Shown here piece by piece: positions 1-64,000 of a stretch of DNA of 64,000 bases. This DNA is from Bacillota bacterium (GTDB taxonomy: Bacteria; Bacillota; JAAYKD01). The stretch spans positions 800,001 through 864,000 of the forward strand of contig OY762825.2 in the NCBI GenBank assembly GCA_963666425.2, in the 5' to 3' direction. Under the pieces are notes generated by a model. That model had not been told where the DNA came from. It saw nothing but the letters and a program-made list of their open reading frames with translations, and ran no database searches. Made by a program: the position numbers and the translations under genes. Position 1 is the first letter of the stretch, and each line of letters begins with the position of its first letter.

Positions 1-749
1 ATCACCAGAATTTCAATGGATTTGTTATAGTCAAAGGTGCTGGCAGTCAGAATAGAATAGTTATGCCCGTAGAGTACACCGGCTGTTCCGGCAAAGAAAG
101 CCGCTAGAATAAAAGCAGCCAGCTTATAAGTGTGGACGTTGATGCCGCACGATTCGGCAGCAATAGCATTCTCGCGCAGCGAGCGGATCGCTCGCCCGTG
201 CTTGGAATCGATCAGGTTCAGAATAACAAATAAAGTAAGCAAGACGACCAGGAAAGCGCTTGTAAAACTGACATCCTGGGGAGTCCCCTTCAGCCCGGAT
301 GCACCGCCGGTGAATTTGAGATTGATTATGACACTGCGCACAATTTCACCAAAGGCAAGCGTCACAATCGCCAGGTAGTCCCCTTTCAAGCGCAGCACCG
401 GAATACCGATCAGAACACCAAAACAAGCAGCAACCAAGCCACCAACCAGAATCGCCAAAGGAAAACGCAAGACAGTCGTCAGGCTGTCTTGTGTCGCCTG
501 GGAAAACAAACAGCCGGCATAAGCGCCCAGCGACATAAAGCCGGCATGCCCCAAAGAGAGGTCACCCAGCACACCTACGACCAGGTTCAGGGAAACCGCT
601 AAGATAATGTTAATACAAATCGGTACCAGCATCGACTGCAGGTGACGGGAAGCATTGCCCGTTTGAATGAGAAGCAGCATCAACAGGTAAAAAAAGATCG
701 CCAAAGTATAGGTGATAAAATTCCGACTCGGTCTTTTAATTTGTTTCAT
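1..749 (-). CDS. livM: Branched-chain amino acid ABC transporter permease LivM (3' end runs off the window)
   Basis: Manual translation from ATG at 749: MKQIKRPSRNF...NIILAVSLNLVVGVLGDLSLGHAGFMSLGAYA...LRLKGDYLAIVTLAFGEIVR; directly follows livH. Confidence 0.9.
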   Translation of the reverse strand, partial: MKQIKRPSRNFITYTLAIFFYLLMLLLIQTGNASRHLQSMLVPICINIILAVSLNLVVGVLGDLSLGHAGFMSLGAYAGCLFSQATQDSLTTVLRFPLAILVGGLVAACFGVLIGIPVLRLKGDYLAIVTLAFGEIVRSVIINLKFTGGASGLKGTPQDVSFTSAFLVVLLTLFVILNLIDSKHGRAIRSLRENAIAAESCGINVHTYKLAAFILAAFFAGTAGVLYGHNYSILTASTFDYNKSIEILV

Positions 750-758
750 CACGCTCAC

Positions 759-1640
759 CTACACCTTCTCTTCGATTTTTTTACCAAGCAGTCCGGTCGG
801 TTTAAAGAGCAGGACGACGATCAAAACCGCAAAAACGATCGCATCGGAAAGTTCTGCGGAGAGATAGGCTTTGGATAGATTTTCGATCATGCCCAGAACA
901 ATGCCGCCGATCATCGCTCCCGGTATGGAACCGATACCTCCGAATACGGCGGCAACAAAGGCTTTGATGCCGGGCATGGAACCGCTGTAAGGACCGATAA
1001 AGCCATAGGTCGTGCCATAAAAAATGCCCGCTACGGCTGCCAAAGCACAGCCAAGCGCAAAGGTCAGTGAGATGGTGCGATTGACGCTGATTCCCATCAA
1101 CTCCGCAGCGTCCTGGTCTTCCGATACCGCCTGCATGGCTTTGCCCATCCTGGTTCGACGAATGAACCAGGTCAGTCCCAGCATGATCACACTGGTTACC
1201 GCCAGTGTTAAAACCGAATCGCCTCGCATGCTCAGACTGCCCAAGGTGATGGTAGGAATCGAGATGATTTTTGGAAAACTTTTCTGTGCCGAGCCAAACA
1301 GCAACTGCGTCAGGTTCTGTAAAAAATAGCTGACCCCGATGGCTGTGATGAGAACAGACAGCGACGCTTCTTTGCGCAGCGGCTTGTAAGCGATTTTTTC
1401 GATCAGCGTCCCCAGCATCACACAGCAAAGCAGGCTGAGAATGACTGCCAGCCAGCCTGGTAAGCCAAAACTTGAGACAGCGACAATGACTGTATAAGCT
1501 CCTACCATGATGATATCGCCATGGGCAAAGTTCAGCATTTTAGCAATGCCGTAAACCATGGTATAACCTAGGGCAATCAAAGCATAAATCGATCCCAGAC
1601 TCAGTCCGCTGATTAAATTCGAAAGAAAATTCATCATCAT
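759..1640 (-). CDS. livH: Branched-chain amino acid ABC transporter permease LivH
   Basis: GLSLGSIYALIALGYTMVYG...NFAHGD and GGIGSIPGA motifs; start placed at the Met run near 1640. Confidence 0.92.
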   Translation of the reverse strand: MMMNFLSNLISGLSLGSIYALIALGYTMVYGIAKMLNFAHGDIIMVGAYTVIVAVSSFGLPGWLAVILSLLCCVMLGTLIEKIAYKPLRKEASLSVLITAIGVSYFLQNLTQLLFGSAQKSFPKIISIPTITLGSLSMRGDSVLTLAVTSVIMLGLTWFIRRTRMGKAMQAVSEDQDAAELMGISVNRTISLTFALGCALAAVAGIFYGTTYGFIGPYSGSMPGIKAFVAAVFGGIGSIPGAMIGGIVLGMIENLSKAYLSAELSDAIVFAVLIVVLLFKPTGLLGKKIEEKV

Positions 1641-1654
1641 CTGCTCCGTTTTGC

Positions 1655-1691
1655 TGCTCCGGAACAAAACATAGGTGTTTATTCCGGAGCA
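1655..1691 (-). terminator. Intercistronic hairpin between livK and livH (partial terminator or mRNA stabiliser)
   Basis: TGCTCCGGAA...TTCCGGAGCA inverted repeat. Confidence 0.5.
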
Positions 1692-1709
1692 ATTCTTCTG
1701 TTATCACAC

Positions 1710-2873
1710 CTATTTCGCATAGGCGACATAAGCGCTGTTCTTGATTACCACCGCCGTCGCACTTTTGGCGGGTTCCCCGTCGGCAGACCAGGTCATTTTG
1801 CCGGTCAGGCCGTCCACAGTGATTTTTGTCATAGCTGCGACCATTTTGGCATTGAAATCTTTATCGGATAAAGAAGTAATTTTCGCCTGCTGCATCGCTG
1901 CGGCAATGGTGTAAACCGCGTCATAGGCATCGGCAGCAAATTGATCCGGAGTGCTTGTGTAGGCTTTTTTATAAGCGGTTACAAAAGCAACTGTCTTTTC
2001 GTCTTTGGCATCGGCGGCAAAGGGAGTCAGCAGCATGATACCTTCGGTGAGTGCTGCATTTTCCGCTCCCATTTGCGCGATAATACCATCCATGCCATCA
2101 ACCCCAAAGTATCTGATATCAAGATCGCTGGATTGCGTCAAAATCATGGCAGCTTCCTGATAATAGATCGGCAGGAACAGAAGGTCTGCGCCGGAATTGC
2201 GCACCGCTTGAATTTGCACACTGAAATCCGTGTTGCTTTGATCGGTAAATGCCTGTTTTTCCACCACGTTCAAGCCTACTTTTGCAGCTTCTGCCGTAAA
2301 AGTATCGGTGATGCCGGAGGAATAATCGCTCGATTTATCATAAATGATGGCTACTTTATTGGCAATTTTGTTTTCTTGAATAAAATCGGCTGCATAAGTG
2401 CCTTGCACCGCATCGGTAAAACAAATCCGGAAACAATTATCATATTGGGTCGCTTCTTTCTGAGAAGCAGAAGGAGTAATCATTAAAAATCCATCTTTTT
2501 TCACTTCTTCCGTCACCGCAACACAGGCACCGCTGGTCACACAACCCAAAGAGGCCTGCATACCGGCGTCCACCAGCGTAGCATAGGCATTGACCGCCAT
2601 CGCGGGATCTGCCTGATCATCTTCAAATTTCAGTTCGAATTTGATTTTTTCCACGCCGCCTTTGGCATTGATTTCATCCACAGCCATCTGAGCACCTTGT
2701 TTGACAGAATTGCCATAACTGGCTGCACTGCCGGTCAAAGGACCGGAACCACCGATGACTAAAGTTTGCTTTGCATCCGCAGCACTTGGTGCTTTTTGAT
2801 TACAACCGGTCAGGCTGATCACGGCGATCACAGCGATTAAGATAAAGCTCAATATTCTTTTGTATGTTTTCAT
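1710..2873 (-). CDS. livK: Branched-chain amino acid ABC transporter substrate-binding lipoprotein (LivJ/LivK family)
   Basis: Lipobox LTGC, GPLTGSAASYG, DEINAKGG motifs; operon context. Confidence 0.9.
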   Translation of the reverse strand: MKTYKRILSFILIAVIAVISLTGCNQKAPSAADAKQTLVIGGSGPLTGSAASYGNSVKQGAQMAVDEINAKGGVEKIKFELKFEDDQADPAMAVNAYATLVDAGMQASLGCVTSGACVAVTEEVKKDGFLMITPSASQKEATQYDNCFRICFTDAVQGTYAADFIQENKIANKVAIIYDKSSDYSSGITDTFTAEAAKVGLNVVEKQAFTDQSNTDFSVQIQAVRNSGADLLFLPIYYQEAAMILTQSSDLDIRYFGVDGMDGIIAQMGAENAALTEGIMLLTPFAADAKDEKTVAFVTAYKKAYTSTPDQFAADAYDAVYTIAAAMQQAKITSLSDKDFNAKMVAAMTKITVDGLTGKMTWSADGEPAKSATAVVIKNSAYVAYAK

Positions 2874-2982
2874 TACGATTGCCTCATTTCCTAATTTTGT
2901 TTTTGCACTTCACTCTGTACTCTTTGTTCTTCACTCTTTGCTTTTCTCTGATTGTTCCCGGGACAGCCAGAGAAAAAAGTAT

Positions 2983-3016
2983 AAAAAAAACGGCACCGCT
3001 ATTTTAGCAGTGCCGC
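2983..3016 (-). terminator. Intrinsic terminator (attenuator) in the liv leader
   Basis: Minus strand GCGGCACTGCTA-AAA-TAGCGGTGCCG followed by T8, between the leader ORF and livK. Confidence 0.85.
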
Positions 3017-3037
3017 TTTGATTATTATTGTTAGGTT

Positions 3038-3331
3038 CTAACAATCGTTGCGGTAAGGCTCTTTTAGCGTTATTGTCTGATTCTTAATTAAGACTAGGAC
3101 TAGCAGGCTGACTAAGCTGATCAGGCTAATCAGGCTAATTAGGTTAATTAGGCTAATGACAATAATGCTAATGAGGACGCATACAAAAATAGACACTGTA
3201 CTAACAGTGTCTACAGAAACAGTCATGGTAAAATTAGCAGAAGCAAATTTGGGGCAGAAAGAAAGCGTCGGCGCAGATGATTCGCTGCCGGCGTAAGCAC
3301 TATTCTTTTTTGTATCTGTAAGATTGAACAT
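3038..3331 (-). CDS. Putative Ile/Leu/Val-rich attenuation leader peptide (97 aa)
   Basis: AGGAGG RBS; codons 38-82 contain 10 Val, 10 Ile and 10 Leu; stop lies ~20 nt before the terminator. Confidence 0.7.
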   Translation of the reverse strand: MFNLTDTKKNSAYAGSESSAPTLSFCPKFASANFTMTVSVDTVSTVSIFVCVLISIIVISLINLISLISLISLVSLLVLVLIKNQTITLKEPYRNDC

Positions 3332-3362
3332 TGCTTTTTCCTCCTGTCAGGTATTGTTGACA

Positions 3363-3391
3363 ATCATACAGGCGCAGAGGATTTTTGTCAA
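3363..3391 (-). promoter_or_regulatory. Sigma-A promoter of the liv leader/operon
   Basis: TTGACA-17 nt-TATGAT with extended TG. Confidence 0.8.
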
Positions 3392-3516
3392 TCAATTTTT
3401 TTGGAGTATTTCAATTTTTACAGCATAGAATTTGAAGTCGGCAGGAAGTACGACTTCCGCTTTACATCTGATTGCCTCATCTTTTCTTCCTTCTTGGCAA
3501 AATATACCGATTGCTG

Positions 3517-4632
3517 CTAGCCATTGAACGTTGTCTCGGGCAGCTCCCCTGCCAAATCCCGTAAAAAAGGATCGGTCAAAAAGTAGGTAAATTGATCAAA
3601 ACTGCCAATCTTTCGGCTTTGGAATCGGCTCGGAAGCTGACTTGAATTCGCCCTGTGCATTTCCTGCAGCAGCTGTTCAAATACATACCAACGTAAATGA
3701 GAAAGCAGAGAAGTTTCAATCCAATAAAAATACCGCGGTCCGGGACAGCCTCGCTCTAATTTTTTCAGGCGGAGGTAAGCTGCCAGTCCATCGGAAACAT
3801 CATGCCAAAGGTCGGCAAATACCAGATTGTAGCTTTCTTTTGCCGCGTATTTTTCCAGATAGTCAAACGCGTCCATGGCAACGATACTCACTTTTTCCGG
3901 GTGAGAAAACTGGGGCAGAATATATTCTTGAAACAACCGAATCACTTTTTCATCTTTTTCCACTACAGTGATATGGGTTACTTCGGCTTTTTCGGAAGTC
4001 ATATAAGGAAAATAGCCAAGTCCCAAGCCAAAGGTGACGATCTTACCTTTTGCGGCATCAATCACCGGCTGCATGGTTTCAATTTCATTGGGTGTGATGG
4101 TCATCCATTCCTGCCCGGCTTGCAGGACGGCCGGAAAGGAAAACGGTTCACTAAAAAAACCCAATTGCGGTATTTCCCGAAAATTGTGTTCCAGCTTGAT
4201 ATCGTTGTAAATAAACGCCTGATAGGGCTGCAAGCACTCGGTCTTCAATTTCCAATCAGACAGCATTCGCGTCGGGATGCTGATCTTGCGGTAATAAGGA
4301 TTTGCCTGGTAGCAGCTCACGTCCAGCTTCCTGATGGAAGGGAGGAAATACTCTCTGGCAATCTGCAGATCCCGCTGATTTTGCTCGGTATCCAAGCCAC
4401 AAGCAGTGGTCAATAAACCAAAGAAAGCATATTCTTCTGATAATCCGGCTTCTTGTTGCAGCGGTTCGATTAATTCTTTGGTGATCAAAGCCGCATGATG
4501 AGTCAAAAAATAACTGTACATACCAATGACTTCAAAATTTCTCGCCTTCATTTCGGCGATTTGCCTGACCTTCTCCCGGTCGGCTTGATTCAGATTGATT
4601 TCCATATCTTTCTCCATTGCTTTCATAGACAT
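3517..4632 (-). CDS. Hypothetical SAM-dependent methyltransferase / spermidine-synthase-like protein
   Basis: FGLGLGY, VVEKD, DAF and FADLWHD Rossmann-methyltransferase-like motifs. Confidence 0.6.
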   Translation of the reverse strand: MSMKAMEKDMEINLNQADREKVRQIAEMKARNFEVIGMYSYFLTHHAALITKELIEPLQQEAGLSEEYAFFGLLTTACGLDTEQNQRDLQIAREYFLPSIRKLDVSCYQANPYYRKISIPTRMLSDWKLKTECLQPYQAFIYNDIKLEHNFREIPQLGFFSEPFSFPAVLQAGQEWMTITPNEIETMQPVIDAAKGKIVTFGLGLGYFPYMTSEKAEVTHITVVEKDEKVIRLFQEYILPQFSHPEKVSIVAMDAFDYLEKYAAKESYNLVFADLWHDVSDGLAAYLRLKKLERGCPGPRYFYWIETSLLSHLRWYVFEQLLQEMHRANSSQLPSRFQSRKIGSFDQFTYFLTDPFLRDLAGELPETTFNG

Positions 4633-4676
4633 AAAAAGCCATTGCAGTCTGAAAAAACCAGAACTTGCGGGAAAAC

Positions 4677-4708
4677 AAAAAAGGGAAACTCAAAAGCTTC
4701 CCTTTTTT
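4677..4708 (-). terminator. Terminator of the hydrogenase operon
   Basis: AAAAAGGGAA...TTCCCTTTTT hairpin just past the hydA stop. Confidence 0.7.
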
Positions 4709-4741
4709 GTCTGCCCGAGCAAAGTTGAATTGAACTAACTC

Positions 4742-6529
4742 CTATTGATTCAAGAACTGATTGTAAATACCTCTCTTGGTATAATGCGTATGCAGCAATT
4801 CATGCGAAACACTGCCCAGAGGGGTGATCAGAAAATCTTCATACAGTTTGATGATGGAAGGATTTTCATGGGATTTACGCAGAGCTTTGCCTTCGTCTTC
4901 CCGATAAATTGCCTTCATTCTCTTCAATCTGATTTTCTGATTGGTCTGTCTGGGCTGACCGCCGCCGCTGATGCAGCCGCCGGGACATCCCATGATTTCA
5001 ATGAAATGATACGGCGATTGACCCGCCGCGACTTGGTCCATCAGTTGTTTTGCCCCGCTTAAGCCGCTGGTGACAGCGATCTTCAGCACAACGCCATCAA
5101 GGAAGGAAAATTCCGCTTTGGGCTGTTCGATCTTAATTTCCGTAGTTTTAATCTGATCCAACCCCATAATCGGTTTGACATGCAGCAGTTCAAACGGCAA
5201 TTCCCTGCCGGTGACCACTTCATAAACTGTGCGCAAGGCCGCTTCCATTACACCGCCGGTGGTGCCGAATATATCGGCTGCTCCGGTAGAAAAACCAAGC
5301 GGACTATCAAATTGAGATTCCGGCAGGGATGTAAAATCAATCCCGGCTCCCTTGATCATTTTGGCAAATTCGCGGGTAGTCAGCACGGCATCCACATTAG
5401 GATATCCCCCGTTTTGCATTTCCGGTCGGGTGATTTCAAACTTTTTCGCGGTACAGGGCATGATCGAAACGACAAAGATATCTTTGGGATCCACGCCGAT
5501 CTTTTCGGCATAATAAGACTTAATCAGCGCGCCAAGCATCATATGCGGCGATTTACAAGTCGATAAATGACCAAGTTCCTGTGGATAGGTATGTTCCATA
5601 TACTTGATCCAACCGGGGCTACAGCTGGTGATCATCGGTAAATCAGCTTCTTTGCCGGATAACGCGTCAGTCAGTCGTTTCAGCAGCTCGTTGCCTTCCT
5701 CGATGATGGTCAGATCGGCTGCGAAATTAGTATCAAACACATCGTCAAAACCCAAATCTCTCAGGGCAGTAACCATTTTACCCGTGACCAGCGTACCTGC
5801 TTCGTAACCAAATTCTTCTCCCAGCGCCGCTCGCACCGCCGGCGCCGTCTGCACGATCACTCGTTTCGTTTTATCAAAGATGGCGTTCCAGACTGCTGCG
5901 ATCGAATCCTTCTCCTGCAGTGCTCCCACCGGACAAACCGTGGTGCATTGCCCGCAATAGGTACAGTCAACCGTATTCAGTGGCAACTCGGCTGCCGGAC
6001 TGACAACGCTCTTGAAACCTCTGTTCTGCACATTCAGAATGCCGACACCCTGAATCTGGCTGCACATGGTCACGCAGCGGCGGCAGAGAATACACTTGGC
6101 GCTGTCTCTAACGATGGAAGGAGATGTTTCATCCAAATAAGCTTTGGAATGTTCGCCTTCAAAGCGCGACTCACCAACCTGCAGCAACTCACCCAGCTTT
6201 TGAAATTCGCAGCTCTGATTGCGTGAGCAATTCAAACAATCTTTCGGATGATCCGAGAGCATCAGTTCATAAAGCAGCTTTCTTTCTTTCTGCACAACGC
6301 TGGAGTTGGTATGCACAACCATCCCTTCCCGAACCTCTGTCATACAGGAAGCCGGTAGGTTTTTGGCTCCTTCCACTTCAACAACACAGATGCGGCAGGA
6401 ACCAACCTTATGCACACCTTCCAGGTAGCAGAGAGTAGGGATTAAAATATTGTTTTGTTTGGCAGCTTCCAGAATGGTCTGGCCTTCCTCCGCCACGATT
6501 TTCTTATTGTTGATGGTCAGATTAACCAT
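4742..6529 (-). CDS. hydA: [FeFe]-hydrogenase group A catalytic subunit (HydA/HndD-like)
   Basis: H-cluster motifs TSCSPGW, MPCTAKK, EIMGCPGGCISGGGQP; N-terminal 2Fe-2S, His-ligated and 2x4Fe-4S motifs. Confidence 0.95.
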   Translation of the reverse strand: MVNLTINNKKIVAEEGQTILEAAKQNNILIPTLCYLEGVHKVGSCRICVVEVEGAKNLPASCMTEVREGMVVHTNSSVVQKERKLLYELMLSDHPKDCLNCSRNQSCEFQKLGELLQVGESRFEGEHSKAYLDETSPSIVRDSAKCILCRRCVTMCSQIQGVGILNVQNRGFKSVVSPAAELPLNTVDCTYCGQCTTVCPVGALQEKDSIAAVWNAIFDKTKRVIVQTAPAVRAALGEEFGYEAGTLVTGKMVTALRDLGFDDVFDTNFAADLTIIEEGNELLKRLTDALSGKEADLPMITSCSPGWIKYMEHTYPQELGHLSTCKSPHMMLGALIKSYYAEKIGVDPKDIFVVSIMPCTAKKFEITRPEMQNGGYPNVDAVLTTREFAKMIKGAGIDFTSLPESQFDSPLGFSTGAADIFGTTGGVMEAALRTVYEVVTGRELPFELLHVKPIMGLDQIKTTEIKIEQPKAEFSFLDGVVLKIAVTSGLSGAKQLMDQVAAGQSPYHFIEIMGCPGGCISGGGQPRQTNQKIRLKRMKAIYREDEGKALRKSHENPSIIKLYEDFLITPLGSVSHELLHTHYTKRGIYNQFLNQ

Positions 6530-6531
6530 AA

Positions 6532-9500
6532 TCAACCCCTCCTGTCGCATCTAAGGCATCTCATGGCTTCAGCGATTGCATTTAATTTATGGAATCCCAC
6601 GGCTACCTCATCGAAGTTATTTTTCCTCTGTTCAGCATCTAAAAATTTCATTGGGAATCTCTCGTGCTCAACAACTTCTTCGTCATTGGTCGCAGCTGGT
6701 ATTTCAATTTCTTCTCCCGTATTGAGGATCCCCTTGCCGCCCAGATATTTATCGATGGATTTGGCGGCATTCTTACCGTCCGCGATGGCGGTAATGACAG
6801 TATCCGAACCCCTCGCTACATCTCCGCCGGCAAATACACCTTTCATCTTGGTCATCAGCGTGTCCTTGTCGGTGACGAAGGTGCCCCATCTGGTTAATTC
6901 CACTTCATCTTTGTTGATGAAAGGTAAATCGGAAGATTGGCTGACCGCCGGTATCACCATATCCACTGGCAGCAAAAACTCGGAACCGGCAATCGCTTTG
7001 GGTTTCCGCCGGCCGCTGGTGTCAAATTCCGTCAGTTCCATTCTATTGCATTCGATGGCGGTGACTGCTTCTGTACCGATAAAACGGATCGGAGCAACCA
7101 ACGGAATGATTTTAACGCCTTCTTCGATGGCATCGTGAATCTCTCTGCTGTCTGCGGGCATATCCTCAATCTGTCGGCGATAAAGGATGGTAACCTCAGA
7201 GGCACCCAGACGGATGGCGGTGCGGGCTGCATCAATCGCGGTATTGCCGCCGCCGATCACCGCAACTCTGGCGCCAACCTTAACTTCGTGGCCAAGATTC
7301 ACATCTTTCAGAAAATCCAAGCCATGATAAACGCCATTCAATTCCTCACCGGGTATATTGACGAGGTTGGAGAATTGGGTACCGGTGGCGATATAGACGG
7401 CATCATGTTTGCTTTTCAGCTGATAGAAAGTAATATCCGTACCAATTTCCGTATTCAGATGAATCTTGACGCCAACTTGCTCGATTTTTTGAATTTCTTT
7501 CGCCAATACTTCTTTGGGCAGCCGGTAAGCCGGGATGCCAAAGGCCAGTACACCACCCGCCACCGGATGAGATTCATAGACATCAATATCATAACCCAAG
7601 CGGGCTAGATAATAGCCGCAGGTTAAGCCTGACGGTCCGGCTCCAATAATGCCAATGCTCTTGCCGTTTTTGGGAAAAACTAAATCCATATAAGGTTCTT
7701 CATCGTTTAAGACGTAGTCTGCGACATAACGTTTGAGATCGGCGATGGAGATCGGCTCGTCGAGCTGTCCTCTTCTGCATTTATTCTCACAGGGATGCGT
7801 GCAGACTCTGCCGCAGATCGCAGGGAAAGGATTTTCTTTTCTGACCAAATTATAGGCATCTCTGAACCTTCCGGCTGCGATCAGCGCCACATAACCCGGC
7901 ACATTGATCCCGGCAGGACAGGCATTCTGGCAGGGCGAGATAAACATATCCGCGCAGACGCCTGCTCTGCAGTGCTTATATTTAATATGCTCTTCATACT
8001 CGTCTCTAAAATTCTTGATCATGCTCAGCACAGGATTGGGAGCCGTCTGACCAAGTCCGCAGACAGCGGTATCCCGAATCGCAGCGCCGAGTTCTTCAAG
8101 CTCTTCGATATCCCCCTCTTTGCCTTCGCCGTGGGTGATTCGTTCCAGTATTTCAAGCATTCGTTTCGTGCCAATTCTGCAAGGTACACATTTACCGCAT
8201 GACTCATCCTGAATAAATTCCATGAAGAAGCGCGCCATATCCACCATACAGGTGTCTTCATCCATGGTAATCAAACCGCCGGAGCCCATAATCGCACCTA
8301 ATTTGACCAGCGATTCATAATCCATCGGCGTGTTGAGACTTTCACTCGTCACACAGCCGCCGGAAGGGCCGCCGCTCTGAGCAGCTTTAAAATTCTTATT
8401 GCGTCGGATGCCACCACCGATATCAAAGATGATCTCACCCAGCGTCGTGCCCATTGGTACTTCTACGATGCCGGTATTATTAATATTACCGGCCAGTGCA
8501 AATACCTTGGTCCCCTTACTTTTTTCGGTGCCGTAACCGGCAAACCAGCTGCTCCCGTTGAGAATAATCGGTGGAATGTTGGCCAGTGTTTCCACATTGT
8601 TGATGATCGTCGGTTTGCCAAAAAGACCGCTCTGGAAGGGGAAAGGCGGTTTTTGTTTTGGTTCGCCTCTTTCACCCTGAATCGAGGCCATCAGAGCCGT
8701 TTCTTCACCGCAAACAAAGGCGCCTGCTCCGATTCTGATCTCAATGTCAAAATCGAACGTGGAGCCAAAGAGCTGTTTACCCAATAAACCGGACGCACGC
8801 GCGCTGTCAATCGCCAAACCGAGCCGTTCAACCGCCAAAGGATATTCTGCCCGCACATAGACAAAACCTTTACGGGCACCGATCGTATAGCCTTCGATGA
8901 TCATCCCTTCTACAACGGAATGCGGATCGCCTTCCAGCAGACTTCTGTCCATAAACGCCCCAGGGTCACCTTCATCGGCATTGCAGACAAGATATTTCTC
9001 GTCGCCCGGTGCTTTCATGCCGGATTCCAACTTGATACCTGTAGGAAATCCCGCACCACCTCTGCCGCGCAGACCCGATTTTTTAACTTCATCCACCACA
9101 TCTTGCGCTGACATTTCCGATAAAACTTTGGCTGCCGCAAAGTAACCGTCTCTGGCTATGTACTCTTCCAGAGAAGAATAATCAATGCTGCCGCAGTTTC
9201 TCAGGGCAATTTTGACCTGATTTTTAAAGTAATCAATTTGATTCAAGTAAGGCACATGCTCGCCGGTTTTTTTCTCGAGATAAGTATTTTCAATTTTAAT
9301 CTTGCCCGCAATCAGATGGGATTCCACAATGGCGGGGATTTCTTTGGCACTCAGTTTGGTATAAAAAACGCTCTCGTTTTCTGATGCCCCAAATGGTTCC
9401 ACCACCATCACCGGTCCGAGATCGCAGGTCCCGATGCAGCCCGTTTCCACGACGCAAACGCTTTCGGAAAGTTGATTCTCTTGCAGCGCTTTGAGCAAAG

Positions 9501-9648
9501 CGTCTTTAACGGCGTGGCAATTGGAAGAAATGCAGCCGGCACCGGAGCAGACCAATACTCTGTAGCGATACTTGCTTTTTTCTGCTTCATATTGCTGCTT
9601 AATCAACTTGAGATCATCCATACTCTTGATCTGTTTCTTCTCGACCAT
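6532..9648 (-). CDS. NuoF/HydB-like diaphorase subunit fused to a GltD-like FAD/NAD(P) oxidoreductase domain
   Basis: GLRGRGGAGFP, NADEGDPGAFM, CGEET, ESCGKCVPCR; C-terminal half CGRVCTHPCE, IIGAGPSG, VIGGGNTAID, YRR, FAGGD. Confidence 0.9.
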   Translation of the reverse strand: MVEKKQIKSMDDLKLIKQQYEAEKSKYRYRVLVCSGAGCISSNCHAVKDALLKALQENQLSESVCVVETGCIGTCDLGPVMVVEPFGASENESVFYTKLSAKEIPAIVESHLIAGKIKIENTYLEKKTGEHVPYLNQIDYFKNQVKIALRNCGSIDYSSLEEYIARDGYFAAAKVLSEMSAQDVVDEVKKSGLRGRGGAGFPTGIKLESGMKAPGDEKYLVCNADEGDPGAFMDRSLLEGDPHSVVEGMIIEGYTIGARKGFVYVRAEYPLAVERLGLAIDSARASGLLGKQLFGSTFDFDIEIRIGAGAFVCGEETALMASIQGERGEPKQKPPFPFQSGLFGKPTIINNVETLANIPPIILNGSSWFAGYGTEKSKGTKVFALAGNINNTGIVEVPMGTTLGEIIFDIGGGIRRNKNFKAAQSGGPSGGCVTSESLNTPMDYESLVKLGAIMGSGGLITMDEDTCMVDMARFFMEFIQDESCGKCVPCRIGTKRMLEILERITHGEGKEGDIEELEELGAAIRDTAVCGLGQTAPNPVLSMIKNFRDEYEEHIKYKHCRAGVCADMFISPCQNACPAGINVPGYVALIAAGRFRDAYNLVRKENPFPAICGRVCTHPCENKCRRGQLDEPISIADLKRYVADYVLNDEEPYMDLVFPKNGKSIGIIGAGPSGLTCGYYLARLGYDIDVYESHPVAGGVLAFGIPAYRLPKEVLAKEIQKIEQVGVKIHLNTEIGTDITFYQLKSKHDAVYIATGTQFSNLVNIPGEELNGVYHGLDFLKDVNLGHEVKVGARVAVIGGGNTAIDAARTAIRLGASEVTILYRRQIEDMPADSREIHDAIEEGVKIIPLVAPIRFIGTEAVTAIECNRMELTEFDTSGRRKPKAIAGSEFLLPVDMVIPAVSQSSDLPFINKDEVELTRWGTFVTDKDTLMTKMKGVFAGGDVARGSDTVITAIADGKNAAKSIDKYLGGKGILNTGEEIEIPAATNDEEVVEHERFPMKFLDAEQRKNNFDEVAVGFHKLNAIAEAMRCLRCDRRG

Positions 9649-9661
9649 AGTCTCACCCCCC

Positions 9662-10162
9662 TTATTCATATTCTGCGATGATCGATTGAACCTTGTCGGG
9701 GTTCACCTGTTTGTAAACTTTATCATTAATTGTCATGGCAGGTGCTAATCCGCATGCGCCAATACATCTCATCACTTCGAGGGTGAATTTCCCATCCGGT
9801 GTAGTTTCTCCCACATAAATACCGAGCAGTTCCTTTAGCTTGTCGATAATCTTTTTACTTCCTCTGACATAACATGCTGTTCCCAGACAAACCCTGATCG
9901 TGTTTTTACCTCTGGGTTTGGTTGAAAAAAACGAATAGAACGTAACAACCCCGGTCACTTCCGATAAGGGTTTTCCTACCCTCTCCGCGATGAACTGCAT
10001 AAGTTCAATCGGCAGATAGCCATAAATCCCCTGGGCGATATGCAATATCTGAATCAGACTGCCCTCTTGATCACGGTATTCTTCAATCACAGCAGCGATA
10101 CGGTCATACTTTTCCTGGTCGGTTTCTTCTTTGCATGTACATTGGTTCTTCTGTTCGCTCAT
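9662..10162 (-). CDS. NuoE/HydC-like 2Fe-2S subunit
   Basis: VCLGTACYVRG...RCIGACGLAP thioredoxin-like 2Fe-2S motif. Confidence 0.92.
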   Translation of the reverse strand: MSEQKNQCTCKEETDQEKYDRIAAVIEEYRDQEGSLIQILHIAQGIYGYLPIELMQFIAERVGKPLSEVTGVVTFYSFFSTKPRGKNTIRVCLGTACYVRGSKKIIDKLKELLGIYVGETTPDGKFTLEVMRCIGACGLAPAMTINDKVYKQVNPDKVQSIIAEYE

Positions 10163-10553
10163 AATGCCTCCTAAAACTACCTTCAAAGGTAAAATTAACT
10201 AGCCTAGTCAACCACTTTTGCAGCAACATCAAAGCTGAACACCTTTACCCCGCCCCTCCTCATCAGAAGTAAATTCGAAAATCATTTTCCTCTTTTTAAA
10301 CACATTTAAAAAACGGCTGAGACTTCCGTCGCAAATGCTACCATATAATGCCACTAATGTCAAGATAATCTGACTGTTTTTGAAGTTTTTTTTATGTCAA
10401 CCTGCTTGTCGTCTTTTCTCCGGTTCAGAACATTACCTTTCTGATCTTTTAAATTCCGCCTCAAATCACTGATTTCTTTCTGCTTTTTGAATCTTTCAGC
10501 TGTCGCTTTTGAGCTGCTTTGTTACAAAATGACACTTCTCTTTGCTGCACTTA

Positions 10554-10591
10554 AAAAAAGCTTACGGTTTAAGTTACCGCAAGCTTTTTTT
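10554..10591. terminator. Bidirectional intrinsic terminator
   Basis: AAAAAAAGCTTACGG...CCGCAAGCTTTTTTT. Confidence 0.65.
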
Positions 10592-10916
10592 GAGTTAAAA
10601 TGTAGAATTCAGACAATTTCTTAGCCTGTTTATAATTCAAAAAATTATCCTTGATCCAATGAATCGGCAGGACAGTTGACTGCTGCTCCATTGTAATGAG
10701 TACCTGCGTCATCTGTTCCAAATGATACGATATGAGTGTGGTAACGCCAATGACCTCTGCCAGATCATGGATTAAAGGTCACTCACGCATGTCTTGAAAG
10801 ATTATTGCACCAATGAAAAAGACTTTTCCGATGAGATTTCTGTTTCGTGATGGCAGGATGCCATCTGATCAGACATGAGCTGAGCAGCCGAAAGATCCGA
10901 AGTTGGCTCGATAAAT

Positions 10917-11702
10917 CTAGATTGATAACAAAGAACGATAAATCTCCTCATCTTCTTGTTTAAACACATTAAATATGACGCGTTCGATTCCGTTCGCTGC
11001 AGCAAGAAAACGTTTCGTCTCTGTAATCGCTATTTTAGTCGCTTTCAAATTTGGAAAACGGTACTCACCCGTTGCAATGCAACAGAATGCTATACTTTTC
11101 AGCTTGTGTGCCTGTACCAACGTAAGACAAGAACGATAACAGCTTGCCAAATCCTCACAAACTGCTTGGGTCAATTGACCGCGGATTCTCGGTCCAACCG
11201 TATGAATAACATATTTACTGGGCAAATTGTATGCTTTCGTCAGTTTTGCTTGCCCAATCGGTTCATCATATCCCTGTGCGATCATCAGGTGATTACACTC
11301 ATCTCGCAGCTGTAATCCAGCCGCTGAATGGATCGCATTGTCAATACAATCATGACAGGGATAAAAACACCCTAAAAGGCTGCTGTTATCCGCGTCCACG
11401 ATCGCATCCACCTTTAAACGCGTGATGTCTCCTTGCCAAATCACAAGCTGTGAATCTGATGTAGTCGGTAAGTGCATCGCATCGACCACGCCTTTTTCTT
11501 CTCGTTCAATCAAAAGCAATTCATCCTGTAAATGCAGGAAATTGGCCTGCAGTGGCCTTGGCGTGCGCACGTTCATCAGAGAACGCAGCAACTTGCGCTG
11601 CAAGACAGCATTCTCAGAAAATTGAACCATTTGATCCTGATATTGCGGCATCTCATCAAGTAATAGCCGGATTAATTCTTTCATTAGTATGAGGCTTTCC
11701 AT
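10917..11702 (-). CDS. Zn-macrodomain protein ADP-ribose hydrolase (SirTM-associated type)
   Basis: WQGDIT, GCFYPCHDCIDNAIHSAAG (CxxxHxC Zn loop), HTVGP, IAFCCIATG; N-terminal RSLMNVR extension. Confidence 0.9.
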   Translation of the reverse strand: MESLILMKELIRLLLDEMPQYQDQMVQFSENAVLQRKLLRSLMNVRTPRPLQANFLHLQDELLLIEREEKGVVDAMHLPTTSDSQLVIWQGDITRLKVDAIVDADNSSLLGCFYPCHDCIDNAIHSAAGLQLRDECNHLMIAQGYDEPIGQAKLTKAYNLPSKYVIHTVGPRIRGQLTQAVCEDLASCYRSCLTLVQAHKLKSIAFCCIATGEYRFPNLKATKIAITETKRFLAAANGIERVIFNVFKQEDEEIYRSLLSI

Positions 11703-11780
11703 AAAGTATCCCTGCGCAATCCGATTCTTGCTTCCCTCGCAAAAGTTCTCTATCCATCGGCGAAAGTTTTTTTGCCTTGC

Positions 11781-12413
11781 TTAACGAATAAAGTTCGTGT
11801 AAATTGTTGCTTCCTGTGTGGGTAAAGCAATTCCGTTTTTCAAACCTGCTTGCTTGCATTTTAAGAAGAATGCCATATTACGGCCAAGCGTTCTCATAAT
11901 CTGCAGGCCTTCCAAATCCTTTTTTACCTGATCCGGGGTCGAGCCATGAACCATATTCCAATATTGTGATGAAATAACCGGCATTTGCATGATTCCGAAG
12001 TATTTGTTTAGTTGATCATAAGCGGCTGTGCTGCCTGATCTTCTAGCCGAAATTACACATGCCGCTGGTTTCAAATAAAAAGAATGGGTTCCGCTGCATA
12101 AATCTGTATAAAATACCCGATCCAGAAAAGATGTAATTGCTCCTCCCGCAGCAGCGAAATGCACCGGAGAACCGAAAATAAAACCATCGTAATCTTTTGC
12201 TATGCTTAAGAATTCATTCACTCGATCGTCGAATACACAGCGTTTTTTCGTTGCACAAGTTTTGCAAGCGATACAGCCATTGAGCGGCTTATTGCCAATC
12301 CAGAAAATTTCTGCTTCAATTTCCTCTTTGATCAAAGTATCTGCCAGTTCTTTTAAGGCGGTATAGGTACATCCTTCTTGATGGGGACTTCCATTAACCA
12401 AAATGACTTTCAT
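11781..12413 (-). CDS. Multimeric flavodoxin / iron-sulfur flavoprotein
   Basis: NGSPH, GCIACKTC...C, FGSPVHF. Confidence 0.88.
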   Translation of the reverse strand: MKVILVNGSPHQEGCTYTALKELADTLIKEEIEAEIFWIGNKPLNGCIACKTCATKKRCVFDDRVNEFLSIAKDYDGFIFGSPVHFAAAGGAITSFLDRVFYTDLCSGTHSFYLKPAACVISARRSGSTAAYDQLNKYFGIMQMPVISSQYWNMVHGSTPDQVKKDLEGLQIMRTLGRNMAFFLKCKQAGLKNGIALPTQEATIYTNFIR

Positions 12414-12442
12414 AATCTCTACCTCTTTTTTTCCCTTTATTT

Positions 12443-13318
12443 TTAGCATGATTGCTTTTCTACAGTATTGGCTCTTTTTAGGAGAGTATCAACGATCATT
12501 TGCATATTTTCGTTAAAGGCAATTGTTTTACTCGTGTTTTCCTTTACACCCATCGGATAGTCTCTATTGACCCGAATAAGAACAGACTTGTCAGTTTGAT
12601 AGGTCATCTGCTCAAAAGGATAGCGGATGATACTAGGCGTGTTATAGCCAACACCCAAATCAAGAAAAACAGTTTCACGATCTGCTATTTGACTTAAAAA
12701 TTGTTCGTAACGTTCTTTCGCCTTATACCATTTGGCATCTTGTACAAAAAAAGCATTGTGCCGCACATTGATATCCATTTCGCCGCCACAGACCGGACAC
12801 TTGGGGATTAATTCCAGTGGTATTTTACATTCTTTTGTTTTAGCCAGCATTTGCTTGATCAATTCTTCGTTATCATAAAGCTTATCATGACAACCTACAG
12901 CGCATTGCAGAAAAGCATAATCCCCTTGAACCGCAAAAATTGTCTCCTGCAGGAAACCTGCTTTTATAAACTGCGCTTCTACATTGGTTGTTAGGATAAA
13001 ATAAGCTTTCTTTTGAACCAGCTGCAGCAAATTCTGGTAGAGTTTGGTAGCAGGCTGTGAAAAACGATTGACATCGATATGACGCGCCCAATGTGCCCAG
13101 TGTTCAGCTGGCGTTTGAAACGGATAAAATGTAGCTGCATACATATCTTTTATGCCATATTTCACAATGAAATCAGCGAAATTATCTGTAAAACGTTCAC
13201 CGGAATAGGTCAATCCCGCCGCAGCAGATAAGCCGGCACCCGCACCAATTAAAATGTAATCAGCATTTTGCAATGCTTTTTGAGCGGCTATCAGCCTCTG
13301 TTCATAATCGTACATCAA
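12443..13318 (-). CDS. Class M sirtuin (SirTM-like NAD-dependent protein ADP-ribosyltransferase)
   Basis: IGAGAGLSAAAG, TTNVE, VQGDY (Gln in place of the catalytic His), CxxxC...CPVC, GVGYNTP; co-operonic with a Zn-macrodomain. Confidence 0.85.
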   Translation of the reverse strand: MMYDYEQRLIAAQKALQNADYILIGAGAGLSAAAGLTYSGERFTDNFADFIVKYGIKDMYAATFYPFQTPAEHWAHWARHIDVNRFSQPATKLYQNLLQLVQKKAYFILTTNVEAQFIKAGFLQETIFAVQGDYAFLQCAVGCHDKLYDNEELIKQMLAKTKECKIPLELIPKCPVCGGEMDINVRHNAFFVQDAKWYKAKERYEQFLSQIADRETVFLDLGVGYNTPSIIRYPFEQMTYQTDKSVLIRVNRDYPMGVKENTSKTIAFNENMQMIVDTLLKRANTVEKQSC

Positions 13319-13319
13319 T

Positions 13320-13937
13320 TTATTCCTTTACATCGAGTAAACTATCTTCGAATCCACTATAGCGGATTCGATCTTCTTGACGAGGTTTCGCTGCCACTTT
13401 GCTATCACTTAATGAATAACCCAAAATAACATGGGCTATCGCCGCATAATCGGTTGGAATCTCCCAATCGCTCAGCAATTGCTGCCCTTCCTCACAGGAG
13501 AAAGTTTCCTTTGCTCTTGCAATGAAGCAAGAGCCGACATGAAAACTTTGAGCGGCTAACATAATATTCTGTGCCATCATACAGCAATCCGCTTCACTGT
13601 AAAGAAAGTCTTTTGGTCCGAACAGTGTTAGTAATGTCGGTGCGCCATAAAAACCGTCAGTGATAGCCGGATCATCGGCGATGCTGGGCTGATTCTTTGA
13701 AATATACACTGTTGCGGTTGAAATTCGTCCCTTGAACGAAGCGGCGTTATATTTGCCCAGCTTCTTAATGAGGCCAGGGTTTTGACAAACTCCAATTATC
13801 CCAGATTGACGGCTGCCTGCACTGGGGGCATACAATCCAGTTTCAAGGATTTGTTTCAGAATGATATTTTCAATCTGATTGGTTTTGTATTTTCGAATTG
13901 AGCGGCGTTCGATCATATTGGTGATGACTGTATTCAC
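13320..13937 (-). CDS. Nitroreductase family protein
   Basis: RRSIRKY, YAPSAG, NIMLAA..GSC; GTG start at 13937 inferred. Confidence 0.88.
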   Translation of the reverse strand: MNTVITNMIERRSIRKYKTNQIENIILKQILETGLYAPSAGSRQSGIIGVCQNPGLIKKLGKYNAASFKGRISTATVYISKNQPSIADDPAITDGFYGAPTLLTLFGPKDFLYSEADCCMMAQNIMLAAQSFHVGSCFIARAKETFSCEEGQQLLSDWEIPTDYAAIAHVILGYSLSDSKVAAKPRQEDRIRYSGFEDSLLDVKE

Positions 13938-13950
13938 AATACTCACTTCC

Positions 13951-14110
13951 TCATTTTCGTTTGATTGCCTGCACGGGACAATTTTCATAACAATATCCGC
14001 AATGCAGGGTCAATAATATGGACCTGGGGATTGCTATTTTCATCGACCGTAGCAAAAGACGCTTCGATAATCCGCTTTAAAATCTGCAGGCATTCTCTTG
14101 CTTCCATCAT
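13951..14110 (-). pseudogene. Internally deleted pyridoxamine-5'-phosphate-oxidase-like / 4Fe-4S protein
   Basis: N-terminus MMEARECLQILKRIIEASFATVDENSNPQVHIID joined out of frame to a ferredoxin tail LHCGYCYENCPVQAIKRK*. Confidence 0.65.
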
Positions 14111-15150
14111 GCGTCCGCTTTGACCTCTTTCCAGCATTGTGGGTCAGGAGCATACATATTGCCTGTATAGCCAAAAGCAACCGCAGGACAGCCACGGCAT
14201 AACTGGAATAACTCACACCTTGAGCATTTTTCGAATTTCTTATAGTCGCGGTAACAATCGAGCTCATGCCCGGTAAACAAATCATACATAGAAGCTTCAA
14301 ACACATTTCCTATTTTACTATTCATTCGACGGCAAGCGAAAACATCTCCAGATGGTAAAATAGTGATGTGATCACTGCCGCAGTGACAGCCATCATAGAT
14401 TGTGTCGCAATCCATCCCTGCTGGTAAATTGAAGATGTTTTTTTCATAAAGGTATAGCGTCCAAAGATGATCTTTCAGTTGAAAGGTAGTGTCACAGTCT
14501 TTGTATTCTGCATATTTAGACCATATTTTGTCAAGAAAAGCTTGATAAGCAAGCGGCTCTATATGGTATTCTTCACTTTTTTGTTCGCTTGTTGGGCAGT
14601 AACGGCCAAAAGTAAATACATCTGCATGATGAGCCACCACTGTGTCAATCAATTCTGGAAATTCGTTGATGTTCTTGCAGGATACCGTGCTCATTATAGC
14701 ACAGTACATACCCGCTTTTTGAATGCAGCTGATTTTTTCGAGTGTAGTATAAAATGAACCTGGTTTGCGGAACAAATCATGTGTTTCGCGCATGCCATCC
14801 AGAGAGAGTTGGTACTTTTTGCAGCCATAATGTACGAGCCAATTGCAAACATCATCATTCAGATGAAATGGATTACCAAGAATACCAAAATCAATGCTCT
14901 GTTTTTTAAGCAACATACATAGCATCCAAAAGTCCTTGTGCAGAATTGGGTCACCACCTGTAATATAAAAATACGGAGTACGCTTCAGCTTTACACACAT
15001 CTCCATACAACTGGCAACAACTTTTTCCATGTCTTCATAAACCACACTTTTGAGACAGATGTTGTTTTTTTCAGAAAAAATATAGCAGTGCTGACAGCGC
15101 TGATCACATTCATCGGTGATATGCCACTGAAAGGCAAAATAGGGATACAA
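14107..15150 (-). CDS. acgM: Radical SAM/SPASM peptide maturase, ACGX system
   Basis: FQWHITDECDQRCQHC, TGGDP, GCHCG...CRR...CSRCELFQLCRGCP...DPQCW SPASM domain; adjacent to the ACGX peptide; TTG start after GGAGG. Confidence 0.85.
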   Translation of the reverse strand: MYPYFAFQWHITDECDQRCQHCYIFSEKNNICLKSVVYEDMEKVVASCMEMCVKLKRTPYFYITGGDPILHKDFWMLCMLLKKQSIDFGILGNPFHLNDDVCNWLVHYGCKKYQLSLDGMRETHDLFRKPGSFYTTLEKISCIQKAGMYCAIMSTVSCKNINEFPELIDTVVAHHADVFTFGRYCPTSEQKSEEYHIEPLAYQAFLDKIWSKYAEYKDCDTTFQLKDHLWTLYLYEKNIFNLPAGMDCDTIYDGCHCGSDHITILPSGDVFACRRMNSKIGNVFEASMYDLFTGHELDCYRDYKKFEKCSRCELFQLCRGCPAVAFGYTGNMYAPDPQCWKEVKADA

Positions 15151-15200
15151 GATAGAACCTCCGATCATTATCTCAACGCTTGAAATCAAGCGATCGATTC

Positions 15201-15243
15201 AGGAATTTCTCAACTTCTCAATGATTGGGAAGTTGAGAACCTG
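15201..15243 (-). promoter_or_regulatory. Strong hairpin between precursor and maturase genes
   Basis: TTCTCAACTTC(T)CAAT-G-ATTG(G)GAAGTTGAGAA inverted repeat with no U-tract on the sense strand. Confidence 0.6.
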
Positions 15244-15272
15244 TGAGCAGCACGATCAATCTAAGTGCTGTC

Positions 15273-15482
15273 CTATTTCTTTTTTGGATCCGCTGCACCA
15301 CAGGCTGATGCCGGCGCTTTCTTTTCCGGGTCCGCTGCACCACAGGCTGATGCCGGCGCTTTCTTTTCCGGGTCCGCTGCACCACAGGCTGATGCCGGCG
15401 CTTTCTTTTCCGGGTCCGCTGCACCACAGGCTGATGCCGGCGCTTTCTTTTCTAAGTCGGAATCAAACAATGCAAATTTCAT
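15273..15482 (-). CDS. acgA: ACGX-repeat peptide (radical SAM target)
   Basis: MKFALFDSDL followed by 4x EKKAPASACGAADP; GGAGG RBS; upstream of the rSAM/SPASM gene. Confidence 0.85.
   Translation of the reverse strand: MKFALFDSDLEKKAPASACGAADPEKKAPASACGAADPEKKAPASACGAADPEKKAPASACGAADPKKK
15287..15452. repeat. Four tandem 42-bp coding repeats within acgA
   Basis: GGTCCGCTGCACCACAGGCTGATGCCGGCGCTTTCTTTTCCG unit, nearly identical copies. Confidence 0.95.
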
Positions 15483-15698
15483 ATAATTACCTCCACTGAT
15501 CTGTTTACAAGATTTTTATCTTGCTATCTATAAATATACAGGGACGATGACATTTCCACAAGTATGCACTAATCTATTACATAGTTACTTTTTGTAACCA
15601 ATGAATTGGCTCTTGCGTGCTTTGATGACTTGCTTTATAATAACAGTATGGTAGCCGTTAAAATTTGACATTGCATTCAGTACTAAGGAGATATTAAG

Positions 15699-16028
15699 AT
15701 GCTTACAAAAGAAGAAATGCCAGCTTGCCCGGTGGCAACAACGGTACAATTGATCGGAAGCAAATGGAAACTACTAATAATGCGCAATTTACTAGGTGGA
15801 ATGCAGCGTTTTGGTGAACTGAGAAAAACGATACCCGGTATCAGTTCTAAAGTATTGACAGACAGCCTTCGTTCCATGGAAGCAGATGGCATTGTTAAGC
15901 GTGTTGTCTACGCCGAAGTACCTCCACGCGTAGAATACTCATTAAGCGAGCTTGGCGAGAGCATGCGGCCGATCATCAAGTCAATGGAAGCTTGGGGAGC
16001 AAACTACAAAGATTCGTTTCTTATTTAA
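15699..16028 (+). CDS. HxlR-family winged-helix transcriptional regulator
   Basis: CPVATT..IGSKWKLLI...YAEVPPRVEYSLS; N-terminal Cys typical of redox-sensing HxlR/YodB proteins. Confidence 0.92.
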   Translation: MLTKEEMPACPVATTVQLIGSKWKLLIMRNLLGGMQRFGELRKTIPGISSKVLTDSLRSMEADGIVKRVVYAEVPPRVEYSLSELGESMRPIIKSMEAWGANYKDSFLI

Positions 16029-16427
16029 TCAATGAAGTACTAAACAAGCTGATAAAAAGCGCTCACTTCCTTTTTTGTAGTGTCACACCCATTGACAAAA
16101 GGATGATTCACCTTTCCCGAATTTCTTTACCAATTTTTACTTGGCTTCCTTCTACGGCTGGATACGCTCTACAGTTTTGATCTTCTCTTCTGATGTTGCT
16201 TTCGCTTTGTAGATAATAATAGCTCCCCATTGTGTAGTCTCGAACTTTTGTTATTTCGAGTGTCTACTCTATGGGGAGCATATCATTTTACAGTTACTTC
16301 GCTCTGTTTTCGGATTTGTTTTGCATCAGTTTTCTTATTCACCTGAAGTCTTGATCTTTGTTATTTTAACTCTGTTTCTTTGTGGCTTGCGGGTTTTAAG
16401 CAGATAGCAGCAGATAATCTCTGAGAC

Positions 16428-18320
16428 TTAATTTTTGACTAATTCAATTTCTGAAAGCACAACCGAGCCGTCTAGTCCGCTGGTGCCGATCGCGTAAACT
16501 TTCGTTGCACCGGTCTGGTCGATAAAACTAATCGCTCTTGTTGGTAAAACCCCGGGGAAACTCACCCAGACTACCAGAGGGAGATCTTTAGTAAAGTTTG
16601 GTATGAGATAGAGCGCCTTGTTTTCGATGAAACGCAGCGTGTTGGTATCTGCTTCGTTGAAACTGATGTCCAGAAATTTAAAATTCGTCAAGGCAGTGTT
16701 CGCGGTGATCAGGATCCTCTGGGCGTAATCATCCTGAGGCACTCCGAATTCGTTGTAAGATTCGTATTGGCTTAAAAGTTCCTCCGTGGCATAGTCAGCA
16801 AAAACGACGCGATCGGCCTCAAGATATTTTTGATACAATTTCATAGTCGCTGCAGTGTAGGCATTGCCATATTGCTCCAGCATGATCGCCGTACCGTACT
16901 CTTGCGTGATGATTTCTGTATTCGTGACGCAGATATGCCGCCACTCCGCTGCTTCAGAACCATGGTAGAGCAGCAGGTAAGGCTGACCAACGCTGCTTGC
17001 TTCGGTAAGCCATTTCTCGCCAGCAATCTCCTGAACATTCATACCGCCAACCAAAACGCTGTCAACATCACCCGCCGTAAGCAGACGATATTCCAGCCTG
17101 TACAAGTTCAAACTATAGTTCTGTGATGCCGTGCCGGTGTTCATCTGCGTCAGCCCGTTGATTTTGGCTGCCGTAATCGAAACCCCCGGAGCAATTTCAG
17201 ACCACGCCGCACGATCAGACTCAATCTGCTGCCAAACGTATTGTTTTGCATCCGTTCTGACAGCTTCCGGAATGCTGTCATCCACTTCGACTACGATTGC
17301 CGCCGCATCAGCGATCCATGGCAGCGCTTTCTCTTTTGCTCCCGTAAAGGTGCAGTAGACGGCGACAGCGGCGATGACTAAAACGGTGACCAGGGTGTAG
17401 ATGGCCATTTTCGGCTTTTTAGCAATCCGAGTGATCCGCTCCTTGATGCTCTGGGGGCTGCTCGTCATGGTGGTAGCCGTCACTAAAAAAGCTGCGCGTT
17501 TTTTGCAGGTCATATCGATCAGCGTACGACCGTATTCGGCACGGGCAGCTTCGCCGATGCGCTTGATGGTGCCTTCATCACAAGCCAGTTCCGCGTCCTG
17601 GCGCGAAAGCCTTGCCGCCCACCAGACAAATGGGTTATACCAATGCAAAGCAAGACTAATGCCGCGTAAGGCAGCCCAAACATGATCCCCATGATAGAAA
17701 TGGGTCGTCTCATGAGCCACACTATGCCGAAACAGAATCGCGTTTTCAGCGGCTTCGGGTGTAAGATAAATTGCCGGAGCGAAAAGGCCAAACAGACAGG
17801 GCGTCTCAACTACTGCGGTAACATAGATGGGCAGGCGTGCGTCCTGGCTGGGTAAAGGTCGGCGCGTCCTGCGTAAACGAATGGCAAAGCGTCCGTTCGC
17901 AACAGCGAAAACAACAAAAAAGAGTGCCGTACCGCCGAACCAGATCGGTCTCAGCAGTTTGCGTAAGACCAGTAATGTTTCCAGACGCGTATATTCTTCC
18001 GCTGTTCTATTTTTCGCAATGACAGTTGGGAAATTTCGCAGGAGATCCGCCGGGAAATAACCTGCTACGCTGCCATCGGGCTGATGCTCTATTTGTTCTA
18101 CCACACTGATGCTTTCTGCATCCTGCACGACAAGCATCTTTTCCACTGCGTTCATCACGCTCAAGCTGCTGTTCCAGAGGCTGAACGGGACGAGCAGCCG
18201 CAGGAGTACAAGTCCCCAGAGAGCGTATTGCAGCCGCAGACTAATTTTACCTTTTAAAAGAGAGCGCAGCAGGATGATCAGCGCAATCAAAATGCACGAG
18301 GTCAGAATCCATTCAATCAT
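16428..18320 (-). CDS. BlaR1/MecR1-type M56 metallopeptidase with a non-PBP extracellular domain
   Basis: YALWGLVLLRLLVP, AHETTH, LHWYNPFVW, ELACD. Confidence 0.9.
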   Translation of the reverse strand: MIEWILTSCILIALIILLRSLLKGKISLRLQYALWGLVLLRLLVPFSLWNSSLSVMNAVEKMLVVQDAESISVVEQIEHQPDGSVAGYFPADLLRNFPTVIAKNRTAEEYTRLETLLVLRKLLRPIWFGGTALFFVVFAVANGRFAIRLRRTRRPLPSQDARLPIYVTAVVETPCLFGLFAPAIYLTPEAAENAILFRHSVAHETTHFYHGDHVWAALRGISLALHWYNPFVWWAARLSRQDAELACDEGTIKRIGEAARAEYGRTLIDMTCKKRAAFLVTATTMTSSPQSIKERITRIAKKPKMAIYTLVTVLVIAAVAVYCTFTGAKEKALPWIADAAAIVVEVDDSIPEAVRTDAKQYVWQQIESDRAAWSEIAPGVSITAAKINGLTQMNTGTASQNYSLNLYRLEYRLLTAGDVDSVLVGGMNVQEIAGEKWLTEASSVGQPYLLLYHGSEAAEWRHICVTNTEIITQEYGTAIMLEQYGNAYTAATMKLYQKYLEADRVVFADYATEELLSQYESYNEFGVPQDDYAQRILITANTALTNFKFLDISFNEADTNTLRFIENKALYLIPNFTKDLPLVVWVSFPGVLPTRAISFIDQTGATKVYAIGTSGLDGSVVLSEIELVKN

Positions 18321-18706
18321 CTCTGTTCATCTCCCTCCATTTTTCGTAAAATTGCATACAATTCGTCAATCTCTTCCTGCGGCAGCGCCTGCTTTTTGGT
18401 CAGCGAACTGACCAAAAGGCTAAGGCTGCCCTGATAAACGCGGCCAATAAAATCTTCGGTTTCCTGCCGAACGGCATCCTCTCTACGAATGAGCGGTCGA
18501 AAAGATTTCATACCGCCTTCGCTGCTGCTGAAAACCGCTCCTTTTGTTTCCATGCGGCGCAGCAATGTTAGGGTTGTGCTGCGATTCCACCCCATGCGCT
18601 CCTGCAGCCACTCCGTTGCTTCGCGGCCTGTCCTGGGTGCTTTTTGCCATAGACATTCCATGACACTCCATTCAGCCGATGTCAGGTTTAATTTCTGACT
18701 ACTCAT
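18317..18706 (-). CDS. BlaI/MecI/CopY-family repressor
   Basis: LTSAEWSVMECLW...WNRSTTLTLLRRMETKG. Confidence 0.92.
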   Translation of the reverse strand: MSSQKLNLTSAEWSVMECLWQKAPRTGREATEWLQERMGWNRSTTLTLLRRMETKGAVFSSSEGGMKSFRPLIRREDAVRQETEDFIGRVYQGSLSLLVSSLTKKQALPQEEIDELYAILRKMEGDEQR

Positions 18707-18723
18707 CGAATCACACTCCTCAT

Positions 18724-18773
18724 TGTTTACGCCTGTAAACACAGTATAGTCTGCTTGTTTACAATTGTCAACA
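18724..18773 (-). promoter_or_regulatory. BlaI-type operator pair overlapping a sigma-A promoter
   Basis: Palindromes TGTTTAC-N4-GTAAACA and TGTTTAC-N4-GTCAACA; TTGACA-17-TATACT. Confidence 0.75.
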
Positions 18774-18817
18774 AGGAAAGCAGAAATTTCATGAAATTTG
18801 TTTCTGATTTCAAGAGT

Positions 18818-19657
18818 CTATCGATCTTTGCTTGGCTGTCTGGTTTTCTTTTTGGATATACATAAAAGATGTGTGGATAAACCCAGGATGCTTTCTTCTT
18901 TTTCGCACAAGCGGACAATTCTCATGATACTCTCGCGTTTTTTTTCCTGCTGCCAAGCTGCATCTAAATTCGGAATCAACCAGCAGGGGCCGATGATGCC
19001 GCGAAGATCGGCATCGTAAAAACCGGCAGCTTCTATTTCGTTCTTCAACTCCTGCGGCTGATGGAAGTAAGAAAGGCCCATTGGGTTTTTGGTATGCAAA
19101 CCCGTTTTTACTTCTGTTTCCAGCATAGTATAAAACTCCGGCTCGTCCAGTAGCGCGTTCTGATCGTAGGTTCTGACATATTTTAAGGTAGTTGCATAAC
19201 AGGTAATGGCAGCTGCAAATAAGAGTCCCCCCGGTTTTAACAAACGGCCACACTCCTGCAGGCAAAGCTGTCTCTCTGCTTTTTCGACAATATGATAAAG
19301 CGGTCCGAAGAGCAATATGGCATCGGCGCTCTCAGCGGGACGCGGAATGCTGCGGGCGTCAGCAACCTCTGCCGCTTTCAGGGTAAGTCCGCACGTCTGA
19401 CCAAGCTCGTCTGACATTTCAATGTTCTTTTCTGCTATGTCGTATAAATAAACCTCATATCCGAGTGCGGTAAGGTAATACGAATACTCACCGTAACCGC
19501 CTCCGACGTCATAAATTACAGCAGGAGCCGGCGGCAGCTGCTGCAGGAGTATTTCCTTAGTCCTCTCAAACTCAATCAAGCCGAGTCCGTTCTGCAGCCT
19601 GCCCTTTTCTTTTCCGGTGTTGTAACCGGCGAGAACATCATGATCAATTGATTTCAT
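18818..19657 (-). CDS. Class I SAM-dependent methyltransferase
   Basis: YDVGGGYG, ADAR, LLFGPLYH, LLKPGG. Confidence 0.88.
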   Translation of the reverse strand: MKSIDHDVLAGYNTGKEKGRLQNGLGLIEFERTKEILLQQLPPAPAVIYDVGGGYGEYSYYLTALGYEVYLYDIAEKNIEMSDELGQTCGLTLKAAEVADARSIPRPAESADAILLFGPLYHIVEKAERQLCLQECGRLLKPGGLLFAAAITCYATTLKYVRTYDQNALLDEPEFYTMLETEVKTGLHTKNPMGLSYFHQPQELKNEIEAAGFYDADLRGIIGPCWLIPNLDAAWQQEKKRESIMRIVRLCEKEESILGLSTHLLCISKKKTRQPSKDR

Positions 19658-19686
19658 CCTATTTCCTCCCTTGTGTTGAATAAGTA

Positions 19687-19722
19687 AAACGGCTGAAGGC
19701 TATTTGAGCCTTCAGCCGTTTT
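19687..19722 (-). terminator. Leader terminator upstream of the methyltransferase
   Basis: AAAACGGCTGAAGGCT-CAAAT-AGCCTTCAGCCGTTTT, ~30 nt before the start codon. Confidence 0.75.
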
Positions 19723-19760
19723 GTTCGAAGCTGTTTTCTAGTTAAAAACAGTCATGGGCA

Positions 19761-19838
19761 TCACAGCAAAAACTCGTCGCCTTGCAGGTCTGCGAGTTGT
19801 GCTTGTTGCTGGTTAGTGCGTACTCTGTCGTTGGTCAT
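19761..19838 (-). CDS. Putative leader peptide MTNDRVRTNQQQAQLADLQGDEFLL
   Basis: AAGGAGG upstream (long 12-nt spacing); lies just before the leader terminator. Confidence 0.4.
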   Translation of the reverse strand: MTNDRVRTNQQQAQLADLQGDEFLL

Positions 19839-20213
19839 AATGAGTTTTTGCCTCCTTTGCTTATTTTACTTAAACTACCATATTCAAATCAAAGTGTCAA
19901 TACAGAATATACAAAATCAGACAATCCATCATTCTACTCCTGAAAAACGCTCATACTTTTTTAAAGAAGAAATGATTAAGAATTCTTATCCGTACAATTG
20001 ACGTCGATAAATCGATTCTCTTTCAGCTCACCCTGCTGCACGAATTGACTTATTCCTGATTTTGTTGTATGATAAAAATAAAACGTGTGGTTTTCAGTTG
20101 GTACAACAAACTGCCGGCTAAACCTGATTTTTAGGGTGGAGTACTTCGAAAGGGAGTTTCTGCTCTTTCATTTTAGGCGAGAACAATCGATGAACGAAAG
20201 GAGTCAGATTAAT

Positions 20214-20732
20214 GTGAACACCGTTGTTTACGCAAGCTTAACCAATCTTTGGGGAGAGCTTGGCACGCTGCAGATCGTTCTGTTCCTGCTCGGATTGGTT
20301 TTACTGGTTGTGGAGATGTTCATACCCGGATTCGGCATTGCCGGAGGCTGCGGCATCCTGCTTTTAATTGTTGGCATCCTGATGACGGCGCAAACCCCGC
20401 TTCAGGCGGTTGTAATGATCCTCATACTGCTTTTATTGCTGTCACTGCTTCTTTTTGTGATCATGCATTCAGCCAAAAAAGGAAAATTATCGAAGAAACT
20501 GATTCTTAAATCAGCCTCAAAGCGTGAAGATGGCTACAGCAGCACGAGTGACCATACCGCTTTGCTTGGCAAGGAGGGAATTGCTCTTTCGCTTCTTCGT
20601 CCGGCAGGTATCGGCGAATTTGAGGGGCAGCGTCTCGATGTGGTTTCCGAAGGGCTGTTTCTTGAGCCGGGGACGAAAATCAGGATCGTCGAAACGGCAG
20701 GAAGACGCATTGTTGTGAAACCGATCGAATAA
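20214..20732 (+). CDS. NfeD-family membrane protein (YqeZ-like, short form)
   Basis: VEMFIPGFGIAG, LRPAG...DVVSEG OB-fold; upstream of floA. Confidence 0.85.
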   Translation: MNTVVYASLTNLWGELGTLQIVLFLLGLVLLVVEMFIPGFGIAGGCGILLLIVGILMTAQTPLQAVVMILILLLLLSLLLFVIMHSAKKGKLSKKLILKSASKREDGYSSTSDHTALLGKEGIALSLLRPAGIGEFEGQRLDVVSEGLFLEPGTKIRIVETAGRRIVVKPIE

Positions 20733-20774
20733 ACGGTCAGTCCCGAGGGGACTAGAATGAAAGGAAGGGTTTTC

Positions 20775-21770
20775 ATGGGAATTGAAGTGATTGGTTATCT
20801 GGTGGTTCTTGCGGCTGTTCTCACTGTATTATCATTGTTTTTCAGTTTTGTGCCGGTAGGGCTCTGGATTTCCGCGGCGGCTTCCGGTGTCAAAATCGGT
20901 ATTTTCAATCTGATTGGCATGCGGCTGCGCCGAGTTGCGCCAATTAAGGTTGTGAATCCATTGATCAAGGCGGTCAAAGCCGGCCTCGAACTGAATATCA
21001 ATCAACTGGAAGCGCATTATTTAGCCGGTGGGAACGTCGACAGAGTGGTCAATGCGTTAATTGCCGCACAGCGTGCGGAAATTCCTTTGCAATTTGAACG
21101 TGCAGCCGCGATTGATCTGGCAGGCCGCGATGTCTTGGAAGCAGTTCAGATGAGCGTGAATCCCAAGGTAATTGAAACCCCATTGGTAGCGGCCATTGCG
21201 AAAGACGGTATTGAACTGAAGGCCAAAGCCAGAGTCACCGTGCGGGCAAATATCGATCGGCTGGTTGGCGGTGCCGGCGAACAAACGATTATCGCACGGG
21301 TTGGGGAAGGTATCGTCACCACGATCGGTTCCTCAAATACACACAAAGATGTGCTGGAAAACCCCGACCGTATCTCACAAACAGTTTTGAGCAAAGGTTT
21401 AGACAGCGGCACGGCCTTTGAAATTCTTTCCATTGATATCGCTGACGTTGATGTCGGCCGCAATATCGGAGCCCAATTGCAAACCGATCAGGCTGAAGCC
21501 GATAAGCGCATCGCACAAGCCAAAGCAGAAGAGCGACGGGCCATGGCTGTTGCGCGTGAACAGGAAATGAAAGCAGCCGTTGTAGAGATGCGCGCTAAAG
21601 TGGTCGAGGCGGAAGCCGAGGTTCCCAGAGCGATGGCGCAGGCTTTGCGCGAAGGCAAACTGGGTGTCATGGATTACTATAACATGCAGAATCTCATTTC
21701 CGATACTCAGATGAGAGGTTCCATTGCGAATACCGGTAAAGCGGAGGATTCTTCGCCGCTTGTGAAATAA
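20775..21770 (+). CDS. floA: Flotillin-like protein FloA (YqfA)
   Basis: [43 protein letters not shown]. Confidence 0.95.
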
Positions 21771-21808
21771 ATTAGTTATGGGCTAAGAATTGAGGTGGCA
21801 GCTAATTT

Positions 21809-22150
21809 ATGAGTCTATTGAATAATCTCATACTAGAACTTCTTTATAGTAAAAACCCAGATCATTATGATGATTCCACTGCCGAGAAGGTTTTGCAGCC
21901 CAGGCGCAGCGAGCTGCGTCTCACAGCCGCTGAAACGGTTGAGACTTTTCCATCTGACGCCCCGGAAACAACAGCCATAACAGCAGACTCTGTGGACAAC
22001 AATAACAGAGCAGAAGCTGCGGCGCCAACCGATGAGCATAACCAATTGCCTTTCCAATTGACACAACAGCAATTGGTTCAGGGGATCATTCTGGCAGAAA
22101 TCCTGGGGAAACCGGTTTCTAAAAGGCATGGTTTTCGGCGTAATCCTTAG
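21809..22150 (+). CDS. Hypothetical protein (YqfB-like third gene of the floA operon)
   Basis: C-terminal LVQGIILAEILGKPVSKR motif; GAGGTG RBS. Confidence 0.65.
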   Translation: MSLLNNLILELLYSKNPDHYDDSTAEKVLQPRRSELRLTAAETVETFPSDAPETTAITADSVDNNNRAEAAAPTDEHNQLPFQLTQQQLVQGIILAEILGKPVSKRHGFRRNP

Positions 22151-22531
22151 GTAATTTTAAGAGAAAATCCAGCATCGAGGCGTTCGCATGAATTCGCTGC
22201 TGACGTCTCTAGCCGTAGCAGTTCAAACCGCCGCGGACTGCGCAGCAGATCACCCCTTGCCACTCAGCAAATCGAAAAAACAGCAATAACCCAGAAACCA
22301 TCTCCTTTCGGGAGAAGGTTTGGATTATTGCTGTTTATAGTAATATATGTAAAATAATAAACAAGCTTTCGCCGTAAATTGCAGTATGATTGATACAACC
22401 GGGCCAAAGGGCAGCTATTACGGCAAATTGCTCTTGAAACAGGCATGAAAGCAAAAAGGTTGGGAACCCAATCATTTGAACGATTGGGCTTGAAATGGTG
22501 ATAGATGCTTACAATTGGAGGATAAAAACAA

Positions 22532-23644
22532 ATGAATGATACCCTTTCATTTGATACATTAGCGCAAGTATTATTGAAAAAGTACGACAAAAAGATGCTT
22601 TTCTCCGACTGTCAAACAATCCAACTGCATGGAGGAACGTTGGGAGATGTGAAGCTGATTACGGGCACAGCCAAAGCAGCAGACGGGACGGAAGAACCGT
22701 TCTCTCTTGTTTGGAAGAAACAAAAGAAATGGGAACGTCTTGGCGATCCGCAGTCCTGGCGGCGGGAATATGACCTTTATAGTTGCGGGTTCAGCAAAGC
22801 TTTCTCCAAAAGCTTCCGTATACCCGAATGCTACCATGCAGAAATAAACGCTGATGAAATGCAGCTTTGGCTGGAGTATATCGATGGATTGTCGGGCACA
22901 GACCTGACAAACGAAATGCTCGAACAAGCGGCGCAGGAGCTTGGTTCTTTTCAGGGAAGAATATCCAGGCAGCACAATGATTTCAAAGCGATCTCTTGTT
23001 TCGGCGATACAGGGTTTTTAGCCAGGGAATTTAATCAATGGCATACTCAAGCCTACACCTATGATTATCTCCTATCAGAGACTTGCCGTTTACCGATCAT
23101 CATCAAACAAATGCTCAAAGACGGCGCTATTCAGCTGACAGAAGGCAAATCGTTTGCATACAGCGCTCTTCGTTCAGAGTGCTGTGAGATACCTTCGCAC
23201 CTGAAACAAATGATAATCGATATTGACGAGAACAGAAATAAGGTGTTTGCGGAGTTGGAGTCACTGCCGGTCGTCTTGTGTCATCGGGATTTTTGGCTAG
23301 AGAACATATTTTCATCAGACGGGAGCATTGTGCTGATCGACTGGGATGGGGCGGGTTTTGGTTATTTGGGAGAAGATATAGCAAGCCTGATCGTGGACGA
23401 TACGGAAACTGAAAACCTGCATCCCTATTTCCGCAGGCTGATTCCGGCTTATTGCAAGGGTATTTCGCAGTATCTGGATATTCCACTTGCAATGAATAAG
23501 GTTATCTGGCAAATGATCGTGATTAAATTTGGCTACCGGATCGTGCAGAAATATCTGTTTGTAACGTCAGACGATGCAAAAAAAGATTGCATCAACCGGC
23601 TTCAGAGAATTTATGAAATGAAGGATATACAGAAAACGAATTAG
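22532..23644 (+). CDS. Aminoglycoside phosphotransferase / choline kinase-like protein
   Basis: LCHRDFWLEN and LIDWD kinase motifs; GGAGG RBS. Confidence 0.8.
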   Translation: MNDTLSFDTLAQVLLKKYDKKMLFSDCQTIQLHGGTLGDVKLITGTAKAADGTEEPFSLVWKKQKKWERLGDPQSWRREYDLYSCGFSKAFSKSFRIPECYHAEINADEMQLWLEYIDGLSGTDLTNEMLEQAAQELGSFQGRISRQHNDFKAISCFGDTGFLAREFNQWHTQAYTYDYLLSETCRLPIIIKQMLKDGAIQLTEGKSFAYSALRSECCEIPSHLKQMIIDIDENRNKVFAELESLPVVLCHRDFWLENIFSSDGSIVLIDWDGAGFGYLGEDIASLIVDDTETENLHPYFRRLIPAYCKGISQYLDIPLAMNKVIWQMIVIKFGYRIVQKYLFVTSDDAKKDCINRLQRIYEMKDIQKTN

Positions 23645-23934
23645 GCTATCCCGCGGAGCAAAGAGTCCAGCAAAATATCTGCACCCCTCTCGGGTAACTT
23701 CATCCGAAATACTCAATGGGTTTTGGTCAGCGGTTTTGAGCTGAAAAATCAACCCATCCAACGATTTTGCCCATTCAGGCTAACAGATCGACAAACTTTC
23801 ATTTGACGATTGTATTTGTTTCTCTAGACGGAAGAACAATTCCCCCTCGATTGTTTCGGGTTTCATGAGAATCCGAATGTTTCGGATTACATGATTCAAA
23901 CAGAGGGACGCTGCATTGATCCAGATAAAGTGGT

Positions 23935-24573
23935 TCAGTTTTCAATGCCAGACGGCAAGCTTTGCATGAGGGCAAAGAAATATCTCGGTTCACCGGTACT
24001 AAAATACGCATACCAAGCTTCCAGTGTGTCTGCCTGAAAAACACCTAAATGCTCGATAATTTGTTTCGCCCACAACAAAGCTCCGGTGGAACTTGCAGTA
24101 ATAAGGTTGTTATCCGCTACAGAGGGCTTGTCTATATAAAAATCTTGCCCTTGATAGTCAGGAGAAACCATTTCAAGAAATCCCGGTCCATTACTAGTAT
24201 GCGGACGCTTATCCAATAACCCAACGTTGGCAAGTGCTGCGGTAGCCCCACAGATAGCGCAAACCGCTGCACCCAAAGAGAGAAATTCACTTGCTTTTTC
24301 GATGATAGTGCTATGCTTGGGGTCATTCCATGTATTTGCGCCCGGTAATAGCAGCATGCTTGTTTTACTCACAACAATATCATCAATTAGGCAATTGGGC
24401 ACTATTGTCAGTCCGCCCATTGTATTGATTGGCTCTTGAGAATAACTAACCGTTTTGAGCGATACGCGTTGCGCATCCTTTTTGAAAAATCGACCGGAAT
24501 TCAGCTCCGAAATTGCATACCCCAGTTCCCAGTCGGCTAAAGTATCTAGAAGATAAACATAGATTGTAAACAT
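23935..24573 (-). CDS. DJ-1/PfpI family protein (YdeA-like)
   Basis: LADWE, LLPGA, AICGAT, HTSN. Confidence 0.88.
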   Translation of the reverse strand: MFTIYVYLLDTLADWELGYAISELNSGRFFKKDAQRVSLKTVSYSQEPINTMGGLTIVPNCLIDDIVVSKTSMLLLPGANTWNDPKHSTIIEKASEFLSLGAAVCAICGATAALANVGLLDKRPHTSNGPGFLEMVSPDYQGQDFYIDKPSVADNNLITASSTGALLWAKQIIEHLGVFQADTLEAWYAYFSTGEPRYFFALMQSLPSGIEN

Positions 24574-24687
24574 AAATTCCCTCCATTTTCATTGATTTGC
24601 TTGCTTTTAATTCTACCTTGTAATTGTTGACAACAGTATGGCAACAATTTATAATGATAACAAGAAATTTTGAAAGGCGACTATCAG

Positions 24688-25620
24688 ATGAAAGTTGACA
24701 GGCTTGTTAGCATTATTATGATACTCCTTGATAAAAAGCGTATTGGCGCACAGGAATTAGCAGATCTATTTGAAGTTTCACCCCGCACAATCTACCGCGA
24801 CATAGGCACGATCAATGTGGCAGGTATTCCTGTTCGCTCAACATCGGGAGTGGGTGGCGGCTTTGAAATCATGCAGAAGTATAAGATTGATAGGAAAGTT
24901 TTTTCAACTGCCGACCTTTCCGCTATCTTGATGGGCCTTTCCAGTCTTTCCAACATGGTACGAGGTGATGAACTGGTAAACGCCCTTGCGAAAGTCAAGA
25001 GCTTTATTCCTGCCGACAGAGCGAAAGACATTGAGCTCAAAGCAAATCAAATCTATGTAGATTTAAGTCCTTGGATGGGCAATAGAAACATACAACCCTA
25101 TTTAGAAATTATCAAAACAGCTTTACAGGAAAGCAAGCTGCTTTCTTTTGAATATGCAGACCGCTATGGAAATAAAACCGCACGAACAGCCGAGCCGTAT
25201 CAGCTTGTATTGAAAAGTAGTCATTGGTATTTGCAGGGGTATTGTCTCAAAAGAAATGATTATCGCTTATTCAAACTATCCCGCATATCAAACCTAAAAA
25301 TACAAGATGGAATTTTTAAGCCACGAAATTATCAAAAACCGCAGTTGGATTTTACGGATATTTTGGCAACGATGCAAACAAAAATCAAAATTCGTATTCA
25401 CAAATCCGTCATGGACAGGCTACTTGACTATTGCACTTATGAAGACTTTTCGCCAGACGGTGATGAACATTACATTGTTAATTTTCCTTTCATAGAGAAC
25501 GAATACTACTACAATATTCTTTTCGGTTTTGGGGATAAATGCGAGTGTTTAGAGCCGCTGCATATCCGCACAGAAATTAAGCGTAGAATCCATGATATAG
25601 CTGCCTTATACGAAAGTTAA
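24688..25620 (+). CDS. YafY-family HTH-WYL transcriptional regulator
   Basis: FEVSPRTIYRDI, GVGGG, EPYQL, WYLQGYC, RLFKLSRI. Confidence 0.93.
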   Translation: MKVDRLVSIIMILLDKKRIGAQELADLFEVSPRTIYRDIGTINVAGIPVRSTSGVGGGFEIMQKYKIDRKVFSTADLSAILMGLSSLSNMVRGDELVNALAKVKSFIPADRAKDIELKANQIYVDLSPWMGNRNIQPYLEIIKTALQESKLLSFEYADRYGNKTARTAEPYQLVLKSSHWYLQGYCLKRNDYRLFKLSRISNLKIQDGIFKPRNYQKPQLDFTDILATMQTKIKIRIHKSVMDRLLDYCTYEDFSPDGDEHYIVNFPFIENEYYYNILFGFGDKCECLEPLHIRTEIKRRIHDIAALYES

Positions 25621-25904
25621 TCCATGGATTAAGGCGAAAAAAGCAATGTGAGGGGACTTTCTTTTTTTAGCATAAACCTAGAATGACCAACTCTGTGCCA
25701 ACACCCCCGTCCCCTTGGAACACGGATGTGACTGCTTCAGGGCAATTAAGTATACGAGCAAACAAGGTTATGTATCAGGTTCACTAAATGACACATGTTT
25801 TTCCGTCTCGACTAACAAGCCGCTTTGGTTTAGAATATTTCAAAGAATAACACAACGGTTGCTGCTAAAGATTTCCGGATTAATTAGGAAAGAAGTTATG
25901 CTTT

Positions 25905-26906
25905 GTGAAAATTGAACAAAAGACCGACCTCAGCTCAATCATTTCTGAATCCATGCAAAAAAACAAGGTATTTGGTCTTGCAATGTCACTCATCTCAAAT
26001 GGCAAAGTGATTCTTACCAATACCCATGGCATCACAAACAGCATCACGCAAGAGGCGGTTCAACTCAATACTATATTTGAAGCCGCCTCCCTTACAAAAC
26101 CACTTTTTGCTTATCTTGTACTACTGCTTGGTGATAAAGGTCAGATTGATTTAGATATTCCGGTGAGTTACTACCTACCCGAATATGAAATAAGCCTTGA
26201 TTCACGATATAAGCTGATAACGCCTCGAATCATTTTGTGCCACAGTTCAGGGTTTGAAAATTGGAGCGAGAAACCGGTTAGTATTTCTTTTGACCCGGGA
26301 AGTCAGTTTCAATATTCCGGAGAGGCCTATGCCTATTTGCAGAAAGCGGTGGAAAGGGTTACCGGTAAAGATTTAGAACAACTTCTTGCAGAGAACATTT
26401 TTAAACCCATGCAAATGTGTAACAGCGCCATGGTGAGGACCTCCTCGGTAAACGAGCAGTTATCCAATACCTATGACAAAGAAGGCAAAATGGAGCAAAA
26501 ACGAAACCTCTCCAATACCAGTGGGAATAACAAACCCAATGCGGCATATTCCCTTTATACAACCATTGAAGATTATACTCAATTCATATTGAACCTCATG
26601 AATCAAAAAAACATTCCATTACAGCAAAGCAGTTTCAACGATATGATACATGCCCATAATACAATAAATAAAGAGTTGTTTTGGGGACTTGGTTGGGGGA
26701 TTTATGCAAAAGAGAGTAAGCTTCTTTGGCATTGGGGACACAAAGGGGGGTTCAAAGCCTTTGTTTGCTTGGATTTAGAGACAAAATCAGGGGTTTTAGT
26801 ATTTACAAACAGTTTTAACGGGTTACCTGTTTGTTTTGAAATCGCAAGCTGTGTTAGTGGTATAGATTTCACTCCGATTCAGGAATTCATAGTAAGAGAA
26901 CATTGA
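25905..26906 (+). CDS. Serine hydrolase (class C beta-lactamase family)
   Basis: ASLTK (SxxK), FQYSG, WHWG. Confidence 0.85.
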   Translation: MKIEQKTDLSSIISESMQKNKVFGLAMSLISNGKVILTNTHGITNSITQEAVQLNTIFEAASLTKPLFAYLVLLLGDKGQIDLDIPVSYYLPEYEISLDSRYKLITPRIILCHSSGFENWSEKPVSISFDPGSQFQYSGEAYAYLQKAVERVTGKDLEQLLAENIFKPMQMCNSAMVRTSSVNEQLSNTYDKEGKMEQKRNLSNTSGNNKPNAAYSLYTTIEDYTQFILNLMNQKNIPLQQSSFNDMIHAHNTINKELFWGLGWGIYAKESKLLWHWGHKGGFKAFVCLDLETKSGVLVFTNSFNGLPVCFEIASCVSGIDFTPIQEFIVREH

Positions 26907-27222
26907 TTCGTGCAGTTCTAGACTTCTATGATTGCTTAACTTACTCTTGGATCCAATATTAACACTTCCGGAAATAGTATAATATTAAAAAGCAGAGCCC
27001 TTTACTTTAACTAGGTAATGGCTCTGCTTTTGGTTTTCAACTTTAAGTAATCAAGTTGAGTTGAAGGGAGTGAAGAAGAAGAGGTTATTTCAAATGTGTA
27101 CTTATCTAGTGCAAAACGGTTTTATTCAGAAGGAAAACCGTTAAAAAAAGCGAATGATTATTTTAGCGAAATAAATAGGGAGCAATTACACTTAAAATGT
27201 TAGTAGAGAGTGGAGGGAAATC

Positions 27223-27609
27223 ATGAAGGACATCATTATTACAACCGGAGATCTCAAAAGAGAGTATGAGATTATTGGTCCAGTGTATTTTCAAATCTCC
27301 AATAAGGGAATATTTAGCAATCCCCTGAGCGTATTGGTAACCCAGTATTCCAAAGAGTTGCAACAAATGCAAAAGAACGGTGCGATTTCCGAGGAAAGAT
27401 CGGATTGGGGTTTCTTATACGGTGAATGGTCTGTAGGACAAAGTGATTTCGAAAAAGCATTCTATGTAGCGACACAAGAATTGAAGAAAAGGGCTGATAT
27501 GCTGAATGCAGATGCAGTCATTGGTATGAGGCAAGATATTGATTTAGACACCAATGGCTTTACCTTTTTCTATTTACAAATGTATGGCACTGCGGTAAGA
27601 TTTTTATAA
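27223..27609 (+). CDS. YbjQ / heavy-metal-binding domain protein
   Basis: ITTGDL..YEIIG, ADAVIGMR.D, MYGTAV. Confidence 0.75.
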   Translation: MKDIIITTGDLKREYEIIGPVYFQISNKGIFSNPLSVLVTQYSKELQQMQKNGAISEERSDWGFLYGEWSVGQSDFEKAFYVATQELKKRADMLNADAVIGMRQDIDLDTNGFTFFYLQMYGTAVRFL

Positions 27610-27654
27610 GGACTTAGCTAGGAAATTGTGCATTAAATCAGATGAGGTGAAGCT

Positions 27655-27909
27655 ATGATCTATATGGACTTAACCAAAAAAGCGATGCAGCTTTGATTTG
27701 ATGCTCACAAAGGGCAAACGGATAAAAGCGGATTGCCCTTTGTGTTTCATCCCATGCATGTAGCAGAAAAGATGCAAGATGAAATCACGACAATCTCTGC
27801 CCTTTTACACGATGTAATCGAGGATACAAAATACACCGTTAAAGATTAACGAGAGATGGGTTTCCCTGAGCAGGTTGTGCAAGCAGTTTCTTTATTAACA
27901 AAGCATAAG
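27655..27909 (+). pseudogene. Small alarmone hydrolase (HD-domain, Mesh1/SAH-like) pseudogene
   Basis: AHKGQTDKSGLPFVFHP...ALLHDVIEDT with two in-frame stops; 3' end replaced by an IstB fragment. Confidence 0.8.
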
Positions 27910-28152
27910 GTGCTTATTACCAGATTGGCAACTTATGAATACATTTCCGAACATCGGAGCATTTTTGTTACCGGCGCAACCGGCAGCGGCAAAACCTATA
28001 TGGCCTGTGCTTTTGGCATAGGAGCAGGCAAACAGTACTTCATTGTGCGATATATTCGTCTTCTAAATTTTCTTCTGGAATTGGAAGTGGCACACAGCGA
28101 GGGGAAATTCCCCTTGGAATATAAGGGACGCATAGAAAATAAAGGTTTTTAG
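27910..28152 (+). mobile_element. IS21-family IstB ATPase fragment
   Basis: RLATYEYISEHRSIFVTGATGSGKTYMACAFG...VRYIRL. Confidence 0.75.
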
Positions 28153-28278
28153 CTGCAGGCAAACGAATCAAATATCGCTGATGATTTTTACTTTTGGCGT
28201 GTTAGAGTAAACAAACAAGAATCATCAGGGAGAAAAAGGATATTTGCAAAACAAACTACAACAGAAAGGGATGGCGAG

Positions 28279-28767
28279 ATGAGCGAAATACTGGCAAACG
28301 ATTTAAGATTACAGTACAAGAAAGCTTTCAGCACAATCCGTAAGATCGTGGAGACTTTTTCAGAAGATCACTGGCGGGAGCCACACGGAGATATTTACTA
28401 CATCCCCTGCCGAATCGCCTATCATTTGGCTGTTGTCATCGACAACTATCTCGCCGGCGGATACAAAGACAAGGATTTTGCCGCCAAACTCCCCTATGGC
28501 AAATGGATCGACGCCACGGCTGAGAATCTTCCTGATAAAAATGAATTTCTTGCCTACTTCGACGGCGTACTCGGCAGGGCTGAGAAGGTTTTGTCCACTC
28601 TTAACGACGACATCCTGATCTCAGCGATTGAGCCGGAACGGACCTGGGTAGGCGCGAGCCAGATGGGGATGCACTTGTATATAATGCGGGAGTTATCCGA
28701 CCACACAGGTGAACTGAACAAAATGCTGATCGAAGATGGTGGACAGGATGTCTGGATCGCCAGATAA
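28279..28767 (+). CDS. DinB-like metalloprotein
   Basis: IAYH and ELSDHTGEL His pattern of the DinB/YfiT superfamily. Confidence 0.65.
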   Translation: MSEILANDLRLQYKKAFSTIRKIVETFSEDHWREPHGDIYYIPCRIAYHLAVVIDNYLAGGYKDKDFAAKLPYGKWIDATAENLPDKNEFLAYFDGVLGRAEKVLSTLNDDILISAIEPERTWVGASQMGMHLYIMRELSDHTGELNKMLIEDGGQDVWIAR

Positions 28768-28893
28768 AGCGATGCCGCTGGCTGACTCAGCCCTAACAGC
28801 TCGGTAAATGTCAGGAATGCTGTTTATGATCTTCTGTAATGACTTCCCGAATCTACCTTCGGCTCTGTTCCCCCTGTCTCCTGTACATTTAGC

Positions 28894-28957
28894 AACACCT
28901 CCTGGGATAAATTGACTGCGGTTTGCTAACAACAGCCGGTTTACCAGAGGAGGTGTT
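28894..28957. repeat. Long hairpin, related to the copy at 31273-31344 (probable IS200-type end)
   Basis: AACACCTCC...TGACTGCGGTTTGC.AACAACAGC...GGAGGTGTT. Confidence 0.5.
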
Positions 28958-29020
28958 TTGTTTTATCGGGTTTTTTCTTAGTGCAATGAAAAAGCTGCTG
29001 AAATCAGGGAGGGTTAAAAT

Positions 29021-29638
29021 ATGGATTTTTATGAGGCGATTGACAAACGGCGTATCGTCCGCAATTGGAAAGAAGAGGCCGTTTCGCAGAAGTCTGTGCA
29101 GCGGATCATTGCTGCCGGCCTGAAAGCGCCCAGTAACGACCATCTGCGCAATTGGGAGTTTGTTGTTCTGCATAGTCAGCAAGAAAAAGAAAACGCTCTG
29201 CAATTTGTGAAAGCACAAGCCACAAAACAAGGAGAAAATAAAGTAATTACCACGCCCGAAACGCCGGCGCAAAAGATGTATGCCTATGCAGTCCCCCGGC
29301 AATATACCATGCTGAGCAACGCACCCTTTCTGGTAATCCCGTTGTTCAAAGCCAATGTAAACCTTTTTCAGGCAGTATCGGTAAATGGTCTCAACAGCTT
29401 TGCTTCTATTTGGTGCGTCGTTGAAAACATGTTACTGGCGGCGACAGCAGAAGGTCTGGCCTGCTCCCTGCGTATTCCGGTAGGAGAAGAAGGCAACAAA
29501 GTCACAGCGGTTTTAGGTGTGCCAGAGGGCTATCTGATGCCGTGTTATCTCGGCATTGGCTACTCTGCGGAGGATGCGTCATTAATTGAACAGCATACCT
29601 ATTCGGCAGAGCAAAAAATGCACTTTGGCAAGTGGTAA
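29021..29638 (+). CDS. Nitroreductase family protein
   Basis: RRIVR, KAPSNDHLRNWEF, ENMLLAATAEGL. Confidence 0.88.
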   Translation: MDFYEAIDKRRIVRNWKEEAVSQKSVQRIIAAGLKAPSNDHLRNWEFVVLHSQQEKENALQFVKAQATKQGENKVITTPETPAQKMYAYAVPRQYTMLSNAPFLVIPLFKANVNLFQAVSVNGLNSFASIWCVVENMLLAATAEGLACSLRIPVGEEGNKVTAVLGVPEGYLMPCYLGIGYSAEDASLIEQHTYSAEQKMHFGKW

Positions 29639-29681
29639 TCTTTCAAGGATTTTGAACCTAAGCAGACGGGGAGGAACCATC

Positions 29682-30176
29682 ATGCAGAAGAAAGCGCTCG
29701 TTATCATCGACATTCAGAACGACATCACAAAAAACTACAGAGAGATCATTGCTAACATCAATAGAGCCATCGACTGGGCTGTTGAGCAGGGAGTTCCGGT
29801 GGTTTATATCAAGCACAATAATCTGTCTGCCGGCACGAGAACGTTTAAACCGGATACACTCGGCGCTGAACTTGTGCCTGAAATGAAGATCGTATCCGAA
29901 CATATCTTCACAAAATCGAAAGGCAACGCTCTGACCTGCGAGGCCTTCGCGGATTTTATCAGCAAGAACGCCATCACAGATCTCTATATAACCGGAGCAG
30001 ATGCAGCCGCCTGTGTTAAATCCACCTGTTTCAATCTGCGCAAATCTGGCTATACTGTGACTGTCCTCTCGGATTGCATCACCAGTTACGATAAGAGTAA
30101 AATTGCTGAGATGCTGCAGTATTACGAGAGTAAAGGCTGTAATCTCATCACCCTTGAGAGTCTGCCGACAAAATGA
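29682..30176 (+). CDS. Isochorismatase-family cysteine hydrolase
   Basis: ALVIIDIQND, FTK, GADAAACV. Confidence 0.85.
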   Translation: MQKKALVIIDIQNDITKNYREIIANINRAIDWAVEQGVPVVYIKHNNLSAGTRTFKPDTLGAELVPEMKIVSEHIFTKSKGNALTCEAFADFISKNAITDLYITGADAAACVKSTCFNLRKSGYTVTVLSDCITSYDKSKIAEMLQYYESKGCNLITLESLPTK

Positions 30177-30284
30177 TCCTAGAATTGCCGAAAATGAGAT
30201 ACATTAATTCAGTTACGGATGGCAGAACTGTTCGCCTATTTGACCTTGAGCTTTCCGACAAAGTATGATATATTGCAGATGCAA

Positions 30285-30385
30285 AATCCTGTTGGGGAGT
30301 AGCAAGCGGACACTTTGTGCGTAACAAGTCAACATACCGGTCGCCATGACCTGGCTTGTTTTAAATTGCGAGACTCATGTATTGG
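30285..30385 (+). ncRNA. yybP-ykoY manganese riboswitch
   Basis: GGGGAGTAGC...GTCAACATAC...GCGAGACTC conserved core upstream of mntP. Confidence 0.85.
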
Positions 30386-30486
30386 CGTAATGCTATACAT
30401 GATGTCTTCCTACCGATGATCAAGACTCAAGTTCAGCACACGCTGGCTTGGGTTTTTGTAATTTATAGGTATAGGAAAACATAAAA

Positions 30487-30780
30487 ATGCAATGGAGCTT
30501 CGTATTTCTTTTCAACAGTATTCTGCTCGGCGTAGGACTGGCTATGGATGCTTTTTCGGTATCCATGGCCAACGGTTTGAATGAACCGAAGATGAAAAAG
30601 CGGAAATTACTCGGTATTGCCGGTGTGTTTGCTGCTTTCAGGCAGTCATGCCGCTGCTCGGTTGGATTTGTGTTCATACCGTTGTCCAATGTTTTACGGT
30701 GTTTGAAAAATTCATTCCGTAGATCTCACTTGTGCTGCTTGGTTTTATCGGCGGAAAAATGCTCATCGAAGGGATTTGAA
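30487..30780 (+). pseudogene. mntP: Manganese efflux pump MntP pseudogene
   Basis: GLAMDAFSVS; frameshift near 30640 to AVMPLLGW, a stop codon, then LLGFIGGKMLIEG; truncated by the DinB duplicate. Confidence 0.85.
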
Positions 30781-31079
30781 ACAAGGATTTTGCCGCCAAG
30801 CTCCCCTATGGCAAATGGATCGACGCCACGGCTGAGAATCTTCCTGATCGAAATGAATTTCTTGCCTACTTCGACGGCGTACTCAGCAGGGCTGAGAAGG
30901 TTTTGTCCACTCTTAACGACGACATCCTGATCTCAGCGATTGAGCCGGAACGGACCTGGGTAGGCGCGAGCCAGATGGGGATGCACTTGTATATAATGCG
31001 GGAGTTATCCGACCATACAGGTGAACTGAATAAAATGTTGATCGAAGATGGTGGACAGGATGTCTGGATCGCCAGATAA
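30781..31079 (+). repeat. Near-identical partial copy of the DinB-like gene (28469-28767)
   Basis: ACAAGGATTTTGCCGCCAA...GGATCGCCAGATAA repeated with a few substitutions and an indel. Confidence 0.92.
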
Positions 31080-31109
31080 TTCGATCCCCCCTCTTCAACC
31101 GTGGCAGCC

Positions 31110-31344
31110 GGCTCCGATGGCTCGCTCACCCTTAACAGGCCCACAGATTTCAAGAATGATAATTGTTCTTCTTTTATAGCTTCTCGAATTTGTTTTTGAA
31201 TCTACTCCTCCGTTACCTGTGCATTTTTAGCCACCGTATCTACTTAGAATTTGCGCTCAGCAGATGTACTTTAAAAACACCTCCCATAGTAAACTGACTG
31301 TGGTTTTGCAACGACAGCTTGTTCACCATGGAAGGTGTTTTTTT
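31110..31344 (-). mobile_element. Degenerate IS200/IS605 tnpA remnant with end hairpin
   Basis: Translates VDTVAKNAQVTEE*IQKQIREAIKEEQLSF, resembling the TnpA(Y1) C-terminus; hairpin at 31273-31344. Confidence 0.5.
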
Positions 31345-31564
31345 ATTGGATGACAAAACGAGTGAAATCTGATTGAAACCTTAATCACCAAGAATTTGAA
31401 AGCGTCATTTGATTATTTCTACTCTATGATATCATAAATGTGCAACAGTAGCCAATCTTGTCAGGTTATGTGCAGCAAAATATCTTTCAAAGGAGATGCT
31501 GATTGACATAATAATTTCCTGCTACTGCAACATTAAATGAATCAACCCGGTATTTTTTTTGGCA

Positions 31565-32299
31565 TTATAGTAAAGTAAACAGGTATCCAGAGCCTACCAT
31601 GATGACATTACTGAAGCTATGCATCAAGATTGGATAAATAATACTTCGGCTTTTTTGATATGTTACCCCTTGTACGGTTCCAAGGGCAAATGCGTAAACC
31701 AATTGGAAATAGTCAGCTTGAACAGTAAACGGTGCCAATGACCACTTAATATGGGCGATTGAGAACAGCAGAGATGCCAGAATTACTTCCAATGTAATGA
31801 GCTTATGCACTTTGATGCTCTTGCCAAAAATGTAAAGAAACATGGTGACAGGTAATGCCCGGAATAGAATTTCTTCGGATGGCCCACTTAAAAAAAGCTG
31901 AAATCCCAATGTACCGGCAACATTGTTTCTATTTAAAGGAAAATCATAGACGGGTATTTGCTTTGTTATATGCGTAAACGCATACATAATGACTGCAATG
32001 ATAAGAAAAGATCCAGTAAATACTGACAAGTATTTCAGACCTGTTTTTTTATCCCCGAAGCCGAAATTGAAATTGATTTTTAACAGTTTGCTCAAAACAC
32101 CAATAACCACTAACGTTAGCAGCATCTGAACAAAATGATGAACAGAGACGGAGGCGAATTTATTGTAGGGATCTATCTGCTTGTATGAAAGCATGGCGGC
32201 AAAATAGCTTCCAAGCATACCGGCAAAAACCTGAAACCCAAACAATGCCAAGAAAAACAAGCAGCTGCCCAACAGGTTCTTTTTCGTCTGTCTTTCCAT
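31565..32299 (-). CDS. CPBP/CAAX (Abi) intramembrane metalloprotease
   Basis: SEEILFR, FSIAH, ILMHSFSN. Confidence 0.9.
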   Translation of the reverse strand: MERQTKKNLLGSCLFFLALFGFQVFAGMLGSYFAAMLSYKQIDPYNKFASVSVHHFVQMLLTLVVIGVLSKLLKINFNFGFGDKKTGLKYLSVFTGSFLIIAVIMYAFTHITKQIPVYDFPLNRNNVAGTLGFQLFLSGPSEEILFRALPVTMFLYIFGKSIKVHKLITLEVILASLLFSIAHIKWSLAPFTVQADYFQLVYAFALGTVQGVTYQKSRSIIYPILMHSFSNVIMVGSGYLFTLL

Positions 32300-32439
32300 T
32301 TTTAACTCCTCTCACGAATTGTGGATTTCAATTTCTGTTACTAAAATAGAGTTATTCGGAGGTTTTTGTTTATCGCTACCAACGATACAGCTACCAACGA
32401 TATACCCGTAATGAAAATTCCTGAAACAGTGAATTCTCC

Positions 32440-33018
32440 CTAATTCAAATAGCAATCAATGATTTGATCAATCAGATTTTCACGCTGCTGCCGATTATTA
32501 AAATCGATCCCGGTTTCGATTTTCAGTGATGCACTTCGTAAAAATAACGATTGAAGTGTTAAAATCATCAAATAAGTCCTTTGCTTTATCTCTTGATCCT
32601 CTGCCTGATTGGAGAAAGCCCGCCGCACCAAAGGAGAAAAAGCGGCGATTGTTTGGGATGTGTTATCGTTTTGATTTACGGCGGTTAAATCAGCTAGGAT
32701 AGAGATTCGCGCTATATTCTCATGCGTCACAAGGAACTCGCACGTATACTTAACTATCCAGCGCAGTTTTTCTACCGGAGTCATTTCCGGAAGCGTCTTG
32801 TAAACATCGCCAGCTTGCTTGATTACCTCGCTGATCATTTCCTGAACACACTGAGCAATTAGATTTTCTTTTGTTTGGAAGTGATAATTCACCAAACCGG
32901 CTCCGATTCCTATGCGATTACAGATCTCACGAATGGTGATTTCAGCAGGGTTGCTCCCTTTTTCTCGAATCAGTTCAATTGTAGATTGCATAATCTCATG
33001 CTTGACATTTTTCCGCAT
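32440..33018 (-). CDS. TetR/AcrR-family regulator
   Basis: ITIREIC...GLVNYHFQTKENL. Confidence 0.92.
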   Translation of the reverse strand: MRKNVKHEIMQSTIELIREKGSNPAEITIREICNRIGIGAGLVNYHFQTKENLIAQCVQEMISEVIKQAGDVYKTLPEMTPVEKLRWIVKYTCEFLVTHENIARISILADLTAVNQNDNTSQTIAAFSPLVRRAFSNQAEDQEIKQRTYLMILTLQSLFLRSASLKIETGIDFNNRQQRENLIDQIIDCYLN

Positions 33019-33038
33019 ACCGATTGTTCTCCTTTGCC

Positions 33039-33404
33039 TTATTTCGTTATGAGAAAGCTGAACCTGGCTATGACCGATTTCGCAAACATGGCGAGCGCTA
33101 AAACAATCAAAGCGGTTTGTGGATTTTCCAGCTTTGGTATACTCCAGTGCAGCAGTTGTGTTAAAAAAGCTGCCATTGCAATTGCACCTAAGAGATATCC
33201 CAAAATTGATAACGGGTGAGCCGGAGCGGCGGAAATAAACTTCCCAACACTAAGTATACACAGCAACATTCCAATGATGCCAAGTGTCAGGGTTGCCGAT
33301 CGTGCTCCTTGTATGAACAGAAAGTTTCTACCGGATAAGCCGGCGAAGACCAAGACAATCACGATGACTGCTTCAAAAATAAGAATAGAAATATTCCTCA
33401 TCAA
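33039..33404 (-). CDS. Small four-TM membrane protein
   Basis: Hydrophobic ORF with AAGGAG RBS; upstream palindrome TGAACGTTGTTCA (likely TetR operator). Confidence 0.7.
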   Translation of the reverse strand: MMRNISILIFEAVIVIVLVFAGLSGRNFLFIQGARSATLTLGIIGMLLCILSVGKFISAAPAHPLSILGYLLGAIAMAAFLTQLLHWSIPKLENPQTALIVLALAMFAKSVIARFSFLITK

Positions 33405-33604
33405 TTTTGCTCCTTTTCATTTATTGAACATAGTACTGAACGTTGTTCAATTATATCCGATTTGCTAGAATATGTCAATAGCATTTTGAGCTGAGTAGCA
33501 AAAAGCAGAGCCATCCTATTCGATGGCTCTGACTCTGTCTTATTTGCTTAATTTAGATGCAAGTAATAAATTTTTTTAGTAAAATATTCATGATTTACTT
33601 AAAG

Positions 33605-34150
33605 TTATTGCGCATAAAAACCGCTGACGAAATCAGTATCATTTAACTTACTTTGAACACTTTTATTCCAAGCTTCTTTATCTAAAAGTGATGACAAATC
33701 ATTGCCGAAGGAATTTTGTATCTTCTCCCTGGTAAACACAAATGTGTTTCCGGAAAATTGATATGTAATTTGTTGAAGATTATCAATCAATGCCATGGCC
33801 ACAGTTGAATTGTATATTAAGTCCCTGTGTACTTTATCTTCTCCGATATTCCATACCGTATCAAGATAATTGACAGTAAGATAGCAATCATTAGGGTTAA
33901 TTTCGAATTTCATAGAGATAGTATGTAATGGCAAATGGCAAAAAAGATTAGCGACATTGCTGCTATCGCCGATATAAGCGCTTTTGTAATTCAATACGCT
34001 TTCAATATCGTGCTGGAGAGAATCGTTTTGATTAGCGTTGTATTGCTCTTGCTTTGCATTGTTGTGCGGAATGATTACAAATTGCACGACGCAAAATGCC
34101 AAGACGCCGATTACAAGCAAAGCAACTATAATTTTGTTCTTATTATTCAT
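33605..34150 (-). CDS. DUF4825-like membrane-anchored protein
   Basis: YKSAYIGDSSNV...LPL...LTVNY...ALIDNL. Confidence 0.75.
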   Translation of the reverse strand: MNNKNKIIVALLVIGVLAFCVVQFVIIPHNNAKQEQYNANQNDSLQHDIESVLNYKSAYIGDSSNVANLFCHLPLHTISMKFEINPNDCYLTVNYLDTVWNIGEDKVHRDLIYNSTVAMALIDNLQQITYQFSGNTFVFTREKIQNSFGNDLSSLLDKEAWNKSVQSKLNDTDFVSGFYAQ

Positions 34151-34808
34151 CTTTATCTTTCCTTTCATTCTTCGCTAAAATTTCTGGAAACCTGCCTATG
34201 GCAATAGGTATTAGTATTGTAGTGGCGGGTATATAATATCTAGCCGCTATTGATGCAAATTGGTAAGGGCCTGTAATTTGTATGGGCCGTGCAAACCAAA
34301 TGTTGCTGGCAAACATTATGGCGCTTATTGTTACCGTAAATACGACAAAGAAAATCAGCCAAATGATCCAGGTCGTTCTGCGAATAGTCTTATACCGAAA
34401 CCAGTTTATAAACGCAATCTCATCCTGATTATGCTTTTTACTGTTCAGGTAAGAAATTCCCAAAGCCACCATAAACAAGAATGTGATTACTGAAAAAGGC
34501 ATAGCTCCCATAATAATCGTTGGTATAGACAGAATCCAAAGGATGATTGCATAAAGCAAGAGAGTCTGCTGGCACTCTGCCTGAAAGCGGTTAATATAGG
34601 TCAATTGATTGCCTTCGATAATATTATCAATTGATAAAATGCTTTCTTTTGTTTTTGCGATTGCTTGGTCTTCCGAATAACCCTGATCTATTAAATCCTG
34701 TTTTTTTGCCACCAGATTGCTATATATCTCGTCCTTTAAATCCCGTATTTTTGCGGTTTGCTGCTGATGCGCGAACAAAACCTCCGTATAGTTTTTTAAT
34801 TCATCCAT
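34143..34808 (-). CDS. Permease-prefix-domain membrane protein (PadR-associated)
   Basis: DLKDEIYSNL...GYSEDQAI followed by TM helices. Confidence 0.75.
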   Translation of the reverse strand: MDELKNYTEVLFAHQQQTAKIRDLKDEIYSNLVAKKQDLIDQGYSEDQAIAKTKESILSIDNIIEGNQLTYINRFQAECQQTLLLYAIILWILSIPTIIMGAMPFSVITFLFMVALGISYLNSKKHNQDEIAFINWFRYKTIRRTTWIIWLIFFVVFTVTISAIMFASNIWFARPIQITGPYQFASIAARYYIPATTILIPIAIGRFPEILAKNERKDKDE

Positions 34809-35154
34809 TTGCTTTCCCACCTTTGAATAATATCGCATTGATAATTTTCTGTGCCGTTAGCCATTGCTGAATGGATCTATCTAATTCAGTTTCACCGGTT
34901 TCGGTAATGTGGTAATATTTCCGCCTGCCTCCCTGGGATTCTTCCCCCCAATAACTTTTAATTAGATTGTCTTTCTCAAGCCGTTTTAAGCTCGTATAAA
35001 GCGATGGTTCTTTTAGTTCATATTCCTTATCGCTTTTTTGCGATATTGATTTGATTATTTCGTAGCCGTAGTTATCACCGTCACGCAAAACCGTCAATAT
35101 GATTGTATCTATATGGCCTCGGATTAAGTCGCTGCTGATACTGTCAATAGGCAT
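34801..35154 (-). CDS. PadR-family transcriptional regulator
   Basis: LIRGHID, YGYEI, SLYTSLKRLE, RRKYYHITETG; promoter TTGACA-17-TACAAT upstream. Confidence 0.92.
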   Translation of the reverse strand: MPIDSISSDLIRGHIDTIILTVLRDGDNYGYEIIKSISQKSDKEYELKEPSLYTSLKRLEKDNLIKSYWGEESQGGRRKYYHITETGETELDRSIQQWLTAQKIINAILFKGGKANG

Positions 35155-35324
35155 TATAATCACTCCTCCTTCCAACTGTATTGTATAACATATTACTATG
35201 TGTGTCAATGTAATATTGCAAAAATAGGAGCTGTAGCAAAAAATCAGAAAATTGCTACAGCTCCTGTGCATATCTCACCTTGTCAACGCTGGTTTGAATT
35301 TGACCCAAAACGCCAGTTGAGAAA

Positions 35325-35953
35325 TGATCCAACGAAGGTCAGAACCGGTGGTTTTACTTGCAGTAGAAAAAGCCCGCGTAATGGGTAAACCAGAGATGTT
35401 GAACTCGAATCAGGACAGCCAATTTATCTGTCATGGTTACACCGATTTTCTAAAAATCAACCAGATTCAGGTCAGTTTGGATGGAAAAGAACACCGGGCG
35501 GACGATATTCTGATCGAATGTTGGTTCCGCACGCGGAAGAATGAAACGGTTATCTGAAAGAGTATCTCAATGTAAGAGAATTCAGGTAACAAATAACTGC
35601 TTTTGTCGCTACCTACAATGACGAGCGCTTACACTCTGCCTTGAACTACCAAGTTTTTGCAAAAGTTTACCGAACCTACTCAATTGAAAAAGGGCGCCTG
35701 ATCCACCGCCGATCTTGACCCTGCCAGTGTAGATATTCCGGCTTTCTTGCGGGCGAGACGGGGTTATGATTGATGGTTTCTCTTGCACGCTTAAACTACT
35801 TTATCATTTAAACTGTAGCAGCCTTAAGGTTACCCTACCGGCGGCTACGGAATTCGGATTATAAATAATCACGAGCAAACAAAATTGCGATTTACCATTA
35901 TCTGGTTCGTCAAGAAACATTTTTTTATGTGTCTTGCAAACCGAATCTTTATA
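35325..35953 (+). mobile_element. Degenerate 3' half of the IS3-family element at 48751-50247, in inverted orientation
   Basis: KPEMLNSNQDSQF...DDILIECWFRT with stops and frameshifts; ~250-nt 3' non-coding end similar to 48751-49000. Confidence 0.88.
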
Positions 35954-36446
35954 GTCGCCGGATTAACAGTTGTCTATTCTTGAACCCCTTGTGGGATTTG
36001 GATTGTTTTAAAAAAACTGCTGTTCCTCTGTCACATAGATAAAATTATACAAGCTCCAAAGAATCCTTTTAGGCAACCTGTTAGCAAGAACCCTCTCTCG
36101 AACATTGGAATGCTTCGATTGAATCAACCGATACCGATTGCGGTTGATATTATCGCGCTTGCTTGTTCAGTCCGTGCGTCTTGCGCACGATAGGTAATTG
36201 CACAACGATTGTTTACTATAGATTGTCTGGAGCTTTTTCCTATATCTAATATACCTCTGCCAATGTAATTTCAAAAGGTGAAAATGTATAGTTTAAGCAG
36301 GGAGTTTGTATGGTTTTGGGATAGTGAGAAGTTTAGTTTTCAATATTGGCTTTTACGACAATCTCTTTCCATAAGACCGTAGTTTATGGTTGAATACAAT
36401 TCATATAAACACCGAATTTCGATAAAAAAATACAACAAAATTACAT

Positions 36447-36478
36447 GAGTCGGTAGAAGGTTGCCCTTCTGCCGACTC
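36447..36478 (-). terminator. Hairpin downstream of the surface-protein genes
   Basis: GAGTCGG(T/C)AGAAGG...CCTTCT(G/A)CCGACTC. Confidence 0.6.
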
Positions 36479-36570
36479 GGCATAGCAGTGAAGATTACCT
36501 TGCTTCAGACAACATACATCTATAGATTGTATCTTATGCGGACTTCAATCCAGTATGATTCGTCAAATGT

Positions 36571-39500
36571 CTATGCGTAATAGATAGCCATTTGTAAATC
36601 AAATGTGTTTGTAAACCCTTGGCCGACTAATACTGCACTCATGGTGGCAGGATCAAAATAAGCCAGATCTATCCTAAGTAACGCTGAATTGTTAGTTAAC
36701 AAGTCATATATAGTACTTTCTGTGGCGGCATTGATTGCAGCTAACGCTATTTCAGCGGTCGGTGCATTGGTTACTGCCTCGTTGAAAGCAGTGTGCAATG
36801 CTGCGAGACTATAGTACCCACTTATAAAATTTGGTTGGGATACTAAATAACCATGAACTATTTCCTGTTGCGCTGGTGATAATGAAGCATAAGCTGTTAA
36901 ATCCAGTCCCAATGCAGCTGCATTGTCAGTGATTACCATTGCAATCGTATCCATCCCGGCAATGTTGAACGGGTCTATGAATGTGATTGTGAGGTCATAT
37001 AAGATTGCATCAAGTGCTAATTGTAAATCATAGGAGTTTGTAAATATCTGCGCATCCAGTGCTGTATTAATAGTGAGCGGATCGCCATAAAGAGTATAAC
37101 TATCGAGATTTATCCCAAGCAGAACTGCATTATTAGCTAAAATCCCACTTATCGTGTCCACGGTGGCAGTATTAATTTCAGCTAACACGATTAAAGCCGC
37201 CGGCGCGTTGAGCACTGCCGCAGCTAACGCTGCTTGTACTTGTGCGGCATTTGCATAATAAACTCCCACAGTTGTTGGTAACAGCAGGTACCCATTTACT
37301 ATTAGTTGCTCCTCCGGTGATAATAAATTGTAAAACGTTAAATCCAGAGCCAAAGCGGATGCACTGGCTTCAAGTGCAGCACCCATAGTATCCACTGTAG
37401 CATAATTGATTGGGTCAAGTATAGCCGATGCTAAAGCAAGATCAAAAGCGCCCCTAATATCTGCTAATATGGTGAATGTCGGAGCGTAAATTATTGCTTG
37501 CTGGACTTGGTATTGCTGATCTAGAGTCAGGAGTTTGTATGCTGTCAGATTCAACCCGATGGCATCTCCGAACTGAAGTATAAATCCGGGTATGTATGTC
37601 ATTGTTCGTCCCAGATTGAAGTTATTTAGAATATTCGCTTCGTTTGTCACAGTAACAAAACATGATGCAGTAATACTGCCGTCAACTGTTGTTACAGTTA
37701 CGGTTGAGATTCCCATGCCTACCCCGGTGATGACACCATTGACCACGGTTACAGGGTTCAAAGAACCCGCTGCCGACCAAGATACATTCTTGTTTGGTGC
37801 GTCGTTTGGCAAAACTGTTGCAATCAGTGTATCGGTCATTCCAAGCAGCACTGATGTTGTTGTTTTATTCAGCGTAACAATTAAAATATTTATAATGTAC
37901 GTCGTAGTCTTTCCACCGACAGTAATCGTCAGTGTCTGGCCAATAAGCGGCGTTGTGCTATCGAAGCCGGTTATATTCGCCGCTGTAATTGTCTCAACCC
38001 TTGTGCTGTTATCACTATATGTACCGATGACAACAAGACCTGTTAGGCTGAGCACATCACCAGCTTTGTAGGTGGTTTTTGTTGCAGGTGTTGTGATGAC
38101 GATGCTAACTAATGTCGCTGGGTTTGTAGTGAAGGTCAAGGTTGTATCCAGACTAGCCGGATATCCATTCATAAAATCCTCAGCGTAACGAACGAGCAGC
38201 GTATGGTTTCCATTGAAGTCTAGGGCATTAAATGCAATGTCTGGACCAAAGAAACCATTGTACATCACGTATCCATTTCCATCATAGTTATATTCCATCG
38301 CAGACGTCATGCCTGTGACTGTATTTGTGACATCATCATTTGTCACCGCTGGTCCAGGTCTTGCCGGATTAGTAGTAAAAGTTAAGGTCGTCACCAAACT
38401 GGCTGGAATAGCCTCAACTGCCGCATAACGAACGAGCAGTATATGGTTTCCATTGAAGTCCAAGCTGCCAAAACTAAAACTAAACATCTCGTACATCACA
38501 TAACCGGTTCCGTCATAATTGTATTCCATTCCGACAGCCATTCCTGCGACTGTGTTTGCAACATCATCATTAGTCACCAGCGGTGCTGGTGGGGCTACTG
38601 GGTTTGTTGTAAAGATTAACGTTGCGACTGGCCCGGTTGGGTCTGAAATTAATCTTACCAATATGGTATGTTCTCCGCTTAAGTCCAATGCATCAAAAAT
38701 GCTTGCATCATATGGAACATACCCTACACCATCTAGGTTGTATTCCATGGCCGTCGTCATACCTGTGACAGTGTTTGCTGTATCATCTCTGGTAACAGCT
38801 GGCCCAGGGTTAGCAGTAAAGGTCAATATTGTATCGATACTAGGCAAAGACCAATTCATGCCATCCGCCCAGTAGCGCACGAGCAGTGTATGATCTCCGT
38901 TGAAGTCCAGATTCCCCCATGCAGGTCCAAACGGATCGTATACCACATAGGATGCTCCGTCATAACTATACTCCATTGCAGTTGTCATACCTGTGACAAT
39001 GTTTGCAACATCATCTCTTGTTACAGATGGTCCAGGTCTTTGAGTGAAAATCAATGTCGTAACCGGCCCTGTTGGGTCTGCAACATACCTAACCAGGAGT
39101 GTATGTGCGCCTTCAAAATTGAGGCTACCAAAGATAAAGTTCCCCTCATCGTACTGAACGTAGGTTGCTCCGTCAAAACTGTATTCCATTGCTGTCGTCA
39201 TTCCACTTACCATGTCTGTAACGTCATTATTTGTTACCGGTGGCCCGGGGTTAGTAGTAAAGGTTAATGTTGTGTCAGCACTTGGCGGATTAATTCCTTC
39301 TGCGGCTACTCTTACAAGTAAAGTGTGCTCTCCACTGAAGTCTATCAAGCCAAATGAGGTTGAATCATATGCTACATAACCAGGTGCTGCATCTAACTTG
39401 TATTCCATTGCTGTTGACATGCTGCTTACTGTGTTTGCAATATCGTCCATTGTTACGGATGGTGCTGGGGGAATTACAGGTATTGATGCGATTACAATGT

Positions 39501-39903
39501 TCAACCGATCCTGTAGTGCTGTTTTGTCTGTGCCGTTTGGCAGAGCAGTGATCAACGCTTGGGCTGCATCAGCATCCGCTTGTAGATGGCTACCCTCCGC
39601 CGTTACAACAGCCGCTGTTGCTTGAATGGAAGCAACGGCTTGTACAAAAGTCATACCCAAAATGGTTCTATTGTTTATTTCTTGTGCATTATATCGGGTT
39701 CCGTCTAGACCTTCTATTTCATAACCGCCTAAGTTTGCTGCGACAAAATCAAACACATCAGGTCTATCGATAAATTGGTTAAATGTGTAATTCTTGGTAT
39801 TATCCGCACTGTATGTCAAATCAAACGGTGCTGCAAGGGCAATTGATGTCGAACTTAACAATAATGTTAAAGTGAATGTGATAGCTATAATTATCTTTTT
39901 CAT
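36571..39903 (-). CDS. Large secreted repeat surface protein (six ~75-aa VTxDDxxNTVxGMTTAMEY repeats, Ig-like domains, helical C-terminal repeats)
   Basis: Signal peptide, internal repeats, Big_3-like and Big_2-like segments; no LPXTG or SLH motif seen. Confidence 0.75.
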   Translation of the reverse strand: MKKIIIAITFTLTLLLSSTSIALAAPFDLTYSADNTKNYTFNQFIDRPDVFDFVAANLGGYEIEGLDGTRYNAQEINNRTILGMTFVQAVASIQATAAVVTAEGSHLQADADAAQALITALPNGTDKTALQDRLNIVIASIPVIPPAPSVTMDDIANTVSSMSTAMEYKLDAAPGYVAYDSTSFGLIDFSGEHTLLVRVAAEGINPPSADTTLTFTTNPGPPVTNNDVTDMVSGMTTAMEYSFDGATYVQYDEGNFIFGSLNFEGAHTLLVRYVADPTGPVTTLIFTQRPGPSVTRDDVANIVTGMTTAMEYSYDGASYVVYDPFGPAWGNLDFNGDHTLLVRYWADGMNWSLPSIDTILTFTANPGPAVTRDDTANTVTGMTTAMEYNLDGVGYVPYDASIFDALDLSGEHTILVRLISDPTGPVATLIFTTNPVAPPAPLVTNDDVANTVAGMAVGMEYNYDGTGYVMYEMFSFSFGSLDFNGNHILLVRYAAVEAIPASLVTTLTFTTNPARPGPAVTNDDVTNTVTGMTSAMEYNYDGNGYVMYNGFFGPDIAFNALDFNGNHTLLVRYAEDFMNGYPASLDTTLTFTTNPATLVSIVITTPATKTTYKAGDVLSLTGLVVIGTYSDNSTRVETITAANITGFDSTTPLIGQTLTITVGGKTTTYIINILIVTLNKTTTSVLLGMTDTLIATVLPNDAPNKNVSWSAAGSLNPVTVVNGVITGVGMGISTVTVTTVDGSITASCFVTVTNEANILNNFNLGRTMTYIPGFILQFGDAIGLNLTAYKLLTLDQQYQVQQAIIYAPTFTILADIRGAFDLALASAILDPINYATVDTMGAALEASASALALDLTFYNLLSPEEQLIVNGYLLLPTTVGVYYANAAQVQAALAAAVLNAPAALIVLAEINTATVDTISGILANNAVLLGINLDSYTLYGDPLTINTALDAQIFTNSYDLQLALDAILYDLTITFIDPFNIAGMDTIAMVITDNAAALGLDLTAYASLSPAQQEIVHGYLVSQPNFISGYYSLAALHTAFNEAVTNAPTAEIALAAINAATESTIYDLLTNNSALLRIDLAYFDPATMSAVLVGQGFTNTFDLQMAIYYA

Positions 39904-39945
39904 TTGAATCCTCCTACTTTTTTAATTATGCAATTTTCGACATCT

Positions 39946-42900
39946 TTAAGGTAATTGGACTTCAATTGTCTGACCTAAAGCCACGATTTTAATAGAAGTT
40001 ACTGCCGTTCCTGAGTTAACTCTCACGAGACCTGCTATCACTTCGAAAGGATTTGAAACATTATTTACTAATACTTGTGTAACATCTTCAGGCGTTGCAC
40101 CCGTTACCTGCACATTGTAAGATTCAATTCCAAACACTACCCCTACCAATGTAGCCGTTGCTGTAATTATTCCAGTCGGGACATTGATTGTTTGCCCAAG
40201 AACTACTATTTGTACTGAAGCAACTACAGTTGTAGATGGAGAATTAAACCTTACTACACCGCCTATAATTTGGAATGTTTTGGTAGCGCTATTTACCAAT
40301 ACTTGAGTAACATCTTCTGGCGCTGCACCTGTTATCTGAATCTGATAGGATTTGACTCCCAATACCTCTCCAACTAATGTCAATGATCCCGTAATTACTG
40401 GAGCTGCAACAGATATATTGTAAGTTGCTGTCTTGCCACCGACGGTGATCGTCAGTGTTTGGCTGGCAGCGACTGCTGCGCTATTGAAGCCGGAGATATT
40501 CCCAGCCGTAATCGTCTCTGCCATGGTGCTGCTGTCACTGTAAGTACCGGTGATAACAAGACCCGTGAGATCAAGCGGATCGCCAACCGTATAAGCTGTC
40601 TTCGCTGCCGGTGTGGTGATTGCGATACTGCTCAGTGTGACAGGTGCTGCTGCGACAGATATATTGTATGTCGCTGTCTTGCCACCAATGGTGATCGTCA
40701 GCGTCTGGCTGGCAGCGACTGCTGCGCTATTGAAGCCGGAGATATTCCCAGCCGTAATCGTCTCAACCATGGTGCTGCTGTCACTGTAAGTTCCGGTGAC
40801 AACCAGACCTGTGAGATCAAGCGGATCGCCAACCGTATAAGCTGTCTTCGTTGCCGGTGTGGTGATTGCGATACTGCTCAGTGTGACAGGTGCTGCTGCA
40901 ACAGATATATTGTATGTCGCTGTCTTGCCACCGACGGTGATCGTCAGTGTCTGGCTGGCAGCGACTGCTGCGCTATTGAAGCCGGAGATATTCCCAGCAG
41001 TAATCGTCTCAACCATGGTGCTGCTGTCACTGTAAGTGCCGGTGACAACAAGACCTGTGAGGTCGAGCGGATCGCCAACCGTATAAGCTGTCTTCGTTGC
41101 CGGTGTGGTGATTGCGATACTGCTCAGTGTGACAGGTGCTGCTGCGATTGATATATTGTAAGTTGCTGTCTTGCCACCGACGGTGATCGTCAGTGTCTGG
41201 CTGGCAGCGACTGCTGCACTATTGAAGCCGGAGATATTCCCAGCAGTAATCGTCTCAACCATGGTGCTGCTGTCACTGTAAGTGCCGGTGACAACAAGAC
41301 CTGTGAGGTCGAGCGGATCGCCAACCGTATAAGCTGTCTTCGTTGCCGGTGTGGTGATTGCGATACTGCTCAGTGTGACAGGTGCTGCTGCGATTGATAT
41401 ATTGTAAGTTGCTGTCTTGCCACCGACGGTGATCGTCAGTGTCTGGCTGGCAGTGGCTGCCGAGCTGTTGAAGCCGGAGATGTTCCCAGCCGTAATCGTC
41501 TCAACCATGGTGCTGCTGTCACTGTAAGTGCCGGTGACAACCAGACCTGTGATGTCAAGCGGATCGCCAACCGTATAAGCTGTCTTCGCTGCCGGTGTGG
41601 TGATTGCGATACTGCTCAGTGTGACAGGTGCTGCTGCAACAGATATATTGTAGGTTGCTGTCTTGCCACCGACGGTGATCGTCAGTGTTTGGCTGGCAGC
41701 GACTGCTGCGCTATTGAAGCCGGAGATATTCCCAGCCGTAATCGTCTCAACCATGGTGCTGCTGTCACTGTAAGTACCGGTGATAACAAGACCCGTGAGA
41801 TCAAGCGGATCGCCAACCGTATAAGCTGTCTTCGCTGCCGGTGTGGTGATTGCGATACTGCTCAGTGTGACAGGTGCTGCTGCGATTGATATATTGTAAG
41901 TTGCTGTCTTGCCACCGACGGTGATCGTCAGTGTCTGGCTGGCAGCGACTGCTGCGCTATTGAAGCCGGAGATATTCCCAGCAGTAATCGTCTCAACCAT
42001 GGTGCTGCTGTCACTGTAAGTGCCGGTGACAACAAGACCTGTGAGGTCGAGCGGATCGCCAACCGTATAAGCTGTCTTCGTTGCCGGTGTGGTGATTGCG
42101 ATACTGCTCAGTGTGACAGGTGCTGCTGCGATTGATATATTGTAAGTTGCTGTCTTGCCACCGACGGTGATCGTCAGTGTCTGGCTGGCAGCGACTGCTG
42201 CGCTATTGAAGCCGGAGATATTCCCAGCAGTAATCGTCTCAACCATGGTGCTGCTGTCACTGTAAGTGCCGGTGACAACAAGACCTGTGAGGTCGAGCGG
42301 ATCGCCAACCGTATAAGCTGTCTTCGTTGCAGGTGTGGTGATTGCGATACTGCTCAGTGTGACAGGTGCTGCTGCGATTGATATATTGTAAGTTGCTGTC
42401 TTGCCACCGACGGTGATCGTCAGTGTCTGGCTGGCAGTGGCTGCCGAGCTGTTGAAGCCGGAGATGTTCCCAGCCGTAATCGTCTCAACCATGGTGCTGC
42501 TGTCACTGTAAGTGCCGGTGACAACCAGACCTGTGATGTCAAGCGGATCGCCAACCGTATAAGCTGTCTTCGCTGCCGGTGTGATGATTGCGATACTGCT
42601 CAGTGTTGGTGTAACCACACCACCGCCTCCAACATCACCACCACCGTCACCACCGCCACTGCCGCCACCGCCAACACCGCCGCCACTGCCGCCACCGCCA
42701 ACACCGCCGCCACTGCCGCCACCGCCAACACCGCCGCCACCTGTTATGAGATCAAGCGAGGTTCCGTTTGAAAGATATAAATTTCCGCCAATTGTAACTT
42801 CCATATCTTTCGGAGCTATTGTTGTTGTCGGTGCTGATTCAAATGATGCTCCTGCTGCTGCAGGCAACAAATTGGCTCTTGTTATAATACCTGTTCCTGT

Positions 42901-43932
42901 AATTTCACCGGGGACGTTAAGTGTAAGCGTATTTATAGATGAGCCAGCAGTTAGAATCACGTGCTCTTCTGCATTAATTATGACATTATTAAATACACCT
43001 TCAAGGATGATATCATCACAATTGCTGCTGTCTCCGACTATTACAGTAGGAATTTCTATGCCGGCATCTGTAAAGACTCTAATACCATTACCAACTTTTT
43101 CGATGGTGATTGTACCTGTTACAGATGATCCGTTGATAATTTTTATAGAGTTTGGTCCGCCGCCATGTACAATTATATCCCCTGTCACCTTCACATTGTC
43201 GAGAGTGAATGTACCTTCCCCTACACCTGGAGCGATGAACAAAGTACCATTTATCATCATATCATGTAAAATCACATCTGAAGTATTAACCAAAACAAAA
43301 CCGGTAGCATCTTCAGAATAGGTTCCGGCAGTCGAGTAAAATGCTTTAATCAGGTTGTCGAACAGCATGACGATCTCGGCTCGTGTAATCGGATCGTTGG
43401 GATGTATTTTACCATCATCTCTGCCTATCATTATATTATTCGACTCAAGTGTGCCAACTGAAGACACGGCGTATGACGCAATGCTTGAAGCATCGACAGC
43501 TTTTATAATATACCCGCTGACAAGTTTGATATTAAAAGCTCGAACAATCATGGACGCTGCGTCTTGACGTGTGATATTACTAGTCGGCATTACATTACCA
43601 TCTCCAGTGCCAATGATAACACCAGCTGCATTCGCTCTCAGTACAGCATCTGTATAGTACGCAGAATCCAGATCTAAAAACTCTGTAGTTGAGATAATTT
43701 GATAATCCATCATGCGGTCAAGGATTACGGCAGTATCCGCACGGGTAATAAAATCATTTGGTCTGAATTCACCGTTATAACCACTAAGGATTCCGTTATC
43801 ACTCCACTTCGTTATAACTGATTCTGCCCAGTGATTTTTAGTATCTGCATATGCTGTTCTGCCTGTAGAAGCATACACCGTACCGGAGAAAAATAGAGCA
43901 ATGGTCAATATGAATGACAGCACTTTTTTCAT
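39946..43932 (-). CDS. S-layer homology (SLH) protein with nine tandem bacterial Ig-like repeats
   Basis: DTKNHWA, FRPNDFITRAD, ITRQD and ITRAE SLH motifs; Gly-rich linker; 82-aa repeats. Confidence 0.9.
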   Translation of the reverse strand: MKKVLSFILTIALFFSGTVYASTGRTAYADTKNHWAESVITKWSDNGILSGYNGEFRPNDFITRADTAVILDRMMDYQIISTTEFLDLDSAYYTDAVLRANAAGVIIGTGDGNVMPTSNITRQDAASMIVRAFNIKLVSGYIIKAVDASSIASYAVSSVGTLESNNIMIGRDDGKIHPNDPITRAEIVMLFDNLIKAFYSTAGTYSEDATGFVLVNTSDVILHDMMINGTLFIAPGVGEGTFTLDNVKVTGDIIVHGGGPNSIKIINGSSVTGTITIEKVGNGIRVFTDAGIEIPTVIVGDSSNCDDIILEGVFNNVIINAEEHVILTAGSSINTLTLNVPGEITGTGIITRANLLPAAAGASFESAPTTTIAPKDMEVTIGGNLYLSNGTSLDLITGGGGVGGGGSGGGVGGGGSGGGVGGGGSGGGDGGGDVGGGGVVTPTLSSIAIITPAAKTAYTVGDPLDITGLVVTGTYSDSSTMVETITAGNISGFNSSAATASQTLTITVGGKTATYNISIAAAPVTLSSIAITTPATKTAYTVGDPLDLTGLVVTGTYSDSSTMVETITAGNISGFNSAAVAASQTLTITVGGKTATYNISIAAAPVTLSSIAITTPATKTAYTVGDPLDLTGLVVTGTYSDSSTMVETITAGNISGFNSAAVAASQTLTITVGGKTATYNISIAAAPVTLSSIAITTPAAKTAYTVGDPLDLTGLVITGTYSDSSTMVETITAGNISGFNSAAVAASQTLTITVGGKTATYNISVAAAPVTLSSIAITTPAAKTAYTVGDPLDITGLVVTGTYSDSSTMVETITAGNISGFNSSAATASQTLTITVGGKTATYNISIAAAPVTLSSIAITTPATKTAYTVGDPLDLTGLVVTGTYSDSSTMVETITAGNISGFNSAAVAASQTLTITVGGKTATYNISIAAAPVTLSSIAITTPATKTAYTVGDPLDLTGLVVTGTYSDSSTMVETITAGNISGFNSAAVAASQTLTITVGGKTATYNISVAAAPVTLSSIAITTPATKTAYTVGDPLDLTGLVVTGTYSDSSTMVETITAGNISGFNSAAVAASQTLTITIGGKTATYNISVAAAPVTLSSIAITTPAAKTAYTVGDPLDLTGLVITGTYSDSSTMAETITAGNISGFNSAAVAASQTLTITVGGKTATYNISVAAPVITGSLTLVGEVLGVKSYQIQITGAAPEDVTQVLVNSATKTFQIIGGVVRFNSPSTTVVASVQIVVLGQTINVPTGIITATATLVGVVFGIESYNVQVTGATPEDVTQVLVNNVSNPFEVIAGLVRVNSGTAVTSIKIVALGQTIEVQLP
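40400..42606. repeat. Nine tandem 246-bp coding repeats
   Basis: GATACTGCTCAGTGT recurs about every 246 nt. Confidence 0.95.
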
Positions 43933-44076
43933 TTTTGCTTACCTCGTTTCAATATTTCATATTAAAAACAAATAATTGGGTAGATATCTTGCGACATCTA
44001 CCCAATTATCACGGTAATCAATATTTCCTGCAATATGATTTTGTATGCTGTTCTCACGAAAAATGTATGTTTTTGT

Positions 44077-45171
44077 CTAGCTATACACTTTATTCCTGTA
44101 TTCGTTGATTGTCATGCCAGTTGATTTTTTAAAAAGCTTTTTAAAATATTCATCATCCTTATAACCAAGTCTTTCTGAAATTTCGATATATTTTATGCCG
44201 CTTAAAATTAGCACCTTTGCACGTTCTATTTTTACATCAGTTATGTATTTAACAAGATTCATACCCGTTTTTTCTTTAAAAATCTGACTTATATATGTTC
44301 TTGTGATGAAAAGCCTAGACGATATTTCATTGACTGTGATATCATTATCGATATTTTCCAATATCGTTTTACAAACCATTCTGACCATGCTGCTATTATC
44401 AATACCTAGCTCATATTGACGAATTATTGAAAGAATTGTATCGACTTTGCTCACGAAGGCTTCTTTCATCAGCGAAATATCATCAAGCATTGAAAAGTCG
44501 CTCACTTTAAGTTCCTGAATATTATAAAACTTGTCTATCCACGAGAACTCAGTATAAATCGACTCAATTAGTTTCTTAGTCGATCGGTTGAGAGCAAGGG
44601 CCGTTTTGATAACATCAAAATTGATTTCCGAGTAAGTGCGGTCAACTAAATATGAAGCTGCCTCCGAGGCTTCCTGGTTGCCTTCACTAACTAAGCGCAG
44701 AACATTATCCATTTCTTCCTTAGGAAAAAATTCCTCGGAGTTTTCATGGAGTATTTTATCAAGGTAAGTGATTTTTGATACTTCAAGGCGCCGCTCACCG
44801 ATATATTTTTCGGCACGCAGAAGAGTTTTCAAAAGCTCTTCTGCGTTGACGGGTTTAAGCAAATATTCAAAAGCACCATTGGATAAGCCCTGTCGTGCGT
44901 ACTCAAAGTCACTGAATTGACTCATTAATATAACACATAGAGCGAGCTTATCTTCTGTGACTTTTTTAAGTAGCTCTAGTCCGTTTACAAGTGGCATACG
45001 TATATCCGTCAAAAGAAGGTCAACCGGGTTTTGATGTAGCTTTTGAAGAGCCTCTCGTCCGTTTGTAGCCTCTTCGACGATGACAAAGCCTGATGTCGCT
45101 CCCCATACCTTCATTGATCTGATTTCATTCCGGTAAACTTCGTAATCATCGACAATCATTGCATTGTACAT
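44077..45171 (-). CDS. Response regulator with AraC HTH (YesN-like)
   Basis: IVDD, DIRMP, YLLKP; C-terminal LGYKDDEYFKKLFKKSTG. Confidence 0.92.
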   Translation of the reverse strand: MYNAMIVDDYEVYRNEIRSMKVWGATSGFVIVEEATNGREALQKLHQNPVDLLLTDIRMPLVNGLELLKKVTEDKLALCVILMSQFSDFEYARQGLSNGAFEYLLKPVNAEELLKTLLRAEKYIGERRLEVSKITYLDKILHENSEEFFPKEEMDNVLRLVSEGNQEASEAASYLVDRTYSEINFDVIKTALALNRSTKKLIESIYTEFSWIDKFYNIQELKVSDFSMLDDISLMKEAFVSKVDTILSIIRQYELGIDNSSMVRMVCKTILENIDNDITVNEISSRLFITRTYISQIFKEKTGMNLVKYITDVKIERAKVLILSGIKYIEISERLGYKDDEYFKKLFKKSTGMTINEYRNKVYS

Positions 45172-48100
45172 TCAGTTTACCTCGTCAGAAGCAACCGGTA
45201 TCGTGAAATATACGGTTGTTCCGGCATTTGGCCTTCCGCTTATCCATGTCCGGCCGTTATGTTTTGCAATAATATTCCTGACTGCAGCTAAGCCAATGCC
45301 TTGACCTTCATATTCGTCAGTATTGTGAAGTCTTTCGAACGCACTAAAAAGCTTGCCTGCATATTCCATATCGATGCCTATACCATTATCTTTAATGCTG
45401 ATAACATACTCATTATTTTCCCTGCTACACCCAACAATAATTTTTGAAATTTCTCGATTAGTCGAAAACTTTAGCGCATTGGAAATGAGATTTGTTATGA
45501 CGTGATGAATCAAGGTTTTATCGGCAAAAATTTTGGGGATTCCGGTCTGAAAATCAAGAACTGAATTCACATACTTTTGTTTTTCATAAACGTCAATGAT
45601 CATTTTCTTAAGATCAATTGTTTCTTTTCTCAGCTCGATTCCAGTGAGCCTTTCATACTCCAACAGCTCTGAAATCATCTTGTTCATACCAGCACATAAA
45701 TCGATTATTTTCGCTGAATTCGTTGCAATATCAATATTTTCTTGGATCTGTTTGGAATACTTATTTATTTCCTGTAGCGGCATTTTAAGGTCATGGGTCA
45801 CAGTTAGTGAGAAGTTTTGAAGGGTTTTTATTGATTGATGTAACTCTTCGGTTCGTTCATTAACACGGGTTTCAAGAGAGGTGTTCAGTTTTATTATCTC
45901 TTGCTCAGCATTGATGCGTTCTGTGATATCTCTGCCAAACATCGTAATCTCTATCAGCTGAGAATCGATATAGACAGGATGGAATGAATAGGAAAAAACC
46001 CTATTATCCCGCGATATGCGGATGTCAACATGAAGTTCTCCTTCGGTTTTCACACGATCAAGCAACTCTATAAAGATGGAGAAAGTTTCTTCTGGAAAAG
46101 CTTCTTCGAGACTTAAGCCGGATTTAATTTCCATGCCATAAAATCCGCTGATAAAATCATTAACTGATTTATTCCAAAGAATTATTTTATAATCAGGATC
46201 AACTGACCATATAAAATCATCTGTACTGTTGATGATGTTTATAAGCTCCATTGTCCCTTTTTTAATTTCATTCTCAGCTTTAATCATTTCGGTAACATCA
46301 CGATTTGTTTCAAGAACTGTGTTAAGCCCCAGTTCATTGATTATGATCTGCTGTCGTGACTCTATGCAAAGCAATCGACCATCCTTTGTAGTATGGTCGA
46401 CAAGACCCTTCCATGAGCCATGTTCCAATAAAAGCGAACTGAGTTCCTTAAAATCAATCGGGTATCGAGAATTGAGTAATTTGTAAGGTAAACAACCAAC
46501 AGCAGCATCATCTTTATAGCCATAAATGTTTTCAGCGCCTTGATTCCAATAGATAATCGGACCATCCATGTAATATGCAAATATCGCTTCATTAGATAGA
46601 TCCAAAAGCTTTGCCTGCCGGTTTAGTATTTTATTCTGCTGTTGAAGCTGAACAATATGGTCTTCAATAGCATGTTGGGTTTTCATAAGCTCCGTGATAT
46701 CGTGATAAGATACAACTAATGCCATAAGTTTATTTTGGTCATCGAAGATAGGTATAGCTGTAACTTCAACGATTCTGCTCCATTTGCCGCGTTCAATAAT
46801 GATTCGTTCATTGCGGACTGACTCGCCCCTGAAAGCACGCCGTGTCGGGAAATCATCAAACGACTTAACATTTCGTTCGAGGTCAAGACAGCGATATCCC
46901 TCAAAAATACTGTGTACTGATGTTTGGCTGGTTATATGATCCGGAAACATTGACCGGGCTTGAACGTTTACAGATGTTATATTGCCGTCACAATCATATA
47001 CCAAAAGAGCATCATGCATATTTTCAATGATAGCATACTGAAGCTTGTTTTGATATCGAATTTCTGCTTCCATTTTATTGCGTTGCGTGATATCTCGACA
47101 TAATTCAAGCACGATTTTATTACCATCTTCATCGATGTACATTTGCTTTGCTGTTTCAATACAGAGCAGTCTGCCATCTTTTGTTGTATGTATGATTTCC
47201 CCGATCCATTTTTCGTTATTTTCCAACAGGTACAGTGTTTCCTCCATGCCGATGGGACGTGTTGTCTGAAGAAGCACATCGTTTAATTGACCGATTGCTT
47301 CTTCAGCCAGATACCCGTACATGAGCTCGGCGCCTTTGTTCCAGTAAAAAATAGTACCATTCAAGTCCCAAGCAAAAATCGCTTCATGGGAAAGGTTCAG
47401 AAGCCTTGACTGCCTGTTTAAAATTTTATATTGTTGATTAAGCAACCCTAAATGCTCTTTGATGGTTAAGCCATCAGCGATTGTTTGATGAGATAAAGAA
47501 CTGTTCTGTTCAAATAGCAGAAGCTCGGTCTGCTTTATTTCTCTGAAAATCAGGTCGTATGGTTCTCGAATACCCGTTTGGACGATAGCTTTGTAAATAA
47601 AGAAAAAAGAGAATATTTTAAAATAATGCCCAAACAAATTTGTTAATCCGTAATTATTGATATATGTTGTAAAACAAGCCTCTGATGCTATCGTAAGAAG
47701 GATGGATAAAAGTAAGAATTTATAGACTTTACTTTCGAATGAATCTTTATTTTTATGTAGTACAAAAATTGTAGCTAAAAGAATTGTAATAATGATATAT
47801 TCACTGATAATTTTGAACTGAGTTTGTCCTACTCCGTCAATAAACGCGATGGGAAAATTATGCCATACAAAAACAGAAAGAAGAATTAACGTAGTGAAAA
47901 TAGTATAAACGGTAAATAAAAGATAAATATTCACTTTTTTAGTCGACTTTATAAGTATGAAGGAAAATAAAAGTATAATACTTTCAAAATATCTGGCTGC
48001 AATCCATAATTGGTTCGCGTGATAACTAGAATCCAGAAAAATTGTCATACCCTCATATGCTGCAGTATGGAATAAATCCAGGCAACCAATAAATAAATAC

Positions 48101-48303
48101 GCGAATCCTATCATTAATAAATAGTTATTTTTTAAAACGCTTGCCGAATTCCACGTTATAATAAAAACAGTAATGGCAATACATATGCTGAAAACTTCTG
48201 CAAACATATGGAACAAAAGATAATTGTAAAGACTACTATAATATAATAGAATTAATATGGCAACAGCAATAATAATACTACTACTTTTCTTAATATAACT
48301 CAT
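45172..48303 (-). CDS. Sensor histidine kinase with MASE3-like membrane domain and multiple PAS domains
   Basis: LLFHMFAE, LDLFH, WIAARY TM region; PAS repeats (YWNKGAE, YWNQGAE); THDLKMP, NLISNALKF, DNGIG, GIGLA. Confidence 0.9.
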   Translation of the reverse strand: MSYIKKSSSIIIAVAILILLYYSSLYNYLLFHMFAEVFSICIAITVFIITWNSASVLKNNYLLMIGFAYLFIGCLDLFHTAAYEGMTIFLDSSYHANQLWIAARYFESIILLFSFILIKSTKKVNIYLLFTVYTIFTTLILLSVFVWHNFPIAFIDGVGQTQFKIISEYIIITILLATIFVLHKNKDSFESKVYKFLLLSILLTIASEACFTTYINNYGLTNLFGHYFKIFSFFFIYKAIVQTGIREPYDLIFREIKQTELLLFEQNSSLSHQTIADGLTIKEHLGLLNQQYKILNRQSRLLNLSHEAIFAWDLNGTIFYWNKGAELMYGYLAEEAIGQLNDVLLQTTRPIGMEETLYLLENNEKWIGEIIHTTKDGRLLCIETAKQMYIDEDGNKIVLELCRDITQRNKMEAEIRYQNKLQYAIIENMHDALLVYDCDGNITSVNVQARSMFPDHITSQTSVHSIFEGYRCLDLERNVKSFDDFPTRRAFRGESVRNERIIIERGKWSRIVEVTAIPIFDDQNKLMALVVSYHDITELMKTQHAIEDHIVQLQQQNKILNRQAKLLDLSNEAIFAYYMDGPIIYWNQGAENIYGYKDDAAVGCLPYKLLNSRYPIDFKELSSLLLEHGSWKGLVDHTTKDGRLLCIESRQQIIINELGLNTVLETNRDVTEMIKAENEIKKGTMELINIINSTDDFIWSVDPDYKIILWNKSVNDFISGFYGMEIKSGLSLEEAFPEETFSIFIELLDRVKTEGELHVDIRISRDNRVFSYSFHPVYIDSQLIEITMFGRDITERINAEQEIIKLNTSLETRVNERTEELHQSIKTLQNFSLTVTHDLKMPLQEINKYSKQIQENIDIATNSAKIIDLCAGMNKMISELLEYERLTGIELRKETIDLKKMIIDVYEKQKYVNSVLDFQTGIPKIFADKTLIHHVITNLISNALKFSTNREISKIIVGCSRENNEYVISIKDNGIGIDMEYAGKLFSAFERLHNTDEYEGQGIGLAAVRNIIAKHNGRTWISGRPNAGTTVYFTIPVASDEVN

Positions 48304-48440
48304 ATCTACCTTCTCCTGTTCATCTGATAAACCGAATATTCTGGCCACTCCCATGCTTGTTCGCACAGAAGTTTTTGAGTAATCCGGAGTAAAATTCCTA
48401 CGGGGGTGCGGATGTTTTCTTGCACCTTTTTGCCCGGAAT

Positions 48441-48648
48441 CTACTCCACAATATCGCTGAAGTCGGTATTCAGTACTCGACATATTCTTTCGACCGTTGT
48501 GAGCGTAATGGGCTCATCCCGACACATCTTTGTGAGTGTCTGTGGACACTTCTCTACAGCCTTGCGAAGATCGGACTTAGTCATCTTTTCTATCAATCAG
48601 GAGCTTCTATAGTCTGTTATATGAAATAGCCTTATGGTTACTTCCCAT
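48441..48648 (-). pseudogene. Cro/C1-type HTH regulator pseudogene
   Basis: ISYNRL*KLLIDRK, then frameshifted MTKSDLRKAV...TLTTVERICRVLNTDFSDIVE*. Confidence 0.7.
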
Positions 48649-49001
48649 ATAATCAGATATTTTATTATACTACAAATTATCTGTATTTTCAACGTAACTT
48701 CACACATTTATGCGAATGCCTAACCCCTCATTCGTATGAGGATGATATGTTATAAAGGCTCGGTTTGCAAGACACACAAAAAGTATTTCTTAATGAACCA
48801 TATAATGGTAAATCATAACCTTGTTTGCTCGTGATTATTTATAGTCTCAATTGCGTAGCCGCCGGTAGGATAACCTTGAGGCTGCTACAGTGTAAATGAT
48901 ACAATAATTTAAGCGGGCAAGAGAAACCATCCATCATAACCCCGTCTCGCCCGCAAGAAAGCCGAAACATTTACACTGGCAGGGTCAAGGTCGGCGGTGG
49001 A

Positions 49002-49898
49002 TCAGGCGCTCTTTTTCAATAGGACTGGCTGGTAAACTTTTGCAGGAGCTTGGTAGTCCAAGGCGGAGTGCAAGCGCTCGTAATTGTAGGTATAGATAAA
49101 AGCAGCTATTTGTTGCCTGGCTTCTTTTATGTTGAGATACTCTTTCAGATAAACCTCTTCATACTTCAGCGTGCGGAACCAACGTTCTATTAAAATATTG
49201 TCTGCCCAGCGGCCTTTACCATCCATGCTGATCTGAATCTGGTTGGCTTTTAGAAAGTCGGTGTAATCATGACTGGTAAATTGGCTGCCTTGATCCGAGT
49301 TCAATACCTTCGGTTTCCCCATGGCCAGGGCTTTCTCTACTGCACGTAAAACCATTGGTGTTGCTAAGGTATCATCTAGTTCCCAGCCCACAATACAACG
49401 ACTGTGCCAGTCAATGATTGCAGTCAAGTAAATAAAGCCATGCTTCAAGCGTATATAGGTGATATCAATAGACCAAGCTTGATTGATTCGATTTATCTGC
49501 GCGTTTTTCAGTAAATAGGGGTAAATTTCGTGACCCTTTACGGGTTTTGAGAGATCCGGCTTGGGGTAAATCACTCGAATTCCTATTTCTTCCATGTAGC
49601 GTCTGGTTTTGAGCCGGCCAACCAGTAAGTTACGATCTTTTAATTGTTTGGATAGCTGACGGGAACCCCATGTTGGATTCTTGGTATGGATCTCATCGAT
49701 GATCCGTTTCGCTTGCAGTTCTATTTCGCTTGGTCTGGCAGATATCCAATAGATTGAGGTCCGATTGACCTCAAGCAACTGGGCCATTGTCTGGATCGTC
49801 AGGTTCCCTTTTCCAGACTCAGCTTTTTGGGCGCGGAGTAAATTGACTTTCCCATTCAGGTCCAAGCAGCTGTTCAGATTTTTTTTTGAGCCAGTCAA
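49002..49898 (-). CDS. IS3 transposase OrfB (DDE integrase core)
   Basis: WSIDITY, NSDQGSQF, DNILIERWFRTLKYE. Confidence 0.93.
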   Translation of the reverse strand: MTGSKKNLNSCLDLNGKVNLLRAQKAESGKGNLTIQTMAQLLEVNRTSIYWISARPSEIELQAKRIIDEIHTKNPTWGSRQLSKQLKDRNLLVGRLKTRRYMEEIGIRVIYPKPDLSKPVKGHEIYPYLLKNAQINRINQAWSIDITYIRLKHGFIYLTAIIDWHSRCIVGWELDDTLATPMVLRAVEKALAMGKPKVLNSDQGSQFTSHDYTDFLKANQIQISMDGKGRWADNILIERWFRTLKYEEVYLKEYLNIKEARQQIAAFIYTYNYERLHSALDYQAPAKVYQPVLLKKSA

Positions 49899-50157
49899 CC
49901 TGTGTGGTTAGCTGACCGATCTTCTTGTATAGCTCTTCTGTCTCCTGATGCTTGCTTTGTAATTCGCATCTAAGTTCTTCGGTCCGTTTATCTTCAAATG
50001 CAGCCGTTGCGTTTTTTAGAAACTCTGCTTTCCAATTGCGTATTTGGTTCGGGGCGAGCTCGTTTTCAGTGGCGATGATATTCAGTTCTTTTTCACCACG
50101 GAGCACTTCCAAGATGATCTTTGTCTTATACTCGGCACTAAAGGTTCTTCTCTTCAT
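49819..50157 (-). CDS. IS3 transposase OrfA
   Basis: RRTFSAEYKTKIILE...QIRNWK...LYKKIGQL...WLKKK. Confidence 0.92.
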   Translation of the reverse strand: MKRRTFSAEYKTKIILEVLRGEKELNIIATENELAPNQIRNWKAEFLKNATAAFEDKRTEELRCELQSKHQETEELYKKIGQLTTQVDWLKKKSEQLLGPEWESQFTPRPKS

Positions 50158-50567
50158 CTCTTCGACCTGCTTTCTTTCTTTGTATTCATTATAGCAGGTT
50201 CATCATCTTCATGCTCTCTTTTTGTCGAGTTTTCCTAGACCATTATACTTGATGATACGTTGAGCTTTGTGTTTAGGAATGGTAGTGAGGTAATTAGCTG
50301 AATACAGTTTGGTTTACCCGAATCGGATTTTGTGCATTTACAAAATTCGTATCAATATCATAAAACATATCATTATCATTATTTGAATCAAATTGTCTTT
50401 TTACGAGGTTGGCCAAATTGCGATTTGTGCTATATATCACAAATCCTTATTAATTCAATTGTGAAAGTAGAATAAAAACGTTAAAAAGGAAAACAAATCC
50501 TTGAATATTCGGAAATTTCACATGTGTATAATATGAATTTAATTGCACAATGTAGAAAAAATTAATA

Positions 50568-50596
50568 TTGACTATTTAGATTAAATTATGTATAAT
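50568..50596 (+). promoter_or_regulatory. Sigma-A promoter of the RiPP cluster
   Basis: TTGACT-17-TATAAT with extended TG. Confidence 0.8.
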
Positions 50597-50851
50597 TTTA
50601 CCGAATTTATGGGAAATATTACAATATGAGCGGACTGGAACTTTTCTATCAAGCATTTGCTTGGTATTGCAAATGCCTTTCTGGTGCTTAACATTTTAAT
50701 CTCTCTGTGTTTGGCATGAGCAAGGCGGTCGAAGTTTCGTTTATCCGCTCGGAAGGTTAATTCAATAATTCCCTAAGTTTTTTTGTTAGTCTGAATTTTT
50801 TTCGCGGATTAAAACAAGGGAAAATATGCATAGTTATGACTAAAAAGAGGG

Positions 50852-52558
50852 TTGATTAAGTTGAACAGGATATTACAAAACAGTATATTCATGTTAAATT
50901 ACATAAAGAAGCACTGCAGAAAATTCATGATTATAGCTTTTTCCCTGGCACTGGTTTCAAGTATTGTTTCTATTGTATCGATCATTTTCATAAGAGTAGC
51001 ATTAAATGATGTGATTTCGAATAAATCAATGCGGACGCTAATTATTATCCTTATTGCGAATTTTTCCGTTTCACTCCTCGCGGCACACCTCACATCGGTT
51101 AGTAATAACATCGTTATTCCCATAGCAACTCAGAAATTCCAAGCCAATATGCATAGAGAATTGTATGAGAAAGCAGCAGAAATTGATTTGATTAAGTATG
51201 ATGACCCTATATTCTATAATAAATATATAATGGCACTAAATAATTCTGATTCAAGAGCGTTGTCTGTGTTAAGCACATATACCTCATTATTGACCGCTGT
51301 TATTAATAGTATAGGTATGATTGCATTTATATTATCAATTAATCAAGTTATTATCTTCCTTATTGTTGTTTTGAACGTGTTAATTTCGACGTATTGCAGT
51401 TCAATCTCATCTACTATTTCACATAAATTTAATCTATCTCTAGTTGCCATTCAAAGAAAAACTGCTTATGTGAAAAGAGTTTTTTATTTAAATAATTATG
51501 CATGCGATATACGAACTACTAAAATTACAGAGGTTCTTTTTCGCATTTTGAACGACACTATGCGGTCAACACGTGAATTGACTGAAAAATGGGGATGGAA
51601 AAACTACAGAATCACATTATTTCAACATGTGATACAAGCAATAACTACTTTACTAACAATGCTTTATCTTTCAAAATTATATATCTCTGGCTTTATGCCT
51701 GCTGGCGATTTTGCCGCCGTTTTGAGCAGTGTTAATTTACTTGTCTCTTCACTCAAGAATCTCTTTGCGTCGATTCCTCAGCTTTATGAACATAGCTTAT
51801 ATATCGAGAATTTCAAAGAGTTTTTCCTATACAAGCCCACATATGATTCGATAGAATGCAAAGAAATAGAAGCGATCAAAGTAATAAAGATTGATAACTG
51901 CTCATTTGAGTATGAAGAAGGTAAGTGTATTTTAGAGAATATAAATTTGGAAGTAAACATTAGAGAAAAATTAGGGATAATTGGTCCAAATGGAGTAGGT
52001 AAAACGACATTCATTAAGTTAATTACGGGTCTTTATAAGCCGATAAGCGGGAATATTTTTTTGAATGACATTAATTATTCAAAACTGTCTAAAAATGTTT
52101 TTCTGCAAAATTTCTCGGTGTTTTTTCAAAATTTTGAAATCTATGCTACTAGTATTGCAGAGAATGTTCTAATGAAACCCATTGAGAACTTTGAAACGGA
52201 ATCACTTCTTGTTGAAGATGCATTAAAAAATGTAGGCCTATGGGAAAAAATTAATAAATTTGAAAACGGTATTTTAACCCCCATGCTAAAAGAGTTTGAT
52301 GAAGCAGCCGGTGCTTTTTCAACAGGGGAGTATCAGAGGATTGCACTTGCTCGGATTTTTGTAAAAAAATGCGCATTCGTTATTCTAGATGAACCCTTCA
52401 GCCATATAGATAAGAATTCGGTGGAACTAATTTTGAACAACTTAATTAAGAGAAATCCGGAATGCGGTATTGTAATGGTGACTCATGACAAAGCAAACTT
52501 GATCTCATTTGATAAAGTGTACGACCTTGAAACTAAGACATTAAATTCTTTAATATAA
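50852..52558 (+). CDS. ABC exporter (fused permease/ATPase) of the RiPP cluster
   Basis: N-terminal TM domain; GPNGVGKT, FSTGEYQR, ILDEP, VTHD; no C39 peptidase domain. Confidence 0.9.
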   Translation: MIKLNRILQNSIFMLNYIKKHCRKFMIIAFSLALVSSIVSIVSIIFIRVALNDVISNKSMRTLIIILIANFSVSLLAAHLTSVSNNIVIPIATQKFQANMHRELYEKAAEIDLIKYDDPIFYNKYIMALNNSDSRALSVLSTYTSLLTAVINSIGMIAFILSINQVIIFLIVVLNVLISTYCSSISSTISHKFNLSLVAIQRKTAYVKRVFYLNNYACDIRTTKITEVLFRILNDTMRSTRELTEKWGWKNYRITLFQHVIQAITTLLTMLYLSKLYISGFMPAGDFAAVLSSVNLLVSSLKNLFASIPQLYEHSLYIENFKEFFLYKPTYDSIECKEIEAIKVIKIDNCSFEYEEGKCILENINLEVNIREKLGIIGPNGVGKTTFIKLITGLYKPISGNIFLNDINYSKLSKNVFLQNFSVFFQNFEIYATSIAENVLMKPIENFETESLLVEDALKNVGLWEKINKFENGILTPMLKEFDEAAGAFSTGEYQRIALARIFVKKCAFVILDEPFSHIDKNSVELILNNLIKRNPECGIVMVTHDKANLISFDKVYDLETKTLNSLI

Positions 52559-52772
52559 CAGGGTAATTAAGATTTCCCGTTGTACAATTACTTATTAGTG
52601 AGGAGCCTTTAGATTTTCCGGTGTAGCGCACCTATAGAATTTTTGAACCTAACTATTCCTCAATCACAACCGATGTTCATAGCTGTTCGACGACTTGCAG
52701 AGAATTTACTCTTCTAGGAAATTGTTTCTTGAAACAGTATTTTCATATAAAAAATCCAAAAGGAGGAGAAAA

Positions 52773-54068
52773 ATGAAGTTCAGTAATTATCTCACCATGT
52801 TTGAAACCTCGCAGTGCATGATTCTATATAGCACTTTAAGGAGGTGCGCAATTAAGATTTATGATATAGATATTAAAGAGGTTATTCGAAGTTTAAAAAC
52901 TGGAGAAACGATTGACGAATCTTACTTGACAAAGTATTCAGACTTCTTTGAAGATCTAAAAGAGAATAATTTCATAATGGAAGATATTTGCGACGAATCC
53001 GAACTGGTCAATTACTTATATCAAACCTCAGTATCAAAAGATGCATCATTGGAATTGATATTGATTCCTACTCGACAATGCAATTTTCGATGCCCTTATT
53101 GTTATGAAGAGCATGAAGCTAAGGTAATGAGTGAAGAAGTTTATTCTAATATATTGAGTTTCATTAAGAAGTATCTTGAATATAGATCAATAAAAAAAAT
53201 AAGGATTTCTTGGTTTGGAGGGGAGCCGCTGCTTGAACACAAAAAAATCATTGATTTTATGAAAACTTTGAAATCTTTAGTCGAGGACAATTGTTGCATT
53301 GAAGGCAGCATGACAACTAATGGCTATTTGCTCAACGAGGTTCTATTCAATGATCTTGTTTCATGTAATGTTAAAAGTTATCAAATAACGGTTGATGGTT
53401 TAAAGGAGTTCCATAATAAGACAAGATATCTATTAGGCGGACATGGGACTTGGGATAAAATCATGAAAAATCTTTTAAAAGCAAAAAAGACACCTCATGA
53501 TTTTAGAATATTGATTAGGACTAACTATACAGAGGAGTCATTATCGAAATATTTGGAATGGTTAAACATTCTAAAGGAGAGTTTTGGTGATGATAAAAGG
53601 TTTGCATTTTATTGTGAGACGGTAAAAAACCTTGGGGGAAACAACACAGAGTATGCTTATAATAATAAGAAACCTAATCCAATTGGTTATGTACTATCAG
53701 ACATGAAAAACTTAAATTTAAATTCATCGGGTTATGAATATCTGACTAACAACTTTGGTTATATTTGTTATGCTAGTCGGCAAAATTCTTTTGTAATTGA
53801 TTATGATGGAGCTCTAAAGAAATGTACAATTTTACTAGATAATGACAAAAATATTGTTGGAAATATAAGCAATCAGATGGATAATATTGATTTCAAAAAA
53901 ATGGCTTGGTGGACGAGTTATAATCATAAAGAAGCATGTCGATCGTGTTATATATATCCTATTTGTTATGGAAAGAAATGCCCGGCTTCCTATTTTTCCG
54001 AAGATTCATGTAGGTTGTTTAAAGAATATCAGCTTGGGGTCATCAGAAGTGTTGTACAAGAAATGTAA
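52773..54068 (+). CDS. Radical SAM/SPASM peptide maturase
   Basis: CNFRCPYC, WFGGEPLL, TTNG, ICYA...KKC...CRSCYIYPICYGKKCP...C; ~90-aa RRE-like N-terminal extension; AGGAGG RBS. Confidence 0.9.
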   Translation: MKFSNYLTMFETSQCMILYSTLRRCAIKIYDIDIKEVIRSLKTGETIDESYLTKYSDFFEDLKENNFIMEDICDESELVNYLYQTSVSKDASLELILIPTRQCNFRCPYCYEEHEAKVMSEEVYSNILSFIKKYLEYRSIKKIRISWFGGEPLLEHKKIIDFMKTLKSLVEDNCCIEGSMTTNGYLLNEVLFNDLVSCNVKSYQITVDGLKEFHNKTRYLLGGHGTWDKIMKNLLKAKKTPHDFRILIRTNYTEESLSKYLEWLNILKESFGDDKRFAFYCETVKNLGGNNTEYAYNNKKPNPIGYVLSDMKNLNLNSSGYEYLTNNFGYICYASRQNSFVIDYDGALKKCTILLDNDKNIVGNISNQMDNIDFKKMAWWTSYNHKEACRSCYIYPICYGKKCPASYFSEDSCRLFKEYQLGVIRSVVQEM

Positions 54069-54100
54069 GTGATTCTGAGGGTTTTTTGTATGACATACTG

Positions 54101-54428
54101 AGCTTCACGAGGCATACATGCAATACCTTAATTAACGAAAGGAGTTTTTTAATTTGAAATCATATGAAATAGTGAATTTGAATAAAAAATATGATATAGC
54201 TCCCCTGTTTTTAGATGTATGTTCCGATGTTTGCCCCAACATGGGGGGGTGTACCGATGTTTGTCCAGATATCGGTTGTGCAACAAACACAGGGTGTAAT
54301 GTGGATACTAGTTGCAACCCGAATGCAGGTTGCGGTGGTGGTTCTGATATGGGTTGTGGTGCTAATAAAATAGTAAGATAAACAGTCTCAAGAATATAGA
54401 TTAGTTGCATGTATGCCTCTGTGGAGTT
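54101..54428. repeat. Inverted repeat pair enclosing the precursor gene
   Basis: GAGGCATACATGCAA (54109-54123) and TTGCATGTATGCCTC (54405-54419), extendable by 8 bp with G-U pairs. Confidence 0.9.
54154..54381 (+). CDS. Cys-rich RiPP precursor peptide (9 Cys)
   Basis: GAAAGGAG RBS plus TTG start; Cys-free leader and a Cys/Asp/Asn/Gly-rich core; next to the rSAM gene. Confidence 0.85.
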   Translation: MKSYEIVNLNKKYDIAPLFLDVCSDVCPNMGGCTDVCPDIGCATNTGCNVDTSCNPNAGCGGGSDMGCGANKIVR

Positions 54429-54559
54429 AATTAATTAACGAGGGGTTAAGAGTTATCCTATTGGGAAACTCTCAAAATTCGGAGATTTATATAGACTGAA
54501 AGGTATCTGGTACAGCCCTAATGATTTGCTGAACATTATTATTAATGGGGGGTAATAGT

Positions 54560-55789
54560 ATGAAAAAAGTAATGATAGTAATCATATTAATAGTTGCGGC
54601 ACTAACATTCGATATATATAAACCGTATCTATATCAAAAGCTGAATTACAATAAACTAATAACACTTGATAAGCCATCGGCGCACTCCGATATTGATTAT
54701 CTATGGTATCATTTAGAAGATGAGTATCCATATTTAAACACTGCTTTTGAAAACAAAGGTAAAGTGGATTATCACAGTTACTTAAATGACGGAATAACAG
54801 ATGCTTCCGATTTTTCGTTCAATACATATACGCAATACTTACTTAAAATCCCTAATGATCTCAGATATAGAGGTGATTTTACTCTTGTCTTTCCAAAACT
54901 GTACTATTATTTTCATGAGAACTGGACAAGAGCAAAATACGCTTCAAAACAAATACAGAATAACTACAATGAGTTGATTAAGAATGTTTCTTGTGACACA
55001 TATAATATTTTAAAACAATCAGAGGTGAGTCAATTAGATTATGGTGTACCATCTGACAGTATGAAAAGTTTCACTACTGAGGAGATTAGTGCAGATATTG
55101 CTTACTTGAAAATTGAGAATGGATCAAGTACCCGAATAGATAAAGATCGAGAAGCGTTAACGGACTTCTTTAAGTCCATTCATGGAAAAGATTACCTGAT
55201 AATAGATCTTCCCGAATCAAACATTTATTCGTCAGAATATTTTATAGAGAATATTATTTCACCTAACCTTCCTGTCGATTACAGTTTCAGCAGCTATGCT
55301 TTATACACAGAGGATGGTTATAAAAAAAGGGAGGCTGAAGATGCATTTGTGGGTATGCAAACGGGTTCGGTCGATGAAATAGCCGAATTGACAAATCAGA
55401 TTAATGTAGATGATTTAGCGCGTCTAAAATACTATACGAAATCCAATCATTTTATAGAAGCTATAAACGATAAACCTTTGTTTAATGGAGAGATTATTCT
55501 ATTGACAGATGCCTATATTTATGGTGTAGGTGAATATCTGACAATGATCGCAGAAAAAAGTGGCTTTTCCACCTTGGTTGGTAAACCAACACATGGTAAA
55601 GGTGTTATTGGTGATATGGATATCAGTGTACTTTCTCTTCCGAAAAGCGGTATAGTTTTTACTTATCAATTAAAATACGACTTATGGGAAGATGGATCAA
55701 CTTTAGTAACCCCCATTTCACCGGATTTTCTTGCATTGGATCAAGAATCACCACTTGAAGCAAGTATGAGATATATAAAAGAGAAGTAG
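54560..55789 (+). CDS. Membrane-anchored S41-peptidase-like protein with a degenerate active site
   Basis: DIDYLW..LEDEYPY, IAYLKI, LIIDL, FNGEIILLTD, TLVGKPTHG, LPKSG, PD; YGVGE at the usual YSA/SE position. Confidence 0.75.
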   Translation: MKKVMIVIILIVAALTFDIYKPYLYQKLNYNKLITLDKPSAHSDIDYLWYHLEDEYPYLNTAFENKGKVDYHSYLNDGITDASDFSFNTYTQYLLKIPNDLRYRGDFTLVFPKLYYYFHENWTRAKYASKQIQNNYNELIKNVSCDTYNILKQSEVSQLDYGVPSDSMKSFTTEEISADIAYLKIENGSSTRIDKDREALTDFFKSIHGKDYLIIDLPESNIYSSEYFIENIISPNLPVDYSFSSYALYTEDGYKKREAEDAFVGMQTGSVDEIAELTNQINVDDLARLKYYTKSNHFIEAINDKPLFNGEIILLTDAYIYGVGEYLTMIAEKSGFSTLVGKPTHGKGVIGDMDISVLSLPKSGIVFTYQLKYDLWEDGSTLVTPISPDFLALDQESPLEASMRYIKEK

Positions 55790-55815
55790 ACGTTTACAGT
55801 TAATCTGAATCCATT

Positions 55816-56262
55816 TTGCAAAGAATGTTAGCAACATTCGCCAAAGGCGTATCAAAATTTGTTCCTATACTTGGCGGAGTTATCTCTGGCGGTCTCACGC
55901 TGGCAATGTTTAAGATGATGGCACACATGCTCAAGAAGCATCTCTCAACAATGGCTCATATGTCGCCGGAAGAGTTTGCCGAGTACGAAGCCGCTATTGT
56001 CTTTGATGCGAAAGACTCAGACACAGATGGCGAGATTGTTGAAGTAGTGATTGATGAGGTTGCGACAAACTATTGGGTTTGTACTTGTGGTGCGGAGAAC
56101 AAAGGTAAATTCTGCCCTGAGTGTGGCAAAGCAAAGCCCATCGGGATACCGCAATACAAATGTAACAAGTACGATAGGGAACCGGATGATAAGACTCACC
56201 CACCAAAGTTCTGTCCAGAATGTGGCGACCCATTTGATGACGGCGATATAGTATTGGTATAA
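55816..56262 (+). pseudogene. 5'-truncated gene with a C-terminal double zinc ribbon
   Basis: No clear RBS; KFVPILGGVISGG segment; WVCTCG..NKGKFCPECG...PPKFCPECG with one CxxC degenerate. Confidence 0.55.
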
Positions 56263-56553
56263 CATAATTAGCAAACATTATAAGCAAACCGGTAGCTCTC
56301 CAATTACTATTAGTTGCCCACTATGTTTATAAACCATAACGAACGTAATACAAACATTCTGAAATAAAAACTCCTCTTCACAAGAAGGGAAATCAGTGAT
56401 GATGAGCTTTTATTTCCAAGCCTTATACCTGTATAACTGTGTCATTCTTAAAGGTGAACCATACATTATCTTTGACTGTTCGTATTTTTGTGTAAAATAT
56501 AAATAGTAATCAAAACAAGAGCAAAGTTTTTTAAATATAGAGGAGCCAGAATT

Positions 56554-57285
56554 TTGAACAATCTTTTTTCACATAGTGCCATAAAAGCTGAGGGCAAAGA
56601 ACACTTGAAGCAACATTTCTCATCGGCAGTTCTGTTTCTATTACTGACCTTAACGGTATCGCTTGTAGCCAGTCGAGTTTTGGGTGTCTTGTTTTCCACC
56701 AGAGGACCGGCTATTGATTGGCAGTCGATGACAACACATCAAATCGTAATCAAAACTAGAGAGCTGATATTCACCACTCATAATTTGCTTCGTATGTTGG
56801 TAGAAAACCTGGTTACAGCGGCAGTAGCGTTAGCTAAGGTCTGCTTTTACCTCAATGTTGCTCGGTCAACGGACAAAATCACCCTTATTAATCCCTTAAT
56901 TTACGGGTTCAAACACTCGTTCAAAGCCTATCTTCTTGATTTTTTAATGGGTATTGTTGTCGGTATTGGCGTTGTCTTGTTGATTATTCCCGGCATTATT
57001 TGGGGAATTCAATACATGTTTGCTTTTCTTGTATTGGCAGATCATCCGGAATATTCGGTCATGCAAGCCTTTCAGCGCAGTGCTGAACTAACCAAGGGTA
57101 AAAAAATGCATCTTTTTAAGTTCATTCTGAGCTTTTTCCCGTGGTTACTATTAGTTGCCGTTACTTTCGGGTTGGCCATTCTTTATGTAGGACCATACTA
57201 TAGCACTTCCGTAGCAGTATATTATAATCGATTAGTCTATGACGCGGAGGGTGTCTTGCCCGAACCCCCTGGTGAAATTCTTTAA
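56554..57285 (+). CDS. DUF975-family membrane protein
   Basis: LLIIPGII...S..LTKGKK..LF..ILSF..W...TFGLA.LYV.PY; GGAG RBS. Confidence 0.85.
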   Translation: MNNLFSHSAIKAEGKEHLKQHFSSAVLFLLLTLTVSLVASRVLGVLFSTRGPAIDWQSMTTHQIVIKTRELIFTTHNLLRMLVENLVTAAVALAKVCFYLNVARSTDKITLINPLIYGFKHSFKAYLLDFLMGIVVGIGVVLLIIPGIIWGIQYMFAFLVLADHPEYSVMQAFQRSAELTKGKKMHLFKFILSFFPWLLLVAVTFGLAILYVGPYYSTSVAVYYNRLVYDAEGVLPEPPGEIL

Positions 57286-57298
57286 CAGAATAATAAAA

Positions 57299-57975
57299 AG
57301 ACTAACTATTAAAAGTCAATCCCCAAAATGGAAAAAAACTGTGGATAGGCCGCCGCCCTATGACAAGCAGCAGCCAAATGCTGCGGAAAGATCAGCGAGG
57401 GCGACGGAGGCAATAAATTACCAGACCCAGCCCCCTTGAGCTTTCCAGCCTAGCATTTGGCTGCTTCTGCTTGTCAAGGGTTCGCTGCGCCGGCTGAGGT
57501 GTACAAGTTGTCGGCGAAGGCTCAAAAGGCAATTATGCCGCTCTTCGGTAACCTTCACCGGATTTCTGCATTGCGTAGATTAAGCGTACCAATTTCTTGG
57601 CTGCATGAGAAATAGCGACATTGTAGTGCTTCCCTTCGGCTCGTTTCTTTGCCAGATATGCGGCGAAGATTGGATCCCAGATACAGACATACTTTGCGGC
57701 ATTAAACAGAGCAAAACGGAGATATCGGGAACCGCGTTTCTCCATATGCGAATGGCTGTTATCCATCTTGCCGGATTGGTATGTGGATGGAGACAGGCCT
57801 GCAAATGCAAGAATCTTGTCCGGAGAATCGAACTTGGCAAAGTCTCCAATCTCGGCAAGAATCATTGCTCCCATACGAGTACCCATGCCTGGAATGGTAG
57901 TAATTGGAGAATGGAGTGCCTGCATAAGCTCGTCAATCTGAGCTTCAATCTCGTCAATTTCAGAGTCCAGTTTGT
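57299..57975 (-). mobile_element. IS110-family element: transposase C-terminal fragment plus 3' non-coding end
   Basis: TIPGMG...ILAEIGD...AFAGLSPSTYQSG...KRGSRYLR...KKLVRLIY; end sequence TTGACTTTTAATAGTTAGTCT. Confidence 0.85.
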
Positions 57976-58069
57976 TTAATGTAAACTAAAAATACCGGAA
58001 AAAATCATCAGGAAGTCCGTTAATTATCATCAAGAATTCCCAGGAAAAATCATGACGAAAAGATGGTTT

Positions 58070-58400
58070 CCATAAAGATTTGGGATACCAACATTTTTTG
58101 GTTTCCGCCGTAGCAGTATTCCACAACAGGATAAGAGCCGTTCGGGTCAAAATTCGCTGGAAATACTAACATTCCACAAATATCGGTGGTTTTGTCTGAA
58201 CCTTTGACACAAAAAGGAGTGGATGAATATAACCAGCCGCCTTCAAGTGCTCAACATCGGCCTTTACAATGATGCGAATTGCAGTTCTGTCTATTGCATA
58301 AAGCGTGACGATGGGCTCTTGTTTATAGGAAATTAATAAATCTAAACAATATTCGCCATTCTCTGCGAAATAGGTTTCATGATCTCCGGTTTTATCGCCC
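58070..58400 (-). pseudogene. S9B dipeptidyl peptidase IV-like fragment
   Basis: Frameshifted ...ICGMLVFPANFDPNGSYPVVEYCYGG. Confidence 0.65.
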
Positions 58401-58561
58401 TTGAAGAGTTATATCAACACTTTATTTTCATACTATTATTTTGACTAAAAAGTTTTGAAGATGCTGTCAAACGCTTCTCAACTCTTCTCACCATAAAAGC
58501 TACGCAAATATTCCGCAACTTTTGTACTCCTACGACAAAATTTGTTTTTATAACTTAGATA

Positions 58562-59521
58562 TTAGTGCACCTTTACTAGCCCGAACCGCTGCTCAATTCC
58601 GTCAAGAATTACAATATAGTCATCAAAGAATGGGGCATTCCCCATGAGCCCATCAACTCCCCAACCATTAAAGTAATCAGGCCTTTCTTCGACATAATAC
58701 ACCATCGGCTTTCCCAGTTCAATGCCAGAAACGATGGTCTCTTCTTGAGTTGGTGCACCAATCAATGTAATGTTGTTACCCCAAGCGGTAGCCTCTATAC
58801 AAGTATTATCTGTTTCATTTCCCGCTCTCCCCGTGATTTGCTGCCATATATCCAAATTAACATTTAGCGGAAAGAGGCTAGAACCCGTGTCATAAGCCAT
58901 TTTCAGAGGAGTCTCACCTACCATAGTATTTACAACGAAAAGATGCCGAACCATTTCTGATTTGCTGAAAGTTACTTTCTCCACTATTTCAGCAGGTAAT
59001 TGAGAGGCGGAATTAGCAATCGCTAATCTGTTGTTTGGGAAATCCAATACTAAGATTTTATCCTTAAAAAAATCCATGCCTAAGCAACCAATAAGAACAT
59101 CCTCATCCTCGGCCGTCACAGTTTGCCCGTAATTTTTCATTGTGGCAAAGATTGCATTCTTAGTATCATAACCCGCAATATTACCGTTAAAACTTACGAC
59201 ATCATAGGTATCATTTTTTACAATCGTTTTGACCGCGATTCCAAGGCTGACGATTGTAGTTTCATAAAACACCGACTGAGCACCTGTGTCAAGTTGCAAC
59301 CAAAATTTTTGATCTGATTTTTCTAATTGAATAGGTACGAAGATTACGGTCTTTTCATAATAGGTTTCTCCTAATATACTATTTCTCCATTTAAATGGCT
59401 GCCAAGAGAAATCCTTTATCTCGATTTCATTCCAATTGGTTGGTGGAACAGATTTTTCGGAACAACCTACCAACAACAGGCTCAAGCAAATAACGAACAA
59501 GTATGTAAATAATTTCTTCAT
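58562..59521 (-). CDS. Lipoprotein with tandem aspartic-protease-like domains
   Basis: Lipobox LVGC; LQLDTGA...GCLGMDF and AYDTGSS...GLMGN. Confidence 0.7.
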   Translation of the reverse strand: MKKLFTYLFVICLSLLLVGCSEKSVPPTNWNEIEIKDFSWQPFKWRNSILGETYYEKTVIFVPIQLEKSDQKFWLQLDTGAQSVFYETTIVSLGIAVKTIVKNDTYDVVSFNGNIAGYDTKNAIFATMKNYGQTVTAEDEDVLIGCLGMDFFKDKILVLDFPNNRLAIANSASQLPAEIVEKVTFSKSEMVRHLFVVNTMVGETPLKMAYDTGSSLFPLNVNLDIWQQITGRAGNETDNTCIEATAWGNNITLIGAPTQEETIVSGIELGKPMVYYVEERPDYFNGWGVDGLMGNAPFFDDYIVILDGIEQRFGLVKVH

Positions 59522-59692
59522 ACTAACCCCCTATGATTCTTTAGAAATTACGATTCTATTGTTAAGTAAAACTGGTTCAAAACGTTCACTGATTAAGAAA
59601 ATCCGACTTTTAAATCAATAATAAAAAATTACTTCCCTGCGATGTATAATTCATTTAATAGTCATTCGCTATTAATCGTTTAAATTCCTATT

Positions 59693-60136
59693 GTTTTCCC
59701 TCCTTGAAATAATATCGCATTAATAATTCTCTGTGCTGTAAGCCATTGCTGAATGGACCTATCTAATTCAGTTTCACCGGCTTCGGTAATGTGGTAATAT
59801 TTTCGCCTGCCTCCCTGGGATTCTTCCCCCCCAATAACTTTTAATTAGATTGTCTTTCTCAAGTCGTTTTAGGCTCGTATAAAGCGATGGTTCATTTTCC
59901 TTATCGCCTTTTTGCGATATTGATTTGATTATTTCGTAGCCGTAGTTATCACCGTCACGCAAAACCGTCAATATGATTGTATCTATATGGCCTCGGATTA
60001 AGTCGCTGCTAATACTGTCAATGGGCATTACAATCACTCCTCCTTCCAACTGTATTGTATAACATATTACTATGTGTGTCAATGTAATATTGCAAAAATA
60101 GGAGCTGTAGCAAAAACAGAAAATTGCTACAGCTCC
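59693..60136 (-). pseudogene. Frameshifted duplicate of padR with its promoter (direct repeat of 34811-35264)
   Basis: Highly similar sequence with a 9-nt deletion and an expanded G-run frameshift. Confidence 0.9.
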
Positions 60137-60309
60137 ACCAGGGTGCGCGTATTCGACCAGCATTCCTACAAAAAATCCAGTACAATCAATGGTTCGAGTC
60201 TGTCGGGTCCAAATAAATGTGAAAATTCCCCGGTGAATACCAGAGAAACATACAGCGTTTATGCCACGAAGGTTGTTTCTGTTGAGGGATGACGTGGTAG
60301 GCTTCAGTC

Positions 60310-60729
60310 TCTCTCCCCGCTCCGCAATGCGATGTACTCCATTCGCTGACCCTTGTTTACTTCTTCTGGCTTTTGGCGAAAAAACCTAATGCGTCTCGCA
60401 GGATCTCGGTGTCCTCTTTCAGCCTTCGGTTTTCTTTTTGAAGACGTTCGGCTTCCGCTTTCCATTCAGCTGGACTTTTTCCGGAATTCCTGTTCCATAT
60501 TCTTTATTCCCTTTTTGGAATTATGTCTTCCAGGTATAGAGTGTGCTGCTCTTCATCCCCAGTCGCCGAGCTACTGCCGCTGTTCCTATTTCCTCTGCCA
60601 ATTTCAGGGCTTCCTGCTGTAATTTTTTGCTGTATGTTTGATTCATCTTCTATCGCTCTCCTTTTACTTATACTTTTAGTATAGCATATCCGCGCGATTT
60701 AGACTCCACTTTTATCGTAGTACTCCACA
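60310..60729 (-). mobile_element. IS3-family left end with degenerate orfA
   Basis: MNQTYSKKLQQEALKLAEEIG...ARRLG...TLYTW*...ENRRLKEDTEILRDALGFFAK. Confidence 0.7.
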
Positions 60730-60755
60730 ATGATAGCACAAATAATAGATTGCCC

Positions 60756-61721
60756 TCATATACTTTGCTCTGCAAAACAGTGCTTCACAGCATATTGAAA
60801 CGATTTCATTAAAAACGCAATTGCCTTTCGACTCACCTTAGCACAGCTATTGATCCTATCAAAAGCATGATAGCAGCCTGCATAGAGTTCGAAATCGACC
60901 GGAACACCTGCATCTCTTAGATTTTTCACATATATAATTGTCTCGTCTCTAAATGGTTCCAGATCTCCAACGAAAGCTACTGCCGGGGGAAGGCTGCCGA
61001 AATCTGTTGCTCTTGCAGGTGCTGCATAAGAAGGAACGTATTGCCCAGTTAGATCACCCAAATACAATCCCCACGCCACCCGATTTGCCTCGGAATTCCA
61101 GACAGGCGCATTATTTCCCTTTGCGGATTCGCTTGTCATTGTATCGTCAAGCATTGGATACAGCAGCATTTGAAATGCGATTTTCACACCGCTATGATCC
61201 CTTTCGTAGAGAGCAAGGGCAGCTGCAAGCCCCCCTCCAGCGCTTTCACCACCGATCATCAGTTGATCGGCCCGGATTCCCAGTTCATTGGCATGGTCCT
61301 TCATCCACAGAAGCGCTTCATGGCAATCATTCAGAGCTGCCGGATACGGTGCATCCAAAGAAAGGCGATAATCCGGTGCAACGACAATACAGCCACTTAC
61401 CACAATAAACTTTTTGATTAACCCTCTGCTTATTTCAGGAACACCAAACGCGTAGCCTCCGCCATGCATCCACAGTACTCCGGCAGCACCTGGTGAAGAG
61501 ACAAGCGGTTTGTAAATGCATATACGCAACTTGGTGTTATCTTGTCTTCTTGTTATCCATTCCTCGCTGCAGAGCATTCCCTTGATTTTTTTCCCTCGCA
61601 GAAGATCAGACAACTTTCGGAGTCTTCGAAAACTCTCTTTGCTCGACATTTTCACAATCATTTTAAATATGCTGCCCGGAATTCGTAATTGTCTGTCAAT
61701 CATTTTTCTCTCTATCTTCAT
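60756..61721 (-). CDS. Alpha/beta hydrolase (HSL-family esterase)
   Basis: HGGGY, GESAGG, catalytic His in YHAF. Confidence 0.92.
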   Translation of the reverse strand: MKIERKMIDRQLRIPGSIFKMIVKMSSKESFRRLRKLSDLLRGKKIKGMLCSEEWITRRQDNTKLRICIYKPLVSSPGAAGVLWMHGGGYAFGVPEISRGLIKKFIVVSGCIVVAPDYRLSLDAPYPAALNDCHEALLWMKDHANELGIRADQLMIGGESAGGGLAAALALYERDHSGVKIAFQMLLYPMLDDTMTSESAKGNNAPVWNSEANRVAWGLYLGDLTGQYVPSYAAPARATDFGSLPPAVAFVGDLEPFRDETIIYVKNLRDAGVPVDFELYAGCYHAFDRINSCAKVSRKAIAFLMKSFQYAVKHCFAEQSI

Positions 61722-61786
61722 AATCCCTCATATAACAGCTTGATTTGCTGCAGTTTCACCCTATTGAGCATTGCTATCATGATTGA

Positions 61787-63391
61787 TTATTCAAGCCTTT
61801 TTGCTTTCTTAAGCGTACTTATAACCTGATCAGCAGCAATCTTACCGGTTAGGATACTAATGGGTAAACCGGAAGGACTAAATGTCCATTGTCCAGCTTG
61901 AACAATATCTGGAATTGGTGTGTAACAGGTATTTTTGATTTCAGTCATTTTACTGATAGCGGGTATCACATCATTCGTAAAAGCCCAACCGGTGATACCG
62001 CCGTCCAGGTTACCGCTTAACCGTTCAATAGTGAGTGGTGTAGAACTGAACCGGTGAATTACTTTTTCTTTTATATTTTCATAAATACCACTGTCTAGAA
62101 CGCAAATGATCTTATCTTCAGCAAATTTCTTAAACTCTTCATAAAAGCCTAATGCATTGATATTACTGATAAAATCATAATCCATTAAAACGCTAACAAC
62201 TAAACCGGTTTTTCCTTTTGGAGCGAGCGCCTCATTCCGTAATGATGGAATGGCGATTTCATAGGTAGTATAATTGAGGTAATCATTCATCCATTCGAAA
62301 ATCTCTTTTTTTTCAGTCGCATTGCTAATGCTTTTCAGTTTATCGAAAACTTTTGATTGCCCAGTCTTATTCGGAGTATAAAAGACATGACCAGTGGATT
62401 TTTTCAAAAAGTATTCCCTATCCAAATCAACAGCTAAAAAAAGTGAATAGATAGAATCTCCTCCTCTTTTTCCCAGGAGAAGTTCTTTTTGTTTCTCTAT
62501 TTCGTGCGTTATTTTAACGTCTTTGATTGTCTCCATATCAACTGCTTTATAGAGCTGATTCGGATCAGCTGCCCAAATTAACTGGTTATATTCGTACTGC
62601 TGATTATTCTGATCAAAAAGCGTTTTATTGAAATAATCTATTCTCTTAATTTTTGTATCCGTACAAATTGTGCCACCAAATTTTACAATATGATCTTGCA
62701 TTTTCTCAACCAAATCATATGTACCTTTCACTGGGTACTCATAATCCAAGTAAAGACTAAAGTAACTCAAAGCAAAAGAAGCAGGTGTTTTTTGAAAAAA
62801 ATGCTGACTAATGATATCAATCAAGGATTGATTATTGGTTAACCGACTCAAGTGTTCATGAACGGGCAGATTAAATTGCTTAATTTTACCTGATTTGGCC
62901 ATAAATTGAAAAAGCCAAGGAATCAATATTTTAAATACATATTTCCTATCTTTTGCAAGATCTTTGAATAACGGATTCTCGATTCCATATAAAACATCCA
63001 TATAATCCATGATTTTTCTAATATCTTGAAGGATAGCATGTATGTCTTTTTTATTATCGGGGTAAAGTTTCGCCAGCATGTCTCGATAAGCATTCAAACT
63101 GTTCATTGCTTCAACTTGAATCATTTCTTCTTCGATTCCAATCGAAACAATGCTTCTGACAAATTCAACATCGATATTAAGCTGCTTTAACATCGGCTTT
63201 ACGATTCCCGAATCAACAATCCCTCTCACACCGGCATCAAACAAAAAACCGTCATAGTAGAACGAACTTACTAAACCACCGACATGATCTTCTTTTTCGC
63301 AAAGCCTTATTTTATAACCGTTCTTGGCCAGGTAAGCCGCGCTTGTTAGTCCGGCGATCCCACCGCCGACAATAATTGCATCATACCGCAT
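61787..63391 (-). CDS. Phytoene-desaturase-family FAD oxidoreductase
   Basis: IVGGGIAGL...EK...GG...FDAG; STPLT, G.ITGW, AGQWT...GLP. Confidence 0.85.
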   Translation of the reverse strand: MRYDAIIVGGGIAGLTSAAYLAKNGYKIRLCEKEDHVGGLVSSFYYDGFLFDAGVRGIVDSGIVKPMLKQLNIDVEFVRSIVSIGIEEEMIQVEAMNSLNAYRDMLAKLYPDNKKDIHAILQDIRKIMDYMDVLYGIENPLFKDLAKDRKYVFKILIPWLFQFMAKSGKIKQFNLPVHEHLSRLTNNQSLIDIISQHFFQKTPASFALSYFSLYLDYEYPVKGTYDLVEKMQDHIVKFGGTICTDTKIKRIDYFNKTLFDQNNQQYEYNQLIWAADPNQLYKAVDMETIKDVKITHEIEKQKELLLGKRGGDSIYSLFLAVDLDREYFLKKSTGHVFYTPNKTGQSKVFDKLKSISNATEKKEIFEWMNDYLNYTTYEIAIPSLRNEALAPKGKTGLVVSVLMDYDFISNINALGFYEEFKKFAEDKIICVLDSGIYENIKEKVIHRFSSTPLTIERLSGNLDGGITGWAFTNDVIPAISKMTEIKNTCYTPIPDIVQAGQWTFSPSGLPISILTGKIAADQVISTLKKAKRLE

Positions 63392-63395
63392 CGAA

Positions 63396-64000
63396 TCATA
63401 CTTCCTTTTCTACAAAACCCGCCATGATCATACTAAAATCCCAGATTTTTTTCTGTTTTCTCAGATCCAAAGCATGTTTTGCCGGTTTTTCTTCCATTGT
63501 CAGATTAAAAAATTTACCGTTCACCTTACTTAACTCTTTCGCTGAAGCCAAATAATAAATTGCGTCTCCGGCTATCTTCGGATCTTTTAAAAAGTGCCAG
63601 GTCACATGATGTAAAAACCAGCGATACAATCTACCATTATTATTACCTATATTCGTTCTTACCCCACCCGGATGCACGGCATTCATAGTAACACCTGTGC
63701 CTTCCAAGTCTTTCGCGAATTGCCAGACAGTTAATAATTGTGCTGTCTTAGATGCCCCATAACTTCTCAAACCGGTGTAGAATCTTTTTTCCCAGTTTAT
63801 ATCATCTATTTGTAAACCGTTAAAACGATGTCCCTCGGAATTGACTTGAATAATCCTTGAAGGCGACGATTCAATCATTTTTTTCAACAGCAATTTCGTC
63901 ATCAGGAAGGTTGCCAAATGATTCACACAAAAAACCATTTCAACGCCGTCTTCCGTTAATTTCCTTCTGGTTAAATAAATACCGACACTGTTGATCAAGA
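63396..64000 (-). CDS. Short-chain dehydrogenase/reductase, retinol-dehydrogenase-like (5' end outside the window)
   Basis: VNHLA.FL, YGASK, NAVHPGGV. Confidence 0.88.
   Translation of the reverse strand, partial: LINSVGIYLTRRKLTEDGVEMVFCVNHLATFLMTKLLLKKMIESSPSRIIQVNSEGHRFNGLQIDDINWEKRFYTGLRSYGASKTAQLLTVWQFAKDLEGTGVTMNAVHPGGVRTNIGNNNGRLYRWFLHHVTWHFLKDPKIAGDAIYYLASAKELSKVNGKFFNLTMEEKPAKHALDLRKQKKIWDFSMIMAGFVEKEV

Follow-up and report, generated by a model that had tools for sequence, protein, structure and literature searches.

Recurrent, rearranged linkage of ACGX radical-SAM peptide operons with a SirTM/Zn-macrodomain pair

The closest described systems to the locus considered here are the extended SirTM operons of Staphylococcus and Streptococcus, in which GcvH-L, a Zn-macrodomain (Zn-Macro), SirTM and LplA2 are encoded together with OYE and LLM oxidoreductases. 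In S. aureus this operon has been linked to oxidative-stress resistance, and ADP-ribosylation guards the lipoyl-GcvH-L (PMC4518038 and PMC12440151, in the available parts of both). The sole characterised SirTM takes its substrate from the same operon and is highly specific for it, and the available text of PMC4518038 reports that, in S. aureus, the enzymes encoded alongside were all left unmodified. Lone SirTM/Zn-Macro pairs, also called minimal operons, are carried by Lachnospiraceae and Clostridiaceae, among others (PMC4518038 and PMC11490716, in part); the accessible portion of PMC11490716 states that their targets are unknown and that their Zn-macrodomains fail to demodify GcvH-L. On the peptide side, the nearest relatives are the catalogued ACGX system (TIGR04340 maturase, TIGR04341 peptide) and the maturases SbtM (thio(seleno)oxazole) and PapB (ranthipeptide), the latter using a C-X3-D motif in its substrates (PMC9413430).

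In the stretch of DNA analysed here (the window, 64,000 nucleotides), a SirTM/Zn-macrodomain pair lies inside an ACGX operon. According to the ORF list, seven tightly packed ORFs at 10917–15482 on the minus strand, with intergenic distances of −7 to 118 bp, make up one operon, encoding in order the ACGX peptide, a radical SAM (rSAM)/SPASM maturase, a PNPOx relic, a nitroreductase, SirTM, an FMN_red flavoprotein and the Zn-macrodomain. The first-pass annotation had listed these genes, and the ORFs together with profile and structure-sequence matches placed all of them at the coordinates and on the strand that it gave; as it had also said, neither an exporter nor a protease is encoded within the operon.

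Divergent from the operon, on the plus strand (15699–16028), is a gene for an HxlR-family regulator (PF01638, 116.7 bits), and the cysteine claimed for it is there as Cys10, in the N-terminal motif MPACPV, as it is in three other loci (L012, L127 and L129). The best NCBIfam model for this protein is redox_TF_RrpB (123.6 bits, under the cut-off of 175), and of 60 related ACGX loci, 45 have a divergent HxlR gene no more than 2 kb upstream. The intergenic region (15483–15698) presumably holds a shared promoter/operator. Its sequence contains a GGAGG ribosome-binding site ahead of the ATG of the peptide; an inverted repeat was looked for in this region and none was found, and promoter-like sites in it were not above those of shuffled sequences. 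A BlaR1/BlaI pair at 16428–18742 is a unit separate from the ACGX operon.

The precursor peptide (69 aa; 15273–15482) consists of a short leader and four EKKAPASACGAADP units joined by P/E/K-rich linkers in the style of beads on a flexible string, and its DNA is a 42-bp tandem repeat of 4.2 copies with 97% identity. TIGR04341 gives it 21.7 bits, below the cut-off of 28, and it is alignable with 23 peptides of related loci. Cys, Asp, Glu and Lys had been ascribed to every repeat and all four are indeed present; each unit is a C-X3-D motif, with the Asp four residues after the Cys. The acidic residue is not tied to SirTM, since it is kept in 52 of 52 repeat units where SirTM is absent, compared with 114 of 131 where SirTM is present, and by analogy the maturase's own chemistry could explain the conserved Asp, C-X3-D being the motif of PapB. 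The maturase (14107–15189) scores 540.8 bits with TIGR04340 (cut-off 400), also matches PF04055 and PF13186, and a Cx3Cx2C motif can be read in its sequence; the second-best model is SbtM at 159.9 bits (cut-off 350, not reached), and the PapB model gives 52.7 bits (cut-off 340, not reached). No recurrent protease or exporter was found in the related ACGX loci, so the peptide is probably intracellular.

The partner genes of ACGX operons all encode flavin or NAD(P)H oxidoreductases. In the window the first of them is a relic of 50 codons with an internal deletion (13985–14137), whose stop overlaps the start of the nitroreductase gene in an ATGA junction. Its earlier description as a decayed PNPOx/4Fe-4S gene stands for the PNPOx part, the only one that the window still shows; the 4Fe-4S part is judged from the homologues. 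By tblastn the ORF aligns with the PNPOx portion at the N-terminus of a gene that is intact in related loci (258 aa, PF01243 plus Fer4 domains; L012:4032-4808, E 6e-6; also L059, L072 and L086). Of 53 ACGX loci, 27 have this PNPOx-FeS gene, and so do 6 of 20 SirTM loci from a phylum sample (L129, L130, L133, L134, L135 and L138) and 2 of 20 f33 lone loci. The nitroreductase-family flavoenzyme (13320–13988; PF00881, 71.6 bits) has homologues that follow the maturase gene in 39 of the 53 related loci, and an MDR-type oxidoreductase takes its place in 21. The FMN_red-family flavoprotein (11781–12449; PF03358, 99.1 bits) is encoded between SirTM and the macrodomain and has homologues in only three related loci (L053, L075 and L083); its PF03358 alignment begins at residue 13, and translation probably starts 33 nt further down, at MKVILVNGS. 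It had been called an iron-sulfur flavoprotein, and with its PF03358 match and a Cx2Cx2Cx5C motif read from the sequence it looks like one; a PDB match for this protein was not found.

SirTM (12443–13318), a class M sirtuin and predicted NAD+-dependent mono-ADP-ribosyltransferase, matches the solved S. pyogenes SirTM (PDB 5a3a) with E 7.3e-57, including the QG motif, and has no Pfam match; GAGxGLS, Q131-G132 and the four Cys of the Zn module are invariant in an alignment of 55 rows. The Zn-dependent macrodomain (10917–11702), a predicted protein-ADP-ribose hydrolase, scores 328.2 bits with NF003163 (cut-off 272), matches PDB 8rsi with E 8.9e-74, and carries the Zn-loop CFYPCHDC and the sequence DNAIH, i.e., the Cx4HxC and Dx3H motifs as defined in the available part of PMC11490716. 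The first-pass annotation had noted the lack of GcvH-L and lipoate ligase, and no GcvH-L or second lipoate ligase (LplA2) was found in the window's own genome, which contains a single canonical gcvT-H-PA-PB-lplA-lpd operon together with a single DGC-GcvH fusion, both GcvH domains resembling canonical GcvH, and only one LplA. The exclusion extends to further loci, a search of 142 having turned up neither GcvH nor LplA.

It had been proposed that the co-occurrence of ACGX genes with SirTM and the macrodomain be measured across genomes, and the linkage proved to be recurrent, in favour of the proposal. Of the related ACGX loci, 53 had 4 kb or more downstream and could be evaluated. In 35 of these, SirTM shares a strand block with the ACGX maturase and is at most 6 kb away from it, and the Zn-macrodomain is present too in 23; 18 have no SirTM nearby, and in 10 SirTM occurs without a nearby macrodomain. 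After de-replication at 90% rSAM identity, for which 72 of 80 maturases were usable, SirTM is found in 25 of 36 clusters. In an unselected sample of 262 genomes of one family, 27 with and 235 without ACGX, SirTM occurs in 23 of the 27 versus 87 of the 235 (Fisher p 1.7e-6, kin not being independent); in 7 of the 27, from five genera, SirTM and the macrodomain adjoin the ACGX maturase, and 16 of the 23 ACGX genomes with SirTM have a SirTM elsewhere, away from ACGX. The arrangement in the window is far beyond chance, given how many other genomes repeat the linkage. It is also rearranged across many lineages, the orders seen being macro-SirTM, SirTM-macro, SirTM-X-macro and a macrodomain inside the operon but SirTM beyond the HxlR gene. 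The SirTM tree requires 8 context changes (shuffled mean 26.8), of which well-supported branches force 5 or more; one clade of 43 rows is ACGX-linked in 41, and there are sister SirTMs with and without ACGX (L172/L160; L173 with L138 and L154). In genus g257, with single-contig genomes included, SirTM is found in 20 of 26 genomes and ACGX in none of the 26. Of 20 lone loci, 18 have the macrodomain next to SirTM; Rrf2 or HxlR regulators and NmrA-like or PNPOx-FeS reductases are among the genes around these loci. ACGX itself was seen in 4 of the 401 genomes sampled from the phylum, in 1 of 5 genomes of one genus and in none of the 9 other genomes from the class of the window. The pairing recurs in many gut anaerobes and gives a testable lead on the targets of the two enzymes.

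The explanation that we tentatively put first, at somewhat less than an even chance, is that this operon of the catalogued, uncharacterised ACGX system serves in redox/electrophile stress under the control of HxlR and has captured a mobile SirTM/Zn-macrodomain pair, as such operons would have done repeatedly. Thiol-reactive stress would act on HxlR and switch the operon on, judging by the regulator's family resemblance. The maturase, again by resemblance to its relatives, would modify the Cys of each A-C-G unit, most likely by an SbtM-like four-electron oxidation to a thiooxazole, or alternatively by a PapB-like Cys-to-Asp thioether inside each C-X3-D unit. The matured product would be retained intracellularly, where the flavoenzymes (the nitroreductase and FMN reductase; in relatives, PNPOx-FeS or quinone oxidoreductase) would service it as a sulfur-based scavenger or redox carrier. 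During stress SirTM would consume NAD+ and place a mono-ADP-ribose mark on an acidic residue of some redox-sensitive carrier, and the Zn-macrodomain would strip the mark on recovery, following the precedent of lipoyl-GcvH-L, in which a sulfur cofactor is shielded. The acceptor is taken to be, at least primarily, something that ACGX-free genomes also have, because the same SirTM clades work there; the pair would sit in ACGX operons as both are needed under the same stress. Against this explanation stand the near-pure ACGX-linked clade and the fact that generic co-regulation does not obviously account for frequent capture by ACGX rather than other stress operons. Context-specific substrates are also a precedent favouring an operon-encoded acceptor such as the peptide, since the characterised substrate is operon-encoded and the lone-pair Zn-macrodomains fail on GcvH-L (PMC4518038, PMC11490716; available parts).

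Of what the operon encodes, the matured peptide is the best candidate acceptor, although we consider it the less likely option. The first-pass annotation had proposed this: the rSAM-matured ACGX peptide would itself be the SirTM acceptor and Zn-macrodomain substrate. On such a model each repeat would carry a modified sulfur group with an Asp nearby, and ADP-ribosylation beside the sulfur would shield or park it as in lipoyl-GcvH-L. A linkage kept through rearrangements, the large ACGX-linked clade, the exclusion of GcvH/LplA with only canonical GcvH in the window genome, the Asp past every Cys, the spaced repeats and the probably intracellular location all agree with it, as do the operon-encoded, sulfur-cofactor-dependent substrate described in the available part of PMC4518038 and the unassigned lone-pair targets of PMC11490716 (likewise in part). 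What makes it doubtful is that related pairs are common without ACGX, that close sister SirTMs differ in context, that many ACGX loci have no SirTM nearby or a SirTM without a macrodomain, that SirTM so often lies elsewhere in ACGX genomes, and that the acidic residue persists in loci lacking SirTM and could be the partner in a cross-link made by the maturase (PMC9413430). If it were true, the operon would represent a second kind of extended SirTM operon, with a RiPP-like peptide replacing GcvH-L/LplA2.

It is improbable that the target is an operon enzyme (maturase, nitroreductase, PNPOx-FeS or FMN reductase) whose reversible ADP-ribosylation tunes pathway output. A flavin or Fe-S protein, such as PNPOx-FeS, does often directly adjoin the pair, and the FMN reductase stands between its two genes in the window, but no enzyme is constant: the nitroreductase is exchanged for the MDR type, the FMN reductase is rare, and in the window PNPOx-FeS has decayed to a dead relic, with SirTM and the macrodomain still intact. 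The S. aureus precedent, in the available text of PMC4518038, is also against it. Still harder to sustain is the absence of any functional link, i.e., a mobile SirTM/macrodomain cassette that hitch-hikes at operon 3′ ends, with a patchy, transferable ACGX module travelling along; both modules are patchy and the pair is found in many contexts, but the linkage was regained at least five times in different orders, persists in the de-replicated clusters and is matched by genome co-occurrence. SIR2 domains are known from several defence systems, but an anti-phage system built on SIR2 and macro domains is scarcely credible here, as PADLOC gave no match for the proteins of the operon, except that the maturase resembles viperins in a generic, radical-SAM way, and the two proteins match SirTM and Zn-Macro structures of an oxidative-stress system.

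Set beside the catalogued ACGX system, the window shares a maturase above the curated cut-off, repeated A-C-G units, and an HxlR regulator and reductase alongside, as in most family members; it differs in having one ACG per 14-residue unit, where a SACGSACG doublet is common, in a short, atypical leader with a sub-threshold TIGR04341 score, and in its decayed PNPOx-FeS gene. With SbtM and PapB it has in common a SPASM radical SAM enzyme and Cys in repeated short motifs, SbtM being the nearest named model and the six C-X3-D/E motifs of PapB having the spacing of C-G-x-x-D in the window peptide; the maturase nevertheless falls far under both cut-offs, and the chemistry proposed for ACGX is drawn from these relatives. 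The lone pairs resemble the window in having both enzymes, no GcvH-L and no known target (PMC4518038, PMC11490716; available parts), and differ in that the pair of the window forms part of a conserved, larger operon, an arrangement for which our literature search found no paper, either on such a pair or on ACGX-SirTM linkage. The extended SirTM operon shares with the window a QG-motif SirTM and a Cx4HxC/Dx3H Zn-macrodomain in one operon, flavin oxidoreductases, a small (here candidate) sulfur-group carrier and a redox-stress setting. In the window, however, GcvH-L and LplA2 are absent, the candidate for the carrier is a repeat peptide, ribosomally made and provided with a radical SAM maturase of its own, the oxidoreductases are of different families (nitroreductase, FMN_red, PNPOx-FeS, MDR), HxlR is divergent, and SirTM and the macrodomain are non-adjacent.

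Frame analysis of the window resolved the operon into seven reading frames on the minus strand, running from 15482 down to 10917, with gene junctions that range from a 7-bp overlap to a 118-bp gap. All the genes named in the first-pass annotation were identified through open reading frames and matches to Pfam, NCBIfam and PDB. The first frame, preceded by a GGAGG ribosome-binding site, encodes a peptide of 69 residues. The maturase that follows matched TIGR04340 (“radical SAM/SPASM domain protein, ACGX system”) with 540.8 bits against a cut-off of 400, as well as PF04055 and PF13186. After the maturase comes a 50-codon frame whose stop overlaps the start of the next gene; it corresponds to the N-terminal portion of a protein with PNPOx and 4Fe-4S domains (PNPOx-FeS) that is intact, with 258 residues, in the same position of related loci, and is therefore a deletion relic. 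The remaining accessory enzymes are a nitroreductase (PF00881) and an FMN_red flavoprotein (PF03358), the latter with a four-Cys motif read from the sequence and without any match in a PDB sequence search.

The sirtuin of the operon has no Pfam match, but it aligned to the solved class M sirtuin (SirTM) of S. pyogenes, 5a3a, with an E-value of 7.3e-57, whereas the deacylase sirtuin models gave only 21–27 bits against cut-offs of 243–320. The catalytic His of sirtuins is replaced by Gln-Gly (VQGDY aligned with IQGEY of 5a3a), Q131 and G132 being invariant across 55 sequences, and this motif is described in the available text of PMC4518038 and PMC11490716; the protein is a predicted mono-ADP-ribosyltransferase. 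One gene downstream in the same operon lies the zinc-dependent macrodomain (Zn-macro), which matched the equivalog model NF003163 (“protein-ADP-ribose hydrolase”) with 328.2 bits against a cut-off of 272, aligned over residues 7–260. Its alignment to 8rsi (E 9e-74) starts at residue 9, with the N-terminal helical extension present, and places CFYPCHDC on the Cx4HxC zinc loop, followed by DNAIH on Dx3H, the two motifs that define Zn-macrodomains (PMC11490716).

The linkage of ACGX operons with the SirTM/Zn-macro pair is recurrent, rearranged and repeatedly regained. The maturase itself is rare and patchy in its distribution: it exceeded the cut-off in four genomes of a 401-genome phylum sample, the window's own included, and in none of the nine other genomes of the window's class. 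A second instance was found in G278, a genome of another family, where a divergent HxlR regulator, 79% identical to that of the window, is followed by peptide, maturase, nitroreductase, a frameshifted 4Fe-4S nitroreductase, an intact PNPOx-FeS gene, Zn-macro and SirTM. At L012:3205-4090, in the second locus with both ACGX genes and SirTM, the 4Fe-4S/nitroreductase fusion is split into two overlapping frames, probably by a frameshift; like the PNPOx-FeS relic of the window, the split gene hints that these operons can do without their accessory reductases.

In a wider scan, which took one genome per species and used a four-sequence maturase alignment, the best 80 of 534 relatives were analysed and their loci searched with the operon proteins, a set that is biased toward loci most similar to the query. 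Among the 53 loci with at least 4 kb of downstream sequence, SirTM was present on the same strand within 6 kb in 35 and Zn-macro in 23, with nitroreductase in 39 and PNPOx-FeS in 27; no full-length SirTM was found in 18, and in 10 loci SirTM occurred without a macrodomain in the stretch searched. A divergent HxlR gene lay within 2 kb in 45 of the 60 loci with at least 1.5 kb upstream. When the 72 of 80 maturases with usable frames were clustered at 90% identity, SirTM was adjacent in 25 of 36 evaluable clusters. Divergent genes may escape tblastn when only one or two queries are used, and most loci come from metagenome bins, so that some taxon labels may be wrong. Gene order varied (macrodomain–SirTM, SirTM–macrodomain, or, as in the window, L066 and L084, the pair separated by one gene), and in two genomes the macrodomain closes the ACGX operon while SirTM lies beyond the divergent HxlR gene.

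Other genes recur in these operons. A DUF1848 protein (PF08902, 338 bits), which has no counterpart in the window, was seen in 13 ACGX loci, usually directly before Zn-macro (among them L056, L066, L084, L041, L043, L048, L055 and L058). An MDR-type oxidoreductase (ADH_N/ADH_zinc_N) lies within the operon in 20 loci, with 21 genes in all, and in 16 of them directly follows the maturase, in the place of the nitroreductase (the 20 include L052, L056, L060, L066–L069, L074, L077, L078, L084, L085, L089, L092, L093 and L095).

As an unbiased sample, all 262 genomes of one family were taken, the order of G278 (14 genomes) being set aside as too small. The maturase was present in 27 and SirTM in 110; SirTM occurred in 23 of the 27 maturase genomes as against 87 of the 235 others (Fisher p 1.7e-6, with relatives that are not independent). 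Of the 27, 7 genomes from five genera have both SirTM and macrodomain no more than 4 kb from the maturase, and one further genome of the family has them downstream of its ACGX genes at a distance of about 10.5 kb; in the rest of the maturase genomes with SirTM, the pair is on other contigs or far off. The co-occurrence of ACGX genes, SirTM and Zn-macro across genomes, which the first-pass annotation had put forward as a check, was borne out. In many SirTM matches of the family (genus g295 and others), a single in-frame stop codon (TGA, TAA or TAG) falls around profile positions 286–289, most likely because the profile runs past the genuine stop into the gene that follows.

The history of the linkage was followed in a SirTM tree of 83 sequences (FastTree), of which 48 stand next to ACGX genes, 34 do not and one lies about 10 kb away. 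The tree holds 8 changes of context, at least 5 of them forced by well-supported branches, compared with a mean of 26.8 after shuffling; a smaller IQ-TREE run gave 4 changes, 2 of them forced. One clade of 43 contains 41 ACGX-linked members, and elsewhere ACGX-linked SirTMs are sister to those of genomes without an ACGX maturase, including a 100%-complete genome in two contigs. In one genus SirTM is present in 20 of 26 genomes and ACGX in none (0/26). Lone SirTMs have a macrodomain adjacent in 18 of 20 loci, next to Rrf2 regulators (6), NmrA-like NAD(P)H-binding proteins (5), PNPOx-FeS (2) or HxlR (2). The pair thus forms a self-sufficient, mobile unit of two genes, which joined ACGX operons on several occasions. 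Other SirTMs, several of them from the phylum sample, close operons of PNPOx-FeS and an OpuA-type ABC transporter (a fused permease/binding protein plus an ATPase) that have neither ACGX genes nor a macrodomain (L129, L133, L134, L131 and L162), with a divergent HxlR match in L129, L133 and L134.

The absence of a dedicated GcvH-L/LplA2 pair, stated in the first-pass annotation for the operon, was confirmed for the whole genome of the window (18 contigs, 98.5% complete). It contains two genes with a GcvH domain (PF01597), both far from the window, and a single lipoate ligase. One GcvH and the sole LplA are part of a canonical gcvT-gcvH-gcvPA-gcvPB-lplA-lpd operon, while the second GcvH domain makes up the C-terminal end of a fusion to a DGC domain, 375 residues in all. 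Canonical GcvH structures were the best match for both; the S. pyogenes GcvH-L structure 5a35 reached only E 1e-4 with the fusion and was absent among the matches of the canonical GcvH. As both domains resemble canonical GcvH and only one LplA is present, no dedicated GcvH-L/LplA2 pair exists there. In 142 further loci no GcvH homologue was found, nor any LplA except one marginal match at E 0.002. The fusion gene, in the stretch L005:6061-7984 (near 2.314 Mb on contig 1 of the window's genome), keeps the context of the lipoyl-Lys, lies downstream of a SAM methyltransferase gene and a 125-residue frame without a Pfam family, and is followed by two more DGC-domain genes; such surroundings are unusual for a GcvH domain.

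What, then, is modified by the pair? The reading that we lean towards, with somewhat less than even confidence, is that the acceptor is common to ACGX-free genomes and that the linkage is due to co-regulation. The regulator is, as had been described, a Cys-bearing HxlR protein encoded divergently (PF01638, with the Cys near its N-terminus), and this Cys, in (A/I)CPV, is kept in the window, L012, L127 and L129; it may sense the redox state. Thiol or electrophile stress would then control the operon through HxlR, the maturase would modify the Cys of the peptide, and the product would act in a redox or scavenger role, serviced by the flavoenzymes. SirTM and Zn-macro, for their part, would place ADP-ribose on a redox-sensitive carrier and take it off again. 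The model for this is lipoyl-GcvH-L, whose ADP-ribose mark is reported, in the available text of PMC12440151 and PMC4518038, to protect the lipoyl group. Scans for transcription signals did not rise above shuffled sequence (for promoter-like sites, 14 against a mean of 14.7; for terminator-like sites, 8 against 5.2), and a search of the divergent intergenic region for inverted repeats gave none. A hairpin-like stretch (cagcac...gtgctg) at 15240–15272 on the minus strand, directly after the peptide stop and before the maturase, may be a partial terminator that sets the ratio of peptide to enzyme; it is absent from the output of the terminator scan. Two flanking gene pairs lie outside the operon: one encodes an M56 sensor of the BlaR1 type and a BlaI-type repressor (16428–18742), the other a NuoE-like 2Fe-2S protein and a 1045-residue NuoF/GltD-like fusion (6532–10186).

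The alternative, which was the proposal of the first-pass annotation, is that the matured ACGX peptide itself replaces lipoyl-GcvH-L as the acceptor. The peptide of the window contains four copies of EKKAPASACGAADP, encoded at 15276–15452 by a 42-bp tandem repeat (4.2 copies) whose 97% DNA identity points to recent expansion or homogenisation. It scored 21.7 bits with TIGR04341 (“ACGX-repeat peptide”), under the cut-off of 28; it has four exact A-C-G-A-A-D-P units, lies 83 bp upstream of the maturase and aligns with 23 peptides of the family. The 70 related peptides recovered (69 from the 80 scanned loci and one in L012) share a conserved leader followed by [AS]-C-G repeats, often doubled as SACGSACG, after which come two small residues, then Asp or Glu, then Pro or Lys, with linkers rich in Pro, Glu and Lys between the repeats; the number of CG dipeptides varies widely, from 2 to 11 per peptide. 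The last Cys of a unit and its acidic residue form a C-X3-D/E motif in all four units of the window and in 166 of the 183 terminal units of the 55 related peptides counted. PapB, in the available text of PMC9413430, cross-links six C-X3-D motifs by bonding the sulfur of Cys to the beta-carbon of Asp, and the ACGX unit has the same spacing; the maturase scores below the cut-off of the PapB model (NF047865, 52.7 bits against 340). It also scores below that of SbtM (TIGR04082), its nearest named relative and next best named model, at 159.9 bits against 350; SbtM, according to a review available in part (PMC11002830), converts Cys to a thiooxazole by taking off four hydrogens. Every Cys of the ACGX peptides is strictly preceded by Ala and followed by Gly, including the first Cys of doublets, which has no Asp at +4, and local modification at each Cys therefore appears somewhat more likely.

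In favour of the peptide as acceptor stand the known case of a substrate encoded in the SirTM operon and the strong linkage of ACGX and SirTM itself. No peptide feature was seen to vary with SirTM, however, among the two compared, the acidic residue and the count of CG units: the C-X3-D/E motif was found in 114 of 131 units with SirTM adjacent and in 52 of 52 with SirTM absent, so that the acidic residue is a property of the ACGX unit and not of the linkage, and many ACGX-free genomes carry closely related SirTM/Zn-macro pairs. On balance, a peptide acceptor appears possible but less likely than not. The operon was correctly described as having no exporter or protease, and none recurs in the related loci either, which suggests that the ACGX product stays in the cell. 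That matured ACGX peptides are intracellular, multi-unit sulfur carriers, reversibly ADP-ribosylated by a dedicated SirTM and cleared of the mark by Zn-macro, is likewise a tentative picture, less likely than not to hold.

An enzyme of the operon as the SirTM acceptor is improbable, and PNPOx-FeS fails as a constant partner or target, since the window has no more than a relic of it and many loci with SirTM lack it. What probability remains goes to hitch-hiking, a defence system or something else, and for defence no PADLOC family matched except through generic similarity to radical SAM proteins and viperin.

The repeated linkage, its varied orders and the thiol-type regulator narrow the acceptors worth assaying to a few candidates, and point to redox or electrophile stress as the physiological condition under which to seek the ACGX product. 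Should the peptide prove to be the acceptor, it would be the first SirTM substrate other than GcvH-L and the first RiPP-like ribosomal repeat peptide to serve as a redox cofactor arm under regulation. It would also be the first meeting of RiPP-type chemistry with reversible ADP-ribosylation, in a second, widespread “extended SirTM operon” of gut anaerobes.

In the literature searched, with subscription papers and supplements outside its scope, no work joining ACGX, SPASM or HxlR with SirTM or macrodomains was found, nor any mention of the ACGX families TIGR04340 and TIGR04341, which have database names; the supplementary tables of Ariza et al. may list some of the loci as “operon” type. GcvH-L is the one substrate known for SirTM, and the available text of PMC11490716 calls the targets unknown for pairs that lie elsewhere than in the GcvH-L operon. 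In the available parts of Rack et al. 2015 and Ariza et al. 2024, SirTM/Zn-macro pairs stand alone, lie in the extended GcvH-L operon or are fused, and Lachnospiraceae and Clostridiaceae are among their carriers. The known extended SirTM operon is built with GcvH-L and LplA2, both absent from the operon of the window, and what has been found here is an ACGX-type extended SirTM operon.

Follow-up and report, generated by a model that had tools for sequence, protein, structure and literature searches.

Among the radical SAM maturases of Cys-containing peptides, CteB makes one Cys–Thr gamma link, and the peptide NxxcA carries one link between Cys and Asn. NxxcB, the SPASM radical SAM enzyme of the latter system, is described as forming a bond between Cys and the Asn beta-carbon of an NxxC motif, with Asp tolerated (PMC9389541), and PapB is described as joining Cys to Asp or Glu (PMC9413430). 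NSR, the nisin resistance protein, is an S41 protein described as acting on a thioether peptide (PMC4828448). Here we analysed a locus that we read, with a probability of about 60%, as the cluster of a Cys-cross-linked, radical SAM-modified RiPP of the ranthipeptide kind, belonging to a clade outside the curated families.

The window (the whole 64,000-nucleotide stretch that was analysed) contains four genes co-oriented on the + strand, as expected for the four-gene operon of ABC exporter, rSAM/SPASM enzyme, 75-aa precursor and S41-like protein given in the preliminary description. The first encodes an ABC half-transporter with a TMD and an NBD (50852..52558, 568 aa; Pfam ABC_tran, 90.8 bits), for which a TTG at 50861 may be an alternative start. 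It is followed by an RRE-radical SAM-SPASM peptide maturase of 431 aa (52773..54068), whose ORF is listed from 52695 but which probably begins with the ATG at 52773, downstream of AAGGAGG. The gene of the 75-aa precursor (54154..54381), called from its ORF and ribosome-binding site, starts with a TTG placed 9 nt after AAAGGAG. The last gene (54560..55789) encodes a membrane-anchored protein of S41 fold that lacks the catalytic serine; its ORF is listed from 54545, the ATG at 54560, downstream of GGGGGG, being the likelier start. A sigma-70-like promoter match, TTGACT-17-TATAAT (50568..50596, + strand), precedes the ABC gene by about 255 nt; it is a consensus match only, agrees at 11 of 12 hexamer positions and ranks top among 40 sites in the region (shuffle mean 30.1). 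A 15-nt perfect inverted repeat (pair I3) encloses the gene of the precursor together with its ribosome-binding site: GAGGCATACATGCAA at 54109..54123 and TTGCATGTATGCCTC at 54405..54419. Its arms are 281 nt apart and possibly form a long-range mRNA stem.

The maturase contains a CX3CX2C motif (C103/C107/C110) and seven C-terminal cysteines (C332, C351, C389, C392, C398, C403 and C413), all invariant or nearly so across 25 relatives. It scores 60 bits with the Pfam Radical_SAM model and gives full-length alignments to SPASM peptide-maturase families; the Pfam SPASM model was absent among its matches at E ≤ 0.01. In the structural model (pLDDT 88.9) residues 7–64 form three strands and three helices, an RRE-like N-terminus. 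The top structural match was CteB (5wgg/5why; TM 0.70–0.73, E ~1e-18), with TigE, a cyclopropylglycine synthase, at TM 0.69, anSME at 0.61 and SuiB at ~0.5. When proximity positions were compared with CteB, two were identical, two similar and two (5 and 6) different. The best HMM matches were all Cys-rich-peptide maturase families: TIGR04463 (183.8 bits, cut-off 525), Clo7bot (163.7, cut-off 600), CefB (159.6, cut-off 600) and PapB (111.3, cut-off 340), and for all NCBIfam maturase families the score is under the curated cut-off. To our knowledge, the three families scoring above PapB are bioinformatic definitions without a characterised product, and the PapB model scores highest among the families known to us as biochemically characterised thioether synthases. 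Among the first 100 of 150 listed relatives of the maturase, 99 matched no family at E ≤ 1e-85; the sole exception is a fused 688-aa protein that is itself under every cut-off. The enzyme motifs and fold, the Cys/Asx-rich precursor and the exporter bear out the radical SAM/SPASM RiPP cluster proposed earlier, and it is very probable that the product is a radical SAM-modified RiPP made from the precursor in the window.

The precursor matched no Pfam or NCBIfam model, and a candidate assignment as a SCIFF peptide was rejected when no NCBIfam precursor model was matched at E ≤ 10. As far as curated collections go, the suggestion of a new RiPP cluster stands: NCBIfam and Pfam models claim neither the enzyme nor the peptide. 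A leader of about residues 1–20 (MKSYEIVNL...) precedes a core with nine Cys and 12 Asp/Asn, arranged as DvC DvC NmggC DvC DigC NtgC DtsC NagC DmgC, in which the first 20 residues correspond to a 30-nt tandem duplication (D1). The Cys are found where they had been placed (23, 27, 33, 37, 42, 48, 54, 60 and 68), with the motifs CSD, CPN, CTD, CPD, CATN, CNVD and CNPN and the 6-residue spacing from C42 to C60. Asx (Asp or Asn) occurs at +2/+3 of eight of the nine Cys (p ~0.001, 20,000 core shuffles), and enrichment at –2/–3 is equal (8/9, p ~0.001). The motif [DN]-x-x-C holds for five Cys (C42, C48, C54, C60 and C68); in three of the remaining four the Asx lies at –2, in the fourth at –4. Since [DN]-x-x-C is the NxxC motif, it is not correct that the spacing is without a known counterpart, as had been stated. 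One precursor homologue, 93% identical, keeps all nine Cys. Among variants on soil-metagenome contigs, changes are confined to core residues 25–44 (four of four substitutions non-synonymous, plus one in-frame deletion), with Cys and leader unchanged. The commoner natural variant lacks one Gly, turning NmggC into NmgC and thus bringing the canonical units to six of nine, and the Asp/Asn interchange D25N would fit an NxxcB-like acceptor.

The window peptide is not an orphan: a search for homologous precursors revealed three further subtypes, in MAGs and metagenomes from gut and rumen, each adjoining a maturase of 34–41% identity. The four subtypes (window; L004; L005 with L006 and L018; L019) have similar leaders (MKSYEIVNL, MSYEILSL, MSFSVLAK and MPEYEVLNV), in each of them the maturase gene is immediately followed by a Cys/Asx-rich ORF, and two of the three others include an S41 gene as well as an ABC exporter. 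Uncurated cassettes of this sort are common. NCBIfam precursor models gave no hit at E ≤ 10 for any of the eight precursors of the family. Together they have Asx at –3 for 53 of 83 Cys (shuffle P-value ≤ 0.012 in each peptide), the runner-up offset being +2 (29/83). In L019 the figure at –3 is 6 of 11. Enrichment at +2/+3 is not significant in the six peptides of two other subtypes (p 0.06–0.59), while that at –3 is significant in all. The –3 spacing is fixed and the loop after Cys varies in length; Cys and Asx at –3 are the invariant core features. Next to more distant maturases, 21 candidate precursors rich in Cys have Asx at –3 for only 19 of 115 Cys. Thus, the unit conserved in the relatives is [DN]xxC, in the NxxcA/NxxcB orientation, and of the topology first proposed, Cys to Asx at +2/+3, what stands is the enrichment in the window peptide.

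Linkage of precursor and enzyme is weakly supported by a complex test, which gave a score of 0.57 against 0.02 for the best control, with partner pLDDT of 34–38 and contact agreement of at least 22%. Calibration had put 58 of the 80 solved complexes and 2 of the 110 mismatches at or above this mark; scores ≤ 0.60 include only 7 of the 80 solved complexes and both mismatches. Since the structure of the CteB–CteA complex has been solved, the pass may reflect likeness.

Exporter residues 21–550 align to positions 151–664 of 673 in NF045998, a peptidase-containing ABC model, and residues 19–545 to 151–667 of 708 in TIGR01193. Both alignments begin at model position 151, so the peptidase part has no counterpart, and an N-terminal C39 peptidase domain is absent from the exporter in these alignments. 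Its identity to the ABC genes of L004 and L005 is 27–28%. The last protein of the cluster is an S41 family member, as had been described (Pfam Peptidase_S41, residues 292–386, 31.2 bits against a cut-off of 24; nearest Atlas clusters 100% PF03572), but the nucleophile Ser is missing: G327 occupies the conserved position in three alignments. In one, TLSAAE of 4ghn is aligned to IYGVGE; in another, the S41 proteins of the related clusters keep Ser (GSAVD in L004, ASAGD in L005); in the third, the genome's own CtpB homologue reads SASASE. The orthologue P0166, 73% identical, has the same FGVGE. With Gly at the catalytic position, the protein is probably a pseudo-protease and probably not the leader peptidase. 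One weak PDB match is a retinol-binding protein (7jti, E 1.5). An article on the eye protein IRBP and its origin in bacteria mentions ‘S41 peptidase’ 17 times (PMC10120077), which suggests a non-catalytic use of the S41 fold.

In the mechanism we propose, the leader would dock onto the N-terminal RRE domain of the maturase, and the radical SAM cluster would generate a 5′-deoxyadenosyl radical that abstracts H from an Asp or Asn side chain. The resulting carbon radical would be captured by a Cys thiolate on the auxiliary SPASM cluster, giving one thioether per Cys at –2 Da each. Formation of Cys thioethers is likely, Asx as acceptor is slightly favoured, and an upstream (–3/–2) orientation is a tentative proposal, in which the acceptor would most likely be the Asx three, sometimes two, residues before Cys, as in NxxcB. 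With upstream acceptors, as many as nine small rings would follow one another along the core. The ABC transporter would export the product, and the leader would be removed by another protease. The membrane-anchored S41-fold protein, having no nucleophile, would bind rather than cut the peptide, perhaps for immunity or handling.

The cluster is a 32–34% GC island between IS elements, and its AT-richness agrees with the preliminary description (GC 0.315–0.343 at 50–55 kb compared to 0.34–0.535 in the remaining window). For context, the left flank carries an IS3-type transposase (orfA and orfB, 49002..50157, – strand; HTH_Tnp_1 and rve domains), and the right flank a 130-aa IS110-family transposase fragment with Transposase_20 only (57533..57925, – strand). 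Matches to the DNA of three related genomes are limited to the IS3-type transposase, the IS110 fragment and the gene of a lipoprotein, and we read the cluster as horizontally acquired. Homology to soil-metagenome contigs starts at ~50530–50564; complete near-identical clusters are present in soil-metagenome runs X3 and X4, which belong to separate studies, while contigs of a third run (X5) contain the precursor and S41-like genes and are joined where the ABC and rSAM genes would be, indicating that the cluster can decay.

Each Cys could instead be linked to a downstream Asx, in the direction used by PapB, giving Cys-x-Asx rings at C23, C27, C33 and C37 and Cys-x-x-Asx rings at C42, C48 and C54, with C60 and C68 using D65 and N71 or staying free. 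The +2/+3 enrichment of the window peptide and the rank of the PapB model among characterised families agree with this, and PapB is described as joining Cys to downstream Asp, accepting CXnD with n = 0–6 and leaving a transposed D...C substrate unprocessed (PMC9413430). We nevertheless consider it unlikely, because in relatives the fixed spacing is that at –3, the native PapA spacing with Asp at +4 occurs at no window Cys, the PapB score is a third of its cut-off, and Asn swaps freely for Asp, whereas the carboxylate is stressed in the account of PapB. The same Cys might also be attached to alpha-carbons, as in sactipeptides: QmpB is described as linking Asn C-alpha to Cys, and the sactisynthases GggB and QmpB as resembling ranthisynthases in sequence (PMC11851443, PMC10288494), and sequence and fold do not distinguish alpha from beta/gamma. 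Both the nearest HMM families and CteB, the nearest solved structure, fall among the ranthipeptide systems, and the Asp/Asn-specific pattern suggests side-chain chemistry; neither point is decisive, and we hold alpha-linkage to be quite improbable. In collision-induced dissociation, sactionine links are described as dissociating and ranthionine links as not doing so (PMC13692751).

Enzymes with the same RRE-rSAM-SPASM fold do unrelated chemistry, as TigE, anSME and SuiB illustrate, and positions 5 and 6 are unlike CteB. Yet epimerisation, C–C or C–O links or Cys oxidation, with Cys serving for disulfides or metal binding, would leave the invariance of Cys and of Asx at –3 and the uniformly Cys-rich-peptide HMM matches unaccounted for, and there is little chance of such non-thioether chemistry. 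The cluster could also be in decay on a mobile island and make no product, given its low GC, its IS flanks, the lost S41 nucleophile and the X5 form. This is very unlikely: none of the four ORFs is disrupted and their ribosome-binding sites are good, the orthologues of the maturase (82% identity, 431 aa vs 431 aa) and S41-like protein are full-length, complete clusters recur in X3 and X4, and the Gly, kept in the S41-like orthologue, looks like the mark of a non-catalytic protein that has been maintained, not like a recent lesion.

The thioether reading places the locus among several described systems. PapA/PapB (freyrasin, Paenibacillus polymyxa; six Cys-X3-Asp beta-thioethers) shares many tandem Cys/Asp units per core and an RRE-rSAM-SPASM enzyme, but the window peptide has no Asp at +4 and uses Asn as freely as Asp, and the conserved spacing of its family is on the opposite side of Cys. 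TIGR04463, Clo7bot (TIGR04334) and CefB ‘Cys-every-fifth’ (NF038107), which likewise pair a Cys-rich peptide with an rSAM/SPASM enzyme, give the highest-scoring full-length HMM alignments, at about a third or less of their cut-offs. CteB (SCIFF, thermocellin) has the same three-domain architecture, with a profile alignment covering positions 53–413, but sequence identity is 17–18%, the SCIFF maturase model gives 68.9 bits against a cut-off of 425, and the product of CteB has a single Cys–Thr gamma link. Pfam S41 membership is common to the window protein and S41 peptidases of the NSR, tricorn-core and CtpB types, and NSR also has an N-terminal membrane anchor; Ser236 in its TASSAEM motif, as described (PMC4828448), contrasts with Gly327 in the window protein and its orthologue. 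The NxxcA unit, Asn/Asp-x-x-Cys, is found in the window peptide (5/9 Cys), its common variant (6/9) and the family (53/83). The streptococcal NxxC system is defined, in the description available, by an adjacent shp/rgg quorum-sensing operon (PMC11851443), and no such operon adjoins the window cluster. Unlike NxxcA/NxxcB, with one link, the window cluster has an exporter and an S41-fold gene, and its peptide carries 5–9 tandem units.

The cluster has a GC content of 31.5–34.3%, against mostly 38–53% in the rest of the window, and is flanked by an IS3-type element on the left (49002–50157, minus strand) and by an IS110 fragment on the right (57533–57925, minus strand). Its genes all lie on the plus strand: an ABC half-transporter (50852–52558), a radical SAM (rSAM) maturase (from a plausible ATG start at 52773, preceded by AAGGAGG, to 54068), the 75-codon precursor (54154–54381, with a TTG start and AAAGGAG 9 nt upstream), and an S41-like protein, for which ATG 54560 is the likelier start. 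The half-transporter aligns to peptide-export ABC models from their position 151 onward only and is therefore an exporter without the C39 peptidase domain. Among the promoter-like sites in this region, the best one (TTGACT-17-TATAAT) is located at 50568–50596 and is separated from the ABC start by a leader of ~255 nt (50597–50851). This leader contains a hairpin (50653–50676) followed by a weak T-run and may be regulatory. No Rfam family matched it; the five matches found on 50100–56600 were all to eukaryotic families with scores far below gathering and were rejected as chance. A terminator scan yielded 4 sites (2.9 expected), with no convincing ones between genes.

The precursor gene and its ribosome-binding site are enclosed by a perfect 15-nt inverted repeat (54109–54123 and 54405–54419, arms 281 nt apart), both arms of which then run into a similar TTAATTAACGA-purine-rich stretch. 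By a rough estimate, ~0.005 pairs of this kind should occur in the region by chance. A long-range mRNA stem formed by the repeat might serve to stabilise or process the precursor message; alternatively, the repeat could be the mark of a cassette. Beyond the IS3-type element, a sensor kinase of 1,103 aa is encoded (45172–48483, minus strand), which combines multiple PAS domains and HATPase_c with a MASE3 membrane domain; it has no evident link to the cluster.

The CX3CX2C motif of the maturase is formed by C103, C107 and C110 (CNFRCPYC) and is invariant in 25 relatives; the Pfam Radical_SAM score is 60 bits. SPASM domains carry a seven-Cys C-terminal signature, CX9-15GX4C ... CX2CX5CX3C ... C. 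The C-terminal part of the maturase reads C332-X13-G346-X4-C351, C389-X2-C392-X5-C398-X4-C403 and C413, thus deviating at one spacing only (X4 for X3), and the seven Cys are invariant or nearly so across the 25 relatives. At E ≤ 0.01, the Pfam matches did not include the SPASM model. In an AlphaFold model built from a 25-sequence alignment (pLDDT 88.9, pTM 0.88), the N-terminus is predicted to have the shape of a RiPP recognition element (PqqD-like, three strands and three helices), with strands at 7–11, 16–20 and 25–29 and helices at 32–42, 49–54 and 56–64 (pLDDT 81–92). The best Foldseek match of the model is CteB, which makes the thioether of SCIFF (TM 0.70–0.73, E about 1e-18), followed by anSME, ChlB, and TigE (cyclopropylglycine synthase). 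The fold is therefore near CteB but also near enzymes of other activities, which fixes the enzyme type but not the chemistry. The six active-site positions of the ranthisynthase ‘catalytic site proximity’ profile, defined on CteB in PMC10288494, were mapped onto the maturase by alignment; they correspond to Y111, F148, T181, T206, T352 and I353, compared to F112, F152, T186, S210, H363 and Q364 in CteB. A predicted complex of the maturase with the precursor scored 0.57 versus 0.02 for the best control (partner pLDDT 34–38, contact agreement at least 22%) and gives a weak indication of leader binding in the model; since a similar complex, CteB–CteA, has already been solved, this outcome may come from the likeness.

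Alignments of the maturase to NCBIfam models for maturases of Cys-rich peptides are full-length, and every score is far below the cut-off: 183.8 bits for TIGR04463 (cut-off 525), 163.7 for Clo7bot (600), 159.6 for CefB (600), 139.6 for FlmE/OhkG (500), and 137.7 for geopeptide (400). The cut-offs of the first three models are likewise missed by L004, L005 and L019, the related clusters with other precursor subtypes, and by P0015, P0017 and P0018. A search among 1.84 billion representative proteins returned 19,788 relatives at E ≤ 0.001, of which 1,658 reached E ≤ 1e-30. The closest has 82% identity, the next, a fragment, 55%, and those that follow 45% or lower, with some 30 representatives at 38–45%. 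Among the best 100 of 150 relatives listed, 99 had no family match at E ≤ 1e-85, and the exception, a fused 688-aa protein, was still under every cut-off. Thus, the maturase belongs to a populated but uncurated enzyme space.

The precursor was re-read and, exactly as claimed in the preliminary description, has nine Cys at positions 23, 27, 33, 37, 42, 48, 54, 60 and 68. It matched no Pfam or NCBIfam model (0 NCBIfam matches at E ≤ 10). The search for homologous precursors proposed in that description was carried out and revealed one 93% identical homologue (P0001) and three further precursor subtypes encoded beside related maturases. A single-sequence search gave one match in one candidate, the 93% identical peptide with all nine Cys retained, so a profile search was needed to reach the other subtypes; with precursor peptides it found 14 proteins from 94 candidates. 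The nearest species-genome maturases (38–41% identity) come from an Oscillospiraceae MAG (L004) and Clostridia MAGs (L005, L006). A Cys/Asx-rich (Asx, Asp or Asn) ORF is located directly downstream of each of them, and the N-termini of these precursors (MSYEILSL and MSFSVLAK) are similar to MKSYEIVNL of the window. A metagenome scan with the maturase alignment gave 80 loci, mostly distant (28–37% identity) because generic rSAM patterns were used, and added only two family members: L018, with the same sequence as L005, and L019, a fourth subtype (MPEYEVLNV, 11 Cys, maturase identity 34%).

In L004 and L005, the gene order is maturase, precursor, S41 peptidase, and ABC exporter. The L019 fragment, which comes from a gut metagenome, contains an ABC exporter, an Rce1-like CAAX protease (3859–4485) and part of a second rSAM gene (10–930), and no S41 gene is present on it. 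The accessory protease therefore varies among family subtypes, being of the CAAX type, not S41, in L019. The L083 locus, where seven tandem genes for Cys-rich precursors (3340–4376; 35–66 aa, all with MKYI/MRYI starts) precede a maturase relative of 30% identity, is a different, multi-precursor family. In the window precursor, the first 20 core residues (CSDVCPNMGG / CTDVCPDIG, 54220–54275) are a 30-nt tandem duplication with two 26-nt copies that are 77% alike; the core grew through unit duplication.

The orientation of the putative links was judged from the positions of Asx relative to Cys (offsets are counted from Cys, negative upstream). Eight peptides were used for the count: the window precursor, P0001, P0006, P0010, P0005, P0007, P0012 and P0014. 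P0002–P0004, whose core is identical to that of P0005, the truncated or frameshifted P0008, P0009 and P0013, and the internal deletion form P0011 were left out. Asx is found at –3 of 53 of the 83 Cys and at the next best offset, +2, of 29 of 83, the eight peptides representing three subtypes, so that the counts are not independent. The –3 enrichment exceeds that of core shuffles in all eight peptides (p ≤ 0.012), and enrichment at +2/+3 is significant only in the window peptide and its 93% homologue. In L019, Asx is at –3 of 6 of 11 Cys; the corresponding number for 21 hand-picked Cys-rich candidate precursors beside more distant maturases is 19 of 115. As the –3 enrichment is family-wide, the family unit is [DN]-x-x-C, the NxxC motif. 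The window core contains five such units (DIGC, NTGC, DTSC, NAGC and DMGC) and can be read throughout as DvC DvC NmggC DvC DigC NtgC DtsC NagC DmgC, with Asx 2–4 residues before every Cys.

Known enzymes offer precedents for both directions. In the product of NxxcB, Cys is bound to the beta-carbon of an Asn that precedes it by three residues, and Asp is tolerated (PMC9389541). PapB joins Cys to a downstream Asp/Glu in CX3D and accepts other spacings, while the transposed order failed (PMC9413430); an Asn C-alpha link is described for QmpB (PMC11851443). On this basis, the favoured reading is that each Cys is tied by a thioether to an Asx close by, predicted to proceed via the beta or alpha carbon. 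The preliminary description had proposed links from Cys to a downstream Asx. In the window peptide, 8 of 9 Cys have Asx at +2 or +3, and the upstream reading likewise covers 8 of 9. Owing to the periodicity of the core, in which each Asx stands both at –3 of one Cys and at +2/+3 of another, statistics do not separate the two readings in this peptide alone; what the family keeps is the Asx at –3. An upstream acceptor is thus more likely than a downstream one.

Near-identical copies of the cluster were found in several soil-metagenome runs from different studies, and four of them (X3, X4, X5 and X10) were compared with the window. Homology to the soil contigs stops near 50530–50564 on the left and near 56143 on the right, so that the conserved block is bounded. 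The peptide of X3 and X4 has the P0001 form (D25N, V26A, loss of one Gly at 31/32, G41S and T44P), that of X5 is intermediate, and that of X10 carries T44P alone. Changes are confined to core residues 25–44, all four substitutions are non-synonymous, and Cys and leader are untouched; the Gly deletion converts NmggC to the canonical NmgC. The X3 contig has 4 substitutions in 228 nt of the precursor gene versus 5 in 1,296 nt of the maturase gene. A RiPP core would be expected to vary in this way. In X5, the ABC and rSAM genes are without cover, and in short contigs position 50828 is followed directly by 53840, or 50750 by 54079, which links the promoter/leader region to the rSAM 3′-end or to the region upstream of the precursor. 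It is these bridging contigs alone that give weight to the missing cover, and one of their joints is weak (28-letter side); a strain form with the precursor and the S41-like gene but without the exporter and maturase seems to exist. An ORF of 148 aa (55816–56262), whose two CxxC pairs are zinc-ribbon-like, begins 27 nt past the S41-like gene and falls within the block shared with the soil contigs, which extends to about 56143. Compared with the window, one nucleotide is deleted at 56014 in two runs, so its frame is not the same between strains; the ORF resembles the end of a longer gene.

The S41-like protein has an N-terminal membrane anchor and matches Pfam PF03572 (31.2 bits, gathering 24), as do 100% of its nearest Atlas clusters. 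Its conserved S-x-x-E/D motif reads G-V-G-E. G327 occupies the Ser column in a HMMER alignment with 4ghn (TLSAAE) and in MAFFT alignments with the genome's own CtpB homologue (SASASE) and with the S41 counterparts encoded in L004 and L005 (GSAVD, ASAGD); by the chain numbering, S408 of L004 would correspond to Ser965 of tricorn protease. The GKG motif still has its Lys (K352). As to the S41 His, DGIT aligns with DGHT of L004 and L005 but not in the alignment with the CtpB homologue. In NSR, the motif TASSAEM bears the catalytic Ser236 (PMC4828448). A 73% identical orthologue (P0166) is full length and has the same Gly. Judging by these alignments, the S41-like protein looks like a maintained non-catalytic protein. 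Its structure prediction from a 5-sequence alignment was unusable (pLDDT 31.9).

The maturase was detected at E ≤ 1e-60 in none of 9 other genomes of its small class; of 400 further genomes sampled across the phylum, 2 had it at E ≤ 1e-50, with 32–34% identity. A comparison with the DNA of three related genomes gave matches for nothing but IS pieces and a single lipoprotein gene, so no empty site can be defined. The cluster looks horizontally acquired.

A further-reaching reading, with a probability of about one in four, is that the cluster represents a new ‘poly-[DN]xxC’ family of ranthipeptides, the RiPPs in which a thioether runs from the Cys sulfur to a carbon other than alpha. One maturase would tie each Cys to the Asx three residues before it, giving a row of as many as nine beta-thioether rings of four residues, a bead-string architecture not known from any RiPP. 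The paired S41-fold protein would be an active protease in some members; here, anchored in the membrane and non-catalytic, it would bind the cross-linked peptide, acting in self-immunity or as an export chaperone. In the main texts of the openly accessible papers searched, neither a multi-[DN]xxC precursor nor a sacti- or ranthipeptide cluster with an S41 gene was described. Should the proposed rings form, they would unite the upstream-acceptor geometry of NxxcB, reportedly known from one link, with the many-ring architecture of freyrasin, hitherto seen apart, and would provide peptide engineering with another enzyme for thioether stapling, of opposite orientation and taking both Asn and Asp. 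The accessory S41 protein may serve as a natural experiment, since it has apparently kept catalytic competence in some clusters and lost it in others.

Compared with known systems, the maturase is below the cut-off of the PapB family (NF047865; 111.3 bits, cut-off 340), and none of the nine window Cys has Asp/Asn at +4, while the PapB unit is Cys-X3-Asp/Glu. Neither the maturase (68.9 bits for TIGR03974, cut-off 425) nor the precursor reaches the models for SCIFF, the six-Cys-in-45 peptide. With NxxC RaS-RiPPs (NxxcA/NxxcB), the window precursor has the Asn-x-x-Cys unit in common, a likeness that lies in the precursor motif. Those systems have an adjacent shp/rgg operon; no Rgg-type regulator is present among the scanned ORFs neighbouring the cluster, where the sole helix-turn-helix ORF is a 51-aa fragment (48441–48596) beyond the IS3-type element. 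The S41-like protein is within PF03572 but is distinguished from S41 peptidases by Gly327 in place of their catalytic Ser. The class of clusters combining a Cys-rich peptide with an rSAM/SPASM enzyme is well known, and the window cluster is a real, uncharacterised variant of it.
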